Below are positions 1 through 64,000 of a stretch of DNA of 64,000 nt, in pieces (position 1 is the first letter of the stretch; each line of letters begins with the position of its first letter). The stretch is from a virus (lineage: Duplodnaviria > Heunggongvirae > Uroviricota > Caudoviricetes). The stretch lies in the IMG/VR virus record IMGVR_UViG_3300027994_000001, positions 57,776 through 121,775 of that record, one strand, 5' to 3'. A program made the position numbers and the translations under genes. The notes beneath the pieces were generated by a model, which saw only the letters and a list, made by a program, of their open reading frames with translations, was not told the DNA's origin and did not search any database.

Positions 1-309
1 CAATATCGAATCCTAGAAACAGTAATATTTTTTGCAGTTTATTCATTAAGTAAATTATTTAAAAATTCTACTGTCTGCTTTAAATATCTTTCTGAAATAT
101 TATGATCAGGTAACTCTTTATTAAAATTAGCGGTATTAAAAATGTATTCTTGTATTTTTCTAATTGTTTTCCCGCAATATGCAGCTTCTTTCCTTTCTGT
201 AAAAACAGGAGGTTCTGGAATCTCTGCAAACATATCACTGTCACAACACCTATGACAAAAACCATATCTTAATTCATAAGAGCAGACTTCGCAGAAATTT
301 GATTTTAAT

Positions 310-597
310 TTATTCATGTTTTAGTTTTTGCAAGTATTTCTTATATTCTACTGGAATACTATAAAGCGTTATTAATTTATCTCCTTGAAATATATAAAGA
401 ATTTCGCCGTATATTTTTATATCTTTTTTATTTTCGTGCCCTTCAAGCAATTTATTAATGTATTTACGAAGAAGTCCGCGTGAATTTGATGCATTATAGC
501 CTTTCTCAGACACTTTCTCTAGTAATCTGATAAAAGACCTTTCGTTTAGTTTTAGACGGCTTCTGGCGCGTTCTAAAGCGTGTTTTGTAATTTCCAT
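310..597 (-). CDS. hypothetical protein; N-terminal KHALERARSR reminiscent of DUF4258-type small toxin-fold proteins
   Basis: Pattern recall only: HAleR...R plus a C-terminal LITLYSI block. Confidence 0.25.
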   Translation of the reverse strand: MEITKHALERARSRLKLNERSFIRLLEKVSEKGYNASNSRGLLRKYINKLLEGHENKKDIKIYGEILYIFQGDKLITLYSIPVEYKKYLQKLKHE

Positions 598-714
598 ATT
601 TCATCATTTAATAGTATATTTCATCCCCGCAAGTTTTACATCTATCAATCCTTATATTTACAGTTTCCCATTCACATTTATTTGAATAAGGACAAGGCTC
701 ATCATCTATTTCTT

Positions 715-1341
715 TCATTTATTATGCGTATAAAATTGATTTGCAAAGCCCTGACAGCACATACTTCTGATATCAGCATCTTCTTTGATAAACTCTTTTG
801 CCCACCACATCTCATCAATAAACTCAATAGCCGATTTGTGAAAATATACAAGTCCAGGTTTACTTCTTCCAGGTCTGATATATAAATTAGGATTCTTCGG
901 CACATCTTCCCACTTTGTATATGTTTTAGGAGGTATATTAAACTCGCCCCACAAAGCAGTTTTCTTAGTCCAAGGAGAATCAATTGAGTATTCCCAAGGC
1001 TGATATACGTATTGAGGTTTTCCAATAATATCTTTAAGTTTTCCTGTCGCCGGATTCTCTAACACCCACCATACAGGATTGGCTTCATTAATTATACGTA
1101 AACAATGATTAACTAAAATCATACCCTCTTCTGTATTGGTTGGCACGTCAAACCCTCTGGCGATTGAAAAACTTTGGCATGGAGGATTCGCTATTATTCC
1201 ATGTACATTAGCTGGAGGATGATAATTCTCAACACCTATAAGTTGCCCGATCTTTATAACTTCATAATCTGGGTCGAGTTGGTAGAATAAGCTATCCGAT
1301 CCTAGGTCGGCGCATAAATGTAAAATTATTTTCTTATTCAT
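715..1341 (-). CDS. DNA (cytosine-5)-methyltransferase, compact (208 aa)
   Basis: Translated ORF carries C5-MTase motifs: motif I-like LCADLGSDS, catalytic PC motif NPPCQSFS (motif IV), ENP/ENV motif VLENPATG (motif VI). It is too short to hold a normal target-recognition domain. Confidence 0.65.
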   Translation of the reverse strand: MNKKIILHLCADLGSDSLFYQLDPDYEVIKIGQLIGVENYHPPANVHGIIANPPCQSFSIARGFDVPTNTEEGMILVNHCLRIINEANPVWWVLENPATGKLKDIIGKPQYVYQPWEYSIDSPWTKKTALWGEFNIPPKTYTKWEDVPKNPNLYIRPGRSKPGLVYFHKSAIEFIDEMWWAKEFIKEDADIRSMCCQGFANQFYTHNK

Positions 1342-1843
1342 TTAATTCTAAATATATTTTCAATTTATAATAAGTCGTGCCTAAAAATGTACGTACTTCT
1401 TCTTTAGCTTTTTCTAAATCATATTCACAGCCAATCCATTTTCCATCTAGTTCAATATCATAGCTGGGAGAGTCTTTCCAAGATTTCCATTCTATTTTTG
1501 CCTGCCCTAACGGAGTTTCACAAATTACGTGATCGTAAGAGCTTATATTTGCTGTTGGTGGAGTTGGTTCTGTCCAGTTCATAACTTCTCTATTTTAATT
1601 CCTTTTTGGTCATGTGTATATCCTATTTCTAAATCGCCGGATAAAAACTTAAAAGCAAAATCCCTAGCCTTAACAACAGACCCTTCATAGGCATCTTTAT
1701 TATTAAAGGCTACATGTTCTACTTCACAAATTAAATCATTAATTAAAGTACACATTTCTTTAAGGTTTTCAAAACGCTCGCCATCTCTTGAAGCATCTCC
1801 TGCTGGGTTAATACTGCCTATTAATTTCTTAATTATTTCTGTA

Positions 1844-2299
1844 TTATTCATAATGTTTATTTAAAAGTTCTACTAATAATTCTGTATTTACCGGATCATA
1901 ACAAACGCATATATCTTGATTTGTTTCAGAATCGTAAATAAGCGATTTATCTTTTTCATATCTAAATCTAGACTCATCTAAATTATCAAGTTGGTATTCT
2001 GCCCAGCTTATTGCTAAATCACTTATTAGTTCTTTTATTTCCGCCTCATTTAAAATACGCCCTTCTTGATCACTGCTTGTGTTTATATACCATCTTAAAA
2101 CTTGAAGATCATTAAAATTGTCATACTGTATTTCATAATAAAAACCTTCAAAATCAAATGCGGGGCAAGAAGACTTAAAAGAAGAAAATTGCTCATAATT
2201 ATAAAAAACCGTAAACACTAAATATCTTTCTAACTTCTCTAATGTTTTTACTAATTCGTGTATTAACTCTTTTTTCATATTATCTAATTGTATCTCCAA
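1844..2299 (-). CDS. hypothetical phage protein
   Basis: 151-aa ORF in a co-directional array with abutting neighbours. Confidence 0.45.
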   Translation of the reverse strand: MEIQLDNMKKELIHELVKTLEKLERYLVFTVFYNYEQFSSFKSSCPAFDFEGFYYEIQYDNFNDLQVLRWYINTSSDQEGRILNEAEIKELISDLAISWAEYQLDNLDESRFRYEKDKSLIYDSETNQDICVCYDPVNTELLVELLNKHYE

Positions 2300-2486
2300 C
2301 GCGGTATGCTTTATTTGTGTATAAAGTAACCGAATTAGGAAAAGTGTTTAAATAGACTTTGTATTTTGTTTTGCTGTCAGACGTAACATCAAACTCTACT
2401 CCCTTAACAATAATATGTTCTATAACTACATCATTACACGAAATTGCGCAAAAGACTAAAAACAAAACTATTAATATTTTTCTCAT
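2280..2486 (-). CDS. small secreted lipoprotein (68 aa), paralog of 3267..3491
   Basis: N-terminal signal peptide with lipobox-like FCAISC; C-terminal YRVGDTIR shared with the paralog. Confidence 0.5.
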   Translation of the reverse strand: MRKILIVLFLVFCAISCNDVVIEHIIVKGVEFDVTSDSKTKYKVYLNTFPNSVTLYTNKAYRVGDTIR

Positions 2487-3266
2487 AACTTACTAAAATC
2501 AATTATTTCTACTCTATAACTTTCTGTCGGACTTCCTTTATACTCAGGTTCAATTATTTTAACTTTCTCACCTTTTTTATTCAACCAAACAGTACTAGAG
2601 CTGTCTTCTACACTCCATGTTTCGCCATTTATAATAATAGGATCATGATAAATAATTTCTCTGTCAGGATCAGCTGTTAAAACGTTAACAGACTCTAGTA
2701 ACATTTCTGTCATTTTATCCCACAATTCATCCCCTTCTAAATGAGAGTAATGAGGATAAGCGGTTTTAAATTCTTCTGTTGTCATATTCTAAATATATAT
2801 CAAATGCTGTTCTTCTATTTTTATCATTCCGGCCGTGTAACTCATCTAATCTATTTTGATGACCGCTGGCAAAATAAACTTTATTGTATTGATCTATTGT
2901 ACTAAAAACACCAAATCTGCCTATAGTTACTTCTCCAGTGTAATCACAAAAACAGCAAGCGTCTCCGGCATCATTCTCAGGTGCATTAGGATTTTGGCAG
3001 AATGGACAAGGTTTGGTTTTCATAGCCATCTTTCCTCCCATTCTTTAAAATCATCAACTGTATTTGACATAGCACTGATGATACACGTTAACCCTCCTTC
3101 TAAATGTTCTAATTTATCTTTAAATCCGTGATTAAATCTAATGTCGTGTAACTTACCTCTTGTTTTAGCTAACTCCGATCTCAGTTGTTCAATTAACTCG
3201 CTTATGGGTTTATTAAAATCTTCCTCCGATTTGTAGTATATTAATCTGCTTTTTGTTTTTTCCATG

Positions 3267-3491
3267 TTATTTAATAGTATCTCCCACGTTATACATATCT
3301 GAATCAAATTTCAAAACTTTTACCCAGAATATTGTATCAGGGTTTTTAAGTTGCAACCAATCTCTTTGTTCATCATAAGAGCTTTTATGACTGATTACAT
3401 ATTTTCGTCCTCCCCATTTTTCTATTGGTGCAAACTCTGTATTATCACAGGAAATCGCGCAAAAAGCTAAAAACAACAGTAATTTTTTCAT
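3267..3491 (-). CDS. small secreted lipoprotein (74 aa), paralog of 2280..2486
   Basis: Signal peptide with FCAISC lipobox-like motif; C-terminal YNVGDTIK. Confidence 0.5.
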   Translation of the reverse strand: MKKLLLFLAFCAISCDNTEFAPIEKWGGRKYVISHKSSYDEQRDWLQLKNPDTIFWVKVLKFDSDMYNVGDTIK

Positions 3492-3734
3492 TTTAATAAG
3501 ATTGAGTTTCTAAATATATTAATTCTATTTGATAATCAGTTATTTTATCAACCGTTGTCCATTGATACTCGTCCGCTAATTTTCTTTTCTTTTTATCAGG
3601 TAGAGTATTCCACCATTTGATATGTTCTGTCATAGATTTTATATTTTATTTGACAAATCTAAGTAATGTATTTCAATCTCACAAGAAAAATCTGCTTTAT
3701 TTTGTTTTTTGCGCCAAAATGGCTTAAACGAAGT

Positions 3735-3760
3735 GCCGGAAAAAGACTTAAAAACAGAAA
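3735..3760 (-). promoter_or_regulatory. copy of recurrent T-run/GC-palindrome/A-run motif
   Basis: GCCGGAAAAAGACTTAAAAACAGAAA in the 320-bp gap upstream of ORF 3267..3491. Confidence 0.3.
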
Positions 3761-3811
3761 ATAAAAAAATGCCCTTAGTATAAGTAAGAGCATTATAGTT
3801 ATATTAAAATC

Positions 3812-5032
3812 CTAGAACAGATGTGTAATCCGTGCAATCTGCCCATGCTCTTTAGAATGTAAAAATCCTTCAATAGCTTTTGGGGCGAAGTGGTATTGGT
3901 TTCTAGAGTGCCAGGAATCTGTACCTGACGGACTCCTTAAAGCTTCAACATTAACCCCCATATAGTCCTTACTGATTTTGTGGTGAAAGTGGTGGACATA
4001 AAAATATCTATGCTTACAATCACTCCAATCTTTACTTTCATGTGCCATACTAAGAGGTAAATCTGCCAATTTTCCACCGTCTCCATGAGAACTTCCAATT
4101 AGGTTTTGTCCATAAGTAAAATACTTTCTGTGCGCTATAGAACAATCAAATGTTATATTTTCACAGTCTTTAAAATAAGTCCTAATCACATCAGCTAGAA
4201 AGAAACCTACAGTATAATCGTGATTACTCGGATTAAAAACAAAATGAACGTCACTTATTTGTAATAGTCTTGTTAGAACTTCAATATAAATTTCTTTTGC
4301 CATCAAGAAGTTAGAGTACCACATCCCCGATACGTCCTGTACAGTACCTGATGTAGTAGTTCCTTTTGGGGTGTCTATATGGAGTATATCGTTACCACCG
4401 ATAAATAATACCTTATCTATAGGAAAGCCTTTAGTTTTTTCAATAATGCCTTCTACGCCCTCTCTTATGCGTTGAACAGCTATTTGATTATTATAATCTT
4501 CACCTGTCTCAAAACTATCCGCCAGTTTTCCTACGTGACAGTCCGCGGGATCTACGACAAGTAAATAAGATTCTTTATCTAAAGGACGTTCCCTAATTAC
4601 TGCTTTTGGCTTATTAGGTAAGTTTGATAACTCTTCTAATAAAGTTTTGTAGAAATTTTCAAAACCTTCTCCTTTAATTGGATTACTTGCTAAATTATAA
4701 TAAGCCCCCTTAGATGAGTGAGTTACAAGCTTGTATGTTCTAACTTCTTCATAAGGAATTTTATAAAATTCGCAATACTCCTTCAGATTCATGATAGTGC
4801 CATCTGGCTTAAGAGCAGATAACTGAGAAACTGCTTCATACTGATTTGTCTCTGTGAGAGTATCATTTTCTAAATCGTTATCTACAAGTTTGTCTTGTCT
4901 TGCTAAAACCTTAGAACATTGCCTGCGAAAATTGTCTGTGTATGAGATACCTTCTAATTCTGCATATTTTTTAGCTGCTGCTGTGATTGTTTCTTCTACT
5001 TCTACTAGTGATTGTAACTTTTGTACGTTCAT
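3812..5032 (-). CDS. calcineurin-like metallophosphoesterase (406 aa)
   Basis: Metallophosphatase signature blocks: VVDPADCHVG (DxH), FIGGNDILH (GD), NPSNHDY (GNHD/E), and a histidine-rich C-terminus HHFHH. Confidence 0.65.
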   Translation of the reverse strand: MNVQKLQSLVEVEETITAAAKKYAELEGISYTDNFRRQCSKVLARQDKLVDNDLENDTLTETNQYEAVSQLSALKPDGTIMNLKEYCEFYKIPYEEVRTYKLVTHSSKGAYYNLASNPIKGEGFENFYKTLLEELSNLPNKPKAVIRERPLDKESYLLVVDPADCHVGKLADSFETGEDYNNQIAVQRIREGVEGIIEKTKGFPIDKVLFIGGNDILHIDTPKGTTTSGTVQDVSGMWYSNFLMAKEIYIEVLTRLLQISDVHFVFNPSNHDYTVGFFLADVIRTYFKDCENITFDCSIAHRKYFTYGQNLIGSSHGDGGKLADLPLSMAHESKDWSDCKHRYFYVHHFHHKISKDYMGVNVEALRSPSGTDSWHSRNQYHFAPKAIEGFLHSKEHGQIARITHLF

Positions 5033-7329
5033 TTATTTTTGTTTTTTAATTTTTATCCGCCGGATTATAAGGAATTTCTTTATAGTAACTAAATCTTCTT
5101 ATACTTTCTTCAACTCCTTCTAACACATTGTTAATAAAGGGCTCAATTTCTTTATCTTCTAAAGTGTTTATGTAACTGGAATATTGATATTTTAATAAAT
5201 TAGTTATTTTTTCCATTAATTCTGTGTCTTTACTCATAATTCACCAAAATTATTTTCATACCAATTATTCAAATCATAAGAATCCTTTTCGTCTTCTAGC
5301 TTACTGTGAATATCTTGGTATTGATCTTTTCTAGCTTGCCAATACCTAATAAATTGTCTGTGACTATGCGTATGACTCCAATCCTGACCATCAAAGTGTT
5401 CGAGTTCAACTTGTTGTAAAGTCCCAAAATCGTCTACAGCAACAAGACAGGTGTATTTACCTTTTATAGAAGGTAAGCTCATTTTTGTGTCTATCCAAAC
5501 CATTATTTTTCTGTTTTAGTTTCTTCTTCGCGGGATTCCTCAATCCAATATAAAGCGTCTTTCCACGCTTTTGCTTCTGTTGCTCCTTCACCTAATCTTC
5601 GACGTTCTTCTCGTAATCTTGAAGACCATATTAAATAATAGTGTTCTTTAGCTAAAGGATTTCTCTTTGTATATTTTTCTGCATAAGCTAGAGCATATAC
5701 TTCTTTTATTTTATCTTTTGCGGCCATATTACTTACTTAATTTATCAAACGCTTCCTCTAAACACTCTTCGAATCCTGCTCCGCCATTATAAAATCTTAA
5801 TTCAAATTCTATAGTTCCGTCAGGTAGTTTATTAGCTTTGATTATATCATCATCGGCATCTAAACTTTCATAATCTAATTTATATAAAGCTTGTCCGTGA
5901 AAGAAGTAATCATGATAATAATTTTCACACAGATATTCAATTTCTGAGCCATCTTCAACTTCTGTGATTTTTCCTTTGTCTTCTAATATTTTTCGCGCAA
6001 TTCCTAGAGGAGTTAAATATGGATCTTCTAATCTTATTGCTTTTCCTCTGTAATGTACTGTTTCGCTCATTTTCTTTTCTTCTTTTTAGATTTTAAATGT
6101 GACATAGGATTTCTGTATTTTCTAAAATTACCATATTCGTCCTGGAAGTCAGGATTAGGAACTAAATATGACTCACTATCAGAGCCTGTTTTTTCAATCA
6201 TTCTTTGCGGTTTATCCATGTTTTTATATATTTATTCTTTTTGCGCCGTGGATTTCTAAGTACTCAATTATCTCATCAATGTCGTCAATTTCATAGTAGT
6301 CATACCATAAAATATAGCCATCATAATTTCGGCCAAAAACAGTTGTAAGTGTGTCTACCCACTTGACTTCAAAGTATTCTCCCGTAAATACGCCATATTT
6401 AGTAAAATTGTAGAAATCTCTAAAATGAGGGGATATTATTGCTATCATTGTTTTATCATTTTAATTATTTCCTCGCCGGATAAATAGTCAAAGCTGGTTT
6501 GCTCATCTCCCAAAAAACAGTGGCTTTTTCCTTTATAATAAGCTACGGATTTTAAAGGATGATCACCTAAATAAAAAGCAATATCTTCTTTACCCTCTAA
6601 CTCATTGTGCCAGCCTAACATGTATACGTCTAGTAGTTCTTTGTCTGTCATAATAATAGTTTTTCTTTAATTTCTTTTATGTAGTATTCCAGGTTGCTTT
6701 TTATTATTTCCCCGCATTTGTCTGAATATTGAAGATAGTACTTGTAATATTCTTCTTCTGTTTCTATCTCCTTGTCGCCGGAAAAAACTAAAGCAAAACG
6801 AGACTTAAAACTATTAATCCCATCTCTTATAAAAATACAATTATCATAATCTTCTTTCTCTTCTAATTCCCACAATACTTTTAAAACAGGCAACATACCA
6901 TAAGACAATAGTAACTTGTGAATATCATTTTCTTTCATCAGCAATTTTTTAAAATAAATATAAACACCAACCATCCCCATCCTTCTTTACCTGTAGCGGC
7001 TAAATAAACTATTCCTGCTACTAAGGCTACATCAACTATACAATCTAAATATTTATTTTTCATTTTCTATTTGTTTTAAAGCTAATTGATAACCAAACTG
7101 TATTGCCATCATTACAGGAGAGTATTTGTCAGTTCCTTCGTATACTTTTGTATAATTAATAATTTCTTGGCCTATTTTTTCTAAATTTATTTCTTGTTCC
7201 ATTACACTTGTATTATTTTAATTATTTTTTCACGTGGTTTTTGTTCCAGTTTTACTTTTTTGGCAATTATTTCTTCTATTTCACAATCTCTGCAATAAAG
7301 AAAATATTTCTGCTTAAAATCTTTTTTTA

Positions 7330-8244
7330 TCATTTCTTTTTGTATTCAGCTGGATGATTTAGCCCTTTCAAGAACATTTGCTTCCCAGTAGCTAAATATC
7401 CTCGCGTATTTTTTGACATATATGTATTGTTCTCAATTGCTTCAATCATTGTATCATAAGCTAGTTCTTCACTAATATAATTTGCCGCCGACCAGCCGCC
7501 AATCAGGAAAGAAATGCCAAGTAGTGCGGGGTGGGCATTATCTTCAATCCTATCTATAAGGAAAATAATACTTTTAACAACCTCTTGCTCAATCTCTTCA
7601 TCAATATCTCCAGGGATTTCAAAATCAATTGGTGCGTTTACGTCAAAAAAGTTAATTTTATTACCTCTCTGAGTCCACTCTTCCGCATCTTCTCTAACTA
7701 ATATATCTCTATCATAAGACAAAAAAACTGGAAGTACAATATTAAAATTTACACCATCGAAACCCTCATACTGGGATAGATAGTAAGCAAGACCGCAAAA
7801 ATACTCCTTATAATTTTCAACAGAAGTAGGCTTTTTAATTCGAATTAAGAGTTTGAGTCCCCTACCCGAAGGACTGATCCAAGCCGCAATAACTGATTTC
7901 AAATTATTGAATAGCCGTTCTTTAAGTTCTAAAGCATTATCTATTTTATCGAACTCACATAACATTATAGGATTATAATCAATAATATTTAAAAGTCCTC
8001 TCCCATTTCCATCTAAAATTACTGAGGGAACAAATGAATATAAATTGTTTTGTTTTAGCGAGTCTTTCAGTTTTAAATCATTGTTTTTAGCGGCTATTTT
8101 TATCTGCTCAATAACTTTTACTGTAGATTCCTTTGGATTCTTATGAACGTCTAAAAATGCTCTTAAAGTGAGCTGTCCAAGTGGCTGAGCTTCCCAAATT
8201 TTAGCCGGAAAAAACTGAAAAGAAATTTCATCAAGATAACTCAT
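7330..8244 (-). CDS. putative archaeo-eukaryotic-type primase (PrimPol/VirE_N-like)
   Basis: SPSGRGLKLLIRI resembles AEP motif II (sGxGxH-like); acidic ILDGNG/EFDKID candidates for motif I. Weak call. Confidence 0.3.
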   Translation of the reverse strand: MSYLDEISFQFFPAKIWEAQPLGQLTLRAFLDVHKNPKESTVKVIEQIKIAAKNNDLKLKDSLKQNNLYSFVPSVILDGNGRGLLNIIDYNPIMLCEFDKIDNALELKERLFNNLKSVIAAWISPSGRGLKLLIRIKKPTSVENYKEYFCGLAYYLSQYEGFDGVNFNIVLPVFLSYDRDILVREDAEEWTQRGNKINFFDVNAPIDFEIPGDIDEEIEQEVVKSIIFLIDRIEDNAHPALLGISFLIGGWSAANYISEELAYDTMIEAIENNTYMSKNTRGYLATGKQMFLKGLNHPAEYKKK

Positions 8245-10406
8245 AAAGGTATACCTGTTTTTAATACATTGATTAATCCTTCAATATCTTCTTTTTCATA
8301 AACTGCATATAATTGGTCATCGGAATACATACCATTTCTGTCATAACTCTCAAAGTCTAATTTAAAAGAATTTCCTGTTTCTCTGGCTTTTTCTAGAGTC
8401 TCTGAATATTCATCTGAATCCTGATAATCTAAGTTTCCTATTAACTCCAACTCTACATAATCTGACTGTAATTGCTCTCCTTTTATAAACAAACCGTAGA
8501 AATCTAATGGGTCGTACTCTGAATAAACAGTTCCTTCTGGGAGCTTGAAAAATTCCTCTCTATTTAATATTCTCATACACTTCTCGTTGAGTTAAATAGT
8601 TAATACTTTTCTTTACTTCATCTAAACCTTTATTCTTTATATAAGCATAATCTCCGCGCTCAAATAAAGCAATCATATTAGTTATAGGTGATAGTTTGTT
8701 TCTTATGTCTGGGATTTCTAAACTATCTTTAAACTCAATTAGATGTTTAGTCTTCTCAATCTCTTCTAAAATAATATTAGCTTTTTCTACAAACAATCCA
8801 TAATGTACCTTACCTTCTTTGTCATAAAAACTAGGTTCGCTCCAAGTTCCTTTAAAGTTAGGATCATTGATCAAAGTGTTCTTTATAAGAGTAACTAGAT
8901 TATTATAAAAAACTTCTTCTGATTTAATTTGTTTTCTCATCTGTTTTTTCTTTATTTAATTCGAAACTCAGCCACTCTAAAGCCTTGTAGCTTGACAAAT
9001 GATTCATCCAGCACTTTAGAAAATACTCTCTGTTTTCATAAATCATCTCCTTTGTGTAAGCATAATCTGTACTTCGTTCTCCAACCCATAATAGGTATAA
9101 TTCCCAAGGCATCCAGTCATAAGCGGAAATAATTTGTTCTATTTCTTTTGCTGTTACTTCTTTTCCCGCCATTCAATTTCTTTTTTAATTATATCTAAGT
9201 GCCACTTCTCTCCTCCATAATCTAAAACACCTTGTAAATGATCATCGGTCATGTCACAAATTTTAATCCAGTGTAAAGGTTGGCTTCCATCAACGCCTCT
9301 CGATCCTCTGGTAGCAACAGTCCTCACTAATTCAAAGTCATCATCAGAATAAACAGACAAATCTTCTGCTGGTATTTTATTTACGCTTCTTCTAACGTAA
9401 CCGCCTGTACCACCATCCAACATATACCACTCTTTATTTTCATCTAAGTGGGTTACATAGTCATGCCTGTGCCTAGAAACTAATGTTGTCCCATCAGGTG
9501 TCTTAATTGCATTATAAACTACTATTCTATCCATTTTAAAATCTCTGTTTTAATTTCTTTTTCCTGCGCCTCAGATAATTCTAGTAGCTCATTATCATCA
9601 TAAACTTCCAACAACTCAATTTCGAGATTCTGGATATCAACAGTACTCTGATTCTCTTCGTAAAATGTTGCACCAATATTTTCAGAAACTGTTACATCAG
9701 CTGTAATATTGAATAGAACTTCCCAGCCATTATCTAAAGTTACTTCATGCATTTGATCAACAAATTGTATGCTTTCTAAGTAGTCTATTCCTAACTCTAT
9801 TTTTTCCATAACGCTACGCTTTAAAAATTATATAAAATTTACGTTCTTTTTTCCAAGTAAACCAAAGCACCCAGTCATTGTATATAGTTTTGAATACACG
9901 CGGCTTAAAATGGTTTTCCGCAAAAAGAATTAAAAACAAAGCAAATAATATCCAAATCATAATGTCTCAATTAAATAATTTAACTTCTCTTTAAATGAAG
10001 TTGTTCCATCTACTTCTGTAAGTCTGTCATAAGCCTGAAAGATATGCTCTACAAAATCATCTTGTGTAAGACCTTCTCCTGGCTCTGCATATTTGAACAT
10101 CTCCAATTTATCGACAAGCTTTGTACATTCTGCGTGAGCCTTCCACATCCAAAAATCTCCATCAACAATAGCCGTTTTAAAGTACTGCTGATTAGGTTCG
10201 ATTATGTACCCGCAATAATTACAACGATGCTGTTTCCTTGCCTTGTGTTGAGTTGTTCCCAATACTGTCATATTTTTCTTTTAAGTATTCATAAGGTACA
10301 TCTTTATTACCAAATGAAGCAAATGCCATATTGGTGTCAGTGTCTACTAAAATAATTCTTTCTTTTCCTCTGCCGTAATTCTTAAATAATATCTTTACTT
10401 TCATAA

Positions 10407-10655
10407 TTAGTATTTTTCCATTACTACAATCCAAGTATAGCCCGAAGAACTAGTTCCAGAAACGGATTTAACAATATATCCTTTTTTAATCCAAACTCTA
10501 ATTTTACTTACAGCCGATTCTGATCCTTCGGATATGTTAAAAACAACAGTGTATTTAGGACTTGCTGGTCTTACTGTTAATAGGTTTGTACTAGTTGCAG
10601 CAAAGCTAATTGCCACAAAAATCCCTAATAAAAATGTTAAAAATTGTGTTTTCAT
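10407..10655 (-). CDS. small secreted protein
   Basis: Clear signal peptide MKTQFLTFLLGIFVAISFAATST followed by a Ser/Thr-rich segment. Confidence 0.45.
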   Translation of the reverse strand: MKTQFLTFLLGIFVAISFAATSTNLLTVRPASPKYTVVFNISEGSESAVSKIRVWIKKGYIVKSVSGTSSSGYTWIVVMEKY

Positions 10656-10851
10656 TATTATTCTATTTCTGTTAATATTTCTTGTGCTATTAATTTACAT
10701 GTCCCGCATTTTCTATAAGCTGTACATTCACAATCTTCTTCTAGATCAACTATCATTCTTATGTTAGACATTTTGTCTTCATAATTTGTCAATGCATCAT
10801 TGAACATCCCTGTTATTGTTAGTCGCTGTTTCATTACATTTCGTATATTTG

Positions 10852-10885
10852 TTTTTTCGCGCAAAAAGAACTGATAAAAACATTC
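10852..10885 (-). promoter_or_regulatory. copy of recurrent motif
   Basis: TTTTTTCGCGCAAAAAGAACTGATAAAAACATTC. Confidence 0.3.
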
Positions 10886-12147
10886 TCTATAAAATAATCA
10901 TACATATCTCCATCAGAATAACCAAACCATTCATCAGCTCTTTCCTGAGTATCTACTTCTCTTAACCACAATGCAAATTTAATTGCTGTTTCTTTTGTTG
11001 TCATGATTCTATTTGTTTTTTTGTGGTTTGGGTTAGTGTAAATTCAACATCTTCAACTTCTAAAAATATTTCTTCTATAGTTTTAAATTCCATTTCAGAA
11101 ATCATGCATAACCAAGTATCTCCTTTTACTAAATAATTATTTTCAATATGAAATCCTTCAAACAAAACACGATCTTTTGCTTCTTGATATTCTTTAATCA
11201 GTTTTGTTTCTTCTTCTGAATCGTCTATATTTGTATATTTATGAACTCCTGTTCGTTCTGGTAGTTCTTCCAAAAAATTCCCGTCCAAATCGCAAGGAAC
11301 AAACATTCCAATCGTTAAAGGTTGTTTTAGAAATAAAGCATAATTAACAATTTTTTGAAGCAATTCGTGATTACTATCATCTATATTTTTATTTTGATAT
11401 AAAACAAAATCTGTCATTGATATTAATTTACTCCCACTCATTTGGCTCACCTTTTAAAAATTTATTAATTTCAGTTATATTCTTTCTTACGGCGTGAAGA
11501 GCAGACAAATTGCTACACAAACCAACTGTAATTCCATTAATAGTTAACTCGCAGGCTAGATTATTATCCTTTAACAGCTCTTTTACTGCGTTTAACATAA
11601 TTAGCTCGTTCTTAGCTTCTTGTATATCCGCCTCTGATTTTGCAATTGGATTATATATCATAATAGTTTTTAATTGTTAAATTAACATCTTGGAATACCT
11701 TCTTCAGGATTATACCAACCGTGAATATTGAATTGATGTTTTGCTGACGGCTTTTTACCCCACTTTTGAACAGCTTCCTCTTCTGTTACTGGAAAGTGAA
11801 TTTGATTTAATTCTTCTTGATGTTTTTCGTCGCCCATACTTGGGTCAATTTCATGCTTGAATACTAAATTAAGATGTCTCTTAATCATATCTGTTTGTGT
11901 TGTACTTATTGAATCAGCCTCGCTAATCTCAAAAAATCCTTGTAGCCAATAGGCAAAATCTCTACTTGTCATAATTTCGCGGAATAAAAAAAATTAAAAA
12001 TCATCATTTATAAACCCACTTAAAAGAGGGAAAAGAACAAAACAGCAGAAACCTAAAATAGTAGTACAAATCCCCGCAACAATAAAACCAAAGTCTACTA
12101 AAAAAGCACCTCCTATTATAAGGACAGCAATTATAAGTAAAATATAT

Positions 12148-12729
12148 TTATTTTTCATTTTGTAGTTTTTTAAAAATATATTTATTATTTATAACATTAC
12201 CTGAATCTAGGTTGTATAATATTGTACAATTATTCACACTGAGAACTCTAGAGGCAAATCTCACAGACTCAAAAGACTGTGAACAACTATTTTCCAAATT
12301 GATGACCTCTATTGGAATTTTAACCGAGTCCTTGTATTTTTTATCATTTTCTTTCCAAGTAATTAGCCTCATGTTATCAAAAAAATAACTTAAGTCATCT
12401 CTCAAGCGATCTACAGAAGGTCTTTTGTCTCTATCATAATTACTCATAACCCACTCCTTATAAATTTCTGAATAATTATTTTTATACAGCCATTCGGTAA
12501 AATCTACTTTTGAAAAAGCAGGAGGGGCATGCTTTCTCGTTTTACTGCTACTTTTCAAAGACTTATATAATGAAGTAATCAATCCATGCGGTGTTCTAGC
12601 GTAGTACTCATCATATTCTTTTTGACATACCTTGCAATATGATTTTAATATTGGGTTTTTAGAGCTATATAAATTAAATTCACTCTCATTCTTCTCTAAA
12701 GAACATTTACTACAAGTTTTATTCTCCAT
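12148..12729 (-). CDS. HNH_3/AP2-type homing-endonuclease-like protein
   Basis: N-terminal CxxC...CxxC zinc cluster; C-terminal DNMRLITWKEN resembles the HNH_3 NLRLvT..EN block. The usual catalytic His is replaced (VDRL instead of VHHI). Confidence 0.4.
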   Translation of the reverse strand: MENKTCSKCSLEKNESEFNLYSSKNPILKSYCKVCQKEYDEYYARTPHGLITSLYKSLKSSSKTRKHAPPAFSKVDFTEWLYKNNYSEIYKEWVMSNYDRDKRPSVDRLRDDLSYFFDNMRLITWKENDKKYKDSVKIPIEVINLENSCSQSFESVRFASRVLSVNNCTILYNLDSGNVINNKYIFKKLQNEK

Positions 12730-13552
12730 TCTCTAGCATTTTATATTGCACTTCGATTTTATCGAGGTGTTCTTTAGCCATTGGTTTTCCAGAGGTATTT
12801 AACTTCAGAAAATAGTTCAATATATCTTTTTTCCTAAGGTTCTCACCTTTTGTAACGGCCACAGCAACAGCGGTGTCTTCGAAAACGTGTTTTAAACTCC
12901 AAGGAAGTTCAGAATAATAATATCCTTTGTAAGTAAACTGATCTGTGAAAAACCTATACAAGGCTGTCAAACGTTGACGACCGTCCAGGATCTCATACAT
13001 TAAGCCCTCACCATATCCCAAATGAATAAAAACAAATTTCCCAATATCGACATAATTAAAAATAGATTCTATCAGTTTTTGCTCATCTTCTAGACTCCAA
13101 ACTAAATCACGTTGATAAGAAGGATTAAAATTAACTCCAAAATTGATAATGTATGAACCTAATAAACTGCTTACTTGCTGCTGCATAAAACTAAGTCGTA
13201 AATCTTCACCTAATTTGATATCGCATTTATTGTCTGATAATTTAAAAATATCATACCACCCTAAAACTCTTTTTCTAGTTCGAATTTCAGTATTTGATGA
13301 ATAAGGTATATTCATTCTATAAGTTATTTCGATCTCATAGGTATCAGTTTTTAGAATATCAATAATTTTCGCAGAAATAAATCCTCCGTTAGAAACATAC
13401 ACTGATTCACCTATTATAAATTTCTTTCTTTCATTAGGTGCGTTACCTATTCTAGTAAAATCTTCTTGGATGTTTTCAATATCTTTAGCTTTATTTTGCT
13501 CGTAGATTTCATCTTGTGTTAGTTCTACTTTTTCTTTTTTATTTCTTGCCAT
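12719..13552 (-). CDS. DUF262 (ParB-like nuclease/GmrS N-domain) family protein
   Basis: Contains the DGQQR-type motif as ILDGRQRLTAL, characteristic of DUF262. Confidence 0.6.
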   Translation of the reverse strand: MARNKKEKVELTQDEIYEQNKAKDIENIQEDFTRIGNAPNERKKFIIGESVYVSNGGFISAKIIDILKTDTYEIEITYRMNIPYSSNTEIRTRKRVLGWYDIFKLSDNKCDIKLGEDLRLSFMQQQVSSLLGSYIINFGVNFNPSYQRDLVWSLEDEQKLIESIFNYVDIGKFVFIHLGYGEGLMYEILDGRQRLTALYRFFTDQFTYKGYYYSELPWSLKHVFEDTAVAVAVTKGENLRKKDILNYFLKLNTSGKPMAKEHLDKIEVQYKMLENGE

Positions 13553-13700
13553 AACTACAATTCTCTTTTAAAATAAAATTTTGTATCTTCTGATTGAGGA
13601 GTATTAACTTTACTCACTGACACCAATTCCCAACCTTCTAAACCGAAGTCATTCAAATTGTTTTCACCTAAATTAGTATCTATTTTGTATTCAAATTTTT

Positions 13701-14120
13701 TCATAGGTTTTGATTTAAAAGTTGAGGATTTTCATAAATATTTCCAATTACTTCATAGTAAATTGATGATTCTAAATTCTCCCCTTCATATCCAAATTCC
13801 TCGTTTCTCAGCCAAAAACCAAAATGAGTTAAATCTACTACATCTCTATTAGACTCTTTAATTGGAAGAGGGTGTTGCCATCTCTCATCGTCGGCATCCC
13901 AATCTTCTGCTATCTCCCAATCAGCGTCCATTTTAATTACGATATCTCCCTCGTAAATTTCTAGTCCGTTTTTATCTTTTAATCCTGTATACTGCATTGG
14001 AGTTATGAAGTATTTTTCAGGTTCTGTTAGGTAATACCAAGCGTGTTCTTTATTTATATCCTCATGTACAATCATTGTATTTCTATGTGTATCCCAAAAT
14101 CTGAATTTTATTTCTCGCAT
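13701..14120 (-). CDS. YopX family phage protein
   Basis: N-terminal MREIKFRFWD, internal YTGLKDKNGLEIYEGDIV and C-terminal GNIYENPQLL match the YopX family profile from memory. Confidence 0.7.
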   Translation of the reverse strand: MREIKFRFWDTHRNTMIVHEDINKEHAWYYLTEPEKYFITPMQYTGLKDKNGLEIYEGDIVIKMDADWEIAEDWDADDERWQHPLPIKESNRDVVDLTHFGFWLRNEEFGYEGENLESSIYYEVIGNIYENPQLLNQNL

Positions 14121-14172
14121 ATTTTTGTTTAATTTTGTTAGTCAAATCGGTTATTTTCCGTTTATCTGTTGA

Positions 14173-14205
14173 TTTTCGCGCAAAAAAGAAATAAAAACAG
14201 AAATT
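14173..14205 (-). promoter_or_regulatory. copy of recurrent motif, about 55 nt upstream of the YopX start
   Basis: TTTTCGCGCAAAAAAGAAATAAAAACAGAAATT between the GIY-YIG stop and the YopX start. Confidence 0.3.
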
Positions 14206-14250
14206 CTTCTGCAATACTACAACTTATATTATTACTGTGCAAGAGAAACA

Positions 14251-15042
14251 CTAATTATTTTTACAATACTTACATTCAGGCTGTATTATTTCTCCAGTTT
14301 CTCTTACTCTATATCTCCATAAGAAGCCTTTATACGATGCCTTCCAGCCATTACAAGTAGATAGCAAAGGACTAGTTTTGTAATTAGGGTTCTTTTCCAA
14401 TAGTTCTAACCTATTTTCAAAAGTCTCTAGTATTTCTCCGGTTAATTTATCTATTTTTAAATATTGATATAAATTATGATGCTCTGAGACCTTCTTCCTC
14501 ATGTCAATTTTTAATTGAGGATTTTCTTCCCATCGTCTATTTCTTTCTTCAATCCCTTTATATGTATTTGCAATATCTATTTTTAGCAAACCATTTGAGT
14601 GTCCTTCTTTTTTAAGATCTGACATGTATTTCTTTTGCTCATCTGACCAATAATTACCAAAGTTAGGATTATCCTCACCTAGAAATTTTCCTTTATATTC
14701 TCTTGACATCTTGTCTCGTTGCCATTGCTCCATTTTTCTACCATGTGTAGATTCTCCACCATTAGTAAGATTCAATAAATTGCCACCACAACAATCGGCT
14801 CTTTTATAATAAGCAATCAAAAGAATTTCTAATTCACAAGCCTCTTCTTTAGTTAAACCTGTAGTAAGTATTTGAACTTCATAATTAGAACAAATTTCAA
14901 TAAATTCTTTCCATTTTTTACTTCGATGTTTTTTATTATAAGGTCTTTTAAGATTATTTCCTATACCAATATAAAATACCATTCCTTCTGAAGTTAGGTG
15001 TCTATAGATACAATAAGGTTTTTCTTTCGTATTTTTATTCAT
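14251..15042 (-). CDS. GIY-YIG homing endonuclease
   Basis: CIYRH...VFYIGIG (GIY/YIG), conserved Arg, EEACELE glutamate, NLTNGG Asn block; long basic C-terminal DNA-binding extension. Lies immediately 3' of the DNA polymerase gene. Confidence 0.75.
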   Translation of the reverse strand: MNKNTKEKPYCIYRHLTSEGMVFYIGIGNNLKRPYNKKHRSKKWKEFIEICSNYEVQILTTGLTKEEACELEILLIAYYKRADCCGGNLLNLTNGGESTHGRKMEQWQRDKMSREYKGKFLGEDNPNFGNYWSDEQKKYMSDLKKEGHSNGLLKIDIANTYKGIEERNRRWEENPQLKIDMRKKVSEHHNLYQYLKIDKLTGEILETFENRLELLEKNPNYKTSPLLSTCNGWKASYKGFLWRYRVRETGEIIQPECKYCKNN

Positions 15043-17146
15043 TTTTTACCTTAGTTTTAGAAGGTTTTATTTCTTTTGGTTCGCCATGAATATCAGATAA
15101 ATACTGTCTCCAGTAAGTGTTATATTGTAATTCTGTGGGTATTTTTGAAATTATAAATTTGAGATAATTTTCTTCTTCTCTTTCTCTTTTCTTCTGTTCG
15201 ATTAAAGCTTTCCTTTCAGCTTCCAATCTTTCCTCTGTTCCATCTACACTGTGAATAATTCGAAAAGCTTGATTGATATAATAATCATAATCAACTTCAT
15301 AATTTTCAGATTTATAATAATCCATAAACATTGAGATTTTACTACCACCAACTGTTATTTCTTTACGACCATCATTATAATTTTTTCGCAAATTATCACC
15401 GTTAGTTGAAACATAAAATCTAATTACTTTATCGTTGATATTTTTTATAATATTTTCCTCATCATCTTCTAATGTATAATTCTGATTACTTTGTATCTTT
15501 TTACCTATACAAAAATCATATATCCCTTGATTCTCTATTTTACCGTAATTACCTACTGATAAATGATTTTTAACTGTTTCTTCTACTGGCACATTGTGAA
15601 TAAAATATCTCATAACTGCAATTTGTACAATTCTTTGACTACGATTTTTATGCATTTCTACATCAATTTCAAAAGCGCCTTTCATTTTTAATTTACCATT
15701 TGTATCAATCCCCAGGTAATTATTTATATCACGGGTAAACAATTTATCATAAACTGAATATTCTAATTGTAATTCAGTTAGATTTTCAATTGATACACAG
15801 GTATTATATACTTCTCTTTTTTTATCTTTAGGTACAATTAACTCAAGACCATCGGTATTTGCCATTACAATCTTAACACCTTCTATTTTAGAGAGCTGTT
15901 CACAGAGCATTGAAAGTATTAACTGACCATTTACTGTGATAGCCATTTGAAATAATTTATCGTAAAGAAAACTGTATTCATCGCCTCCTTTACCAAAAGC
16001 CGCATTTAAAAGTAACTTAATTGCCGTATTTTGAGGGTTTGATTTAGGAATTAATTTACGTTTTTCAAACAATTCTTCATATAATACACAAAAAGCTTCA
16101 GATAAATGTTCTGGGTAAAATCTATTTTTGATCGAGATATTTGGGTAAAAACTTGCAAAATCTATCGAAAGTACAATTTCTTTTTCATTTGAATTAAATA
16201 TAGAATTTCCTCTTGCAAAATGGAGGCCTCCTAAACCATAGAAATATTCACCTTCATCGAATACCATTAAATGTTTAAAAGCATCTTTAGTATCTTCGGT
16301 AATAATTTGTTCTTTAAAAAAGTCTAAAACAGAATTGAATTCAGGTGTTTCAAATTTAATATAAGGAAGAATTATATTTTTTAATTCAATTGTTTTACGG
16401 CGAGTTTGCATTTTCTTTAGTTTACTTTTTTCAATATCTAATTTCTCAGACATCAAATCTAAAAATAATGCTTCTCCAATACTACTATCTGATTTATTAA
16501 ATAATTCTAGATGAGGATTCTCCATCTGTTGAGTAAATCTTAATTCAACTAATTTTTCTGATTTCTTGAAAAATTCTTCTGTTGCGTCTACGTCATTATG
16601 ACAATAAAGAATAACATCGTCAAATTTACCTATTTCAAGAACTTCATCAAATTTATAAGGTAAATCTTGAACTTTTTTCCAGTTCATGGAGTACTCGATC
16701 CACTTTAAGCTACAAGATCTTGCACGATTATTGTAATGGTTCTGTAAAAATAAGTCTAACTGTTGACAAGATAATTTAGATTCTTGATATGGAGGAAATT
16801 CTTTTCTATTTATTTTTTCAATAACAGACTGAGCAAATTCCATAATATGTTTTGCCTTAGTTTTTCCTGTCAGTTTTTTAAATGGCTCTTTAGCTTCCAT
16901 TAACCATTGAAGGACTTGCGCATCAAATCGGCAATTATTGAATCCGATGAAAAACCAGCGTTTTAAAGCACCTTCTTTTAGAAAAGCTATTAGTTCTTCA
17001 TACTGATCTTTTCTCTCGCTTATTTCGAATGTTTTATACCTTCCTTGATATTTAAATACAACACAAAAGATACTTAGAAAAGTTTCAATATCATAAGTTA
17101 AGAATATTATTTGTTCTTTGTTCTCTTCTACTCCTTTATCTTCCAT
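15035..17146 (-). CDS. family B DNA polymerase with 3'-5' proofreading exonuclease (703 aa)
   Basis: Exo I YDIETF, Exo II GFNNCRFDAQVL, Exo III YCHNDVDAT; polymerase motif A IDFASFYPNI (DxxSLYPS), motif B KLLLNAAFGK (KxxxNSxYG), motif C MANTDGL (DTD). Confidence 0.85.
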   Translation of the reverse strand: MEDKGVEENKEQIIFLTYDIETFLSIFCVVFKYQGRYKTFEISERKDQYEELIAFLKEGALKRWFFIGFNNCRFDAQVLQWLMEAKEPFKKLTGKTKAKHIMEFAQSVIEKINRKEFPPYQESKLSCQQLDLFLQNHYNNRARSCSLKWIEYSMNWKKVQDLPYKFDEVLEIGKFDDVILYCHNDVDATEEFFKKSEKLVELRFTQQMENPHLELFNKSDSSIGEALFLDLMSEKLDIEKSKLKKMQTRRKTIELKNIILPYIKFETPEFNSVLDFFKEQIITEDTKDAFKHLMVFDEGEYFYGLGGLHFARGNSIFNSNEKEIVLSIDFASFYPNISIKNRFYPEHLSEAFCVLYEELFEKRKLIPKSNPQNTAIKLLLNAAFGKGGDEYSFLYDKLFQMAITVNGQLILSMLCEQLSKIEGVKIVMANTDGLELIVPKDKKREVYNTCVSIENLTELQLEYSVYDKLFTRDINNYLGIDTNGKLKMKGAFEIDVEMHKNRSQRIVQIAVMRYFIHNVPVEETVKNHLSVGNYGKIENQGIYDFCIGKKIQSNQNYTLEDDEENIIKNINDKVIRFYVSTNGDNLRKNYNDGRKEITVGGSKISMFMDYYKSENYEVDYDYYINQAFRIIHSVDGTEERLEAERKALIEQKKREREEENYLKFIISKIPTELQYNTYWRQYLSDIHGEPKEIKPSKTKVKNE

Positions 17147-18507
17147 CCTTCACGTTTTAATAAAAATTACCTACACCAACACCCATCAAATAAAAATCTT
17201 TTCCTAATCCATCTACACTAAACTCGAAATCTTTGAAGTATTTAAAGCACCTGTCATCCATTATATTAGGAAAAGGCAGTAACTTAAACTTACCGTCTAT
17301 AACTTCTGTTGTTCTCATAAAAGCTTTACCATTAGGTTTTACTTTTAAGTGAGGAAATAACTCCATTTCTTTAGTTAAAATAGTGTGTGCAAAGTGATTC
17401 CAGAACCATCTCCCTCCGTCTCCATAGAATTCAGGATTAGGGTCTCCAAATTTTGTAACTCCCCATCCGTCTTCTTTCATTTTAGTCTGAGAGTCTGTTC
17501 TTTCTTTATGAAGTTTGGTTTGTAGATGTGTTCTTAGTTCTTCTGTGAATAGAGGATATATTATGTCGTTTTTTCTGATTTCTATTTTCATTGTTTTTAT
17601 CCCGCGAAATTAATATAAATCCTCACTATATAAAGTTCCTTTTCCACCACTCACCATAATAATCTGGTCAGCTTTTTCTGCTATATTCCAAGCTTCTTCT
17701 CTGTCTACAAATCTATTTAGATTAGTTAGAAATCCTTGAATACTTTCTCCGGCTTCACAATCTCTTAAACCTGTTACTGCACTTTTTGTATAAATGCATT
17801 GTCCGTGTCTTAGTCCTGTAAATACTACTCCTGATTCACAATTCTTTGGTAAATACCTATTTAAAGGCACTTCTTTATTTTTTATATGTGGGAATTCTTT
17901 ATACCAAACTGCTGCACATAATATGTATTCTTTCATCTCCTACTTTTTTTGTTTTAAAACTTTTCGTAGCCTCTTTTTCCGCGAAATCCTTAATAAAGTA
18001 AACTTTCTCTGCTCAATACTTTAAAAAATCCCACAAATTCATCCCTATCTCTAAAATCTTGAATGAAATTTTCTATGTCTCCAGTAAGCTTATATAAAAC
18101 CCACGCATAACCTTTATAGATTATTCTATAGTCTTCTATATAGTCAAAAATAAGACAATCTTCTGTTTCTCTGAAACCCAGCTCTATTAGGTCTTCATTT
18201 TCTAATGCTATTTTGTAGTCTCTCATTTTTCAGTTTTACGCGAAATTATTTAAAAAATTTACCTTCTTTCAGTAATTTATTTTGATCATATCCTCCATAT
18301 TCACCTCCAGACAACATATATTTTATTTCATCAATCTCCATAGTTTCTAAAATCTGAGAGTAATAAAGTTCATATTCCTTTCCAGTCGCTATAGAGGTTA
18401 CAATTATCTCTCTTTCATAAACATCTTTTACTATTGCTTTAAAAGGACATTTTTCTGCATAAGTTGATTTGTAATTACCGTTGTCTAATACAATTACTGT
18501 TCTTTCA

Positions 18508-19086
18508 TCAAATTTTTTCATCTGTTTCTACCTTTTTCGCCGATTTTATCATATTTAAACCCTCTTGCAAGCCAAACTCCAAAGCATCCTCATATTTCTT
18601 CCAATCGTTATATTCATCATACCAGCCATTAACATTAGCAGTTCCATCAATTTCTTTTCCATTATAATACCCCCAACTTGTATAAAATTGAGACCCTTTA
18701 TCTTTAGGATCATAGTCATGATATGATTCAACTCCAATATTATGTGTTTCTCTAAGCCATTTTTTAAGTAAGCTTTGTGTTGGAAATTGTATCTGTAGAT
18801 ATTTTTTACCCGCTTTAAATATTTTCTTAAACTCTTCTAAGTCACATTCAAAATCTTCATAATAATTTCCATTTAAAAATACTTTTGGTTCAAAGGGAAT
18901 TTTAGTCTTATGATCACAATCTTTACTCCACATTACATATACAGTAGTATCTGCATCAAACTCTGGTATATTTAAGTCGTGTAATATTTTTGCCGTCTCT
19001 AAACTTATTAACTGCTCTTTCATGGTTTTACTTAGTATATTCCACAATATTAGGGTTAAAAATCCTGATTTGTCTGCCATCTTCAA
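18508..19086 (-). CDS. hypothetical phage protein
   Basis: 192-aa ORF in the array. Confidence 0.45.
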   Translation of the reverse strand: MKMADKSGFLTLILWNILSKTMKEQLISLETAKILHDLNIPEFDADTTVYVMWSKDCDHKTKIPFEPKVFLNGNYYEDFECDLEEFKKIFKAGKKYLQIQFPTQSLLKKWLRETHNIGVESYHDYDPKDKGSQFYTSWGYYNGKEIDGTANVNGWYDEYNDWKKYEDALEFGLQEGLNMIKSAKKVETDEKI

Positions 19087-20490
19087 AAACAGCGAGATAA
19101 TTTAAAGGTATGTCAGTACTTGGCAGCCATTCTTGTATTGTTACTACACCATTCTGTCCAACTTCAAACCAGTCATAATCTTCTCCTGCTCCGTCTCTGC
19201 TTTCTGTTGATCCCACTTGATGCCAGTTGTATTTTAGTTTCTTTACTTTCATTTTTTCTGTTTTTATTCTTTTTTCGCCGAAATTAATTACCCGTTCCAT
19301 ATTTTAAATTTCACTATACCACCTTTAGTCTTCTGACAGCTTACATGAAAAGGTGTGTATTGTTCTGTTTCTACTTTTACTCCAGAATCTTTATCAGTTT
19401 CTTTTACATTATATTTGTAATTCCACATTCCTAAAAATCCCTCTTCTTTATATGTAGTTGAATAGTCTTCAATATATTTAGCTATAGTTAACAATTGAGC
19501 TTCTATATTTAATTCTTCGTTTAATTCTATTTGTAATTTCATCTTTTATTTCTTTTCAAAATTAAATCCTCTACGAATTATATACAACTGCTCTTGCCTT
19601 TGTTCTAAACTGCCAAACATACCGCCGAATATTTTGCATAAGTAAGGGTCGTTCATGTCTAATGTTTTCCACCACTCTTTCATAGTTTCTCAAATTTAGA
19701 ATAAAACTCAGAAGTCTCTCTGCAAAATCTTAAATATCCTTCTTCATTAGTATAATAAGTACAGTTAATCCATTTTCTTGTAGTTGGATCTTTTACTAAT
19801 ACGTTTTCTCTTATTACTGTGTATTTGTTTTCTTTGTAGGTGTAAATCTGTTTCTTTTTAGGTTCTTTTTTCGCGGAAAATACTAAATATCCAGCACCAC
19901 CAGCACATAAAACCTGTCCAAACACAGTGTTAATCATGTATCTTATTAATTCCATTTCAGAAACTAAGTAAAAGAAAGAATTAAATAACAGATTGAATAC
20001 AGTTAATGCTAATAATAACCCTGAATATAATTTAAATTTATTCATCTTTCAATACTTTTAATATTTTTACTTTTCCTTGGCCGCCATATAATACGTGACC
20101 TACTCTAAAATCTGCATTTAAAATTAACGTAAACACAGGTAGTTTAGGAATAATTTTAAACCATCTTAGAATTTTCTTCCATAGAGCGGTTTTTATTTCT
20201 GTTGTTACTTTGTACCGTACCATAGTTTTTCTTCTATCTTTTCTAGTTTTTTATTGCGGCGAGTTCCCTTTTCCCAATACGTATTTAAAATAATCTCTTT
20301 CAGAGCATTATAGCATTCCCAGTACCCATTTTGTTTTGATATATTAACACTCGCTACGTGCCTAATCGGAGATGTAAAAAATGTATAATTATCTATAAGA
20401 ACTACACAAGGCATACTTGTTTCCCATCTATCTCCACCAAAACTATACCCATTAGGGTAATAATTTATTTCAAATCTTTTGCGGACTTTT

Positions 20491-21072
20491 CTAAGCAGTT
20501 TTGTTTTCATCTTCTTTAAGTCTTTTACAAATATAATCAAAAGCATCAAATACAATTTCCAACCATGTATGAAGTGACTTACAAAACGGAATATCTTCAT
20601 GATCTAGAAAATCAGGCCTACTGTAATCTCTGTAAGCGTGGTATGTGTATTCTATTTCATCATCAACATAATTAAGAAGCTCTTCATAGAATTCCTTTGC
20701 TCTGAATAGCTCACTATCTTTATAACCTTGTTCTTCTAGACCTGATTCTATTAATTCCAACAATTCTTTTTCAGTTTCTTTTGCATCGTAATGTGATGAC
20801 TCTTGCTGGCTTGATTGTCTTAATTTGCCCGCCCAATAACCATCAGAAACAAATCCATCAGGACTGGGATGGAATTCTCTATCAAATACCCAATTAGCAA
20901 AGTCACCTGTTACTGTTAATACCCCGCAGGAATTAATAAATGTAACTCTATTTGTGTATTCGCTATCTGGAAGTTTAAAGTCCCAAACATCTAAATTATG
21001 TTTTGTTATAGGATTTGTGTAATGTGTTTCTAATAAAATATGTTTACTGAAATCTACGTTTCTTCTGCTCAT
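20491..21072 (-). CDS. hypothetical phage protein
   Basis: 193-aa ORF in the array. Confidence 0.45.
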   Translation of the reverse strand: MSRRNVDFSKHILLETHYTNPITKHNLDVWDFKLPDSEYTNRVTFINSCGVLTVTGDFANWVFDREFHPSPDGFVSDGYWAGKLRQSSQQESSHYDAKETEKELLELIESGLEEQGYKDSELFRAKEFYEELLNYVDDEIEYTYHAYRDYSRPDFLDHEDIPFCKSLHTWLEIVFDAFDYICKRLKEDENKTA

Positions 21073-23154
21073 AATTCTTTCTTTAAATCTTTAAGTACAT
21101 CTTTTAAAATCATTATCCTGCTCTTAAACAGCTCTTTATTTTCTGTTAGTGAATTCAGGAATATTATTTTGTTCTCTATTATCTGGATAGCTTTTTCCAT
21201 CAGTTATAAATATTTTAATTGTTTGTCCTGCGTCTTGATATTCAATTTCTACGTTTATATCACCTCGTTTAATATAAGCTCTTCCTTCTCCTTTAGACGT
21301 ATGGTCAATTACTTCAAGTCTGTTTACTTTATTCATCATTATATCTTTTTATACCAATCTGGATTATCCTCAACTTCTTCTTTACTTACTTGATAACTGT
21401 CATAAATATCGCTGTAATAGACAAAACCAACTGTAGGTGCGTATCTAATTAAAATTGTTCCTTTCTTCCAGGTCTTCGGCAGGGACGGATACCATTTCTT
21501 TAATTTGTAAGTCATAATAAATGTCTTTATTTAAGTTAAAATTGTTTTCATGTTCTATTGAGTCTTGGAGAAATGTGTTATTCTGCATTATTTGTGTATT
21601 CAGCTATTATTGTATAAAAACCATATTTCTCAATATTTTCTTCAAGAAACTTTTCCGCATCTTCTAAAGAGTCAAAACCATCACTCATTTGTCTGGATCT
21701 GTCCCAATCTTCATAATCGAAAGTTCTAAATAGAATTGATTGTGCTTTGTAACTTGAATACCCGCTATATACAGTTTCTGTTTCTAATGATGTTTCAACT
21801 CTCTCGTAAATTCTATATTTCTTTATCATAATCTTTATTTAACTGGTCTAAGACGGTTTTAATTTCTTTTTCCTGCGCTAATTTACAAATTTCTTTCATT
21901 AATTAAAAGATGAAGTTTCCTCAACCATAATCTGCTCAATTTTCGTGCAAAAAAGATCAAAAACAGAGTCACTTTCGTCATAACCCTCCATTTCTCCATC
22001 ATAATCAAAAGTAACATGTCCTTGATAATTCTGTATCTCTAACCCATTATTGTAAACTGTAACTTTTTCTCCATTACTATTGAGATTTTCATATTCAAAT
22101 GAATAACCGCATTCTACTAGTTTTAATAATACCTTTTTCATAATTATTTAATGTTATATTGTGGAAACCCATATTTAATATTAGCTTGATATTCTGCTTC
22201 TGTCCTACTAAACTTCTTTATAATTTCAACTGCATGTAACTTAGCGTAATTATCCATAAACCAAATCATATCTGTTAGAGTATAATCATTTAAAAGTACT
22301 CCGGCTTGTTTCTCTTCTATAAATTGTTTTGCTGTCATCTTTAAATTATTTTATGCGGCCAAATTAATTGATCCTGTTTTTGTAATAAATTGATATTTTT
22401 AAATATTCCAATAGGCGCAGGCTTATTAGATAAAAATCCGCAGGTAACGCACCAAGTAATACCAAAACTATTATCTTTTAACTTATGTTTTCCTTTTATG
22501 CAGTTACTTCTTCTTTCCCAGTAGATTCTTAACTGTTCTTCTTTGTCCATATCTTAGGTTCGGTTTCTGGAATGTAATACTCTCTTCTAAAAATAATATT
22601 TTCTAGTTTTGCGGCTTTTAAAACCCATGCTTCATATAACGCATCAACTTTTTCAGTAGGCAGGTCATAAGACTTACAAAGGTGTATTACTCTATACAGC
22701 TCATTATAATTTCTTCTACATTTATTTAGAATTATTTTCAGTCTTTTTGTAGATTTTTTATCCGCCCACTCTTGTCTGTGTAATTTAACTAAACTCATTA
22801 TTTTTATTTATTATAAGATTCATTATGAAGAAAAACAAAATACTCGGCAAACTCCTTATCAACAGCCCCCGAACCAATAATATAAAACTCTTCGTTATTT
22901 TCTCCATATAAAATAGGTTCATCAGGCTCAATAATCCTGCACCAGCAAGTGTCATTACCACAACTGCTGGTTTTCCACTTTACTTGCAAAGCTAATTCAG
23001 AAGCCTCATCTAATGTATATTTTTCCATAATATCTATTTATTACGCTTTCGCTTTTATATTTGACAAACTTATAACTAATATTTTGATTACACAAGAGAA
23101 AAATGATTTATTTTTACAATTGGGTATAGTTAGGGCTTTTATCAGTATCTTATA

Positions 23155-23589
23155 TTACTTCCGTTTTCTTTTTTTACCCTTCTTTTCCAAAGGTTTATAA
23201 GTAGATTCAGGGAGCTTGTTTTTACTTTTTAGTGCATCATATTTATCTTGTAACTCCCTGTCAGTTGGGTTCATGGAAAATGTCCTCTTACTTTTTCTTT
23301 TTTTCTTATCCTTTCGTAGCTTCTTTTTATTCGAAGGTGTAGCTCTTACAAAAGACATTATATCCCTGCCCTTATGCTCTTTTTCATGACAAACTTTACA
23401 AAGGGTTATTAGACAGTCATCAGGTACCTCCCACGGCATTTTATCCGGCAGATAGTATTTGTGGTGAACATGTAATTGCTCTTTACAATCACACTTCACG
23501 CATTTATATCCATCTCGTTTTTTAATTTTTTCTCTTTTAGCTAACCACTCAGGAGATTTTAAAGCCTGTTGATATTGTTTTTTATTCAT
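23155..23589 (-). CDS. HNH endonuclease with lysine-rich C-terminal tail
   Basis: CVKCDCKEQLHVHHKYY...LITLCKVCHEKEH is a canonical HNH/zinc motif. Confidence 0.7.
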   Translation of the reverse strand: MNKKQYQQALKSPEWLAKREKIKKRDGYKCVKCDCKEQLHVHHKYYLPDKMPWEVPDDCLITLCKVCHEKEHKGRDIMSFVRATPSNKKKLRKDKKKRKSKRTFSMNPTDRELQDKYDALKSKNKLPESTYKPLEKKGKKRKRK

Positions 23590-23712
23590 TAAATTAAGTT
23601 AGGGTTCTCTCTTCTCCACTTACTTATTTCAGATTCAGGCAATTCTTGTTCATCATCAGAATCCATGTATAACCAATATCTTGTTTCTTCGTTAAGTGCC
23701 ATAATTATTTAT

Positions 23713-23740
23713 TTTTGTGGAGAGTGCAGGATTTGAACCT
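23713..23740 (-). tRNA. tRNA-like 3' fragment (T-arm plus acceptor 3' strand) rather than a complete tRNA
   Basis: Minus-strand read gives GTAGG-TTCAAAT-CCTGC (T-stem/loop with GGTTCAAATCC consensus), then ACTCTCC and a discriminator A. The only matching 5' acceptor strand (GGGGAGT) lies about 117 nt upstream, and no D-arm or anticodon arm can be folded in between. Confidence 0.3.
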
Positions 23741-24266
23741 ACGGTAATTTAAAGGGAACTCAGTAACTAGATATTTACCTTTAAAAGATTGCGCCCTTGA
23801 CCAGCCCGACTAGTATTTAGCTTTCAAACTCCCCTTGATTAATTTTATTTTAACATTATTGCACCAAAATCAGTATTATGTAATTTAGAATCCTCAAAGG
23901 AATATAGAACAAAAGGGACAATAGGGTAATTCACATTTTCAATAGTAAAATAACCCTCTTCTAAAGGAATAAAATAACTGATTCCGCCTTTATCTACATG
24001 AGATGGATAATTTTTACTTGGTTTAAATATTTCATATGTGGCTGGAAAATCAATTCCATTTATAACAAATTTATTTACTACCTCGGCTCTCAATCTATCA
24101 GACCAATTAACATCGTAACAATCTAACCTTGTCTCCTTTAATTCTTTTTGCAATAACTTGTTTAGTTGTGCAATTATTGTAAAATCTGAGGAAATGCCTC
24201 CATAACTTACTAAGTCCATAATTTATATTTTTGTCAAATTTATAATATATTATTTAATAATCCTAA

Positions 24267-24299
24267 TTTTCCGCGGAAAAAGATTTAAAAACAAAAAAG
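24267..24299 (-). promoter_or_regulatory. copy of recurrent motif with a downstream Bacteroidota-type -7 box candidate
   Basis: TTTTCCGCGGAAAAAGATTTAAAAACAAAAAAG; on the coding strand a TAAATTTG (TAnnTTTG) lies about 16 nt upstream of the ATG of ORF 23845..24219. Confidence 0.35.
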
Positions 24300-24311
24300 A
24301 CAGATATCTCT
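24282..24311 (-). terminator. candidate intrinsic terminator after the helicase gene
   Basis: Minus-strand read AGACAG-gtagagatat-CTGTCT followed by TTTTTTG; a 6-bp stem plus T-run just 3' of the helicase stop. Confidence 0.35.
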
Positions 24312-24429
24312 ACCTGTCTCTAATAAAATCTCCCCTAACTGCTTTCACTGATAAGACAAGCTTACCTACGGGTCTTTCGGGCACACAGGTTTGGGAGAAA
24401 GCTAATGGAGTGCCTTGTTCACTTTATTA

Positions 24430-25539
24430 TTAAAACGGAGAATTCACATCCTCTTTATCATCACTACTCCCAAAAGCATCATTAAGACTCATCAAAGGTG
24501 TCGGTGGAAACTTCTCTACTGTAAATGCTTCATTGTTGAAGACAGGAACGGTTGTTGAGAATGTTGGTGTATTAGTTGGATATTTATTTTTAAGCTCATC
24601 TGTTTTAAATATTTTTTCCGCGAAAACATCCTGAATATCTTTAATATCTGCATTTCTTCTTTTTAAATAAAAATAATACGAGACTCCTAAAGGCTCAAAA
24701 CTTGCTGTATTCCCGTTGTCGGAGTATAACTTATAATCTTCCAGCCAATCATAGCTATCTTTTCCAAAAATCATAAATTTATCCCTGATTCCTAATCTCC
24801 ACGGTAACATTTTAATATAAAGTACGTCGCACAGTTTAAGAAGTTGTCCCGAACCATACACATCTGATTCAATAGGTCTTTGATTTTTTATATTGTCTGC
24901 TCTCAGAATATAATTATCATTCATTTGATTGAGAATTATGAAGCAAATATAAGGATGTAAACCTTTAAGCCTATTAATTTCATACAGTAATGCATCCATA
25001 GCTGTCTTTTGACTGCCTTTTTCATCTAATACATTTTCCAGGTTATCAATAGAAACTACAATTTTTTTATCAGGGTATTTGGTGATAATACTTTCAATGT
25101 CAATAGCAAACTGCTTGGCGTTGACAGGTTCGTTCTGGTAATAGATATTATCATTCCTATGAGATTTACAAATTTCAGATAACTTCTTTAATTCCTCTTC
25201 TGATGGGTTGTTAAACAAAACCTGATCCATTGTTTGTCCTGTCCTTTGACAAATATCCCTAACTAATATTTTAAAAAACGTTAACTCCCAATTACAATTT
25301 ACAATTACAACATCATCTTGAGTATCAAGTAAGTGTCTTTGTATCCTTTCTAAATCATAGCTTTTTCCGTTTTGGGATCTTGCAATAATACCTAGAATCG
25401 TGGAAGGTAATAACCCACCCATCAAAACCTTATCTAAATGTGGAATTCCTACAGAAATTGGTTTTATCTCTCCCGTCTGAAACTTATTAATTAATGTTAC
25501 TGTGCTATTTGTAAGTTCTGTAGATTGGTATAAAGCCAT
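24430..25539 (-). CDS. DnaB-like replicative helicase (RecA-fold ATPase domain)
   Basis: ISVGIPHLDKVLMGGLLPSTILGIIARSQNGKS matches the DnaB C-domain GxxTGxxxLDxxxxGxxxGxLxxxAxRPxMGKT block (Walker A); VVSIDNLENV is Walker B-like. Confidence 0.7.
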   Translation of the reverse strand: MALYQSTELTNSTVTLINKFQTGEIKPISVGIPHLDKVLMGGLLPSTILGIIARSQNGKSYDLERIQRHLLDTQDDVVIVNCNWELTFFKILVRDICQRTGQTMDQVLFNNPSEEELKKLSEICKSHRNDNIYYQNEPVNAKQFAIDIESIITKYPDKKIVVSIDNLENVLDEKGSQKTAMDALLYEINRLKGLHPYICFIILNQMNDNYILRADNIKNQRPIESDVYGSGQLLKLCDVLYIKMLPWRLGIRDKFMIFGKDSYDWLEDYKLYSDNGNTASFEPLGVSYYFYLKRRNADIKDIQDVFAEKIFKTDELKNKYPTNTPTFSTTVPVFNNEAFTVEKFPPTPLMSLNDAFGSSDDKEDVNSPF

Positions 25540-25552
25540 ATTTTATATTTGA

Positions 25553-26200
25553 TTATTTTTTATTTCCCGCCTCATCTAAATTAGCTTCCCACATACTTTT
25601 AATGTACTGCTCGTTATCTTCATAGTAACGATAAAGGGGTGAATCAGCTAAAGTATAGTTCCTGGCGAAATGATTAGGTGGCGACCAAGCAATATTATCA
25701 GCCATTTGGTTTAAAACTCCTCTAGGATTTGCATCCATGAATTCTTTAACAGATAATCCTGAATTTGCATCATATGTATCTGAAAAATAACTTTGTATAA
25801 GAAGTGCAAGAAAATTACCTTGGATAGTTGTCACAGTTTTAAACCAATGAATCCTTCTGATAGTTTCCGTCTTATTTTTTATAATACCGCCACTTCTATT
25901 TTTAAATACTGAAAACACCCATTCGCCTATCTTTTTTGATTCGTCATCTGGTGCACCTTCAAAGGAAATAGAAATCAGCAGTTTCTTTAAAATATCAGAT
26001 GCTCTGAGCGTTGTATAGACATGATCTGTCTTTTTCTTTAGCTTGACCTCACTTATAAAATCTAATGTTTTAAAACGCTTTAAATCACTTTCTGTCAACT
26101 CTTTTAATAAATAATCAGTTTCTACTTGTTTAAGGGCTACTAGTAACTCAAGGTCTCCTCTTTGGAGGTTCTTTTCTATTGGGTTGAAATTTAAATACAT
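25553..26200 (-). CDS. hypothetical phage protein
   Basis: 215-aa ORF directly downstream of the helicase gene; overlapping start/stop with neighbours. Confidence 0.45.
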   Translation of the reverse strand: MYLNFNPIEKNLQRGDLELLVALKQVETDYLLKELTESDLKRFKTLDFISEVKLKKKTDHVYTTLRASDILKKLLISISFEGAPDDESKKIGEWVFSVFKNRSGGIIKNKTETIRRIHWFKTVTTIQGNFLALLIQSYFSDTYDANSGLSVKEFMDANPRGVLNQMADNIAWSPPNHFARNYTLADSPLYRYYEDNEQYIKSMWEANLDEAGNKK

Positions 26201-26201
26201 A

Positions 26202-26546
26202 TTAGCTAAGGATTACACTTATGTTTGGAAACTCTCTACTACACAGCTCTCTAATCTCTTCCATCGTGGCGTAATGCCTGCCATAAATTCTCTTAGAGCC
26301 GCAATAAACAGATAAGAACGGATCAAACCAGACTTCATTTCCTACAATGTCAATACTTTTAAAATCTCCTGTTTCGAATCGAAAGCCCCAATTGTCATAA
26401 TAACCTTCTTTTTGACCACGTGTTTTAAGCAGTAAACCAAAAAATACTCTTTCTTCAACTATTTCATCTTTCCATATATACCCAGACGGACTAGCTGGTG
26501 TAATTTCTATATGTGTTGCTTTTTGTGGATTTATTCTTGTTTCCAT
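26202..26546 (-). CDS. hypothetical protein (start probably at internal Met, not 26651)
   Basis: The long ORF version overlaps the upstream ORF 26549..26875 by 100 nt. An internal ATG at 26546 abuts that ORF's stop in an ATGA-type overlap. Confidence 0.4.
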   Translation of the reverse strand: METRINPQKATHIEITPASPSGYIWKDEIVEERVFFGLLLKTRGQKEGYYDNWGFRFETGDFKSIDIVGNEVWFDPFLSVYCGSKRIYGRHYATMEEIRELCSREFPNISVILS

Positions 26547-26847
26547 ACTTATTCTTCTGTTTTTGGATATAATTCTTTTGCCGAGTATTCTATAATTCCT
26601 GCCTCCGATAGTTCCACTACGATCCACTCTTCTGGAATATTGTTCTGCCATTTATTAATGTAACCCTCTGGTGTGCGTTTATATGTATCACAAAACTGTC
26701 TTAAATGTAATTTTACAGCTTGTTTACTTCCCCATACTTTACCTCTTGAAGTGAAATTTGGATAATGACCGCCTGTAGAAAACTTACCAATGTTATTCTT
26801 TATCTTGATTGCTTTCATAAGGTTCATATTTATTGCATCTAAGTTGT

Positions 26848-28215
26848 TCATAGCTCTTTCTCTAATAGTTTGCAAATATATTTCGATAAATTGGTGACTA
26901 CATTACCTTTTTGTGTTAAATCAATGTATTGTATTATGAACTCGTGAAAGTCAGTTTCTACATTGAAGTCTTCATCTATGATAACACAATTATTAAATCT
27001 ATCCATTATTGATTTTGAACCTTTAAGTTTTGCTCTTTTTACTTCAATGTCTAGGTCGAATTTGTACTTATTTTTTATTTCCGCGGCAAAAGAACTGATA
27101 AGAATCTCTCCTTCTTCATTCTCAACAGCAGGTTCAGCATAAGGCTCTGGTGGACTTTCAACAGTAACATTATCAGAGTAACTCCAGATATGGTCAGCAA
27201 TATTAGAAATTTTACGACCAGCAATTTTGCAATCTTTTCTGATTTTAATTTTCTCCATAATCCAATCATAAGACTTGACATCTCCATGCTTTTCATAAAT
27301 TTCAAAAGCAATATCGTGAACTAGATCCGGTGCAGAACTCCAACAACCCCTATTAGCCAAAAATTCTTTATTTTCACAAGTAAAGTCTTTGGTTATTATT
27401 TCACGAAGAAATTCTTCATTCTTGGTATTCATTATAGCATTACAAATTTCACCTTCAACTTCATACACATTTGATAAAATCCTTCTCTCATCAATTTGCG
27501 CATTCTTCACATTGAAAGCATATCGGCTAGGGACATTCTCATCTTTATAAACTAAGATGTTTTGTTTGTAAATTCTTAAATATTTTTCCTTGTTCCTTAA
27601 TATTTCTACTGAATCTGAAATCTTATAAATTGGCTCTTCTTCATTAATATACAAATGGCGATTATTCCAAATCTCAGCAAATTCTGAGTTTTCTTCAAAT
27701 TCTAATTTAAAAATAGTCCCATAAGAAGCAGACGTACACTCGTCTTCAAAATACTGACCACCTTCATCAGTCATATTAGAAAAAATTTCTCGGAGCAACA
27801 TCCACAAACTCCAGTCTATACCTAACTTAGGACTATACCCTGTCTGAATAATTTCTGGATCATAATCTCCGCCCTCAAGATCTTCACAATGAACGGAAAA
27901 GAAAGATTGTTTTGAAACAGATTTAGTAATTTGAATTAATTCTTTTTCCTTCTCTGTTTGTTCGCATACCTCATTATATGTATCAATAGTGTACAGAGTT
28001 TCACACTGTCTGTCCTCATATTCTCCAAAAGGTTCTGTATGAAATACTTTAACAGACATATCAACATTGTTTCTCAAAGCCAGAGCCATAGAATAGCACA
28101 ATCCAGAGTTGTATTTACCCACGAGAGTTTCATCATCAGCTTTATCAGAACCTCCCATAGAAAATAAATCTAAGTGGGAAAGTAAAGTAGGGGTCTTAAA
28201 ATATATTGCTTTCAT
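26848..28215 (-). CDS. hypothetical protein (455 aa)
   Basis: Long uninterrupted minus-strand ORF in a co-directional array; no recognisable motif. Confidence 0.5.
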   Translation of the reverse strand: MKAIYFKTPTLLSHLDLFSMGGSDKADDETLVGKYNSGLCYSMALALRNNVDMSVKVFHTEPFGEYEDRQCETLYTIDTYNEVCEQTEKEKELIQITKSVSKQSFFSVHCEDLEGGDYDPEIIQTGYSPKLGIDWSLWMLLREIFSNMTDEGGQYFEDECTSASYGTIFKLEFEENSEFAEIWNNRHLYINEEEPIYKISDSVEILRNKEKYLRIYKQNILVYKDENVPSRYAFNVKNAQIDERRILSNVYEVEGEICNAIMNTKNEEFLREIITKDFTCENKEFLANRGCWSSAPDLVHDIAFEIYEKHGDVKSYDWIMEKIKIRKDCKIAGRKISNIADHIWSYSDNVTVESPPEPYAEPAVENEEGEILISSFAAEIKNKYKFDLDIEVKRAKLKGSKSIMDRFNNCVIIDEDFNVETDFHEFIIQYIDLTQKGNVVTNLSKYICKLLEKEL

Positions 28216-28218
28216 AGT

Positions 28219-28238
28219 TTAAATTTAAAACCCTCCTA
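28219..28238 (-). terminator. candidate intrinsic terminator
   Basis: Minus-strand read CCCTC-ttag-GAGGG followed by TTTTAAATTT, directly 3' of ORF 28251..28532. Confidence 0.4.
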
Positions 28239-28543
28239 AGAGGGCTGTGATTAGTCTTGGGCTAAAATCTCTTTCTCGAACTGCTCATAAAGTTTAGCAG
28301 ACTCTTTTAATTCTAAAATCTTAGCAAATAAAACTTCTACTGTTGATTTGTCTAAAGGTGTGTTAGAAGCTAATCTTTCTTCTAGTGCTTCTTCTGCCAC
28401 CTCAATAGAGTCCTCAAGATCTCTCTTAGCTTTCTTAATAAATTTAGCATCTTTTGCAAGTGTATTGCTAATCACTGTTGTTACGTTTTGACCTTCTGTA
28501 AGGTTGCTCTCTAGTAAACTTCTTCTATTCATGGTTTTTGTTT

Positions 28544-28732
28544 TTAAATGGCTCGATAGCCGTTGTTTGTTAATCTAATTTTATTATCGTCAATTAATTC
28601 TCCTATACATCTGATAACGCTGTATCTGGAACAGTTTAGTTTTGTCTTGATGTATTCTGTGTTTATTACTTCTTTTCCGGCGAATAATGCTAGAATCTGT
28701 TCTGCCGTTATTTTATTATATTTGTGTGCCAA
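28544..28732 (-). CDS. small winged-helix/HTH DNA-binding protein
   Basis: 62 aa; SRYSVIRCIGELIDDNKIRL resembles an HTH recognition helix plus wing. Confidence 0.35.
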   Translation of the reverse strand: MAHKYNKITAEQILALFAGKEVINTEYIKTKLNCSRYSVIRCIGELIDDNKIRLTNNGYRAI

Positions 28733-29020
28733 TTTTTAAGGTAATTTACTATAAAGTTCGACTTGATCCCCTATAACATTTACACTGTCTACTCTCTTAA
28801 TTTTAGCTATATAATCTTTCAAAATCCTATTTTCTTTTTCTACTCCATTTTCTACAAATCTTACTTTAGGCTCAGAAATTGCGTGTGATTCGTGCTCTGT
28901 ATATTCATACTCCATTTCAGAAATACTCATAATATCTTTCACTTCTTTAGTTGTTAAAATTCTATCGGATAAAGCTTGTCCTAAACTTTCTTTCCAGTAT
29001 TCAAAATTTTTCATATTTAT

Positions 29021-29052
29021 TTTTTATTTCGCGCAAAAAGATTTAAACAGAA
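29021..29052 (-). promoter_or_regulatory. copy of recurrent motif
   Basis: TTTTATTTCGCGCAAAAAGATTTAAACAGAAG, about 15 nt upstream of the ATG of ORF 28736..29014. Confidence 0.3.
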
Positions 29053-29787
29053 GTTTTTATTCTCCAAATTATAATTCCTAATATAATTATTGTTGTTATT
29101 ACTGTGTAGACAAAAGTCTTGTTTGCTTTTTTCTTCTCTAATTCTGTCATCAATAATAGTAGTTTAGAATTTTAATGGAGTCCGTCTCTTTTTCTCCTTT
29201 ATACATATACTCATAAGTTACAGTTCCAAAGAAACAAGATTCGTATTTTTCAGTTGATCTTTTAAATATTCTTTCACCTTCTTTTCCGTACCACTCATCT
29301 ATTTTTGAAAATAGTCCTTCTAGTGTTTCGTCGGCGAATTCTGGACTTGTGTCGTCTGACCAGTGTGCCAAATATACTTGTTTCATAATTAATTTTTTGT
29401 AAAGTTAATCATATTTTCCGCAAAAACAAATAAAACAGCAATTATTTATTAAACTTTTTTAAAATCCTGCTGACATTCGCCTCCATACCACTACCATCTA
29501 ATTCAAAAGCCATTAACATCTGAGCCATAAATATCTTATTGGGTATATTTCTCACAGCAAAGCTTTTTATTGCATATTCATAATTATCCTGAACTGACAT
29601 CAAAGTCTCAGCATCTAAATTGAAGGCCTTATTGAAATCATCTACAGTGTCTTTTTCTAATTCTATTATAAGCGATTTAATGAGATTTACTTTTTTGTGC
29701 CGGAATAAAGACGTTCGTTTAAATGCTTCCAGGTTTTCTATAAGGAGCTGTTGTTGAATTATTATATCTAGGCTTAATATGGTGTTT

Positions 29788-30153
29788 TTATCCATGTATT
29801 ATTATTTCTTCCATTGTATTTAATTTTGAAGCTACTACTATACAGCCTGTTTCCTCAAATTCTTTTATTGCTTTTCCAACAGCCCCTCTTGGTATATTCA
29901 ACATTCTGCTTACTTTGTTTACCCCGCCGAACTTCAAATAAAACTCTATAATAGCTATCTTCCTAACATGATTTTCAGTTTTTTTAGCTTCTGGAAAGAT
30001 AACAGGTTTATAATTTATAAGTTCTTTTATCTGTTTTTTACTAAAGGTTATGTTAACCCCTTTAAACTTTCCTTCTAATCTTAAAACATGTGCTCGGCGG
30101 TATAAAGCAGAAACGGGGATGTTATATTTAACTGAAATTTCTTTGTACGTCAT
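29788..30153 (-). CDS. HTH-domain protein (two helix-turn-helix-like segments)
   Basis: MTYKEISVKYNIPVSALYRRA and VNKVSRMLNIPRGAVGKAIKEF both resemble HTH DNA-binding motifs. Confidence 0.4.
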   Translation of the reverse strand: MTYKEISVKYNIPVSALYRRAHVLRLEGKFKGVNITFSKKQIKELINYKPVIFPEAKKTENHVRKIAIIEFYLKFGGVNKVSRMLNIPRGAVGKAIKEFEETGCIVVASKLNTMEEIIIHG

Positions 30154-31523
30154 TTGGATGTTCTTTTTCTAATGTACTCTCCAATGCATATGCATAACGA
30201 TATTTACTATCTTTATATTTCTCTGCTATTGTGTGCTCCTCTTTTCCGAACTTCCTAAAGCTGTATGGTGGATTAAACTCCATAGCAATTAATAATGTTG
30301 TAGGCGTGTATCCACAGACAAAACCAAAGACTCCTCCATAAGTTACCTTCTTGTCTGCCCATTTATCATATAGTATTTTCATTTTGGCTTGTATTAATTA
30401 AACTGCATGAACTCTTTGTTCAAACGTTCTAAAAGTTCTGTATTATAATCCACTTTTGCAATCAATTCCTCTAAAGTTTTTGATTCGTTTTGTGTGGTAT
30501 CTACAAAGTGTTTTAAGGCACTGCCTACACGTGGATAATAGTAAGGTTCAGTGTATAGAAATTCTTCCTGCTCTTCTGTCTTTTTATTTTTTCTTTCGCG
30601 AATTTCTGAGAAAATTAAAATAACGCCATTATCTGAATCCGGCTCTAAGTGCCACTCGTTGTTTAACTCTATCTTACTACTTTTGCTGAATATATTGTTC
30701 ATATTATTTATTTTTATAAGTATCCAAAAGCAATTGCTGCTGTTTCACCAATGTCACATAAATTACCATTGTCTTCATCAAAGTCACAGTCATTCTCTGC
30801 ATCATAAGTCGGCTCATCATAATATTTACCAATCTCCTCATCAAGTGCATTCCACTTATCTGTTATTCTCTGTAAGTAATTTAATTTCTCTATTACTTCT
30901 GTTGTAGTTAATACTACTCCGTCTTTAAGCACGAGTGCCCCATCTTGTGTGTACATGTTTATTGTTGTTTTAAGTTTATTTTCCGGCGAAAAAGAAGTAA
31001 CATACAGAGACTATTATAAGAAAAACAATAATGAAACCTACAAAACTGAAATCATCATCTCCATCTCCGCCTGTAGGGTTAGAAGTAATTTCGTAATAGT
31101 AAATAGGGTCATTTTCTTTTAACCACCTCATGTAATTTTCTTTACAGTCATTTGGATTATGTTCATCTAATTCTTGCATAACTATTCTGTATAAGTTAAT
31201 TTAATTCCAGTAAAAATTTCTGTATACCAAGCATCATGCGGATCTCCTCCTGGTTCTGCATGTGTTTCAGTTATTTCTCTGATTTCAACTTCTTTTGCGG
31301 AAATTCCAAGCTTTTCGGATAATATCTCTTTTAAGTCATCTATAGTGAATACAGCTTCTACTGTTATTGTTGTTTTGATTTCCATTTTTCGCGCAATAAA
31401 ATTAATAAATAAAAAATAGTAGCTTACCTACCAGCACAAGTCCTACGTTCTTACTTGATTACGAGTGAACCTGTAGTGCCACCAAATCCGCCGTTTTATT
31501 TTCTTCCTTTCGGCTTGGAATTC

Positions 31524-32465
31524 TTATTTCAAATTAACTAAAGTTCCATTTGCTCCCCCAACAACTGTATTTGAAAGTTTTCCATCCCAACGTTGAGCTT
31601 TCATGTACTCAATATAAATAGGAGATAGTTTCTTTTGTTTAATCTCTAAAGATAATGCTTCCGCCGAGGCTTTAATTACAACTGTTGCTGAATCTCCTTT
31701 TGCTATTGCTATCTTTCTTTGTGCATCTGCTGTTGCTGCCTTAGCTTGTGACTCAGAGGTAATTGCATCTTGAACGGCTTTTGCTTTGGCATTAATTGAA
31801 CTTACAATAGATCCAGGCGGTTGAATATTTGTTTTCAACTGAGAAATAAAAAACCATTTACCAACTCTTTTATTGGCTTCAACTACAATAGCCGCTTCAA
31901 ACTGCTGACGGTTGTTAAAAATATCATCTATTACAAACCTATTAGCTACATCATTAACTGCTCCTAGAATTGCTGTTTGTAACCATCCTTGTTCAATTGC
32001 TTCTAGACCACCTCTTTTAAATGTTGACCTTAGATTGGTAAACATATCCGCAGCGGCATGTTCTTTTACAGAATAATTAAATGTTGGATGAATATCGCAG
32101 GGAAAACCTCCCTTAGCAATAATAGTAGATTTAGGGTAAACAATGTTTCTTTGGTCTAAAGCAACTTCATGTAATTCCTGCGTATAAGAATTAAATAAAA
32201 CTAATCCTGATACTTCTTTAATAGCCGAAGCTCCACGAGTATCTCCAATTAGATTAACGGCTAATCCTTTGTAACCCGCTTCCACTTTCTTTAAAGAATA
32301 AGGTTGTAATAAAATAAGTAGAAGAAATACCACTGCTGCAACTACAGGTTTGTAGTGGAATTTTAGATTTCCATCTGGAAGAGTCTCTATTAAAGTTAAT
32401 TTTTTCTGAGCAAATAAAGCTCCAAATACTACTACGAAAATAATTAGTAAAATTGTTGTTACCAT
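31524..32465 (-). CDS. SPFH/band-7 (prohibitin/HflK-C-like) membrane protein
   Basis: N-terminal transmembrane helix followed by a band-7 core and a Lys/Ala-rich coiled-coil tail (AKAKAVQDAITSESQAKAATADAQRKIAIAKGD). Confidence 0.7.
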   Translation of the reverse strand: MVTTILLIIFVVVFGALFAQKKLTLIETLPDGNLKFHYKPVVAAVVFLLLILLQPYSLKKVEAGYKGLAVNLIGDTRGASAIKEVSGLVLFNSYTQELHEVALDQRNIVYPKSTIIAKGGFPCDIHPTFNYSVKEHAAADMFTNLRSTFKRGGLEAIEQGWLQTAILGAVNDVANRFVIDDIFNNRQQFEAAIVVEANKRVGKWFFISQLKTNIQPPGSIVSSINAKAKAVQDAITSESQAKAATADAQRKIAIAKGDSATVVIKASAEALSLEIKQKKLSPIYIEYMKAQRWDGKLSNTVVGGANGTLVNLK

Positions 32466-32784
32466 GTCTAATTTTTATGTTTATAATTTATTACTGCAAA
32501 CCTACAACCTTTATTTCACTTACGCAAGGAAAATCCAAAAAATTTCGCCGGAAAAAGAAAATTAATCAGGAATCTCCATCCACCTCACAACATCACCAAG
32601 CTCATACTCATCATTACTAGTATACCAATCATTAAAATCTGATCCATCTATAAATCCTGAATACAAAACAGCTACATAATAATCATTGTGCTCATCTTGG
32701 ACTAATACTTCATCGCTTTTCTTTCCGTCCCAATACCCTTCTTTATATGTTATTGGGAGTTCTTTGTCTGTATATTTCCACATG

Positions 32785-33492
32785 TTATTTTGCGAAGTAT
32801 TTATTGTAAACCGTTACATATTCACTAATTTCTTCTACTACTCTTGTAACTTTATCCAAAGCGTATTTCACTCTTTCCTCGGTATATTGTAAGGGTATAT
32901 AAAATTGCTCTGTTGATAAGTTCAAAGGCGGTTTGATATGTGATCCAGTTCTTCGACAAAACCACACACCCATTTCATTAATTGTATAACCTTCTAAAAC
33001 CAAGGCATAACAGTATAATAACAATTGTATGTAACTTTCCTTAGTATATTCAGCCTCTTTTTTAGCTCCCCCTGTCTTTATATCTTTCGAATTACATACG
33101 TTATCACCTAGATCTTCAAAAATATCTATAAAACCAATGACAACGAATTCTCCCATATCAATAAGGATCATCCTTTCATAAACAGTATTTTCACGTCTAG
33201 GAATTAGACTTATATTTTCCCCACCCGTAAATCCATGAGCATTAGGCTGTACTTCATTCAATTCTACTGTAGTTCCTACCCAAGAACCAAAATTTGCATA
33301 TACAGATTCTGGTAACTTAATACCTGCTAATTTCTGTTTAATAAAATCTGTTCTGTAATCTTCCCAAGAGGAGACAGTAGAATAACTGATATAAAATTTA
33401 CCTAAATGTGGTTCAATTAATTTTTCATTGCCTTCATAGAACCAATTGTCCTTACTTAATTTCGAGGGTAAATTTATTTTTACTTTTGTCAT
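32785..33492 (-). CDS. PD-(D/E)XK nuclease, RecB/Cas4-like
   Basis: GFIDIFED...DIKTGG (D...D/E-x-K) followed by the QxxxY motif as YIQLLLYCYAL. Confidence 0.55.
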   Translation of the reverse strand: MTKVKINLPSKLSKDNWFYEGNEKLIEPHLGKFYISYSTVSSWEDYRTDFIKQKLAGIKLPESVYANFGSWVGTTVELNEVQPNAHGFTGGENISLIPRRENTVYERMILIDMGEFVVIGFIDIFEDLGDNVCNSKDIKTGGAKKEAEYTKESYIQLLLYCYALVLEGYTINEMGVWFCRRTGSHIKPPLNLSTEQFYIPLQYTEERVKYALDKVTRVVEEISEYVTVYNKYFAK

Positions 33493-34431
33493 TTATATTG
33501 TTGCTAAAAATGTGTCTACTTCTTTTGTTTTTTTCTCTATTGTGGCTTTTGAATCTTGCTGATTATTGATGAAGTCATTTAAAATGTATACTCCTAAAAT
33601 CATTTCTCTAACAATCTCTCTATCACGTTTAGTTAATTTCTTCTTTTTCAACTGCTCTTCTAAGCCTGCTCTTATTTCCAAAGTCATTGCTTGTGATTTG
33701 TATAACTCTTGTAAAAAATTAACTGGTTTTACTGGCTCTACATCTTTAACTTTCTGTTCTACTAAGAGAGTCTTTAAAGGTGTTAACTCGAAAAGTTTTC
33801 TATGTGTTTGTGACAGCACCTCTATCTTTTTTATCGCCGAAATCTTCAAAGCCTCAAAATTCTCAGAATTATAGTAAGTAAACTCGTCTTCATAGGGAAT
33901 TATTCCCTCTTTATCTATATTTAGAATACTTGCAATTTCTTCTAATGAAAAAGAATAACGCCCTGCCCCCTTATAATATTGTTTCAGATCAAATCCAGAC
34001 AAATTCCAACTTTTTAAACCCTTGTACTTTAAGTCTGGGTGTGGAGGATTCAAATGACTGTTAGCATCTAATCTCACTCCAATATAAGGTAATACAATTT
34101 CGGCATCAAAATGGACTAGGTTATATTCTTGAAACTGTGTTTTAACCAGATTAACAAAATTCTGTAGTAAATCCACTTCTGTTCCTATAATATATTTAAC
34201 TCTGAGTTCACCATTGTGCTCAAAACCAATGATAATTGATGTTATAGCGGAAAAAAGAGGATTGCGCCATGCATTTAATCTAAACTTATCTTCTAATTCT
34301 TCATCCTCATACAATTCTCTCTGTTGATAATCCTTTTTGTATTTATTTTGAAACAATTGCAGCTCTTTGTCTGTAGGTACGACTGTTTGACTTGATTGGT
34401 AACTCCAATATAATACTTTTTTACTTTCCAT
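33493..34431 (-). CDS. hypothetical protein, possibly degenerate RNase-H-fold / PolB-exonuclease-like
   Basis: Weak Exo II-like NLVHFDAEIVLPY; no clear Exo I. Located between the PD-(D/E)XK and DnaQ-like nucleases. Confidence 0.3.
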   Translation of the reverse strand: MESKKVLYWSYQSSQTVVPTDKELQLFQNKYKKDYQQRELYEDEELEDKFRLNAWRNPLFSAITSIIIGFEHNGELRVKYIIGTEVDLLQNFVNLVKTQFQEYNLVHFDAEIVLPYIGVRLDANSHLNPPHPDLKYKGLKSWNLSGFDLKQYYKGAGRYSFSLEEIASILNIDKEGIIPYEDEFTYYNSENFEALKISAIKKIEVLSQTHRKLFELTPLKTLLVEQKVKDVEPVKPVNFLQELYKSQAMTLEIRAGLEEQLKKKKLTKRDREIVREMILGVYILNDFINNQQDSKATIEKKTKEVDTFLATI

Positions 34432-34434
34432 AAT

Positions 34435-35199
34435 TTATTCTTTTCCTAATAATTGTTTAATTTTAATTTTTGTTTCCGCAGGGAAGTCCTTACCGAGCAT
34501 CCAGTTGGCAAATCCAGGATTATCAACTACTGAGAGGTTTACATCCTTTCCAAAGCCATACCTGATAATCCTATCTTTATCTACATACAGACTTCCGTTA
34601 AGATCAAATCTTCTTTGCTCTCCTTGTAAATATTCGTCTATATCTTTTATAGTTTCAATTGGTGTTTCAGATTGTTGAATTAACACAGGTAATAAAATAT
34701 CCGCAATTTCCTTTGTGGCTTTTATATCAAAGACAGCACCATGCGCTCCCTCTAATTCTTTTCCTGTCAGTCTTTTATAAACATCCGATAAAGTATTAGG
34801 AAATAGTTTTCTATATAATTTTAAAATATCATATAAATTAGGATTCCACGTAATTCCTTCCAAACCTGCACGCTCGAATTCTGCTGATAAAAGTGGTACA
34901 TCATATTTATCTGAATTGAATCCCGCTAGATCACACCCACCAAACCATTTTCTAATAGCTTGGGCGTATTGTTTAAATACAGGTAAATCTTTCACCATGT
35001 CATCTGTTATTCCATGAACTTCCGAAGCTTCAACAGGAATTGGTATTTCTGGATTTACCAAAATTGTTTTTTCCTCTTGTGTGCCATCAGGATTATACTT
35101 TATACATGCTAATTCAATGATTCTTGCTGTCTGTGTTTCTACAGACGTGCTTTCAATATCAAAAAATATAATAGGTTTTTCTAATTTCATAATCTCCAC
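34435..35199 (-). CDS. DnaQ-like (DEDDh) 3'-5' exonuclease
   Basis: Exo I FFDIESTS, Exo II AGFNSDKYDVPLL, Exo III AHGAVFDIKAT. Confidence 0.8.
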   Translation of the reverse strand: MEIMKLEKPIIFFDIESTSVETQTARIIELACIKYNPDGTQEEKTILVNPEIPIPVEASEVHGITDDMVKDLPVFKQYAQAIRKWFGGCDLAGFNSDKYDVPLLSAEFERAGLEGITWNPNLYDILKLYRKLFPNTLSDVYKRLTGKELEGAHGAVFDIKATKEIADILLPVLIQQSETPIETIKDIDEYLQGEQRRFDLNGSLYVDKDRIIRYGFGKDVNLSVVDNPGFANWMLGKDFPAETKIKIKQLLGKE

Positions 35200-35269
35200 T
35201 TTATTTTAACTTGTTCTTGAATTCTTAAACACGTCTGGGTATAACTCCAGAGCCTCTTTTAAATCGTTT

Positions 35270-35632
35270 TCATTTTTCCACAGAAGGCGAGCAGGAACGA
35301 AGGAATGACACGAGGTAAAAGAACACAGAGAACAAACGGAACTCGTCCATATAGAACCAAGTATAATATTTTCTTTCATTCGTGTTTTTAAAGTTTGGAA
35401 TCCACCCTTTATTGTAAAATGCAGCCAACATAGCTTCTTGTTCATAATATTTTACATGTAAAGGGATATTTTTATAGAGTTCATCAAAATCCTTTTCTGT
35501 GGTTTTATGGTACTCGAGTACTTTTTGGAAGCTATTATAAACCTCTCTAAATACAATTCTATCGAAAGTAGATCTTTCTTTATCTATTTCAAATCCTTTT
35601 GGAACTTCAATTTTCAATTCTTGTGTTTTCAT
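35270..35632 (-). CDS. small protein carrying a second, degenerate DGR variable-repeat copy at its C-terminus (candidate secondary or decayed target)
   Basis: C-terminal FRLFSVFFYLVSFLRSCSPSVEK is encoded by VR2. The pre-VR segment KYYTWFYMDEFRL is paralogous to KYFPWWYLGKNFRL in the primary target. Confidence 0.5.
   Translation of the reverse strand: MKTQELKIEVPKGFEIDKERSTFDRIVFREVYNSFQKVLEYHKTTEKDFDELYKNIPLHVKYYEQEAMLAAFYNKGWIPNFKNTNERKYYTWFYMDEFRLFSVFFYLVSFLRSCSPSVEK
35279..35341 (-). repeat. VR2: VR-like repeat diverged from the TR at adenines and carrying two 1-nt insertions
   Basis: Hand-aligned to TR 36662..36722: about 20 substitutions, all at coding-strand TR adenines, plus two single-base insertions. 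It shares the GC-enriched 3' block CTCGCC(T)TCTGTG with VR1. Confidence 0.6.
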
Positions 35633-36584
35633 TTTCGTATTTATTTACTAAGTTTTTACTATTACAGTGGACTAACCAACTCTTATGATTTTTCTTTACT
35701 TTATTTTTAATATATTTTTTCTTAATTGACTTTCTTATCAGAGTATGTGTATGATAATGTTTATATCCCAAAAAATCAATGCTCCGTGCACTTACTGGAA
35801 AAACTTGATAATTTCCTTTTATTTCCAACTTTAGTTGTGTTCTCAGATAGTCTTGGATATTATAAAACCACTCCCATAATTGTTCTTTATTATCTGAAAG
35901 TAAAACCATATCATCACAATATTTGAAATAATATTTTACTTTTAAAACCTCCTTAATCCAATGATCAAAATATGTCAGATAGAAATTTCCAAAAAATTGA
36001 CTTGTGAAATTACCTAATGGAACTCCACTGTGAGAATCTATAATATCGTCTAATAAATATAGCAAATCATTATCTTTAAACTTTCGCCGTAACATTCCTT
36101 TTAATATCTCATTATCTATGTTAGGGAAAAATTTCTTAATGTCTAGTTTAAGGCAGTATTTTGTCCCCTCTGTGTCTTTCAATACCTTTCTTAATTTATA
36201 AGAAGCTTGGTGCACACCTCTTCCCTTCACACAACTATATGTATCAGCGGTAAAAACAGATACAAAAATAGGCTCTAAAATATTTAGTATGGCGTGGTGT
36301 ACAATTCGATCAGGATAGTAAGGCAATTGTGATATTGTTCTTTCTTTTCCATCGGATATTGTAAATACATTATATCTAGACGTTGTAAATTTTTTATCAC
36401 TTAAAGTTTTGTGTAAATTTAAAATATTATCTTCTTCATTCTGTAAATGTTTTATTACTCCGTATTGTTTTAATTTCCCTCTTCTTGCTTTCTTATCTGC
36501 TGACTGTAAGTTTTCAATGTTGATTATTTGCTGGTATAAATTATTGTGTCTTTTCATGCTCTGTGTATATAAACTCACTTTCAA
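35607..36584 (-). CDS. diversity-generating retroelement reverse transcriptase
   Basis: RT motifs LDIKKFFPNID, GVPLGNFTSQFFGNFYL (the DGR-specific [I/L]GxxxSQ in place of the retroviral QGxxxSP), YFKYCDDMVLL (YxDD) and IDFLGYK. About 325 aa, adjacent to a TR/VR pair. Confidence 0.85.
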   Translation of the reverse strand: MKVSLYTQSMKRHNNLYQQIINIENLQSADKKARRGKLKQYGVIKHLQNEEDNILNLHKTLSDKKFTTSRYNVFTISDGKERTISQLPYYPDRIVHHAILNILEPIFVSVFTADTYSCVKGRGVHQASYKLRKVLKDTEGTKYCLKLDIKKFFPNIDNEILKGMLRRKFKDNDLLYLLDDIIDSHSGVPLGNFTSQFFGNFYLTYFDHWIKEVLKVKYYFKYCDDMVLLSDNKEQLWEWFYNIQDYLRTQLKLEIKGNYQVFPVSARSIDFLGYKHYHTHTLIRKSIKKKYIKNKVKKNHKSWLVHCNSKNLVNKYENENTRIEN

Positions 36585-36661
36585 TTACTTTACTAACGAG
36601 TCTTTAAGGCTTTTATTTATTTTTTACCGAGAGGTAAAGTGTTTTTACTTATTTTAAAATC

Positions 36662-36722
36662 TACAGATGTGAGTAGGAACGTTGGAATTATTCGAGTTAT
36701 AGTTCACATTGTTCAAACGGAA
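36662..36722 (-). repeat. DGR template repeat (TR), 61 bp, intergenic between target stop and RT start
   Basis: Coding-strand read TTCCGTTTGAACAATGTGAACTATAACTCGAATAATTCCAACGTTCCTACTCACATCTGTA is rich in AAC/AAT codons. It matches VR1 at 47 of 61 positions; every mismatch is at a TR adenine. Confidence 0.8.
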
Positions 36723-36740
36723 GGGGTAAAAACACTTGTT

Positions 36741-37304
36741 TTAATTCATATAATCTTTCCAAATATCTTTAAACTGAGATGCTGAGTAATTTCCTAATTC
36801 GGAAGATTTGACACAGAGGCGAGAAGGAACGCAGGAACAATCCGAGTAATAGTTCACAGCGCCCAAACGGAAATTCTTACCTAAATACCACCAAGGAAAA
36901 TACTTATATTCGCTGTGATTATCCCAATCAAGTTCAATCCCATTATTTAGAGCCTTAGAAATAACTACAAGTTCTTGGCAAGCTACTACTTTTCTTTCTA
37001 AATTTGGTGTGTTTTTTAACAGCCTTAATTGAAGAACTTCATTATCTATCTCTCCCAACTGTTTACATGCATCCTCAACTGTCTTTATATCCTCCCAAGT
37101 GTCACGTACATCAAAAATCTCTTTAACAATGGGTAACTGCTCCGCTGTACAAGCTGTAATCATCTCGTTAATTTGTTTTTCTGTGAATTTTATTTCCGCG
37201 GAAAATGGATCTTCTGAGCCGAAAGCTTTTATTTTCTTCTTCCAAGAATCACAGGCAATATCGTGTATCTGTTTTAACTCTTCTCTGGTTATACTATTTT
37301 TCAT
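36741..37304 (-). CDS. DGR target protein (187 aa) with variable repeat near its C-terminus
   Basis: VR1 encodes FRLGAVNYYSDCSCVPSRLC, against the TR-encoded FRLNNVNYNSNNSNVPTHIC. The ORF stop lies 19 nt upstream of the TR on the coding strand. Confidence 0.75.
   Translation of the reverse strand: MKNSITREELKQIHDIACDSWKKKIKAFGSEDPFSAEIKFTEKQINEMITACTAEQLPIVKEIFDVRDTWEDIKTVEDACKQLGEIDNEVLQLRLLKNTPNLERKVVACQELVVISKALNNGIELDWDNHSEYKYFPWWYLGKNFRLGAVNYYSDCSCVPSRLCVKSSELGNYSASQFKDIWKDYMN
36812..36872 (-). repeat. DGR variable repeat VR1
   Basis: Ungapped 61-bp alignment to the TR at an offset of +150. 14 mismatches at + coordinates 36812, 18, 20, 24, 32, 33, 38, 39, 42, 48, 59, 60, 62 and 63, all opposite TR T on the + strand (A on the coding strand). 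Confidence 0.8.
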
Positions 37305-37306
37305 AA

Positions 37307-38086
37307 TTATTTATTTAAAATCATTTCTTTAATATCCTGAACATGCTTACTTCCCCATTTTTGCAGAGCGTATCTAGCTTTGGCTTCAATAATTGAAATC
37401 AATGGAACAATTTTATAAGTAAAGCCTTTATACTCCAATAGTTCGTATTTCTGGTTAGGATCGATTCTTACATCAGCTTTAACGCCGTCAATATAGATGC
37501 TTTCATTATAGTCCGAACTTGAAAATCTATCTTCACCGCTTTCAATATCTAATCCATCAGCCTTAAGAATTTGGTAAAACGGTAGAATAAAATCATAATC
37601 CGCTTCTCCGTCTCTGAATCTTTCAAGTCTCACACCTTGTAAATATAAACTGATACTGCCACCTACTATAAGATTAGGATTGCTTTCCTGAAGAGTTTTT
37701 ACAGTTGATAAGTGCATAGCTTCGTCTAGTCTTTCAGATTCTTTGGCTTTTCTAATCTCTTTTAATTCTTTTTCGCCGATTTCTTCTAAAAATTTAATAC
37801 ATCTTGTGGTGTTTTTATGAGTGTCTTCTTTAAATTCACCTAAAATTTCTATTTTAAAAAATCTATTTGAACCATTATTACTGTAATGGTTAAACACTTC
37901 ATCAAGCTCATTCCAATAACTTATAGCTTTACTTGAATCTAATTCTAACTTAGATTTGATTACGTTATATCCTTCTGGTAATTCTTGCGTTTCTCCCTTA
38001 TCGTCAATGTAGTAAGTTTTACCTATTTCAAACTGCACTTTATTGAGCTGCATGTTATTATCTGTTCCTTTAAATCCTAATTTCAT
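37307..38086 (-). CDS. hypothetical protein (259 aa) immediately upstream of the DGR target
   Basis: Long minus-strand ORF with its stop 2 nt from the target's ATG; no recognisable motif. Confidence 0.45.
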   Translation of the reverse strand: MKLGFKGTDNNMQLNKVQFEIGKTYYIDDKGETQELPEGYNVIKSKLELDSSKAISYWNELDEVFNHYSNNGSNRFFKIEILGEFKEDTHKNTTRCIKFLEEIGEKELKEIRKAKESERLDEAMHLSTVKTLQESNPNLIVGGSISLYLQGVRLERFRDGEADYDFILPFYQILKADGLDIESGEDRFSSSDYNESIYIDGVKADVRIDPNQKYELLEYKGFTYKIVPLISIIEAKARYALQKWGSKHVQDIKEMILNK

Positions 38087-38285
38087 ATAATAATGTATTT
38101 AATGTTTTCTTCTGTTTCTTTTACTTCTCCCTGCTCCAGAATCTGTTGTGCTGTTTCTGGATGTATTTCGTGGATTAACGCAATTGTTACGCCCATATAT
38201 ATGACCTTCATAAGTTTGTTTTTGAATCTCTTTCCCGCAAATGTAAGTTATATATTTTAATCTCGCAATAGTTTTTGTAAAAATA

Positions 38286-39209
38286 TTAAAAATTTCCATA
38301 TTCAACCTGAAAAACTTTCAATCCGAGTGCCCTAGCTCTTCTACAAACGGAATTTCTATCGTCTATTAAGGTAAGAATGTAGTTATTTTTCGCTATTTCT
38401 TCCCACAATTCCATTTTTACTATATCATCTGACCTAAAATCTCCTGATTTTCTCATATATAAGGTTATTTCAACATCTTCAAGATCTAATTCTAGATTAT
38501 CTCTTAACCATTTTTCTGTTTCTTCTCTACAACCCTCATCTCGACCCGAACAGAAAATTAATTCTGGCTGGTCTAAAGTCATATACAAATGTGCAAAAAG
38601 CTCTGCTACAGGAAAATCCAGTTTATCTTCTGAGACTTTTTTCCAGTCAAAAGGGCTTCTATTTCCCATATGTGCGAGTGTCCCATCAATGTCAAAAACG
38701 TAGCAAGCTGGTTTTTCTATGTCATTCTCAAATACAATAGGTTCAAAATCTTTTACAGGAATACCTTGTCTTTGCAGTTCCATATATTGATTGTGCTGTC
38801 TTTTTATTACTTCTGCTCCAACACTTCTGTTTCTTTTTGAATCTCTTTCTATTGCTTTTTCCGGCGAAATATCAAAATATTTGTAGCTTATTGGCACATT
38901 CCAATACTGAAACCTATCAAGGAACTCTTTCTTAAGGTGTGTGGCATCCACTAATACAGTTTTATTTTCTGCTAATCCTTCGTGAATTAAAACATCTTCA
39001 TACTTTGTTACCTGTTTTTCTAACTTAGAGATGTCTGGTCTGGAATAGTATTCTTTAATTGACTCTTCTGAGAAAGAAAACATCAATTCTCTGATTTTGT
39101 CCCGATTTACTACCAATACCCCTGTTGGATTTGCTCTCCATTGTTCGTGTGCATACGTCGATTTACCGCTGCCGGATATTCCCACTAAAACTTCTATCTT
39201 TTTACTCAT
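38286..39209 (-). CDS. pnk: polynucleotide 5'-kinase/3'-phosphatase (T4 Pnk-like)
   Basis: N-terminal P-loop GISGSGKST; C-terminal HAD phosphatase motif VFDIDGTLAH (DxDGT) and downstream acidic HAD blocks. Confidence 0.8.
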   Translation of the reverse strand: MSKKIEVLVGISGSGKSTYAHEQWRANPTGVLVVNRDKIRELMFSFSEESIKEYYSRPDISKLEKQVTKYEDVLIHEGLAENKTVLVDATHLKKEFLDRFQYWNVPISYKYFDISPEKAIERDSKRNRSVGAEVIKRQHNQYMELQRQGIPVKDFEPIVFENDIEKPACYVFDIDGTLAHMGNRSPFDWKKVSEDKLDFPVAELFAHLYMTLDQPELIFCSGRDEGCREETEKWLRDNLELDLEDVEITLYMRKSGDFRSDDIVKMELWEEIAKNNYILTLIDDRNSVCRRARALGLKVFQVEYGNF

Positions 39210-39879
39210 AATGAAATTGTCTTGTGTTATTTGCTTGAAGCATTATATTTAATAAATCATCATCTGTTTCTTGGATATAATAATTCTCCAATAAGTGATT
39301 CTGATACATGTCGGAGGCTTTTTGTCTTAGATAACCTTCCATTTCTATGCAATACTTTTTATCCTTTAAATTCAAAGCTATTTTCTGTATTTCTTCTTTT
39401 TTCGGCAAAATATTATCAATCAAACACTCCGCAATATAAAGGCTTCTATTAGCGTGAAATAATTTGTTTTTATTGTTATGTAGTTTTAAATCCCGTTTTG
39501 CAACTCCGCAATATGCTCGAATGAGCTTAAAAGTTCTGCATGTCTTCAAAACTTGCTCTCCAATCCTCTCATTTCCCCCAGTAAACAGTAAAATATCAGA
39601 ATGAATTGTACCATCACCACTCTTTAAATTAGCCCAAAACTGTTCTTCTGAAACCCAAATATATTGAGAGTTGTTTTCTAAGTCATCATATTGAAAACTA
39701 TGAATACTCGGTAAGCCGTTGACCTTTTCTTTAAAAACACTATCGTAATTATATACTCTCATATAATCATAGTCACTGTCTTCCTTGTTTGTACCGAAAA
39801 GCCTTGATCCAAATTCATATTCAATGTATCTGGATTTATTAAGCCGTTCGTGTTGTTCTTTTGTTATTTTTATGTTCAT
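39202..39879 (-). CDS. Pol-beta-superfamily nucleotidyltransferase-domain protein (paralog 1)
   Basis: FGSRLFGTNKEDSDYDYM fits the NTase signature hG[GS]x9-13Dh[DE]h. Confidence 0.5.
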   Translation of the reverse strand: MNIKITKEQHERLNKSRYIEYEFGSRLFGTNKEDSDYDYMRVYNYDSVFKEKVNGLPSIHSFQYDDLENNSQYIWVSEEQFWANLKSGDGTIHSDILLFTGGNERIGEQVLKTCRTFKLIRAYCGVAKRDLKLHNNKNKLFHANRSLYIAECLIDNILPKKEEIQKIALNLKDKKYCIEMEGYLRQKASDMYQNHLLENYYIQETDDDLLNIMLQANNTRQFHYE

Positions 39880-40541
39880 ATCAATAATTTTAGTTCCTCT
39901 AATAAGTCAGTGTTAAAACAGTTGTGTTTTTCAAGAATTTCTTTTATACTTCTTAACTTTTCTGTTTGTTTTTCTATCGGGTTTAGCTTTTTAAACTCCG
40001 TGGCCTTACTATTAAACAAAGTCCTATACTTATCATTTATTTTATCCCACAATTCTTGCCTGTCATGATAAGCTGATAATTTATATAAGTCTCTTAGCAG
40101 CCAATTCATATTTGAATAATCAAGTATCTTACCTTCTCTCATAATTTGAATTGCAAAATCTAATATCCTAATAGAATGAAATATAGATTTAAGTGCAATA
40201 TCTAAGTCATAATCTCCGATAACAATAAGTTTCTTTTTTCCTTTAACCCAACTATTTGATGTTAACATTGATATATTTCGTCTAAAGGATTCTTTATTTA
40301 TATCAACTGTTGGGAATTCCCACTTATAAACTTCAAAGGTACTCTTATCTGCAAAATAAACTTCTAAACAAGCAATATCTCCGTTTTTAACAGCCGTTAT
40401 AAAAGATTCTTTAGTAAAACAGTGAATATTTACATCTTCTATTTTTTCTAGTTCGTCTTGTATCACAATATAATCATGATCAGATTTTTCTGAATGGCTT
40501 CCGTACAGTCTACTACCAAATAAGCATTTGTTTAAAATCAT
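39876..40541 (-). CDS. Pol-beta-superfamily nucleotidyltransferase-domain protein (paralog 2)
   Basis: FGSRLYGSHSEKSDHDYIV is the same signature; similar length and a 4-nt overlap with paralog 1. Confidence 0.5.
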   Translation of the reverse strand: MILNKCLFGSRLYGSHSEKSDHDYIVIQDELEKIEDVNIHCFTKESFITAVKNGDIACLEVYFADKSTFEVYKWEFPTVDINKESFRRNISMLTSNSWVKGKKKLIVIGDYDLDIALKSIFHSIRILDFAIQIMREGKILDYSNMNWLLRDLYKLSAYHDRQELWDKINDKYRTLFNSKATEFKKLNPIEKQTEKLRSIKEILEKHNCFNTDLLEELKLLI

Positions 40542-41530
40542 AATCTTTCAAATTTAGGTTTAATAGCCTTCCAAATTACTTGGGAATAGTCTTTATCATT
40601 ATACATATTGAATAAAATTCCTGACAAAGAGTACTTTAAAGCATCTAAAGCAAACTGTTTTTTATCTGTTGTATTAATTATTTTAAATACATATTTATAT
40701 TGGGCTTCTATTAAAAGATACTCTGACCACAACTTTTCAACAAATTCATCGACTTTATTATAAAATTCATCTGGAACTCCTTCTAAAATACTCATGATAT
40801 CATCACCGTTCTTTAAACATTCCCAAACAGAGGTTGTAGATACAGCTGTCATAATTCTGTGCAATCTCAAATACTCGTCACCTTTTATTTTACATCTTTC
40901 TCCATTATAAAACCTTACAACATATCCTTCTTCTGTTTCTTTTATTTCTTTGTTTAATTCTTTTAGTGGCGTTTTTGAATCAAAATTTTTTACTTTGTTA
41001 GGAAAATGAACCTCTTCTAAACTTTTTTCCACACCGGACTCAGTTTCAAATACTCCTGTTAAAATAACTCCTTCAAACTCCCCATAATCACATACAATTC
41101 TGTTGTTTTTATAGATTATCTCAAAACAATATGTATACTCTTTACTGAATTCACTGTAATCAGAAATAGCTTCTAAAAATTCTCTACCTTTAAGAGCTTG
41201 ATCAGATGTAAATGAACCGCGGGAAGCAAAAACCCAAGAATCATCATAATAGAATAAAATACCTAATGAACCATCAAGCTTCTCGTAAATATCATATTTA
41301 TCACATATATTAGTCTTACCCTCTGATAGATTAAAAAACTTCTTGAAAGGCTTAGCTACTACATTTCCTTTATCATCTGTTACAAGTCCTCTGCACATCA
41401 TTATGATATCGTTCCACAAGCTTTCATATTGAACTTTATCTGAATAGTTCCATATAAGTAATGGGAGTGTTGGGTGCTTCTGTTTGAAAACTAAACCTTT
41501 TTTTTCGTATTTTAACAGTATGTCTAACAT
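40538..41530 (-). CDS. ATP-dependent RNA ligase, Rnl1-like
   Basis: Nucleotidyltransferase motif I KxDG present as YEKLDGSLGILFY, resembling T4 Rnl1 KEDGSL; about 330 aa, adjacent to the pnk block. Confidence 0.65.
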   Translation of the reverse strand: MLDILLKYEKKGLVFKQKHPTLPLLIWNYSDKVQYESLWNDIIMMCRGLVTDDKGNVVAKPFKKFFNLSEGKTNICDKYDIYEKLDGSLGILFYYDDSWVFASRGSFTSDQALKGREFLEAISDYSEFSKEYTYCFEIIYKNNRIVCDYGEFEGVILTGVFETESGVEKSLEEVHFPNKVKNFDSKTPLKELNKEIKETEEGYVVRFYNGERCKIKGDEYLRLHRIMTAVSTTSVWECLKNGDDIMSILEGVPDEFYNKVDEFVEKLWSEYLLIEAQYKYVFKIINTTDKKQFALDALKYSLSGILFNMYNDKDYSQVIWKAIKPKFERL

Positions 41531-43784
41531 AATCTAAAATAAATCACCGCCATTTAACAAATCCCCTATAATTCCGCCTTCTAAAGAACCGCCAAGAAGT
41601 CCTCCTAATAAAGCTGAATCTGTTGCATATCCTATAACTCCCGACAAAAGTAAATCTGTTGTATTGTCTTTACTGCTTTCTGAAACTTCTACTTTTACAT
41701 AATCTAATTGATCTGAGTAAGATAGTGCCTTATAAGTTTCTTTTCTTAGCATTACACCTGTATTTTTATTTTGATATACTTTCATAAGCTTGTCCGTATT
41801 TAATTAATGTTTTTAAAAAATTTATTCCTTCTTCCTTTGTGTTGTACTGCCAATAACAATCATTGAGAATTAGATCATACTGCTCTTTTGTCAATAAACC
41901 TTTTTCTAAGCAGTCTGTTAATGCATTACCTATGTATTGTTCATCTGTGCTTTCGTATTCTGCTAAGAGAATTTTGTATAGTTTTTTCATTATATTTTTA
42001 CCAGCTCACTTTTACAACATAATCTCCTTCTTCAATAAATCCATCCTCATATAATACCTGAAATATGTGACTTATTGAGTGATTGCCATATTCACCATTT
42101 CTTATGTCTTCTGCCTCTGTACCAAAAAACACTGTCATATTTGGAGCTTTGAAATCATAAGATGAATAGTTATTAGCCTCGTGTTGTGCTACGAATTCTA
42201 AATCTCCTCCGTATTTCGATTGTACAAAGTCATCAAAATCAAAACTATCAATTGTAAATATTGTTTGTTTTTTAAAAATGCTACTCGTTTTCATAATTAC
42301 AGTTTGATTGATTAAATATCTCCTTGAAAATCGGCAGGATTAATGCCTTGTTGTTCTAAAATTTCGAAACCAGTAATAGTATCTTTTACTTTATCCCAAT
42401 ACCTAGTCGTTGAATTCCAAGTGTATTCCTTGCTTTTATCGCCGGAAGAATAAAAATCTAAAGCTCTTAATGCTCCGTTACCTATTCCTGCGTTATTCAT
42501 TGCCGATGCAATATCTATTCCTGTTACTATTTGTGTATCTCCTGTAAGCCAGAAGAGTGTGAAGTTTAGTGTGTTCATGTTATAGTTTATATATTTTAAT
42601 TGCTCTTAGAAACACTTGTATTGATTTATCTGTTTCTGTTAGTTTTACTCTGTTTTCTTTTTGTATCTGGATGTGTTTTGAAAGATTTTCCTCTGTTTTT
42701 AATCTTTTTTCCGGCGAATTCTGCTTGTATTGAGAAATTGAATCTTTTATTAGCTGTTTCTGAATCATATTATTTACAATTTTCACAACAAGTTTTACCA
42801 TTTTCCCAATAAAGTTCGCTACTTCTAACTATCTCTCCACAATTTGAGCACATTTCAACGTTCTTCCCTGCTTCATAATCAGTGTAGTCATACTTATAAT
42901 CGTCTGCAAAATGTCCCATAATTATCCTCTTATTATTTCTATAATGTCTGTTTCTGAATTCGATGCTCTTAAAGTCTTCCCTGCGTGGGTACGACTTCCA
43001 ACTTTAGTTTTTGCTTCATCGTACCAAACTAAATGGTCGAAGTAATCTGATTCTGGCAGAGGTTCTTTGTAATACATTATTGAACCATCTCTGGCGATAA
43101 GTTTATCGTTTTTTACACAACTTCTAAGGTCTACTGAGTCGGGTGATTCTACCCACTCTAAATCAAATACTTTTCTTGTGTATTCATCTATATTAAATTC
43201 TTCTTTCATGATACTATAGTTTTAATTAAAAAATCTCGATAAGGTTTATTTGTCTCCCCTAGTATATACCAAAGTTTCTCATTTAATGTAAGGAAAGGGT
43301 ATTTGTTTAGAAGCAGTTTGTATTTTTTCTTCTTTTTCCGCGGAATTCTAGTATAATTGTAAAACGGACTAAGCTGTTTTGGTGCTATGAAATTATCCAT
43401 TACTTTTGATATCCTCTATAATTAAACAGCCTGAACAAATGTCTGTGATAGATTTCCAATAATCAGATAAACTCCCTGACCCTGTTGAAACTCTTTTTCT
43501 CTCGCCTTCTGGAAACTCGATATTAAATGTCCAAAATTGAGCAGGAGCACCTTCAACCCAAATTTCAATTTTACAGCCAAAAAATAATATTTCCCCTACT
43601 CTTATTGAAGTCCAATTAGGTATATCTTTAAACTTATTTAATCCTAGTTCTATGAACAATTCTTGATCTCCGTAATATGTGCTGAATGTCGTCATATTTT
43701 TTAGTTTTTATCTTTTTAGCGGCAAAAGTAGAAACGATCACACCTCCGTTATTATTTCGGGAGCACCATGTTTTGCCATTGTTA

Positions 43785-44342
43785 TTACCTGCCGTATCCA
43801 AAAGCCACACTAATTGTCTGTGGGTTAAATTTGAATGTTGTCGTTATAAAATTCTTCTTTATTTTGATAAAATACTTTAGTCCTGCGTCTATGTGTGTTA
43901 CCCTTGCTTCTGAAACTTTACTGTTGTTTATGAAAGTTAAGTTTTGATAGTTTGTTACTCCTGATAGTAAATACAGTTGTTTTAACCAGCATGTTTTACA
44001 GATGCTTACTCCAAAGTTTAAACTTACTGCTCTTGTTTCTGTTTTTAAAGTTTTTTCTCCGCCGAAATTTAAATTTTCTGTTTCACAATTACAATCCGCT
44101 GTTATGGGAGTATCTGTTTTATAAATCCTATTTCCTGACATATAATTAGAATGCTCCGCCCCCAATAATAAATCATTTAAATATTCTCTATTCTGATCAG
44201 TTTTTATAATGAAATTTAAACCAATCAAATAACCTGTGTTTTTATCCTCACTCAATACAGAGCCGGTATAAAGCTCATAATTCTGGCTGTATACCGATCC
44301 TGTAATAAGAAGAGCTAATAAAAGCTTTTTCATTAGTTGCAA
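43785..44342 (-). CDS. outer-membrane beta-barrel-type protein with signal peptide
   Basis: N-terminal MQLMKKLLLALLITGSVYSQ signal; alternating hydrophobic/Tyr-rich pattern typical of small OMP beta-barrels; C-terminal FGYGR. Confidence 0.45.
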   Translation of the reverse strand: MQLMKKLLLALLITGSVYSQNYELYTGSVLSEDKNTGYLIGLNFIIKTDQNREYLNDLLLGAEHSNYMSGNRIYKTDTPITADCNCETENLNFGGEKTLKTETRAVSLNFGVSICKTCWLKQLYLLSGVTNYQNLTFINNSKVSEARVTHIDAGLKYFIKIKKNFITTTFKFNPQTISVAFGYGR

Positions 44343-45271
44343 TTAGGATAATTAGGGCAGTTCTCTTCAACCCAATTCTGGAAAGAAAATACTAATTTGT
44401 TTTCACTTGTGTATGGACTCGGTGCTTTGTCTTTACTTACTGTATAAATACATGAAATAGAAGTAGAAGCTTTAATCAATTGCTCTACTGTATAAATAGT
44501 GTGAAGATTGTTATTGTTATTAGGATATGGCGTTACATCAACTGTGTAAACCACTTTATTTCCCGCAACTGATAACTCATTACTCCACTCGAAAGAAGCT
44601 AAACCACTGCCGTTGATTTTTGGGCCGCTATTTGTCGCTAATAATGTTCCTGTAGAATTATAAATCTTAGCTGTAATTGTTGCAGCATAGTTGTTTTTAA
44701 AACCGGAATCACTATCTAATTGAAATACAGTCAGCAATCTGCCGTAAACTGTAGTCATATTAATACTTACAACATTATTTGTCTGTAAAATATCCTGTGT
44801 TTTATTTCCTGTATACAAGACATAAGGAATATGCGTTTTTAACGACGTTAGTCTGTCTTCTGCTGAGCCACTGGCTGTAACTAATTCAAAATATTTAACC
44901 GCAGTTGTTTCTGTTGAAGCCGTAAAAGTGTTATTACCTACCGCCACATCTGTTAAAATAAAGTTTTCGTCTGCTCCGGCTGTGTTGTTTGCTACAATAT
45001 TCCACTGATCTTCTTTTGCATAAGCAGGTGTACTGTTATAAACAGCTTTAACTTTGATTACACTAACTGAGGCTGGAATATCACCGCGTTTAATTGACTT
45101 CCCTGTTTCATTTGTTGGCTGCTTAACTAAGAGTGCAACGTTTGTTTTTTGAATTGGTAATTGTGTTGTCTCTGTCTCATCTGTTGAGCAAGACGCTAAT
45201 AATAAAATAATCCCCAATGCCAGTACTAATCTGTTTGTTTTCATGTTCTTGTTTTTAATTGTTTTGCGCAA
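44333..45271 (-). CDS. surface lipoprotein (312 aa)
   Basis: Signal peptide with lipobox LLLASC; Thr/Ser/Asn-rich mature part; Cys-rich C-terminus CPNYPNCN. Overlaps the downstream OMP gene by 10 nt. Confidence 0.55.
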   Translation of the reverse strand: MRKTIKNKNMKTNRLVLALGIILLLASCSTDETETTQLPIQKTNVALLVKQPTNETGKSIKRGDIPASVSVIKVKAVYNSTPAYAKEDQWNIVANNTAGADENFILTDVAVGNNTFTASTETTAVKYFELVTASGSAEDRLTSLKTHIPYVLYTGNKTQDILQTNNVVSINMTTVYGRLLTVFQLDSDSGFKNNYAATITAKIYNSTGTLLATNSGPKINGSGLASFEWSNELSVAGNKVVYTVDVTPYPNNNNNLHTIYTVEQLIKASTSISCIYTVSKDKAPSPYTSENKLVFSFQNWVEENCPNYPNCN

Positions 45272-45481
45272 ATTTACGACTTTATTTTTAATTTCCTAAT
45301 ATTTCCGTTAAATTATTTTCTATAAAGAATTTTCTTAGTCCGCTTTGTTGAGATAGGCTGTGTAAGACTCCTAATTTTAATATAGAGTCATTATCCTCAT
45401 ACGCTTTTTTAAATGCCTCCTGTAAGCCAAAACACCTGTTAAATGCGTTTTCTATTTGTTCCTTTTCAAATTCGTTCATAA

Positions 45482-45889
45482 TCAAATGTTTTTTACAATG
45501 AATAGTCTTAGTTCTTTAATTGCTTGATTTAACAATTTTGGTGCGTCATAAACTCCTAGAAAACTCTGTTGTGCCATTTCTATAGGAACTAGCTCATAAG
45601 AGTTACAAAAACAACCGAGTCTAAAAAACCTGCTCTTTGATTCTGACATACAGTGCTCGTTTTCTGTACTTGTTAAGGGAATGCAAATTACATAAGTTGC
45701 TGTTACTTTTATGATTACACCAGGACGAGGTTTAACGCGACACTTCAAAAGTATGACGTCGCCTTTTTTAAAATACTCAGGGCATAACTTCATATTAGCT
45801 GTAGAGATACCCGTTATCATTTCTCTTACATATTTACCTAGATACTGAGAAGTAGGTACAATACTGTCTATTGTTTCTTGCTTTGTCAT
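45482..45889 (-). CDS. MazF/PemK-like (CcdB/MazF-fold) protein
   Basis: KKGDVILLKCRVKPRPGVIIKV...YVICIPLTS resembles the MazF/PemK block GDIxxVDF..RPAlVvS...VVPLTS. Confidence 0.4.
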   Translation of the reverse strand: MTKQETIDSIVPTSQYLGKYVREMITGISTANMKLCPEYFKKGDVILLKCRVKPRPGVIIKVTATYVICIPLTSTENEHCMSESKSRFFRLGCFCNSYELVPIEMAQQSFLGVYDAPKLLNQAIKELRLFIVKNI

Positions 45890-48612
45890 CTTTCTAATTG
45901 TTTAGCAGTTCTTGTCCAATTTCTTTTATTCTTTTTTGTTCCGCGAATTCAATCTCCATTTGTCTCAATTCAGAACATTTGTAGTGAAATTCCTGATCTA
46001 TTGTATGTTTAAAGAGCGATAACATTTTTTCAGGAAGCTTAAAACTAATATCAAACTTAAAATCTCTTTTCTCTGAAAAAGAAGACCATCGAGGAATATA
46101 AAAATAAGAGATTGAAGCCTTTAAATCCTTATTTACTTTAACATGAAATTCATCTAAGTTTGTACCCCAATTACTCTCATTAGTGTAAGGATTATACTCC
46201 TTATCAAACTCATTTGCATATCTTATATCAGAAACTTTTATCTCTCCACTTATAATACCTTCCTTTATCGGTTTCACAATGTCTCTGAAAATCTCCCAGC
46301 TGTTTTGAGTACTGTAGACGCTTATCGAGCCTATTATTTTAAGTTTGTTTTTCATAATCTAATTTCTTATTGTGATCTCTTTTGCACCCAATAAAATCAT
46401 ATAATCAAGTGCCTCATTAATAGTCTTATGAATTCTATTATTTCCTTGGTCTGGTGCGGGAAAAAGACTTAAATACCTCCTTTTACCATCAAACTCAATA
46501 AAATACCTGTGAACATCATTGTAAATAGAATTTATTTCATCGTCCATAAGTAAATCAGCGTCTACACCGAAATGTTCTAAGGCTAATTCATTACGTTTTG
46601 TTAAGCCTATTGAGTTAAACCAATTTATTGCTTTTTTATTTTCCATCACCAGCCTTTTAAAAATTCTGTTGTTAAATCATCTTGTTCTTTACTAACCCAA
46701 TTTAATAATTCAACTGAAATTACTTTTTCTTTTTTAATCGAGTCTACAAATTTTAATAAGCTTTCTTGGTCTGTATCTGTTGTGTAAATATCAAGATTGT
46801 GATAATCATCTTCTGTTTTTAGTTTTATTTTCGCGCGAAATAAATAATCATCAAATTGTTCTCTTGAATATTTTAGGTTTTTTATTGTTTTCATGATTTA
46901 ATATTATGTTTTACATCTTCTTTTAACTGAATCTCTTTAAGCTCTAACAATCTTGCTAGTTTTAAAGCAGTTGTTTCTAGTTCTAAATCTATGTTTTCAA
47001 ATTCTTCTTCGCTGTCTTGTAACAAAAAGAATTCGCACATATCTTCATGTGTTTCGTGTATTGCATGTGTATTAGTGTAGATTACTGTATTTATAAAATC
47101 CGTAAATGGTTTCTTGAAGGTATGTAATCTTTCTAATTCGTTTGTGACTGATTTAAAAATGTTATAGTCTTTCATTTCTTCAATTTCTTAAAAGCGGTTA
47201 TTACTTGAACGGATTCTAAATCTCGTTTTAGTTTTTCATCCAGCTTTGTATTAAACTGTTCTGTTATCTCTTGTAGTAACAAAATACTTTCTTTTGTTGT
47301 TTTATCTACTAGTAATGCTTTAAGTATTCCTTTTATATTCTCCTGACGCTTTTTTGAAGCGTTCTCAACATCTTTTTTCCTTAGGTACACCTTAGACATC
47401 CTAATTAATTTAAAGTTGCTTATATCCATTGTTTTAAAGTTTTATTGATATTTTTCCTATGTCTTTTCCTGTCAAGATATAATAAGTATTTAGACCTCTT
47501 ACATTTTTTGTGTATGAAATTCCCAATTTTTTCAAACGTGGCGCAAGCTCAGATGTCCCCACCCAGAGATTGACCGTCTTAATTGCTGTAGTTATTTTAC
47601 TATCGTCATCTAAAAAGATAACTTCTTCATCATAGCTCATAATTCTTTACTTTTAAAAATTCATCGGCAAAATCAGGGCTGTAATAGCTTCCATTGCCTT
47701 TATACTCTACTCTTGTTTCTCTAGTTGTTTGTTTTGCAAGTCTGTAAGCAAATACACTTACTTCCTGCCAGTCTTTAAATATATGCTCTACTTTTGGCGA
47801 AGCATTCCAATCTAATGATGGTCTTTTTACTTGTAGTGTTACTGTGAACATAGTTTTTCTGTTTTTGCGCTTATCGTTTATTTTTTGTTTTCCGCAAATT
47901 TTTTATCAATGTAATCTTCAATATGAATTTGTGTGGCAAAGAAAAGCATTAATATTGCAAGTAATAACAAACCTATTCTAAATTCTATATCCTTTGTACA
48001 TTAAAGCTGCTGCTGAATACCCTAGGAATTTAAAGTAATAAAAGTATTTCATTTTTTGTCTTTTTTAGATTTTGTAAATAATGCCTGTACATCTTCTGCC
48101 ATTTCTGACAATCCGTACAATGTAAAATTTAGAGCGTCTTCTCTGTCACCTACCAAGACTGTTTTCATGTCTTTTACGCGGCGAATATAGTATAGTTTTG
48201 TTTCTTCGTCTTTCAGGTATTGATACCTGAAATTACTTTGTGATACTAATAGGTTTATATTTTCTGTGTCCATTTTTATTGTTTTTAAATGTTTTTTACA
48301 AATTTCGAGCAGGTTCTGAAATATCCTTCTCCTATTTTTACTACTATATCTTGCAAATAAGCGGTATCTAGTCCAAAACTTGGTATAATAATGTCTTCTA
48401 TGTCAATTTCTTCTACATAGGCTTCAATATCTTTTAATCGTTCATGACTGCCTGTTAATACAGGGTATGCAAATACTATATAAACATCTTCGTGCTCTGT
48501 ATCTTTTACAGATAATCCGCTTCCGTCTATTAGTTTTACTTTATTCCCTACTTTTATATCAGGATTTATAAATTTTCTTATTTTATAACTTTGTTTTTGC
48601 ATGACTTTCTAT

Positions 48613-48644
48613 TTTTGCGCGGAAAAAGATTTAAAAACAAACCT
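48613..48644 (-). promoter_or_regulatory. copy of recurrent motif
   Basis: TTTTTGCGCGGAAAAAGATTTAAAAACAAACC, about 15 nt upstream of the ATG of ORF 48285..48602. Confidence 0.3.
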
Positions 48645-50693
48645 CTTACCAACTGATTATTAATTCAAATTTAAAGGCTTAAACCAAGCAAAGCCATATC
48701 CAACTATCAATTCACGGACTAATTGTCTTAGAGTGAATGCAAATACTATTTGAGAGCAATTAAGCTGACATTCATAATAGGATACTTTTGATGTCGTTGT
48801 TTTAGTTATTTTCATCTTTTTATTGCATTTATAAGCTCTTTTGCAGCTTTTTTGGTTGGGCAGTCAGTGTTTTTTGTTGCATCTATTAAAGTCATATCTG
48901 TAATTGTTTTATGATACTCTAAGCCTCTTACAGGTGTTGTGTATATTACAAGGTAATGCCCTGCTGATAAGAATTTAAATGTTAAGTTTTCCATTATTTA
49001 AGCTTTTATTGGTTCTACAAAATCATTAAATAACTTACTGGAAAGACTGCCTATTTTCTTTCTTGTTTTCGGCCAATAAATGTGATACATTTCGCGTACT
49101 TGCTCAGCATAGATTTCGTCTGTTTCTATTAGTAAAACTTTCTCTAATAATGAGAACGGTTTTGTTACTTTATATTTTTTCATTGTTTTAAAATAAATCG
49201 TTAATATCTTCTTCTATTGATTCTGTTACAACCATATTTAATAAGCTTGCTTTTAGTTCTAATGCGGGCAAACAAAGTAAATAAGTTTCTTCGTCGCAAA
49301 ACACTGCAACTACTTCCGAGTGTTTATCTGATTCAAAATATACTTTTATCATTCTATTGGTTGTTATAATATTTTACAAATTCTATACAGGCGTTATAGA
49401 CGGCTTGTTTTGTAGTTAGACCCGTATCTCTGTATCTTATTTCAATTAAAGATTTAGAATAATTTCCATGAATTATAATTTCTACCATATAAGACAGTAT
49501 ATTAAACTCTATGTCCTTAGTTTTCTTTATCTTATCAACTACCTCCATTAACCAATTCCAATCTGAATTGTATTTAGAATCTTCAATGTATAATTCATGG
49601 TTTGTAGATTTATTATATAAACTTGAATTTTCAGGATGCATTTTTTTGTATCCCATAAATTCAGCTAGTAATATATTGTTTTCTGTACTCATGATTCTTA
49701 AATTAAAGTTGTTTCTTCATAATCTGTAATAACAAAATCTAAACAATTTTTATCGTTTGGGTTTGCTATACACTCTTTAATATCTTCCTCACTTAATCCG
49801 TAATAAAAGATTAAATCGTCAAATGCTTCGTTTTTTTCTGAATCGCTAAACTCTTTTACAATATAGTCTTCAAAAATATCTTCTGTATCGTCTTTCCAAT
49901 ATCCTGAGATGCTAAAATATTTACTCATGTTTTTTAAATTAAAGTTGTTGTTCTCCGAACAGAAGCATTTCAATATCTTTATGTGTATATACTTTATTAC
50001 AGTTTTCAATGGTTTTAAATCTGTCTTCAATTTCTTTTTGGCGCGAATTCTGGCCGCATAAAAAAGCTAAAAACATCAAAGAACCAACCGCTAAACATAC
50101 CGTTAAGCTGATTGCAATAACATTATAAGTTGTTTTCATAAGTATTTTATTAATGGTTTAATAAACAAAGCAAGTTTTCTTAAATCTTCTTCGCTTAAAG
50201 TATAACGCTCTCCGTAATTCCATCTAAAATGGGCACGCGGTAAATTTCCTTTATGGCTGTATTTTTCATTACCGTTTTTGTTTGTCCATTCATATAACAA
50301 GCCCTCATCACTATTATAAGGGTTTGTTTTAAGTCTTTTTGTTCCGCGCGAAAAAGAATTTAACATATATAAAACATCCGTTAACCCATTAGCTTTGTAT
50401 AACATATTTTCAACTTTATCTAGTAAGAAATATTGAATTTCTGTTATATTTAAAACTTCTGGAAATGTTGTACATTCTCTATAAGAACTATCTTCATTTT
50501 GAATCAATGGTTTACTGCCTTTTCTTAGATCATCGTATGTAATATTGTGCCCATTTTTAAGATAAACATAATTCCAATTTCTTAGACTTATATTTTTATC
50601 AACTTCCGTCGAAAATATTAAGAACAAATCACGCAGGAACTCTAATTTCAATTTATTAGGGTTTATTAATCCTCTGTACTTTTTCATAACTTA

Positions 50694-51500
50694 CTAATTT
50701 ATGTATGTTAAGACCTCCAATTCTTTTTCAGAAAATAAACTTGCCATTCCCTCATATTCTTTTACAACTCCTTTATATGTTCTTTCGGCTTGTCTGCTGT
50801 CTTGGTCATAACCAAAATTATCACAAAAATCCTCAAAAGTCCCAACCTCGTATTTTTCTAAACAGCTCAGCACGTCATATAAACTTGGTTCTTTCGGTTT
50901 ATCTTGTAGTTGTTTATCTTTACTAAGTACTTTATTTTCTTCTAACTCTTTTAATTTTCTTTTTGCCGCATTTTGAATACATTGAATAAACATTCCATTT
51001 TCTTTGGATACTGTCACGTATAAACCTGCCGATCTTGCGTATTCTTTTGCAAACTTTTTATTAACAGCATCATTGTAATTTTTCGCCTGTTCTTCAAAAG
51101 ATTGTTTAAGCTTATTTGCTTCAATCTCTATTACCTCATACTCTAAATTTTGAAGCTCTTCTAAAGATAATTTAAAGCTCTTACCTACAGAAATTTTATC
51201 AGATTTTAAACCTGCATAAAACTCTATTTTAGAATTGGGCTGTAATGTTTCAATTTCGCTTATATAATCACAACTATCAACAACACTAGAGCCAAATTCA
51301 AAACTGTATTTTTTATCACCTCTAACTAATTCACAGTTAAAAACGTTTCTCATTTGTTTATCTGTGTCCCACGGCATAGATTTAAATTCAACGTCTAATA
51401 TATTTAACTTGAAATTAAATTTTCCTGCTAATAAGTCGCAGGCTTTGTCGTATTCGGAAGAGTCTACAAATTTTTCTACTTTATTTATAAGTGCTTTCAT
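50694..51500 (-). CDS. hypothetical phage protein
   Basis: 268-aa ORF with a coiled-coil-like middle part. Confidence 0.45.
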   Translation of the reverse strand: MKALINKVEKFVDSSEYDKACDLLAGKFNFKLNILDVEFKSMPWDTDKQMRNVFNCELVRGDKKYSFEFGSSVVDSCDYISEIETLQPNSKIEFYAGLKSDKISVGKSFKLSLEELQNLEYEVIEIEANKLKQSFEEQAKNYNDAVNKKFAKEYARSAGLYVTVSKENGMFIQCIQNAAKRKLKELEENKVLSKDKQLQDKPKEPSLYDVLSCLEKYEVGTFEDFCDNFGYDQDSRQAERTYKGVVKEYEGMASLFSEKELEVLTYIN

Positions 51501-51613
51501 GTTTTAAAATTTTGATGTTAGTAATTCAATGCAATATAGTAAAAAATTCGCGGAAAAAAGAATAAGAGCAATTAAAACTGCTATTCCTATTTTAATAGAT
51601 AAATCTTTCATAG

Positions 51614-52204
51614 TTAATACATTTTACCATTAGACAAAAACTCATAGTTTGCAGTAAGTGTTTCTTTTATACACTCGTCACTATTATGCCATTCAATTTC
51701 ACTATAACCCATTGCTTCTAATTCTTTACACAAAGAAAGATAGTAATTTTCTATTTTTTCCCTTACTTTAGATACTACATTATTACAATTATCTGTATTG
51801 TAGTGGTTATAGTCTTCTAAATCTAAATTTACATCCCTTACACTTGAAAAAGCATAACGATCTGTAACTTTTATTGAAAAATCTAAATTATCTATCAATA
51901 CTTGTATTTGTTTCTCTTTATTTTGCCCCATAATTTCGGCGAAAAAAGAAACTAAAACAGGATTTTCCAAACCACTGGAATTAAAACTCAATCCATCGCC
52001 TTGTGAGTAACTTAAACTATACTGCAATACAGGCTCTTTAAAACCTTTTTCTTTGATTATTTCTATACAATTTTCTGAAAACATATCTAAACTAATATGC
52101 TCATAGTTTTCATTTCTAAATCTTTCTATTGCATTTTCTTGTGCTTCTTTACTTAACTCATTAAAAGTATAAACTTTTGTTCTAATTGTTCTCATTGTTT
52201 GCAC
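51614..52204 (-). CDS. hypothetical acidic phage protein
   Basis: 196-aa acidic ORF; no motif I can name with confidence. Confidence 0.4.
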   Translation of the reverse strand: MQTMRTIRTKVYTFNELSKEAQENAIERFRNENYEHISLDMFSENCIEIIKEKGFKEPVLQYSLSYSQGDGLSFNSSGLENPVLVSFFAEIMGQNKEKQIQVLIDNLDFSIKVTDRYAFSSVRDVNLDLEDYNHYNTDNCNNVVSKVREKIENYYLSLCKELEAMGYSEIEWHNSDECIKETLTANYEFLSNGKMY

Positions 52205-55200
52205 GCCTTTTTGTTATCAGGAAGCGTCTAAACTCTTTAATTGTTTTTATTGTCTTAAAATGGCTGTAAATAGCCTTGTTTGATGTTTTCTGTTCTTATT
52301 TGTTTTCGGGCAAAATAAAAACCCTAAATTTATTATTTTTAAAACTCCAAGATAATTCATTTCTAATAATACCGTCTTTAAAAGAAACGGTAAAATCTTC
52401 ATTAAGTATATAAGTTGTAGAGTAATAAAATTCATTTAACATTCTTTCTGCTATTGCTTTTGAGCTTGCGGAAATTAATATTTTTGGTTTCATATCTTAA
52501 TGTTTGTAAATAAGTTCGTGAGGTGTGAAAATATCTTGGTATTCTCTTAATCTTTCATAGCTTAATCCGTTTGTACATTCATTTTGAAATTCCAGCCAAA
52601 CAGAAAGAAAACCTTTATCATTTATTGCTATTTCAAAAGCATCTAAATTATCGTAGTTGTTATTTAGTTTCATAATTACAATGTCTTGATTAATAAATTA
52701 ACTTTTTAAGATATTCAAGATTATTCTTTGCTTTTCTTTGTTGTGTTAATCCTGCTTTATATCTTTTCCAATTATACCGACTTACAGAATTAATAAATGC
52801 TAAAATATCGGTCGTTCCTCTTACTGCTAAACGTCTGGAAATATCTGAACACTTGTTATTTGTTATAATAGCGTGATAAAAAGTCGATTTGTTTTTTATT
52901 CGTGCTCTTCTTTCATTTGTATACGCCATTCCTTTGGCAAGTCTTGAAGGCCTGTTTTCTATTTGTGGTTTTACACCCCAATATAATATCTGTTTTTTGC
53001 TTTTAGTTTTCATATTTATTTGAATTGCGACATTTAAAGTGTCGTTATGTCGTGATTAATTTTCGCGGGAATAAAAAAAATGAAAAAGAAAATTACATAT
53101 CAGCCATAATAACATAACCAGTATATAATAAGTCAATTTCTTCACAAATATACTGTGTTACGGGACAATTTGTAGTACGTTCTTTTAGTTCTTTCAGTGC
53201 TTTTATAATTGCTTCACATCTTTTTAAATCTCTTTCATAACTGTAAGTAGTTGACTGTGTAACATCAAAGCTTAAGTTCTGTAGTAATAGACTTAATAAA
53301 TCGTGATTCGGCCAAACAACTGTAAGAAAAGATAAAAAAGTTCTTGTTTTCTCTACTTGTTTTTTAAATGCGGATAACTGTTTTTGTGTTTTCATAATTA
53401 TTATATTAAATTTGCCGGGAAAAAAGAATTAAAAGAAAGGATTATATAACCACAATAGTAAGACAATCACTAAAATAAACCCTATCAAATAACAATTGAG
53501 CCAAACCATTTACAGTTAAGCTTACTACACCGCTGTTATGGTCATAAGACGAGTAACTCCCCTCTATAACATTAACAGTTATTTCTGTATATAAATTATT
53601 TTCGTAGTATTGACATTCATTGTTTTTAATTAAGTCTAATACATTTACTTTTGGTATTTGGATTGCTTCCATTGTGTTAAAATTTGTTAAGTATTAAATA
53701 TAGTGTTTATAGGTCGATAAATTCAAAAAAGACCAATCGGTCATAAAAAGAGTGCTTATAAAAGGAATGAAAAGGTATTGAGGGAATTGTCCTCACCTTT
53801 AAAGCCCTGTAAAAGTTTAAACTATTCTCAATAAAAAAGAAATTCCCTGAGAATTATGCGTATTGGCTCTAGGCGAGAATAAAAGAAAGTTGCGAATAAT
53901 GCAATTTAAAGCTTTTTATACTCTTTTAGCTCAATTGAATTCCCCTCACAGTCGAAATAAATAGTATAACGTTTGTCACTGCAATAATTTTTCTTAACTA
54001 AGTAATGAGCTTTTGCGCTTTTGTTTGCGTTAATGATTAATTTTACATAGTATAGTGTTATGTAGTTATTAAACATTTGTATTCTGTATCCGTAATCTTT
54101 CTTAGTTACTTTTGTTACTCTAGTTCCTTGAGTGTTTATTGGTTCTACTGTTAATAGTTGATTGTAGTTCATAATATTTTTCTGTTTTTATTTCTTTTTT
54201 GCGCGAAATTTAGTCTAAACTATAATAAGTTTCTTCATCCATATCAATAAAATATGTAGTATGATTGTTGAAAGAAACTTTAAACTTTGATAAGCTATTA
54301 TCTATAAAAGATAAGCTTCTTATTGAAATAGATAGAAAAGGTGTTTTTGTATCTATAAACTCTATTAACTGTATAATATTAAATGACTTCATTGTATTAC
54401 TTTTTAAATTCTTTTAATTCCCTTTGTAAACAGTTTTCTTTTAGCTTGTGAGTAGTTTTAATTTTATACTTTTCATATGCTTGTCTTGGTGTTGTAACTG
54501 TTTTAAATGTTTTCAGTTCTTTTTTTACCGCCTCAAAAGCTTGGTATCTGTAAAAGTCTCCATAACCATATTGAAAAGGTAGTATTAATCTTTTTTCAGT
54601 TTGTTTGCCCGCATTTACAATTACTTCGCCTGCAAAATAACTGTTCCCGTTTACCTTGTCAAACCATTCTTTACAATGTACATCGATGGTTTTTATATTG
54701 TTTGCTTTCATTTTCTTTCTGTTTAGTTTTTGTTTGCGCGAATAATAGCTTTGATTCTTTTAATTTCAGCGGCCGTTTTATTTACTGTAAAATCATTTAA
54801 TAACTCACTCAATACATTTAGAATATAATACTTAGTTGTATCGTCATTCTCTATAATAAAATCATAGCCATTCCAGTAGTTACGGTTAATTTCTTTGTAA
54901 GCATCAGTACATTTAATATTGATTGCCACGCCCGCATTAAAAACTGAGATATCAAAGAAAAGATAATCTTTTGAACTGTTAAACGCTCTTAATAGTTCTT
55001 TAATTGGGCTTGTCTGTAGTGTGTTTATTAGTGACATAATAATAAGTTTTAAATGAATATTTGTTTTAGTGCCGTTCCTAATCTCGCTTTAAGGTGCTAG
55101 TCATTAACTATCAAACGGCTTTGTTTTTCTTTTCCCGCATTTCGCCGACAAAAAAGAATAAAACAGACTTTTAAATTAAGTCTAATATAATAAATCCTTA

Positions 55201-55566
55201 CTAAATAAGGAATGAAATAATCTATGTTACTGCTTTAGTCCTTTGTTTACCCTCGCAAAACTAATACGAGATAGTTTTAAAAGATAACTACTAACTTTTG
55301 TAAGAACGTGTTTCAAAGATGCGTTTAAATCTTTAATAGCTTTATTAGATACTATTAAACTATTTACATTTGCGAAGTGAATGCCTTTCGACCTTAACAC
55401 TATTCTAAGAGCTTAACACGAACTTAGATGCTTGAATATTTTACTGCTTTAATTCTTATACAAATATATGTCGATATTTAATATAAAATACTGAAAATAA
55501 ATTTTTTTATTTGAAATGTTTTTCGTATAACGTGCGTGTGCGTTCCTATATTAATCTGTTTTAGTT

Positions 55567-55611
55567 TTTATTTCGCGCGAAAAAAGAATAGTAGTCAATA
55601 AAACAAAACCG
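55567..55611 (-). promoter_or_regulatory. copy of recurrent motif inside the large non-coding region
   Basis: TTTTATTTCGCGCGAAAAAAGAATAGTAGTCAATAAAACAAAACC. Confidence 0.3.
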
Positions 55612-57558
55612 CAATTAAATCATAAATATAAAATCAATATAATACTAAGAATAAAAGAACAGAAAGAAAAGTTATAAAATAAAATATCTGTACAAATAAG
55701 TAATAGCTGGAAATAACATAATAACAAACATAGATAAAGACCAGATAAAAACTTCAAAAACTAGGATCGATTTTAAGCCCTTGTATGAAAAATGAAACGG
55801 TTTTGGATGTTGACCCTCGGGCTACCCCAGAAACGCCAGGATTTGATACGTCAATCCCAGTAGGTCTAAGTACAGAGGGACACGTAAACAATTTTTAAAA
55901 TATGTACCATTCACAAAAATTTTTAGAAAATAAAAACCCTCACCAAAAATTGAAATCAAGTTCAAAGTTTAGGGAGGGGGTTCATTATAAATAGGGGTAT
56001 TAATCTAAGGGGTGGGTATTCTTAACTAAGTAGTAATACTGGTTGATTGTCTCCCTCATATCCTTTATGTGTGTTCGCATGTATTCAGCTAGTATATAAG
56101 GAAAAGTTCCTTTGTCTTTTTTCCATTGATCTAACTGATATAGTTTGTCACTGATTCTATCTAAGTTATTGTGAGCATCATGCTGTAAGTTTATATTGGC
56201 TTTATCTCTGTTTAGAAGTATTTCTTCTATGTTGTAGAATAGTGCCAGTTCTACTTTATGTTCTGCATATCTTTCTATTACGTGGCTTAGTTCTTCAAAG
56301 TTATCGAAGTCTAATGTTTTCTCTATATCTGGATACTTTTCTGTTATGAATTCGTATAGTGTCATTTAATTTTCTGTTTTTAAGCTTTTTCGGCGGCTTT
56401 TCTCTTTCTTCTAAAGCCGGCTAGTATTAAATTGTAATCGTATCTGTAAAATAACCTGCTTCTAAATATTGTACATAAGACACAACTCATAAATAAATTA
56501 AATTTTTCCATATGTATGATCATAGTATTCATCTGATGATTTAAAATTTTGTTTTTCTCCAAAGCTGTATGCCATTTTTATCTCTGTTTCAATTTCTTTT
56601 TCGGCCGACTTCTGCCTGATAGAATAAAGAAGTTTCTTTTGTTTTTCTTACATATACTTTTTTCATAACTATTTTACTGTTACTGATTTTTTACCGTTCC
56701 AAATTCCAGTATCCAGTTCTTTAATAATCTCTTCGGCTTTATTAAAAACATTTTCTGCTTTTTCTACTGTGCCGTATACTCTAACAATTATTTTACCTTT
56801 TTTCATCTCTTTTCCAGATGATTTTAATTCCCATTTAAATACCCCGACTGAGAAGGTTTTATTCCACCCTGCTTCTGACAGAGAGTTATCTTTATCGTAA
56901 TCATGTTTATCTGTAAATTGAATATCTTTTGTATTATACATATATTTATTTTTTGAAATATTCTGAAAATTCTACCACTCTTAATCCTGACTCCTTTTGA
57001 TAATATACACTTCCGACAGATCCTATTGAATACTTAGTTTTCTTTTTTGCCCAGATTACAATTGCTGTTGGTTCTGTTTCCATAGGGGGCGACCAGTCAA
57101 TGTATAATACTTCCTTACCTAAAAAGTTTTGAATTATGTCATACTCTTCTTTATTTTTTATTTGTATTGATAATCCTTTTTCTTTTTTCACATTAATTCC
57201 TTTAGGTGGTTCATACTCATCTATGTTTATTCCTGAGTCTGGTTTTACTTGGATGTTTCTTATGTGGTCGTTTCTTTTTAGTTTCATTGTTTTTCCGCCG
57301 ATTCGAAATTATCCTTAAAATATTGCTCGGCAATCAACCACTGATCTAAATGGTTTTTAGGATTACGCCCAATCATGTCACCAATCTTAGGACTTCCATT
57401 GTCTAAATCAGCTTCACTTATAGAGACTAATTTATCATAATTATGCTCAATACAACCATAAGCTTTGAACTTTATTATATCTGATTCTGTAACTTCTCTT
57501 ATTTCTGCTATTTGACTTCTTCTGTATTGTTTAAAATCTTCCATATTATTTTTGTGTT

Positions 57559-57903
57559 TTATTTGTTTTCCGCGAATTCCTCATCAAACAACTCACTGTC
57601 ATCTCTATCGCACCAGCATCTTGAACAATACCACTCTCTTGAATAAGTATCTGCATCACATTCTGGGCAGTATTCTATGTTATCAATAGTGTTTACTTTG
57701 GTTATATCGTATTTCCAATGCGCGCAGATATCTTTTCTGTGAACGTCTCTTTCTCTTGGATATAAACTGCAAACAAATATAGTATCTTCGGAACTCCTGT
57801 CATTTTTATCTTCATAAAGAAATTTCCCATTATTATCATATACACTGAATGGTAGTTTTCTTTTTGCGTACTTACAAGAAGAACAGCTGACTTTTAATTC
57901 CAT
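57559..57903 (-). CDS. cysteine-rich zinc-ribbon protein
   Basis: Multiple CxxC pairs: CSSC, CPEC, CSRCWC. Confidence 0.4.
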   Translation of the reverse strand: MELKVSCSSCKYAKRKLPFSVYDNNGKFLYEDKNDRSSEDTIFVCSLYPRERDVHRKDICAHWKYDITKVNTIDNIEYCPECDADTYSREWYCSRCWCDRDDSELFDEEFAENK

Positions 57904-59923
57904 TTATTCCCCACAATAGTTATTCCTTTTTCATATCTTATAGTGATAAAAAGAGCTGCTGTATAACACCCGTACTTATCTCCTTCATCTGAGTAGCCTA
58001 TCCATCCGTTATTTGTGTATCTTAGCCAATATTTTGTATTTGATTTACCTGTTGTGAAGATATCTCCGTCGTAAATATAAATTCCTTTTGAATCTTTTTC
58101 TCCCGTGCAGAATTCAATTACATATCTTTCTCCTGGTATATGAAACTCATCGTTTTCTGAATTATATAATCTGCCGTTTCTTGTAAGCATCCATCTATGG
58201 TCTGGTTCTTCACAGTATTCTTTTTGTTTTTTATCGTAGATTCTGTATTTCATCTGTTTCTTTTTAAATACCTTTTCCCGCTGAAAGCAGACTTAGGTTC
58301 ATTGAGACACTTACCCGTTCCGGTAGAAAACAGATAATGCTCTTCTCCAGTTTCAGTATCAAAATAATTATTCTCCAAAGTAATATAGTCTTTGTCTACT
58401 GACCTTATTGTTGACTCTTCTTCTGATGTTACTCCAAAGCAATCAAAATACATTGTTATTTTATCTCCTATTTTCATTACATTTCTTCTAATAAATTATT
58501 ATCAAGTAATAGTTGCTCATATTGGTATATGATGTCTATAGCTTCTTTAACTTTTTGTGCTGACTCGTCATCTAAGAATTTTTCTGGTTTAAAATAACCG
58601 CCTATAAATAAATCATAGTAAAAATCATCTGTCGGTACTGCTTCTAAATTTTCTTTTTTTAATTTCATCTGTTTTATTTTTTACGTTTCACTAGCCTTAA
58701 TTATTTGTGAAGATAGGGGGTTTTGTTGGATTGTGCAAGTGTTATGAGTTAAATTTTTCTGCATCAATAACAAAATTTCTAATTTCTTTGCCACAACACG
58801 GGCAATAATTAAGCCTGATTTTTGTGTTTAAAATGTGTGGCATTAAGTATTCTAATTTACCATCTGTTTGTAAATTAAACCATCCAAATATCTCTTTATT
58901 TTCTTCCATATTTTTTACATTTACAGGTTTGACATTTATTAAAAAATCTTAAACATATCGAGCATAATTTTAACGCTTTCATAATCCTAAATTTTATGCC
59001 TATTGGCGTTAGTGGGTTTAAATTAAATCAGAATCTTTAAACATTCTAAAAAGCTTTTCTAATTCATACGCTTTGTCTATATTTTTATTTTTATCCTTAA
59101 GAATTTGTTGAATATAATCGTAAATAGTTTTCTTAGGTTTTTTATTAAATTTTACTACTGGCATCCCAATTTATTTTAAAGTTTCTTTGTTTGTTGTGTG
59201 AAAGGTTTGTTCGAAAAGTTCTTCAGGTTTAAATGAAAATATTACATTTTCATCACAATCGACTTCACGAACCATTTGACATTTATTTGCAAAATCAATA
59301 ATTTGATTTTTTTCTGGTTCTAAATAGTTTTTAGCTGTTGTGATTACGTGATTTGGAATATTATCACGTTCTTTAATCCCCTCTAAGTATTCTATATATT
59401 CCGTTAAGGCTGTTTTCATAATTATTTTGATTTTTTAGGTTTTATTCCCGCGAATAAAGGAAATAGGGAGAAAATAAATCCAAACCCCAATCCCACGCAA
59501 ACAGATATTAATAAATTATCATCTTGAACTCTGGCAAGGCTGGCTAATACACATAATAAATAAGTTATTATCCATCCGCTCCAATTTAATCTTTTTAAAT
59601 ATTCCATTATAATTTCTGTTTTACTTCTTCTCGTTCTTTATAATATTCTTCTTTTTCAATCTTTTTGCCGGAAATACCTAAAATAAACTGCTTAAATACA
59701 TATGGGATATTATCTGCATCCATCCATTCTTTTCTAATCCTAATACCAGTAATATTTCCGAAGTTGGTGATTGTTTCCAAGGTATAATCTGCAAAACCTT
59801 CTTCATCAACCTCTTCTACAACCATTTTATATGAAATCAGATCTTCGTCTTCAAAATAATATGTTCCTGGATTTACTTCTACTTCTTCTGTTATGACTTC
59901 TTTAGTTTTTGTTATTTTCATAA

Positions 59924-60421
59924 TTATTTTCTGTTTAATATTCTTATTGCTTTTTCCGCGCAAATTCTAGTTAACCCATAACCTACATCTATGCAATCTG
60001 AATGGTTTATATTATTTGCAGTTCTTACAAAATTACTTCTCTGACTATTCAGCATATCGTTATCGTCATCTAAGATAACATAGTGTGTAACTTCTGTTTG
60101 GTGTTCATCCAGCCACTCTTGTATTTCATGTCCCCTTTCGACTTGATCATAGAATTCAAATTTACCTTCGCCTATTAATTGATAGCAGTCTATTGTCACA
60201 TCAATTATTTCTCCTGGCAAATCTCTGTCTGCCCACATTTGTTTCATTTTCTCTAGTCCCGCAAATCTCCAAGTAGAACTTATTACAATTTTGGCCTGAG
60301 TTTCATTTATAATCCATCTTAGATTATTTTCAAAATGTTTGTGAAAGAGTTGTCCATATTGATCATGTCCTTGACCATAAACATTTAAAACTCCATCAAT
60401 ATCTAAAAATATTACTTTCAT
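59924..60421 (-). CDS. HAD-superfamily phosphatase/nucleotidase
   Basis: N-terminal MKVIFLDIDGVLN (DxDG[TV] motif I), a later ISSTWR block (motif II Ser/Thr) and acidic distal motifs. Confidence 0.55.
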   Translation of the reverse strand: MKVIFLDIDGVLNVYGQGHDQYGQLFHKHFENNLRWIINETQAKIVISSTWRFAGLEKMKQMWADRDLPGEIIDVTIDCYQLIGEGKFEFYDQVERGHEIQEWLDEHQTEVTHYVILDDDNDMLNSQRSNFVRTANNINHSDCIDVGYGLTRICAEKAIRILNRK

Positions 60422-61105
60422 GAACTCTGTTTTTATTTATACAAATGTAGTAAATATATTTTAGACTGCAAAACTTTTTTCTGTTTTTATTTGTTTTTTG
60501 CGGAAAATAAAAAATCCCTCTGTTTTATGAGAGGGATGATTTTTAATGGCCTTTAACTTCGGCATTTATTGTTGGATGGTTTATCAATTCATTTGTTCTG
60601 CTTATGTTATACCTTTGGAAGTTTATTTCTTTTTCTATTCTCCAAATAACTTTATGAATGTTACTTAACATCCCTTCAGGCGGTTCAACTCCTTTGGTGG
60701 TTTCACTAGCCTCAGGCTCTGGAGTTGCAGACAATAAACTCTGATTTAAATTATAATGGTTTTCATTATTTGAGTTTAACTGTCCTGATATTTCTTGTAA
60801 TTTGTAATATGCGTTTTCTAAATTCATTCTATTTAATTTTATTGGTTTTAAAATATTGTATTGCGCTGATTATATTATTTCCTTTATACATCTGTAACCA
60901 AATACTGAATATACTTTCAAACTGATCATATGGAATTACTTTAAATGATTCGCAATATAAATTATAGCAGATTTGCCAATTGTTTCCATTTCCTCTTTTG
61001 ATTATCTCGTCGAACCTTTCTTGTTTCATATCTATCGTCAATTGTAAACGATTATTTTGTGTAAGTGGTAGTAAGATATGCCTTGATGTATTTTAGTAGT
61101 TTAAA

Positions 61106-61867
61106 TTAACGAAAACGTCTTTCTGATTCCATTCGTCTTAAACACTCTAAAGCTGTCTCACCTTTTTTCATTTGGTATGAACAACCTACTGTACCACCTT
61201 TCCAGCTTCCTGCTCTTTCACCCATTTCATTTTTGAACTCAACTTCTATACAATGTCTCATCATCTTACCTAAGCCGAACCAGTTTCTCCACGTTCTTTT
61301 TTCTTCATAAATTTCAGCTGTTGTGTACTGTTTTTCGCCGGAATTTAAGGTATATGTATAAGGATGAGTTTCTAACAGTGTTTTATCTCCCCACACATCT
61401 TTATCCCAAAGATTATCACCTTTCTGTTCTGTGTACCATCCGTCTTTGTGTAAAACTTCTCTTTTATAAAACTTATACGCCCAGGGAAAATAAAAGGACT
61501 TCCAGCCTCTAATCCAAATTTCTGTTGGAAATCCACCATCTGCGTGATAAAACATTACTCCGTATGTAGGAGACTCTGCGTCATTATTTTTACCTGTGTC
61601 AAATGGAAGATGTAAATATATGCTTCCCCAGCTGTAAAAGCAGAAAAATAATGAAATTGGTAACAAATATAAGCTAAAAAACGGTAGAATTAATGCTAAT
61701 ATAGTTGTAAGATTTGTATTAATTTGTGGTCTAGGATCGAAATATCCATAAGGTTCATAACATAAGTAAAAACCTGTGCCTTTATTTCTTTGTGCGGAGA
61801 AAGTAAGCCACTCATTATAGTATTCTGTGTCTTGCTCTCTGAATTTTAATTTGAATGTTCCGATCAT
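61106..61867 (-). CDS. hypothetical membrane protein
   Basis: 253-aa ORF with an internal hydrophobic stretch ILALILPFFSLYLLPISLFFCFY. Confidence 0.4.
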   Translation of the reverse strand: MIGTFKLKFREQDTEYYNEWLTFSAQRNKGTGFYLCYEPYGYFDPRPQINTNLTTILALILPFFSLYLLPISLFFCFYSWGSIYLHLPFDTGKNNDAESPTYGVMFYHADGGFPTEIWIRGWKSFYFPWAYKFYKREVLHKDGWYTEQKGDNLWDKDVWGDKTLLETHPYTYTLNSGEKQYTTAEIYEEKRTWRNWFGLGKMMRHCIEVEFKNEMGERAGSWKGGTVGCSYQMKKGETALECLRRMESERRFR

Positions 61868-62334
61868 TATAAATTTATTTGTTTAAATTGGTTTTTGTAT
61901 AAAATAACGTCTAGTCCGTTATTAAATCGCTTAATTTGTTTCTTATTAAGTCCTAGTTTTCTAAGTTTATTAGCGAAAATCTTATTATTATTCTCGTCTT
62001 GTTTAGTCATTATCCTTTCATCTACTATAGATGAGTTACGAAGCGGATAAACCAATCTATCCCACTTATGAAACAGAATAAAATCTAATCCTTCATGTGT
62101 TAATCTGCCCGTATAGTCTGTAAGTATCATTGTACCTGCGGAAATCAATGCATCAGTCAATGTGATCTCAATATTATCGCCGAGGGAATTAAAGAAGTTA
62201 ATAAGACATCTCATAGGATCTAGGCTTCCGCCTTCTGTGCCAAACCAAAGTTTTATATTTTCTTTTCCGTCTATTTTTTCAATTAGTTTATTAACTGACT
62301 CTGCGTCTATGCTTTCATTAAAATAGTAATACAT
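61867..62334 (-). CDS. ClpP/NfeD-like serine protease (short, 155 aa)
   Basis: IKLWFGTEGGSLDPMRCLINFF...TDALISAGTMILT...GLDFILFH parallels ClpP INSPGGSVTAG...GQAASMG...MIHQP, with candidate Ser and His positions. Confidence 0.45.
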   Translation of the reverse strand: MYYYFNESIDAESVNKLIEKIDGKENIKLWFGTEGGSLDPMRCLINFFNSLGDNIEITLTDALISAGTMILTDYTGRLTHEGLDFILFHKWDRLVYPLRNSSIVDERIMTKQDENNNKIFANKLRKLGLNKKQIKRFNNGLDVILYKNQFKQINL

Positions 62335-62651
62335 TTATATTGTTTTATTGTATTTTTTATATGATGAACATTGCCTTTTATAAGTTGGTACATATGCGGA
62401 AGCTAATGTCACCTCGTCTGTTATTATGAAATAACTTTTGCTCTCAACATACTCTTTACTAATTTCTCCATTAATATCATAGTGTATTCCATCTATCTCG
62501 GTTATCCAATGCCCATCATTTTGAGAATAACAAGGTCTTGCGTTAGGATATACAGATTTGATTATTTTATAAAGCCTGAAACAGCTCCCCTCTGTGTATA
62601 TTTTATCGTTTAAATGATAACTATACTTAAGTTCTTTTAGGAAGTCTAGTA

Positions 62652-63392
62652 TCATTTACTTCCTAATTGGTAACCTGCGAATATTCCCGCCGCTATACCC
62701 ACTGGAATTAGTACTTTATTCCACCAGCTTTTAGTTCTAAGCTTATCGTTCTCTAATTCTAAGTTTTTATTTAGATTTGTCTGGAGTTGATTTACTTCTT
62801 TATATGAATTTAAAGATTTTTCCGCGGAAAACAATAAAACAGAAGAATTTTTTATCTGTTTATCTTTACTTACAATAACACTGTCTTTAATAGTAAGCTG
62901 ATTATCTTTTTCTTTAATTACTTCTGAAGCTGTGTTTGCATCAGAGACTGTCTCTAAAATTTGATAAGGTAAACTGCTTTTAATATCAATTGAGTTACTC
63001 GTAGCTGTTGCGTTTTTTCCTCCATAAACTGTATTTAATTCCTCGGCCACACCTTGTAGAGACAGATTTTTAATTTCTGTTTTCTTTTTGGTGTTGAGTG
63101 CTTGCAGTTCTTTTACTTTGTTTTCACTTTTTTCTGCCGATTTTTTAAGTTCTTTAATTCTGGCTTCTGCTTTAGCGTTTTCAAGTCTGATTGAATCTTT
63201 TTGTCGAAATCGTGCTTTCTCGGTAGCTACCAACCCATCTTTAAGTATTTGAACCTGCTCTTTGAGTATTTTATTCTCGCCGTGGATTTGATCAGCTTTT
63301 TTAGAGTTGCATGATCTGGCGGAAAAAAGAACAATAAGAGCAACTACTGCCCCAATTACCCACCACTTGTATTTATTTATTACTTCTTTCAT
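62652..63392 (-). CDS. membrane-anchored coiled-coil protein (candidate lysis or structural accessory, spanin-like topology)
   Basis: N-terminal hydrophobic segment WWVIGAVVALIVLFSARSC, a long Lys/Glu-rich coiled coil, and a C-terminal TM helix IPVGIAAGIFAGYQLG. Confidence 0.3.
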   Translation of the reverse strand: MKEVINKYKWWVIGAVVALIVLFSARSCNSKKADQIHGENKILKEQVQILKDGLVATEKARFRQKDSIRLENAKAEARIKELKKSAEKSENKVKELQALNTKKKTEIKNLSLQGVAEELNTVYGGKNATATSNSIDIKSSLPYQILETVSDANTASEVIKEKDNQLTIKDSVIVSKDKQIKNSSVLLFSAEKSLNSYKEVNQLQTNLNKNLELENDKLRTKSWWNKVLIPVGIAAGIFAGYQLGSK

Positions 63393-64000
63393 TTTGTACT
63401 TTATTAATTTGTCTTTTTAATTCAGATTTATTTAGTATATTACCTAAAAACAGTCCTGATTTATCATCTCTGATAATCACTTTATGTGAAGGTGTCATTC
63501 TATTAGTTCCATAAAATACTATTTCTAAACCATCTTTCTTAAATACAGAAGTTCCTCCATCTCTATACTGATCGTGATACTTAAAACCTATTTCATGGAT
63601 GTCTTCCTGATCCAGGTATTTTACTCTTATTTCTTTTTCAGTAATTTCCCCCTGTAAAGTATATTCTTCAAAAGATTTAAAAAATCCATCCGTATAGACT
63701 TCTTGTTGCCATTTTCCTGACATAAACCATTCGAATTCAAATCCTATGAAAAACTCTTCTGCGTCTGGTATATAGTATTTACTCATTTTTATTTTGTTTT
63801 ATACATAATCTAAACACACTAATCTCCCTTCATACCAGCCAAAATTTTCTTTTTTGTTATCTGTGCTACATAGAGGTTTGAAAAATTCTTTTTGCTCTTC
63901 TGTAAGATCTTCTAGCTTTGGTTCACACTTAGCTTGAAACTGTAGTAATCCAAAGTATGAACAAAAATAAGAAGGTGCTACATGTTCTACCATGTTTTCT

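Follow-up and report, generated by a model that had tools for sequence, protein, structure and literature searches.

RNA ligase-associated nucleotidyltransferases (NTases) are the closest described relatives of the enzymes considered here. The RlaP family ("RNA ligase-associating Pol-beta"; PF10127) was predicted by Burroughs & Aravind (2016), received its name in that year for its association with RNA ligases, and is reported to outnumber every other repair NTase in jumbo phages (PMC7824862). The sole biochemical study of RlaP, a December 2025 preprint, describes two Pseudomonas proteins from bacterial RtcB-RtcA operons, PfRlaP and PaRlaP, which add one to two NMPs to an RNA 3'-OH in a Mn2+-dependent reaction (PMC12776372). 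RlaP prefers a mimic of cleaved tRNA, within which PfRlaP favors the 3' end in the anticodon loop over the acceptor end; RlaP can lengthen free RNA strands at their 3' ends in vitro as well, and it restores aminoacylation of a tRNA missing one anticodon-loop nucleotide (PMC12776372). No nucleotide specificity was found, and the route to correct repair was left open (PMC12776372). The PfRlaP crystal structure comprises an N-terminal NTase domain and a C-terminal helical domain that forms a cleft (PMC12776372).

The 64-kb stretch of phage DNA analyzed here (hereafter, the window) contains two adjacent NTase genes, NT-A and NT-B, that resemble RlaP in several respects: an N-terminal Pol-beta NTase domain with the hG[GS], DxD, and third-carboxylate motifs, a C-terminal helical domain in the structure models, and genes that lie beside RNA ligases and end-healing enzymes and are widespread in large phages. 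However, described RlaP systems carry one NTase, whereas the window carries two side by side that recur elsewhere as a pair, and the Pseudomonas enzymes are distant from those of this phage Rnl1-Pnkp cassette. The tRNA repair system of T4, in which Pnkp (PseT) and RnlA act against PrrC, shares its core with the window: an Rnl1-family ligase together with a Pnkp that combines a kinase and a HAD phosphatase. But the T4 repair genes are dispersed, with the RlaP homolog NrdC.11 encoded elsewhere in the genome, whereas in the window rnl1, pnkp, and both NTase genes form one block of overlapping genes. The initial annotation regarded this combination as absent from T4, which holds for the adjacency but not for the family, since NrdC.11 matches PF10127. 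Bacterial Pnkp/Hen1 repair is a further point of comparison, in that its genes directly follow an NT-B and NT-A pair in two relatives (L033 and L034); the window differs in combining Rnl1 with a T4-type Pnkp and in having no Hen1 methyltransferase.

Gene content and layout of the repair block

The block comprises four genes on the minus strand, in the order rnl1, NT-B, NT-A, pnkp (Table 1). The initial annotation had reported two adjacent NTase ORFs set between pnkp and an RNA ligase; their coordinates proved exact, the quoted motifs are present, and family matches confirm both flanking genes. The ligase matches PF09511 (RNA_lig_T4_1; E = 5.5e-18), phrog_562 (2e-67), and TIGR02308 (9e-20), and its translation carries the KxDG motif as EKLDGS. 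The kinase-phosphatase matches PF25109 (HAD_PNKP; 1.3e-39), PF13671 (AAA_33; 1.9e-16), and phrog_505 (3.5e-78), with a P-loop (GISGSGKST) and a HAD motif (DIDGT). Together, rnl1 and pnkp supply what defines T4-type RNA repair, namely an Rnl1 ligase bearing the KxDG motif and an enzyme that is both P-loop kinase and HAD phosphatase.

Table 1. Genes of the repair block and catalytic features of its two NTases
Feature	Position	Strand	Description
rnl1	40538..41530	-	Rnl1-type (T4 RnlA-like) RNA ligase of 330 aa; opens the block
NT-B	39876..40541	-	221-aa Pol-beta-fold nucleotidyltransferase with C-terminal helical domain; RlaP-like sister family
NT-A	39202..39879	-	225-aa nucleotidyltransferase with C-terminal helical domain; divergent RlaP family (PF10127-like)
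pnkp	38286..39209	-	307-aa polynucleotide kinase-phosphatase (Pnkp) of the T4 type; closes the block
NT-B catalytic motif FGSRLYGSHSEKSDHD	40473..40520	-	hG[GS] ... DxD = G9, S10, D21, D23
NT-B E60	40362..40364	-	Putative third metal-binding carboxylate; invariant in family; codon confirmed
NT-A catalytic motif FGSRLFGTNKEDSDYD	39766..39813	-	G24, S25, D36, D38; invariant in 40 family members
NT-A D95	39595..39597	-	Putative third metal-binding carboxylate; invariant in family; codon confirmed

Start and stop codons overlap at all three junctions (ATGA, ATGA, and ATGAGTAA): the first ATGA joins the rnl1 stop to the NT-B start, and the NT-A stop overlaps the pnkp start by 8 nt. A scan of the locus found no terminators, and promoter-like sites occur at the level of shuffled sequence. 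No tRNA genes, Rfam families, or known noncoding RNAs were detected in the window. Megablast of the 5-kb block yielded no match in phage genomes; among isolates, Tenacibaculum phage pT24 comes nearest, its NT-A homolog sharing 42% protein identity. One further ORF, ORF259 (37307..38086), was considered as a third NTase for its GGSISLYLQG...DYDF motif and was rejected (hhalign probability 1.4%, no PDB matches). A diversity-generating retroelement lies just downstream of the RNA-repair block.

Catalytic motifs and fold

The catalytic set of Pol-beta NTases (hG[GS], [DE]x[DE], and a third carboxylate) is complete in both sequences. Family alignments retain an invariant acidic triad in each, D36/D38/D95 in NT-A (40 members) and D21/D23/E60 in NT-B; along with the two aspartates of its DxD, G9 and S10 of NT-B are likewise invariant, in family sets of 49 and 58 members. 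The position of the putative third carboxylate agrees between families: in an hhalign comparison, NT-A D95 falls within one column of NT-B E60, which in turn is matched, in a profile alignment, to the aspartate of "ALD" in T4 NrdC.11. Matches to the phrog_388 "nucleotidyltransferase" family (5e-6 for NT-A and 1e-8 for NT-B) point the same way, as do the NTase Pfam models matched by members of both families, for which 73 (NT-A) and 90 (NT-B) full-length homologs were recovered.

Confident AlphaFold (AF2) models, with pLDDT of 91 for NT-A and 96 for NT-B, show in each case a beta/alpha domain at the N terminus and, after it, a domain built of helices only. This fits the two-domain layout described for the PfRlaP crystal; no RlaP structure turned up when the PDB was searched with T4 NrdC.11 and a Pfam-verified RlaP. 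The top Foldseek matches of both models are Pol-beta-fold NTases, and the BFVD structural matches of NT-A are phage "nucleotidyltransferases." Among solved structures, the best matches are HalB, of the Hailong system, and ANT(4') (kanamycin NTase), enzymes of similar size with the same combination of NTase domain and helical bundle, but with low TM-scores (0.3-0.46; 0.36-0.46 for the best matches), identities of 10-18%, and, at the locus studied here, no resistance-gene context. Sequence searches of the PDB with NT-A, NT-B, and both family profiles returned generic NTase motif matches alone (MNT, TUTase, HalB, and AadA; E >= 0.004). NT-A and NT-B are Pol-beta-fold NTases, with a match well beyond chance.

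Relationship of NT-A and NT-B to RlaP

Neither window protein reaches the Pfam gathering cut-off for RlaP (PF10127; 23 bits): the scores are 15.5 bits for NT-A (E = 0.014) and 13.5 bits for NT-B (E = 0.058). Their families differ in how closely they approach RlaP. PF10127 is matched by 16 of 40 NT-A family members (best 1.2e-7) and by 4 of 49 NT-B family members (7 of 58 in the other set), counting matches at E <= 0.01 or 0.001. Against an RlaP that does pass the PF10127 cut-off (L035; 43.3 bits), the NT-A family aligns by hhalign over 181 columns (99.6%, E = 1.3e-23), and the NT-B family over 125 (94%, E = 1.4e-7); the NT-B family also aligns with T4 NrdC.11 over 69 columns (95.2%, E = 2.4e-8). 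Most NT-B relatives match generic NTase-domain models only, chiefly PF01909 (43/49) and PF18765 (42/49), and the helical domain of the family (WVKGKKK ... KS.FHS.R) is covered by no dedicated Pfam model. The NT-B family is large, with 2086 cluster representatives at E <= 1e-3. On these profile comparisons, NT-A is assigned to RlaP as a divergent member and NT-B to a separate, large, RlaP-like sister family, whose homology to RlaP has the weaker support of the two.

The two proteins had been described as tandem paralogs. Their homology is borne out at the family level, where hhalign aligns them over 113 columns (97.6%, E = 2.8e-12, ~26% identity); recent tandem duplication is not, as BLASTP of the two window proteins aligns a 20-residue motif alone (E = 1e-5). 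Since homology beyond this motif is visible only between profiles, NT-A and NT-B are best read as ancient homologs from two long-separated families, not as recent tandem duplicates.

Recurrence of the pair and its gene neighborhoods

Adjacent NT-A and NT-B genes occur on nine distinct phage contigs, in both gene orders, and the paired members are scattered over both family trees. Their partners are either Rnl1/Pnkp or Hen1_N, PNKP_ligase, and AAA_33; the latter follow the NT-B and NT-A pair, as a Hen1_N, PNKP_ligase, and AAA_33 kinase series, in L033 and L034, with a Metallophos protein after them in L033 but not in L034. All catalytic residues are kept in NT-A and NT-B at the other paired loci as well.

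Neighbors were counted for 56 distinct NT-A genes; the upstream flank reached 600 nt or more for 41 of them, and the downstream flank did so for 46. The gene directly upstream is Rnl1 in 7/41 and NT-B in 5/41, and the gene directly downstream is Pnkp in 10/46 and NT-B in 3/46; an Rnl1 or Pnkp gene lies within 5 kb in 17 of 28 well-flanked loci. NT-B lacks an NT-A partner at 16 of 25 loci. Solo NT-B relatives in Bacillus phages PBC2 and PJN02 are found near an RNA ligase and a polynucleotide kinase, and others lie near Thg1 and a tRNA-binding protein, a CCA-adding enzyme, or a tRNA cluster; several of the 16 solo loci have no recognizable repair gene within 6 kb. The context in Xanthomonas phage XacN1 consists of NAD-salvage genes alone, with no RNA-repair genes, and that in Bacillus phage G is uninformative. 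In one island (L005), NT-A and NT-B are accompanied both by a CCA-adding enzyme and by a canonical RlaP that scores 69.9 bits. The linkage of NT-A and NT-B to RNA ligase and end-healing genes is conserved in relatives.

Proposed function and alternative readings

We consider it probable, at roughly 70%, that the four genes from rnl1 to pnkp make up one phage operon for tRNA/RNA repair in which the NTases add nucleotides to broken RNA before ligation. Some anticodon nucleases (such as the RloC type) excise one or two nucleotides in addition to cutting. The most likely role of NT-A and NT-B would be to replace nucleotides removed by such host anticodon nucleases, prior to ligation. In the sequence of steps that we infer, a tRNA would be cut by a host anticodon nuclease or other ribotoxin; Pnkp would convert the ends to a 5'-phosphate and a 3'-OH; NT-A and NT-B, in which the acidic triad would hold two metal ions, would extend the broken RNA at its 3'-OH by one or a few nucleotides, drawing on NTP and needing no template; and Rnl1 would seal the break. 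RNA 3'-end addition by these two proteins is predicted from their homology to PfRlaP and PaRlaP. The general idea of nucleotide addition to damaged RNA ends, already put forward from the DNA sequence alone, agrees with the activity of the RlaP family (PMC12776372).

That earlier proposal was framed as CCA-adding-like, and repair of the tRNA 3' terminus by one or both NTases, rather than of an anticodon-loop break, deserves consideration: one NT-B relative lies 2.3 kb from a CCA-adding enzyme (L015), others lie near tRNA gene clusters, and the extension of free RNA strands by RlaP in vitro would be compatible with such a role. We nevertheless regard it as improbable. Neither protein matches the PolyA_pol/CCA families of Pfam (PF01743, PF12627), and among the members of both families the only match of this kind is a marginal one to tRNA_NucTran2_2 (E = 0.0098), in one of 49 NT-B relatives. 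At 221-225 aa, both are without the neck, body, and tail tRNA-binding domains of CCA enzymes, which are ~370 aa or more. Bona fide CCA-adding enzymes are encoded as separate genes in L015 and in L005, where NT-A and NT-B are both present. PfRlaP itself prefers the anticodon-loop end, and the tight coupling of the NTases to Pnkp and ligase argues for break repair rather than CCA-end repair. A slightly smaller chance attaches to the reading in which one partner is noncatalytic or regulatory, or is an MNT-type protein adenylyltransferase acting on protein and not on RNA. Conserved adjacency with gene overlap often denotes a complex, the NT-B of the window is short of ~10-20 N-terminal residues found in most relatives, and weak matches to MntA antitoxin are detectable (E = 0.0096 and 0.11). 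These MntA scores, however, are 15.8 and 12.4 bits against an NCBIfam cut-off of 60 bits, and the matches extend over no more than the NTase motif held in common; no HEPN or other toxin neighbor is present; MNT antitoxins are minimal NTases of ~100-140 aa, whereas NT-A and NT-B have an extra helical domain of ~120 aa; and every invariant catalytic residue is kept by both proteins, here and at the other paired loci.

The initial annotation also raised the making or degrading of nucleotide second messengers as anti-defense. Such an (oligo)nucleotide synthase might, for example, be a HalB-like enzyme whose oligodeoxyadenylate holds the HalA channel of Hailong shut, or it might resemble CD-NTases as a source of signal or as a decoy. 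HalB heads the solved-structure matches of both models (E = 1e-3 and 2e-4), has a similar size, and synthesizes poly-dA, and NT-B matches the NCBIfam HalB model (NF051895) at E = 2.9e-4. But this last match, at 20.5 bits, falls far short of the 190-bit cut-off and spans residues 7-59 only, the generic NTase motif; and, because the TM-scores are low and ANT(4') is nearly equal, the structural match is better attributed to a shared two-domain NTase architecture. No HalA-like membrane protein is adjacent to NT-A or NT-B. PADLOC reports nothing for NT-A and PDC-S09 alone (E = 0.016) for NT-B, and neither the window proteins nor the family members match SMODS/CD-NTase Pfam models. An anti-defense synthase, moreover, would not account for the repeated occurrence of ligase, Pnkp, Hen1, and Thg1 genes nearby, and we consider it very unlikely. 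The least credible reading, to which we give almost no weight, is a small-molecule NTase of the antibiotic type, like the kanamycin and lincosamide NTases: the structural matches include ANT(4')/KNTase, AadA, and LinB, but their TM-scores are low (0.26-0.38), no NCBIfam resistance model is matched, and the context is that of phage early genes with RNA-repair neighbors.

Within the reading as a tRNA/RNA-repair operon, the presence of two NTases invites explanation. Our preferred guess is that they differ in nucleotide or substrate specificity or act as a complex, given that the pair recurs, that both proteins keep their catalytic residues, and that one phage carries a canonical RlaP and a CCA-adding enzyme besides. 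A stronger version, which we think unlikely although somewhat less so than the alternatives weighed above, is that NT-A and NT-B make up an obligate gap-filling unit, whether as two enzymes or as a heteromer, in which the partners differ in nucleotide or position specificity. Single RlaPs add any NTP and would thus yield mostly wrong products, a problem that such a unit would address; it could then restore the one or two nucleotides excised by "smart" anticodon nucleases of the RloC or PaOrf2 type, and NT-B would define a second family of RNA-repair NTases.

Novelty and significance

The initial annotation held that this was not a standard described module. An NTase beside RNA ligase or Pnkp is, on the contrary, the defining context of RlaP, whereas the claim stands for the two-NTase pair. 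We found no description of the NT-A and NT-B pair, or of NT-B as a separate RNA-repair NTase family, in the literature searched, Burroughs & Aravind (2016) and the jumbo-phage supplements aside. As the one-enzyme version is already known, the recurring two-enzyme pair represents a modest new variation; apart from the pair and the NT-B family, the locus is typical of a phage counter-defense module that is already known. RlaP-type NTases are, however, the least understood component of RNA-repair systems, and a recurring, diverged pair provides a testable lead on specialization or cooperation among repair NTases. The NT-B family, with more than 2000 sequence clusters annotated merely as generic "nucleotidyltransferase," appears to be linked to RNA repair, and its pairing with NT-A occurs beside unrelated ligase systems.

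Family assignment of NT-A and NT-B

This locus exemplifies well a phage counter-defence module that is already known: an RNA-repair cassette carrying nucleotidyltransferases (NTases) of the RlaP type (PF10127, "RNA ligase-associating Pol-beta"). The two ORFs of the initial annotation, NT-A and NT-B, were confirmed at exactly the positions it gave, on the minus strand, and translation confirms the NTase motifs that it quoted. On their own they match library models weakly, NT-A to PF10127 (E=0.014) and NT-B to PF18765 (E=0.012) and RlaP (E=0.058); both match phrog_388, 'nucleotidyltransferase' (5e-6 and 1e-8, respectively). Full-length homologs number 73 for NT-A and 90 for NT-B. Invariant residues are G24, S25, D36, D38, and D95 in the NT-A family alignment (A1), and G9, S10, D21, D23, and E60 in both alignments of the NT-B family (A2 and A4, the broader one); the second half of NT-B carries a basic motif (K100, K102-K104, K118, S119, H122, R125). 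AlphaFold models from the family alignments are confident (pLDDT 96 for NT-B, 91 for NT-A) and predict a beta/alpha domain at the N-terminus and an all-helical domain after it, and Foldseek places these predicted structures among Pol-beta-fold NTases. Because the families keep the triad residues and the models fall among such NTases, the proposed NTase identity stands, with neither an unrelated fold nor loss of the triad found.

PF10127 is matched by 16 of 40 NT-A relatives (best 1.2e-7), and the NT-A profile aligns over 181 columns (99.6%, E=1.3e-23) with the partner protein of locus L035, which itself passes PF10127 (43.3 bits against a cut-off of 23). On these sequence comparisons, we class NT-A as a divergent RlaP. 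NT-B relatives mostly match only generic N-terminal NTase models (PF01909, 43/49; PF18765, 42/49), and few match PF10127 (4/49 and 7/58). The NT-B profile aligns with T4 NrdC.11, a PF10127 protein (95.2%, E=2.4e-8), with the NT-B 'LE' opposite the NrdC.11 'LD' at the third-acid position, and with the L035 RlaP at 94% probability. The family is large: an exhaustive profile search gives 2086 cluster representatives at E<=1e-3, of which 485 reach E<=1e-30. It fits best as a sister family to RlaP, with which it has the two-domain plan in common. The description of the two ORFs as tandem paralogs holds at the level of profiles, whose alignment spans 113 columns, part of the helical domain included (97.6% probability, E=2.8e-12, ~26% identity), but not as a recent tandem duplication, given that BLASTP aligns only a 20-residue motif; judged from sequence, they are members of two anciently diverged families.

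Organization of the block

NT-B and NT-A lie between a T4 RnlA-like RNA ligase (Rnl1) and a polynucleotide kinase-phosphatase (Pnkp), in a window of ~31% G+C whose minus strand carries every ORF of at least 150 aa. All three junctions of the rnl1/NT-B/NT-A/pnkp block overlap (ATGA, ATGA, and ATGAGTAA), and overlapping gene junctions are a usual sign of co-transcription and translational coupling. A scan of the window sequence found no terminator-like sites inside the block, and promoter-like matches there do not exceed the level of shuffled sequence. The window's NT-B begins only 7 residues ahead of its FGS motif and lacks the ~10-20 N-terminal residues found in most family members; an in-frame extension is impossible, because no earlier start codon follows the preceding stop, and the ORF overlaps the stop codon of the ligase gene.

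Coordinates of features in the window and in related contigs
Feature	Sequence	Position	Strand	Details
SPFH/Band-7 protein	window	31524-32465	minus	PF01145 1.5e-12; ~6 kb from repair block
RNase T/DEDD-type 3'-5' exonuclease	window	34435-35199	minus	PF00929 3.6e-22; phrog_192 'DNA polymerase exonuclease subunit'
ORF120	window	35270..35632		downstream of RT; PHROG 11581
Diversity-generating retroelement (DGR)	window	35607-37304	minus	directly downstream of repair block
DGR reverse transcriptase (RT)	window	35607..36584	minus	PF00078 1.5e-16; phrog_1423 1e-108
DGR template repeat (TR)	window	36663-36722	minus	60 nt, intergenic between RT and ORF187
DGR variable repeat (VR)	window	36813-36872	minus	within 3' end of ORF187
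ORF187, DGR target protein	window	36741..37304	minus	187 aa; VR encodes residues ~145-164
ORF259	window	37307-38086	minus	259 aa; N-terminal DUF7666 4.8e-11; phrog_33731 (unknown function)
T4-type Pnkp	window	38286..39209		downstream of NT-A; HAD_PNKP 1.3e-39, AAA_33 1.9e-16; phrog_505 3.5e-78
NT-A	window	39202..39879	minus	ORF, 225 aa
NT-B	window	39876..40541	minus	ORF, 221 aa
Rnl1-type RNA ligase	window	40538..41530		upstream of NT-B; PF09511 5.5e-18; phrog_562 2e-67
Repair island	L005	4176-12650		~8 kb; 134-kb viral contig
NTase pair with split Pnkp/Hen1 genes and Metallophos	L033	5992-10827		267-kb phage contig
NTase pair with split Pnkp/Hen1 genes	L034	5995-10191		176-kb phage contig
Exonuclease	L008	7775-8542
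Exonuclease	L082	5503-6258
Solo NT-B locus	L015	5959-10237
Solo NT-B locus	L016	5926-8185
Solo NT-B locus	L030	5863-7986

Gene neighborhoods

We collected 89 loci (L001-L089). The neighbor census covered 84 of them, drawn from viral, metagenomic, and assembly collections and phage genome records, and searched these with profiles of both families and with Rnl1 and Pnkp from the window. For 56 distinct NT-A genes, the immediate upstream neighbor is Rnl1 in 7/41 and NT-B in 5/41, and the immediate downstream neighbor is Pnkp in 10/46 and NT-B in 3/46, counting only genes with at least 600 nt of flank on the side concerned. An Rnl1 or Pnkp homolog lies within 5 kb in 17 of 28 well-flanked NT-A loci, by a strict single-sequence criterion that misses other ligase types. 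Rnl1, NT-A, Pnkp is the most frequent recognizable layout.

Nine distinct contigs carry NT-A and NT-B as an adjacent pair (L004, L005, L019, L033, L034, L035, L047, L059, and the window). Either gene may come first, and the neighboring repair machinery differs: the window, L035, and L059 have Rnl1/Pnkp, and L033 and L034 have Hen1_N, PNKP_ligase, and an AAA_33 kinase, with Metallophos next in L033. In the latter two contigs these are separate consecutive genes following NT-B and an NT-A-like gene—the bacterial Pnkp/Hen1 system in a split form carried by phages, with the NTase pair in front. Paired and unpaired members are intermixed in rough neighbor-joining trees of both families, which suggests that the arrangement was gained or lost repeatedly rather than inherited once. 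The L005 island runs from a weak RNA_ligase match through a T4 gp30.3-like protein, NT-A, NT-B, and a P-loop kinase to a canonical RlaP (PF10127, 69.9 bits), a class II CCA-adding enzyme, and a metallophosphatase. This one locus thus contains four different Pol-beta-type NTases, and as a canonical RlaP and a CCA-adding enzyme are among them, NT-A and NT-B are no simple substitutes for either.

NT-B without NT-A is also linked to repair in several loci. Bacillus phages PBC2 and PJN02 carry NT-B, a protease, an RNA ligase, and a polynucleotide kinase/ATPase; solo NT-B relatives adjoin a tRNA_bind-domain protein and Thg1 (L030) or an R2K-clade ATP-grasp protein (L015 and L016, with a CCA-adding enzyme 2.3 kb away in L015); and a tRNA cluster lies 1 kb from NT-B in Vibrio phage 2.275.O. 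Some other solo NT-B loci have no recognizable gene in the vicinity.

Relation to described RlaP systems

Among jumbo phages, RlaP is reported to be the commonest repair NTase, with a distribution paralleling that of RNA ligases, and is predicted to put back, before ligation, nucleotides lost to nucleases such as RloC (PMC7824862). Pseudomonas RlaPs extend RNA, not DNA, at its 3'-OH by one or two NMP (or dNMP), with Mn2+ as preferred metal and slight NTP specificity; given a cleaved-tRNA mimic, they favor its anticodon-loop 3' end, and they partly restore aminoacylation of a tRNA without one loop nucleotide (PMC12776372, a December 2025 preprint). The same study reports a crystal structure with an N-terminal NTase domain and a C-terminal helical domain, and identifies T4 NrdC.11 as an RlaP (PMC12776372). 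An NTase within a ligase/Pnkp block is therefore a described module, and to call it undescribed was too strong (PMC7824862, PMC12776372). That the combination is not present in T4 is correct for the arrangement—NrdC.11 lies away from pseT and rnlA, whereas the window's NTases sit between Rnl1 and Pnkp—but T4 does have the RlaP component. In the literature consulted, which covers the original 2016 RlaP paper through papers citing it, two things appear to lack a previous description: the recurring adjacent pair of diverged RlaP-like NTases, and the association of the large NT-B family with RNA repair.

Proposed function and alternatives

The gene identities, the NTase fold with its triad, homology to RlaP, and conserved linkage are established; from these we infer a mechanism. 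A host ribotoxin would cut tRNA, and Pnkp would make 5'-phosphate and 3'-OH ends; NT-A and NT-B would then attach one or a few nucleotides at the 3'-OH, restoring those excised by cut-and-excise nucleases, and Rnl1 would close the break. No paired locus inspected has lost a catalytic residue in either NTase, which makes a dead partner unlikely. Natural hypotheses are that the two enzymes differ in nucleotide or substrate preference, or that they form a complex; either, if true, would bear on the lack of NTP specificity of single RlaPs (PMC12776372).

Repair of the tRNA CCA end, the CCA-adding-like role first suggested, is improbable: NT-A and NT-B are not members of the CCA family, are half the size of its enzymes, and coexist with a real CCA enzyme in L005. 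Less probable still is a second-messenger or anti-defence synthase, also raised initially. HalB heads the solved-structure lists for both predicted models, yet with TM of only 0.36-0.46 and nearly equal scores for ANT(4'); its sequence match is confined to the NTase motif (20.5 bits against a cut-off of 190), and no CD-NTase or PADLOC matches were found. The resemblance to HalB is one of common architecture, not family membership. An antibiotic NTase is very hard to credit, with resistance models unmatched. An MNT antitoxin is improbable, with scores far under cut-off and no HEPN partner.

Other genes near the block

The TR/VR pair of the adjoining DGR spans 60 nt at 78% identity, with 13/13 mismatches at template-copy adenines on the coding strand, and its reverse transcriptase contains a 'LGNFTSQFFGNFYL' stretch that looks DGR-type. 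ORF120 and the DGR target both match PHROG 11581. ORF259, just downstream of pnkp, turned up in no other phage than this one (L083). Within its C-terminal half, 'GGSISLYLQG...R...DYDF' resembles a minimal NTase motif, and comparison with the NT-B family gave only 1.4% by hhalign, with no PDB sequence match. SPFH/Band-7 modules were reportedly proposed by Burroughs and Aravind in 2016 as scaffolds of some RNA-repair systems, with tRNA-like RNA; searches of the 64-kb window gave neither a tRNA nor an Rfam RNA. In the related contigs L008, which is without NT-B, and L062, the gene order is Rnl1, NT-A, Pnkp, Exo, with the exonuclease homolog directly after Pnkp; in the window, ORF259 and the DGR separate the two.
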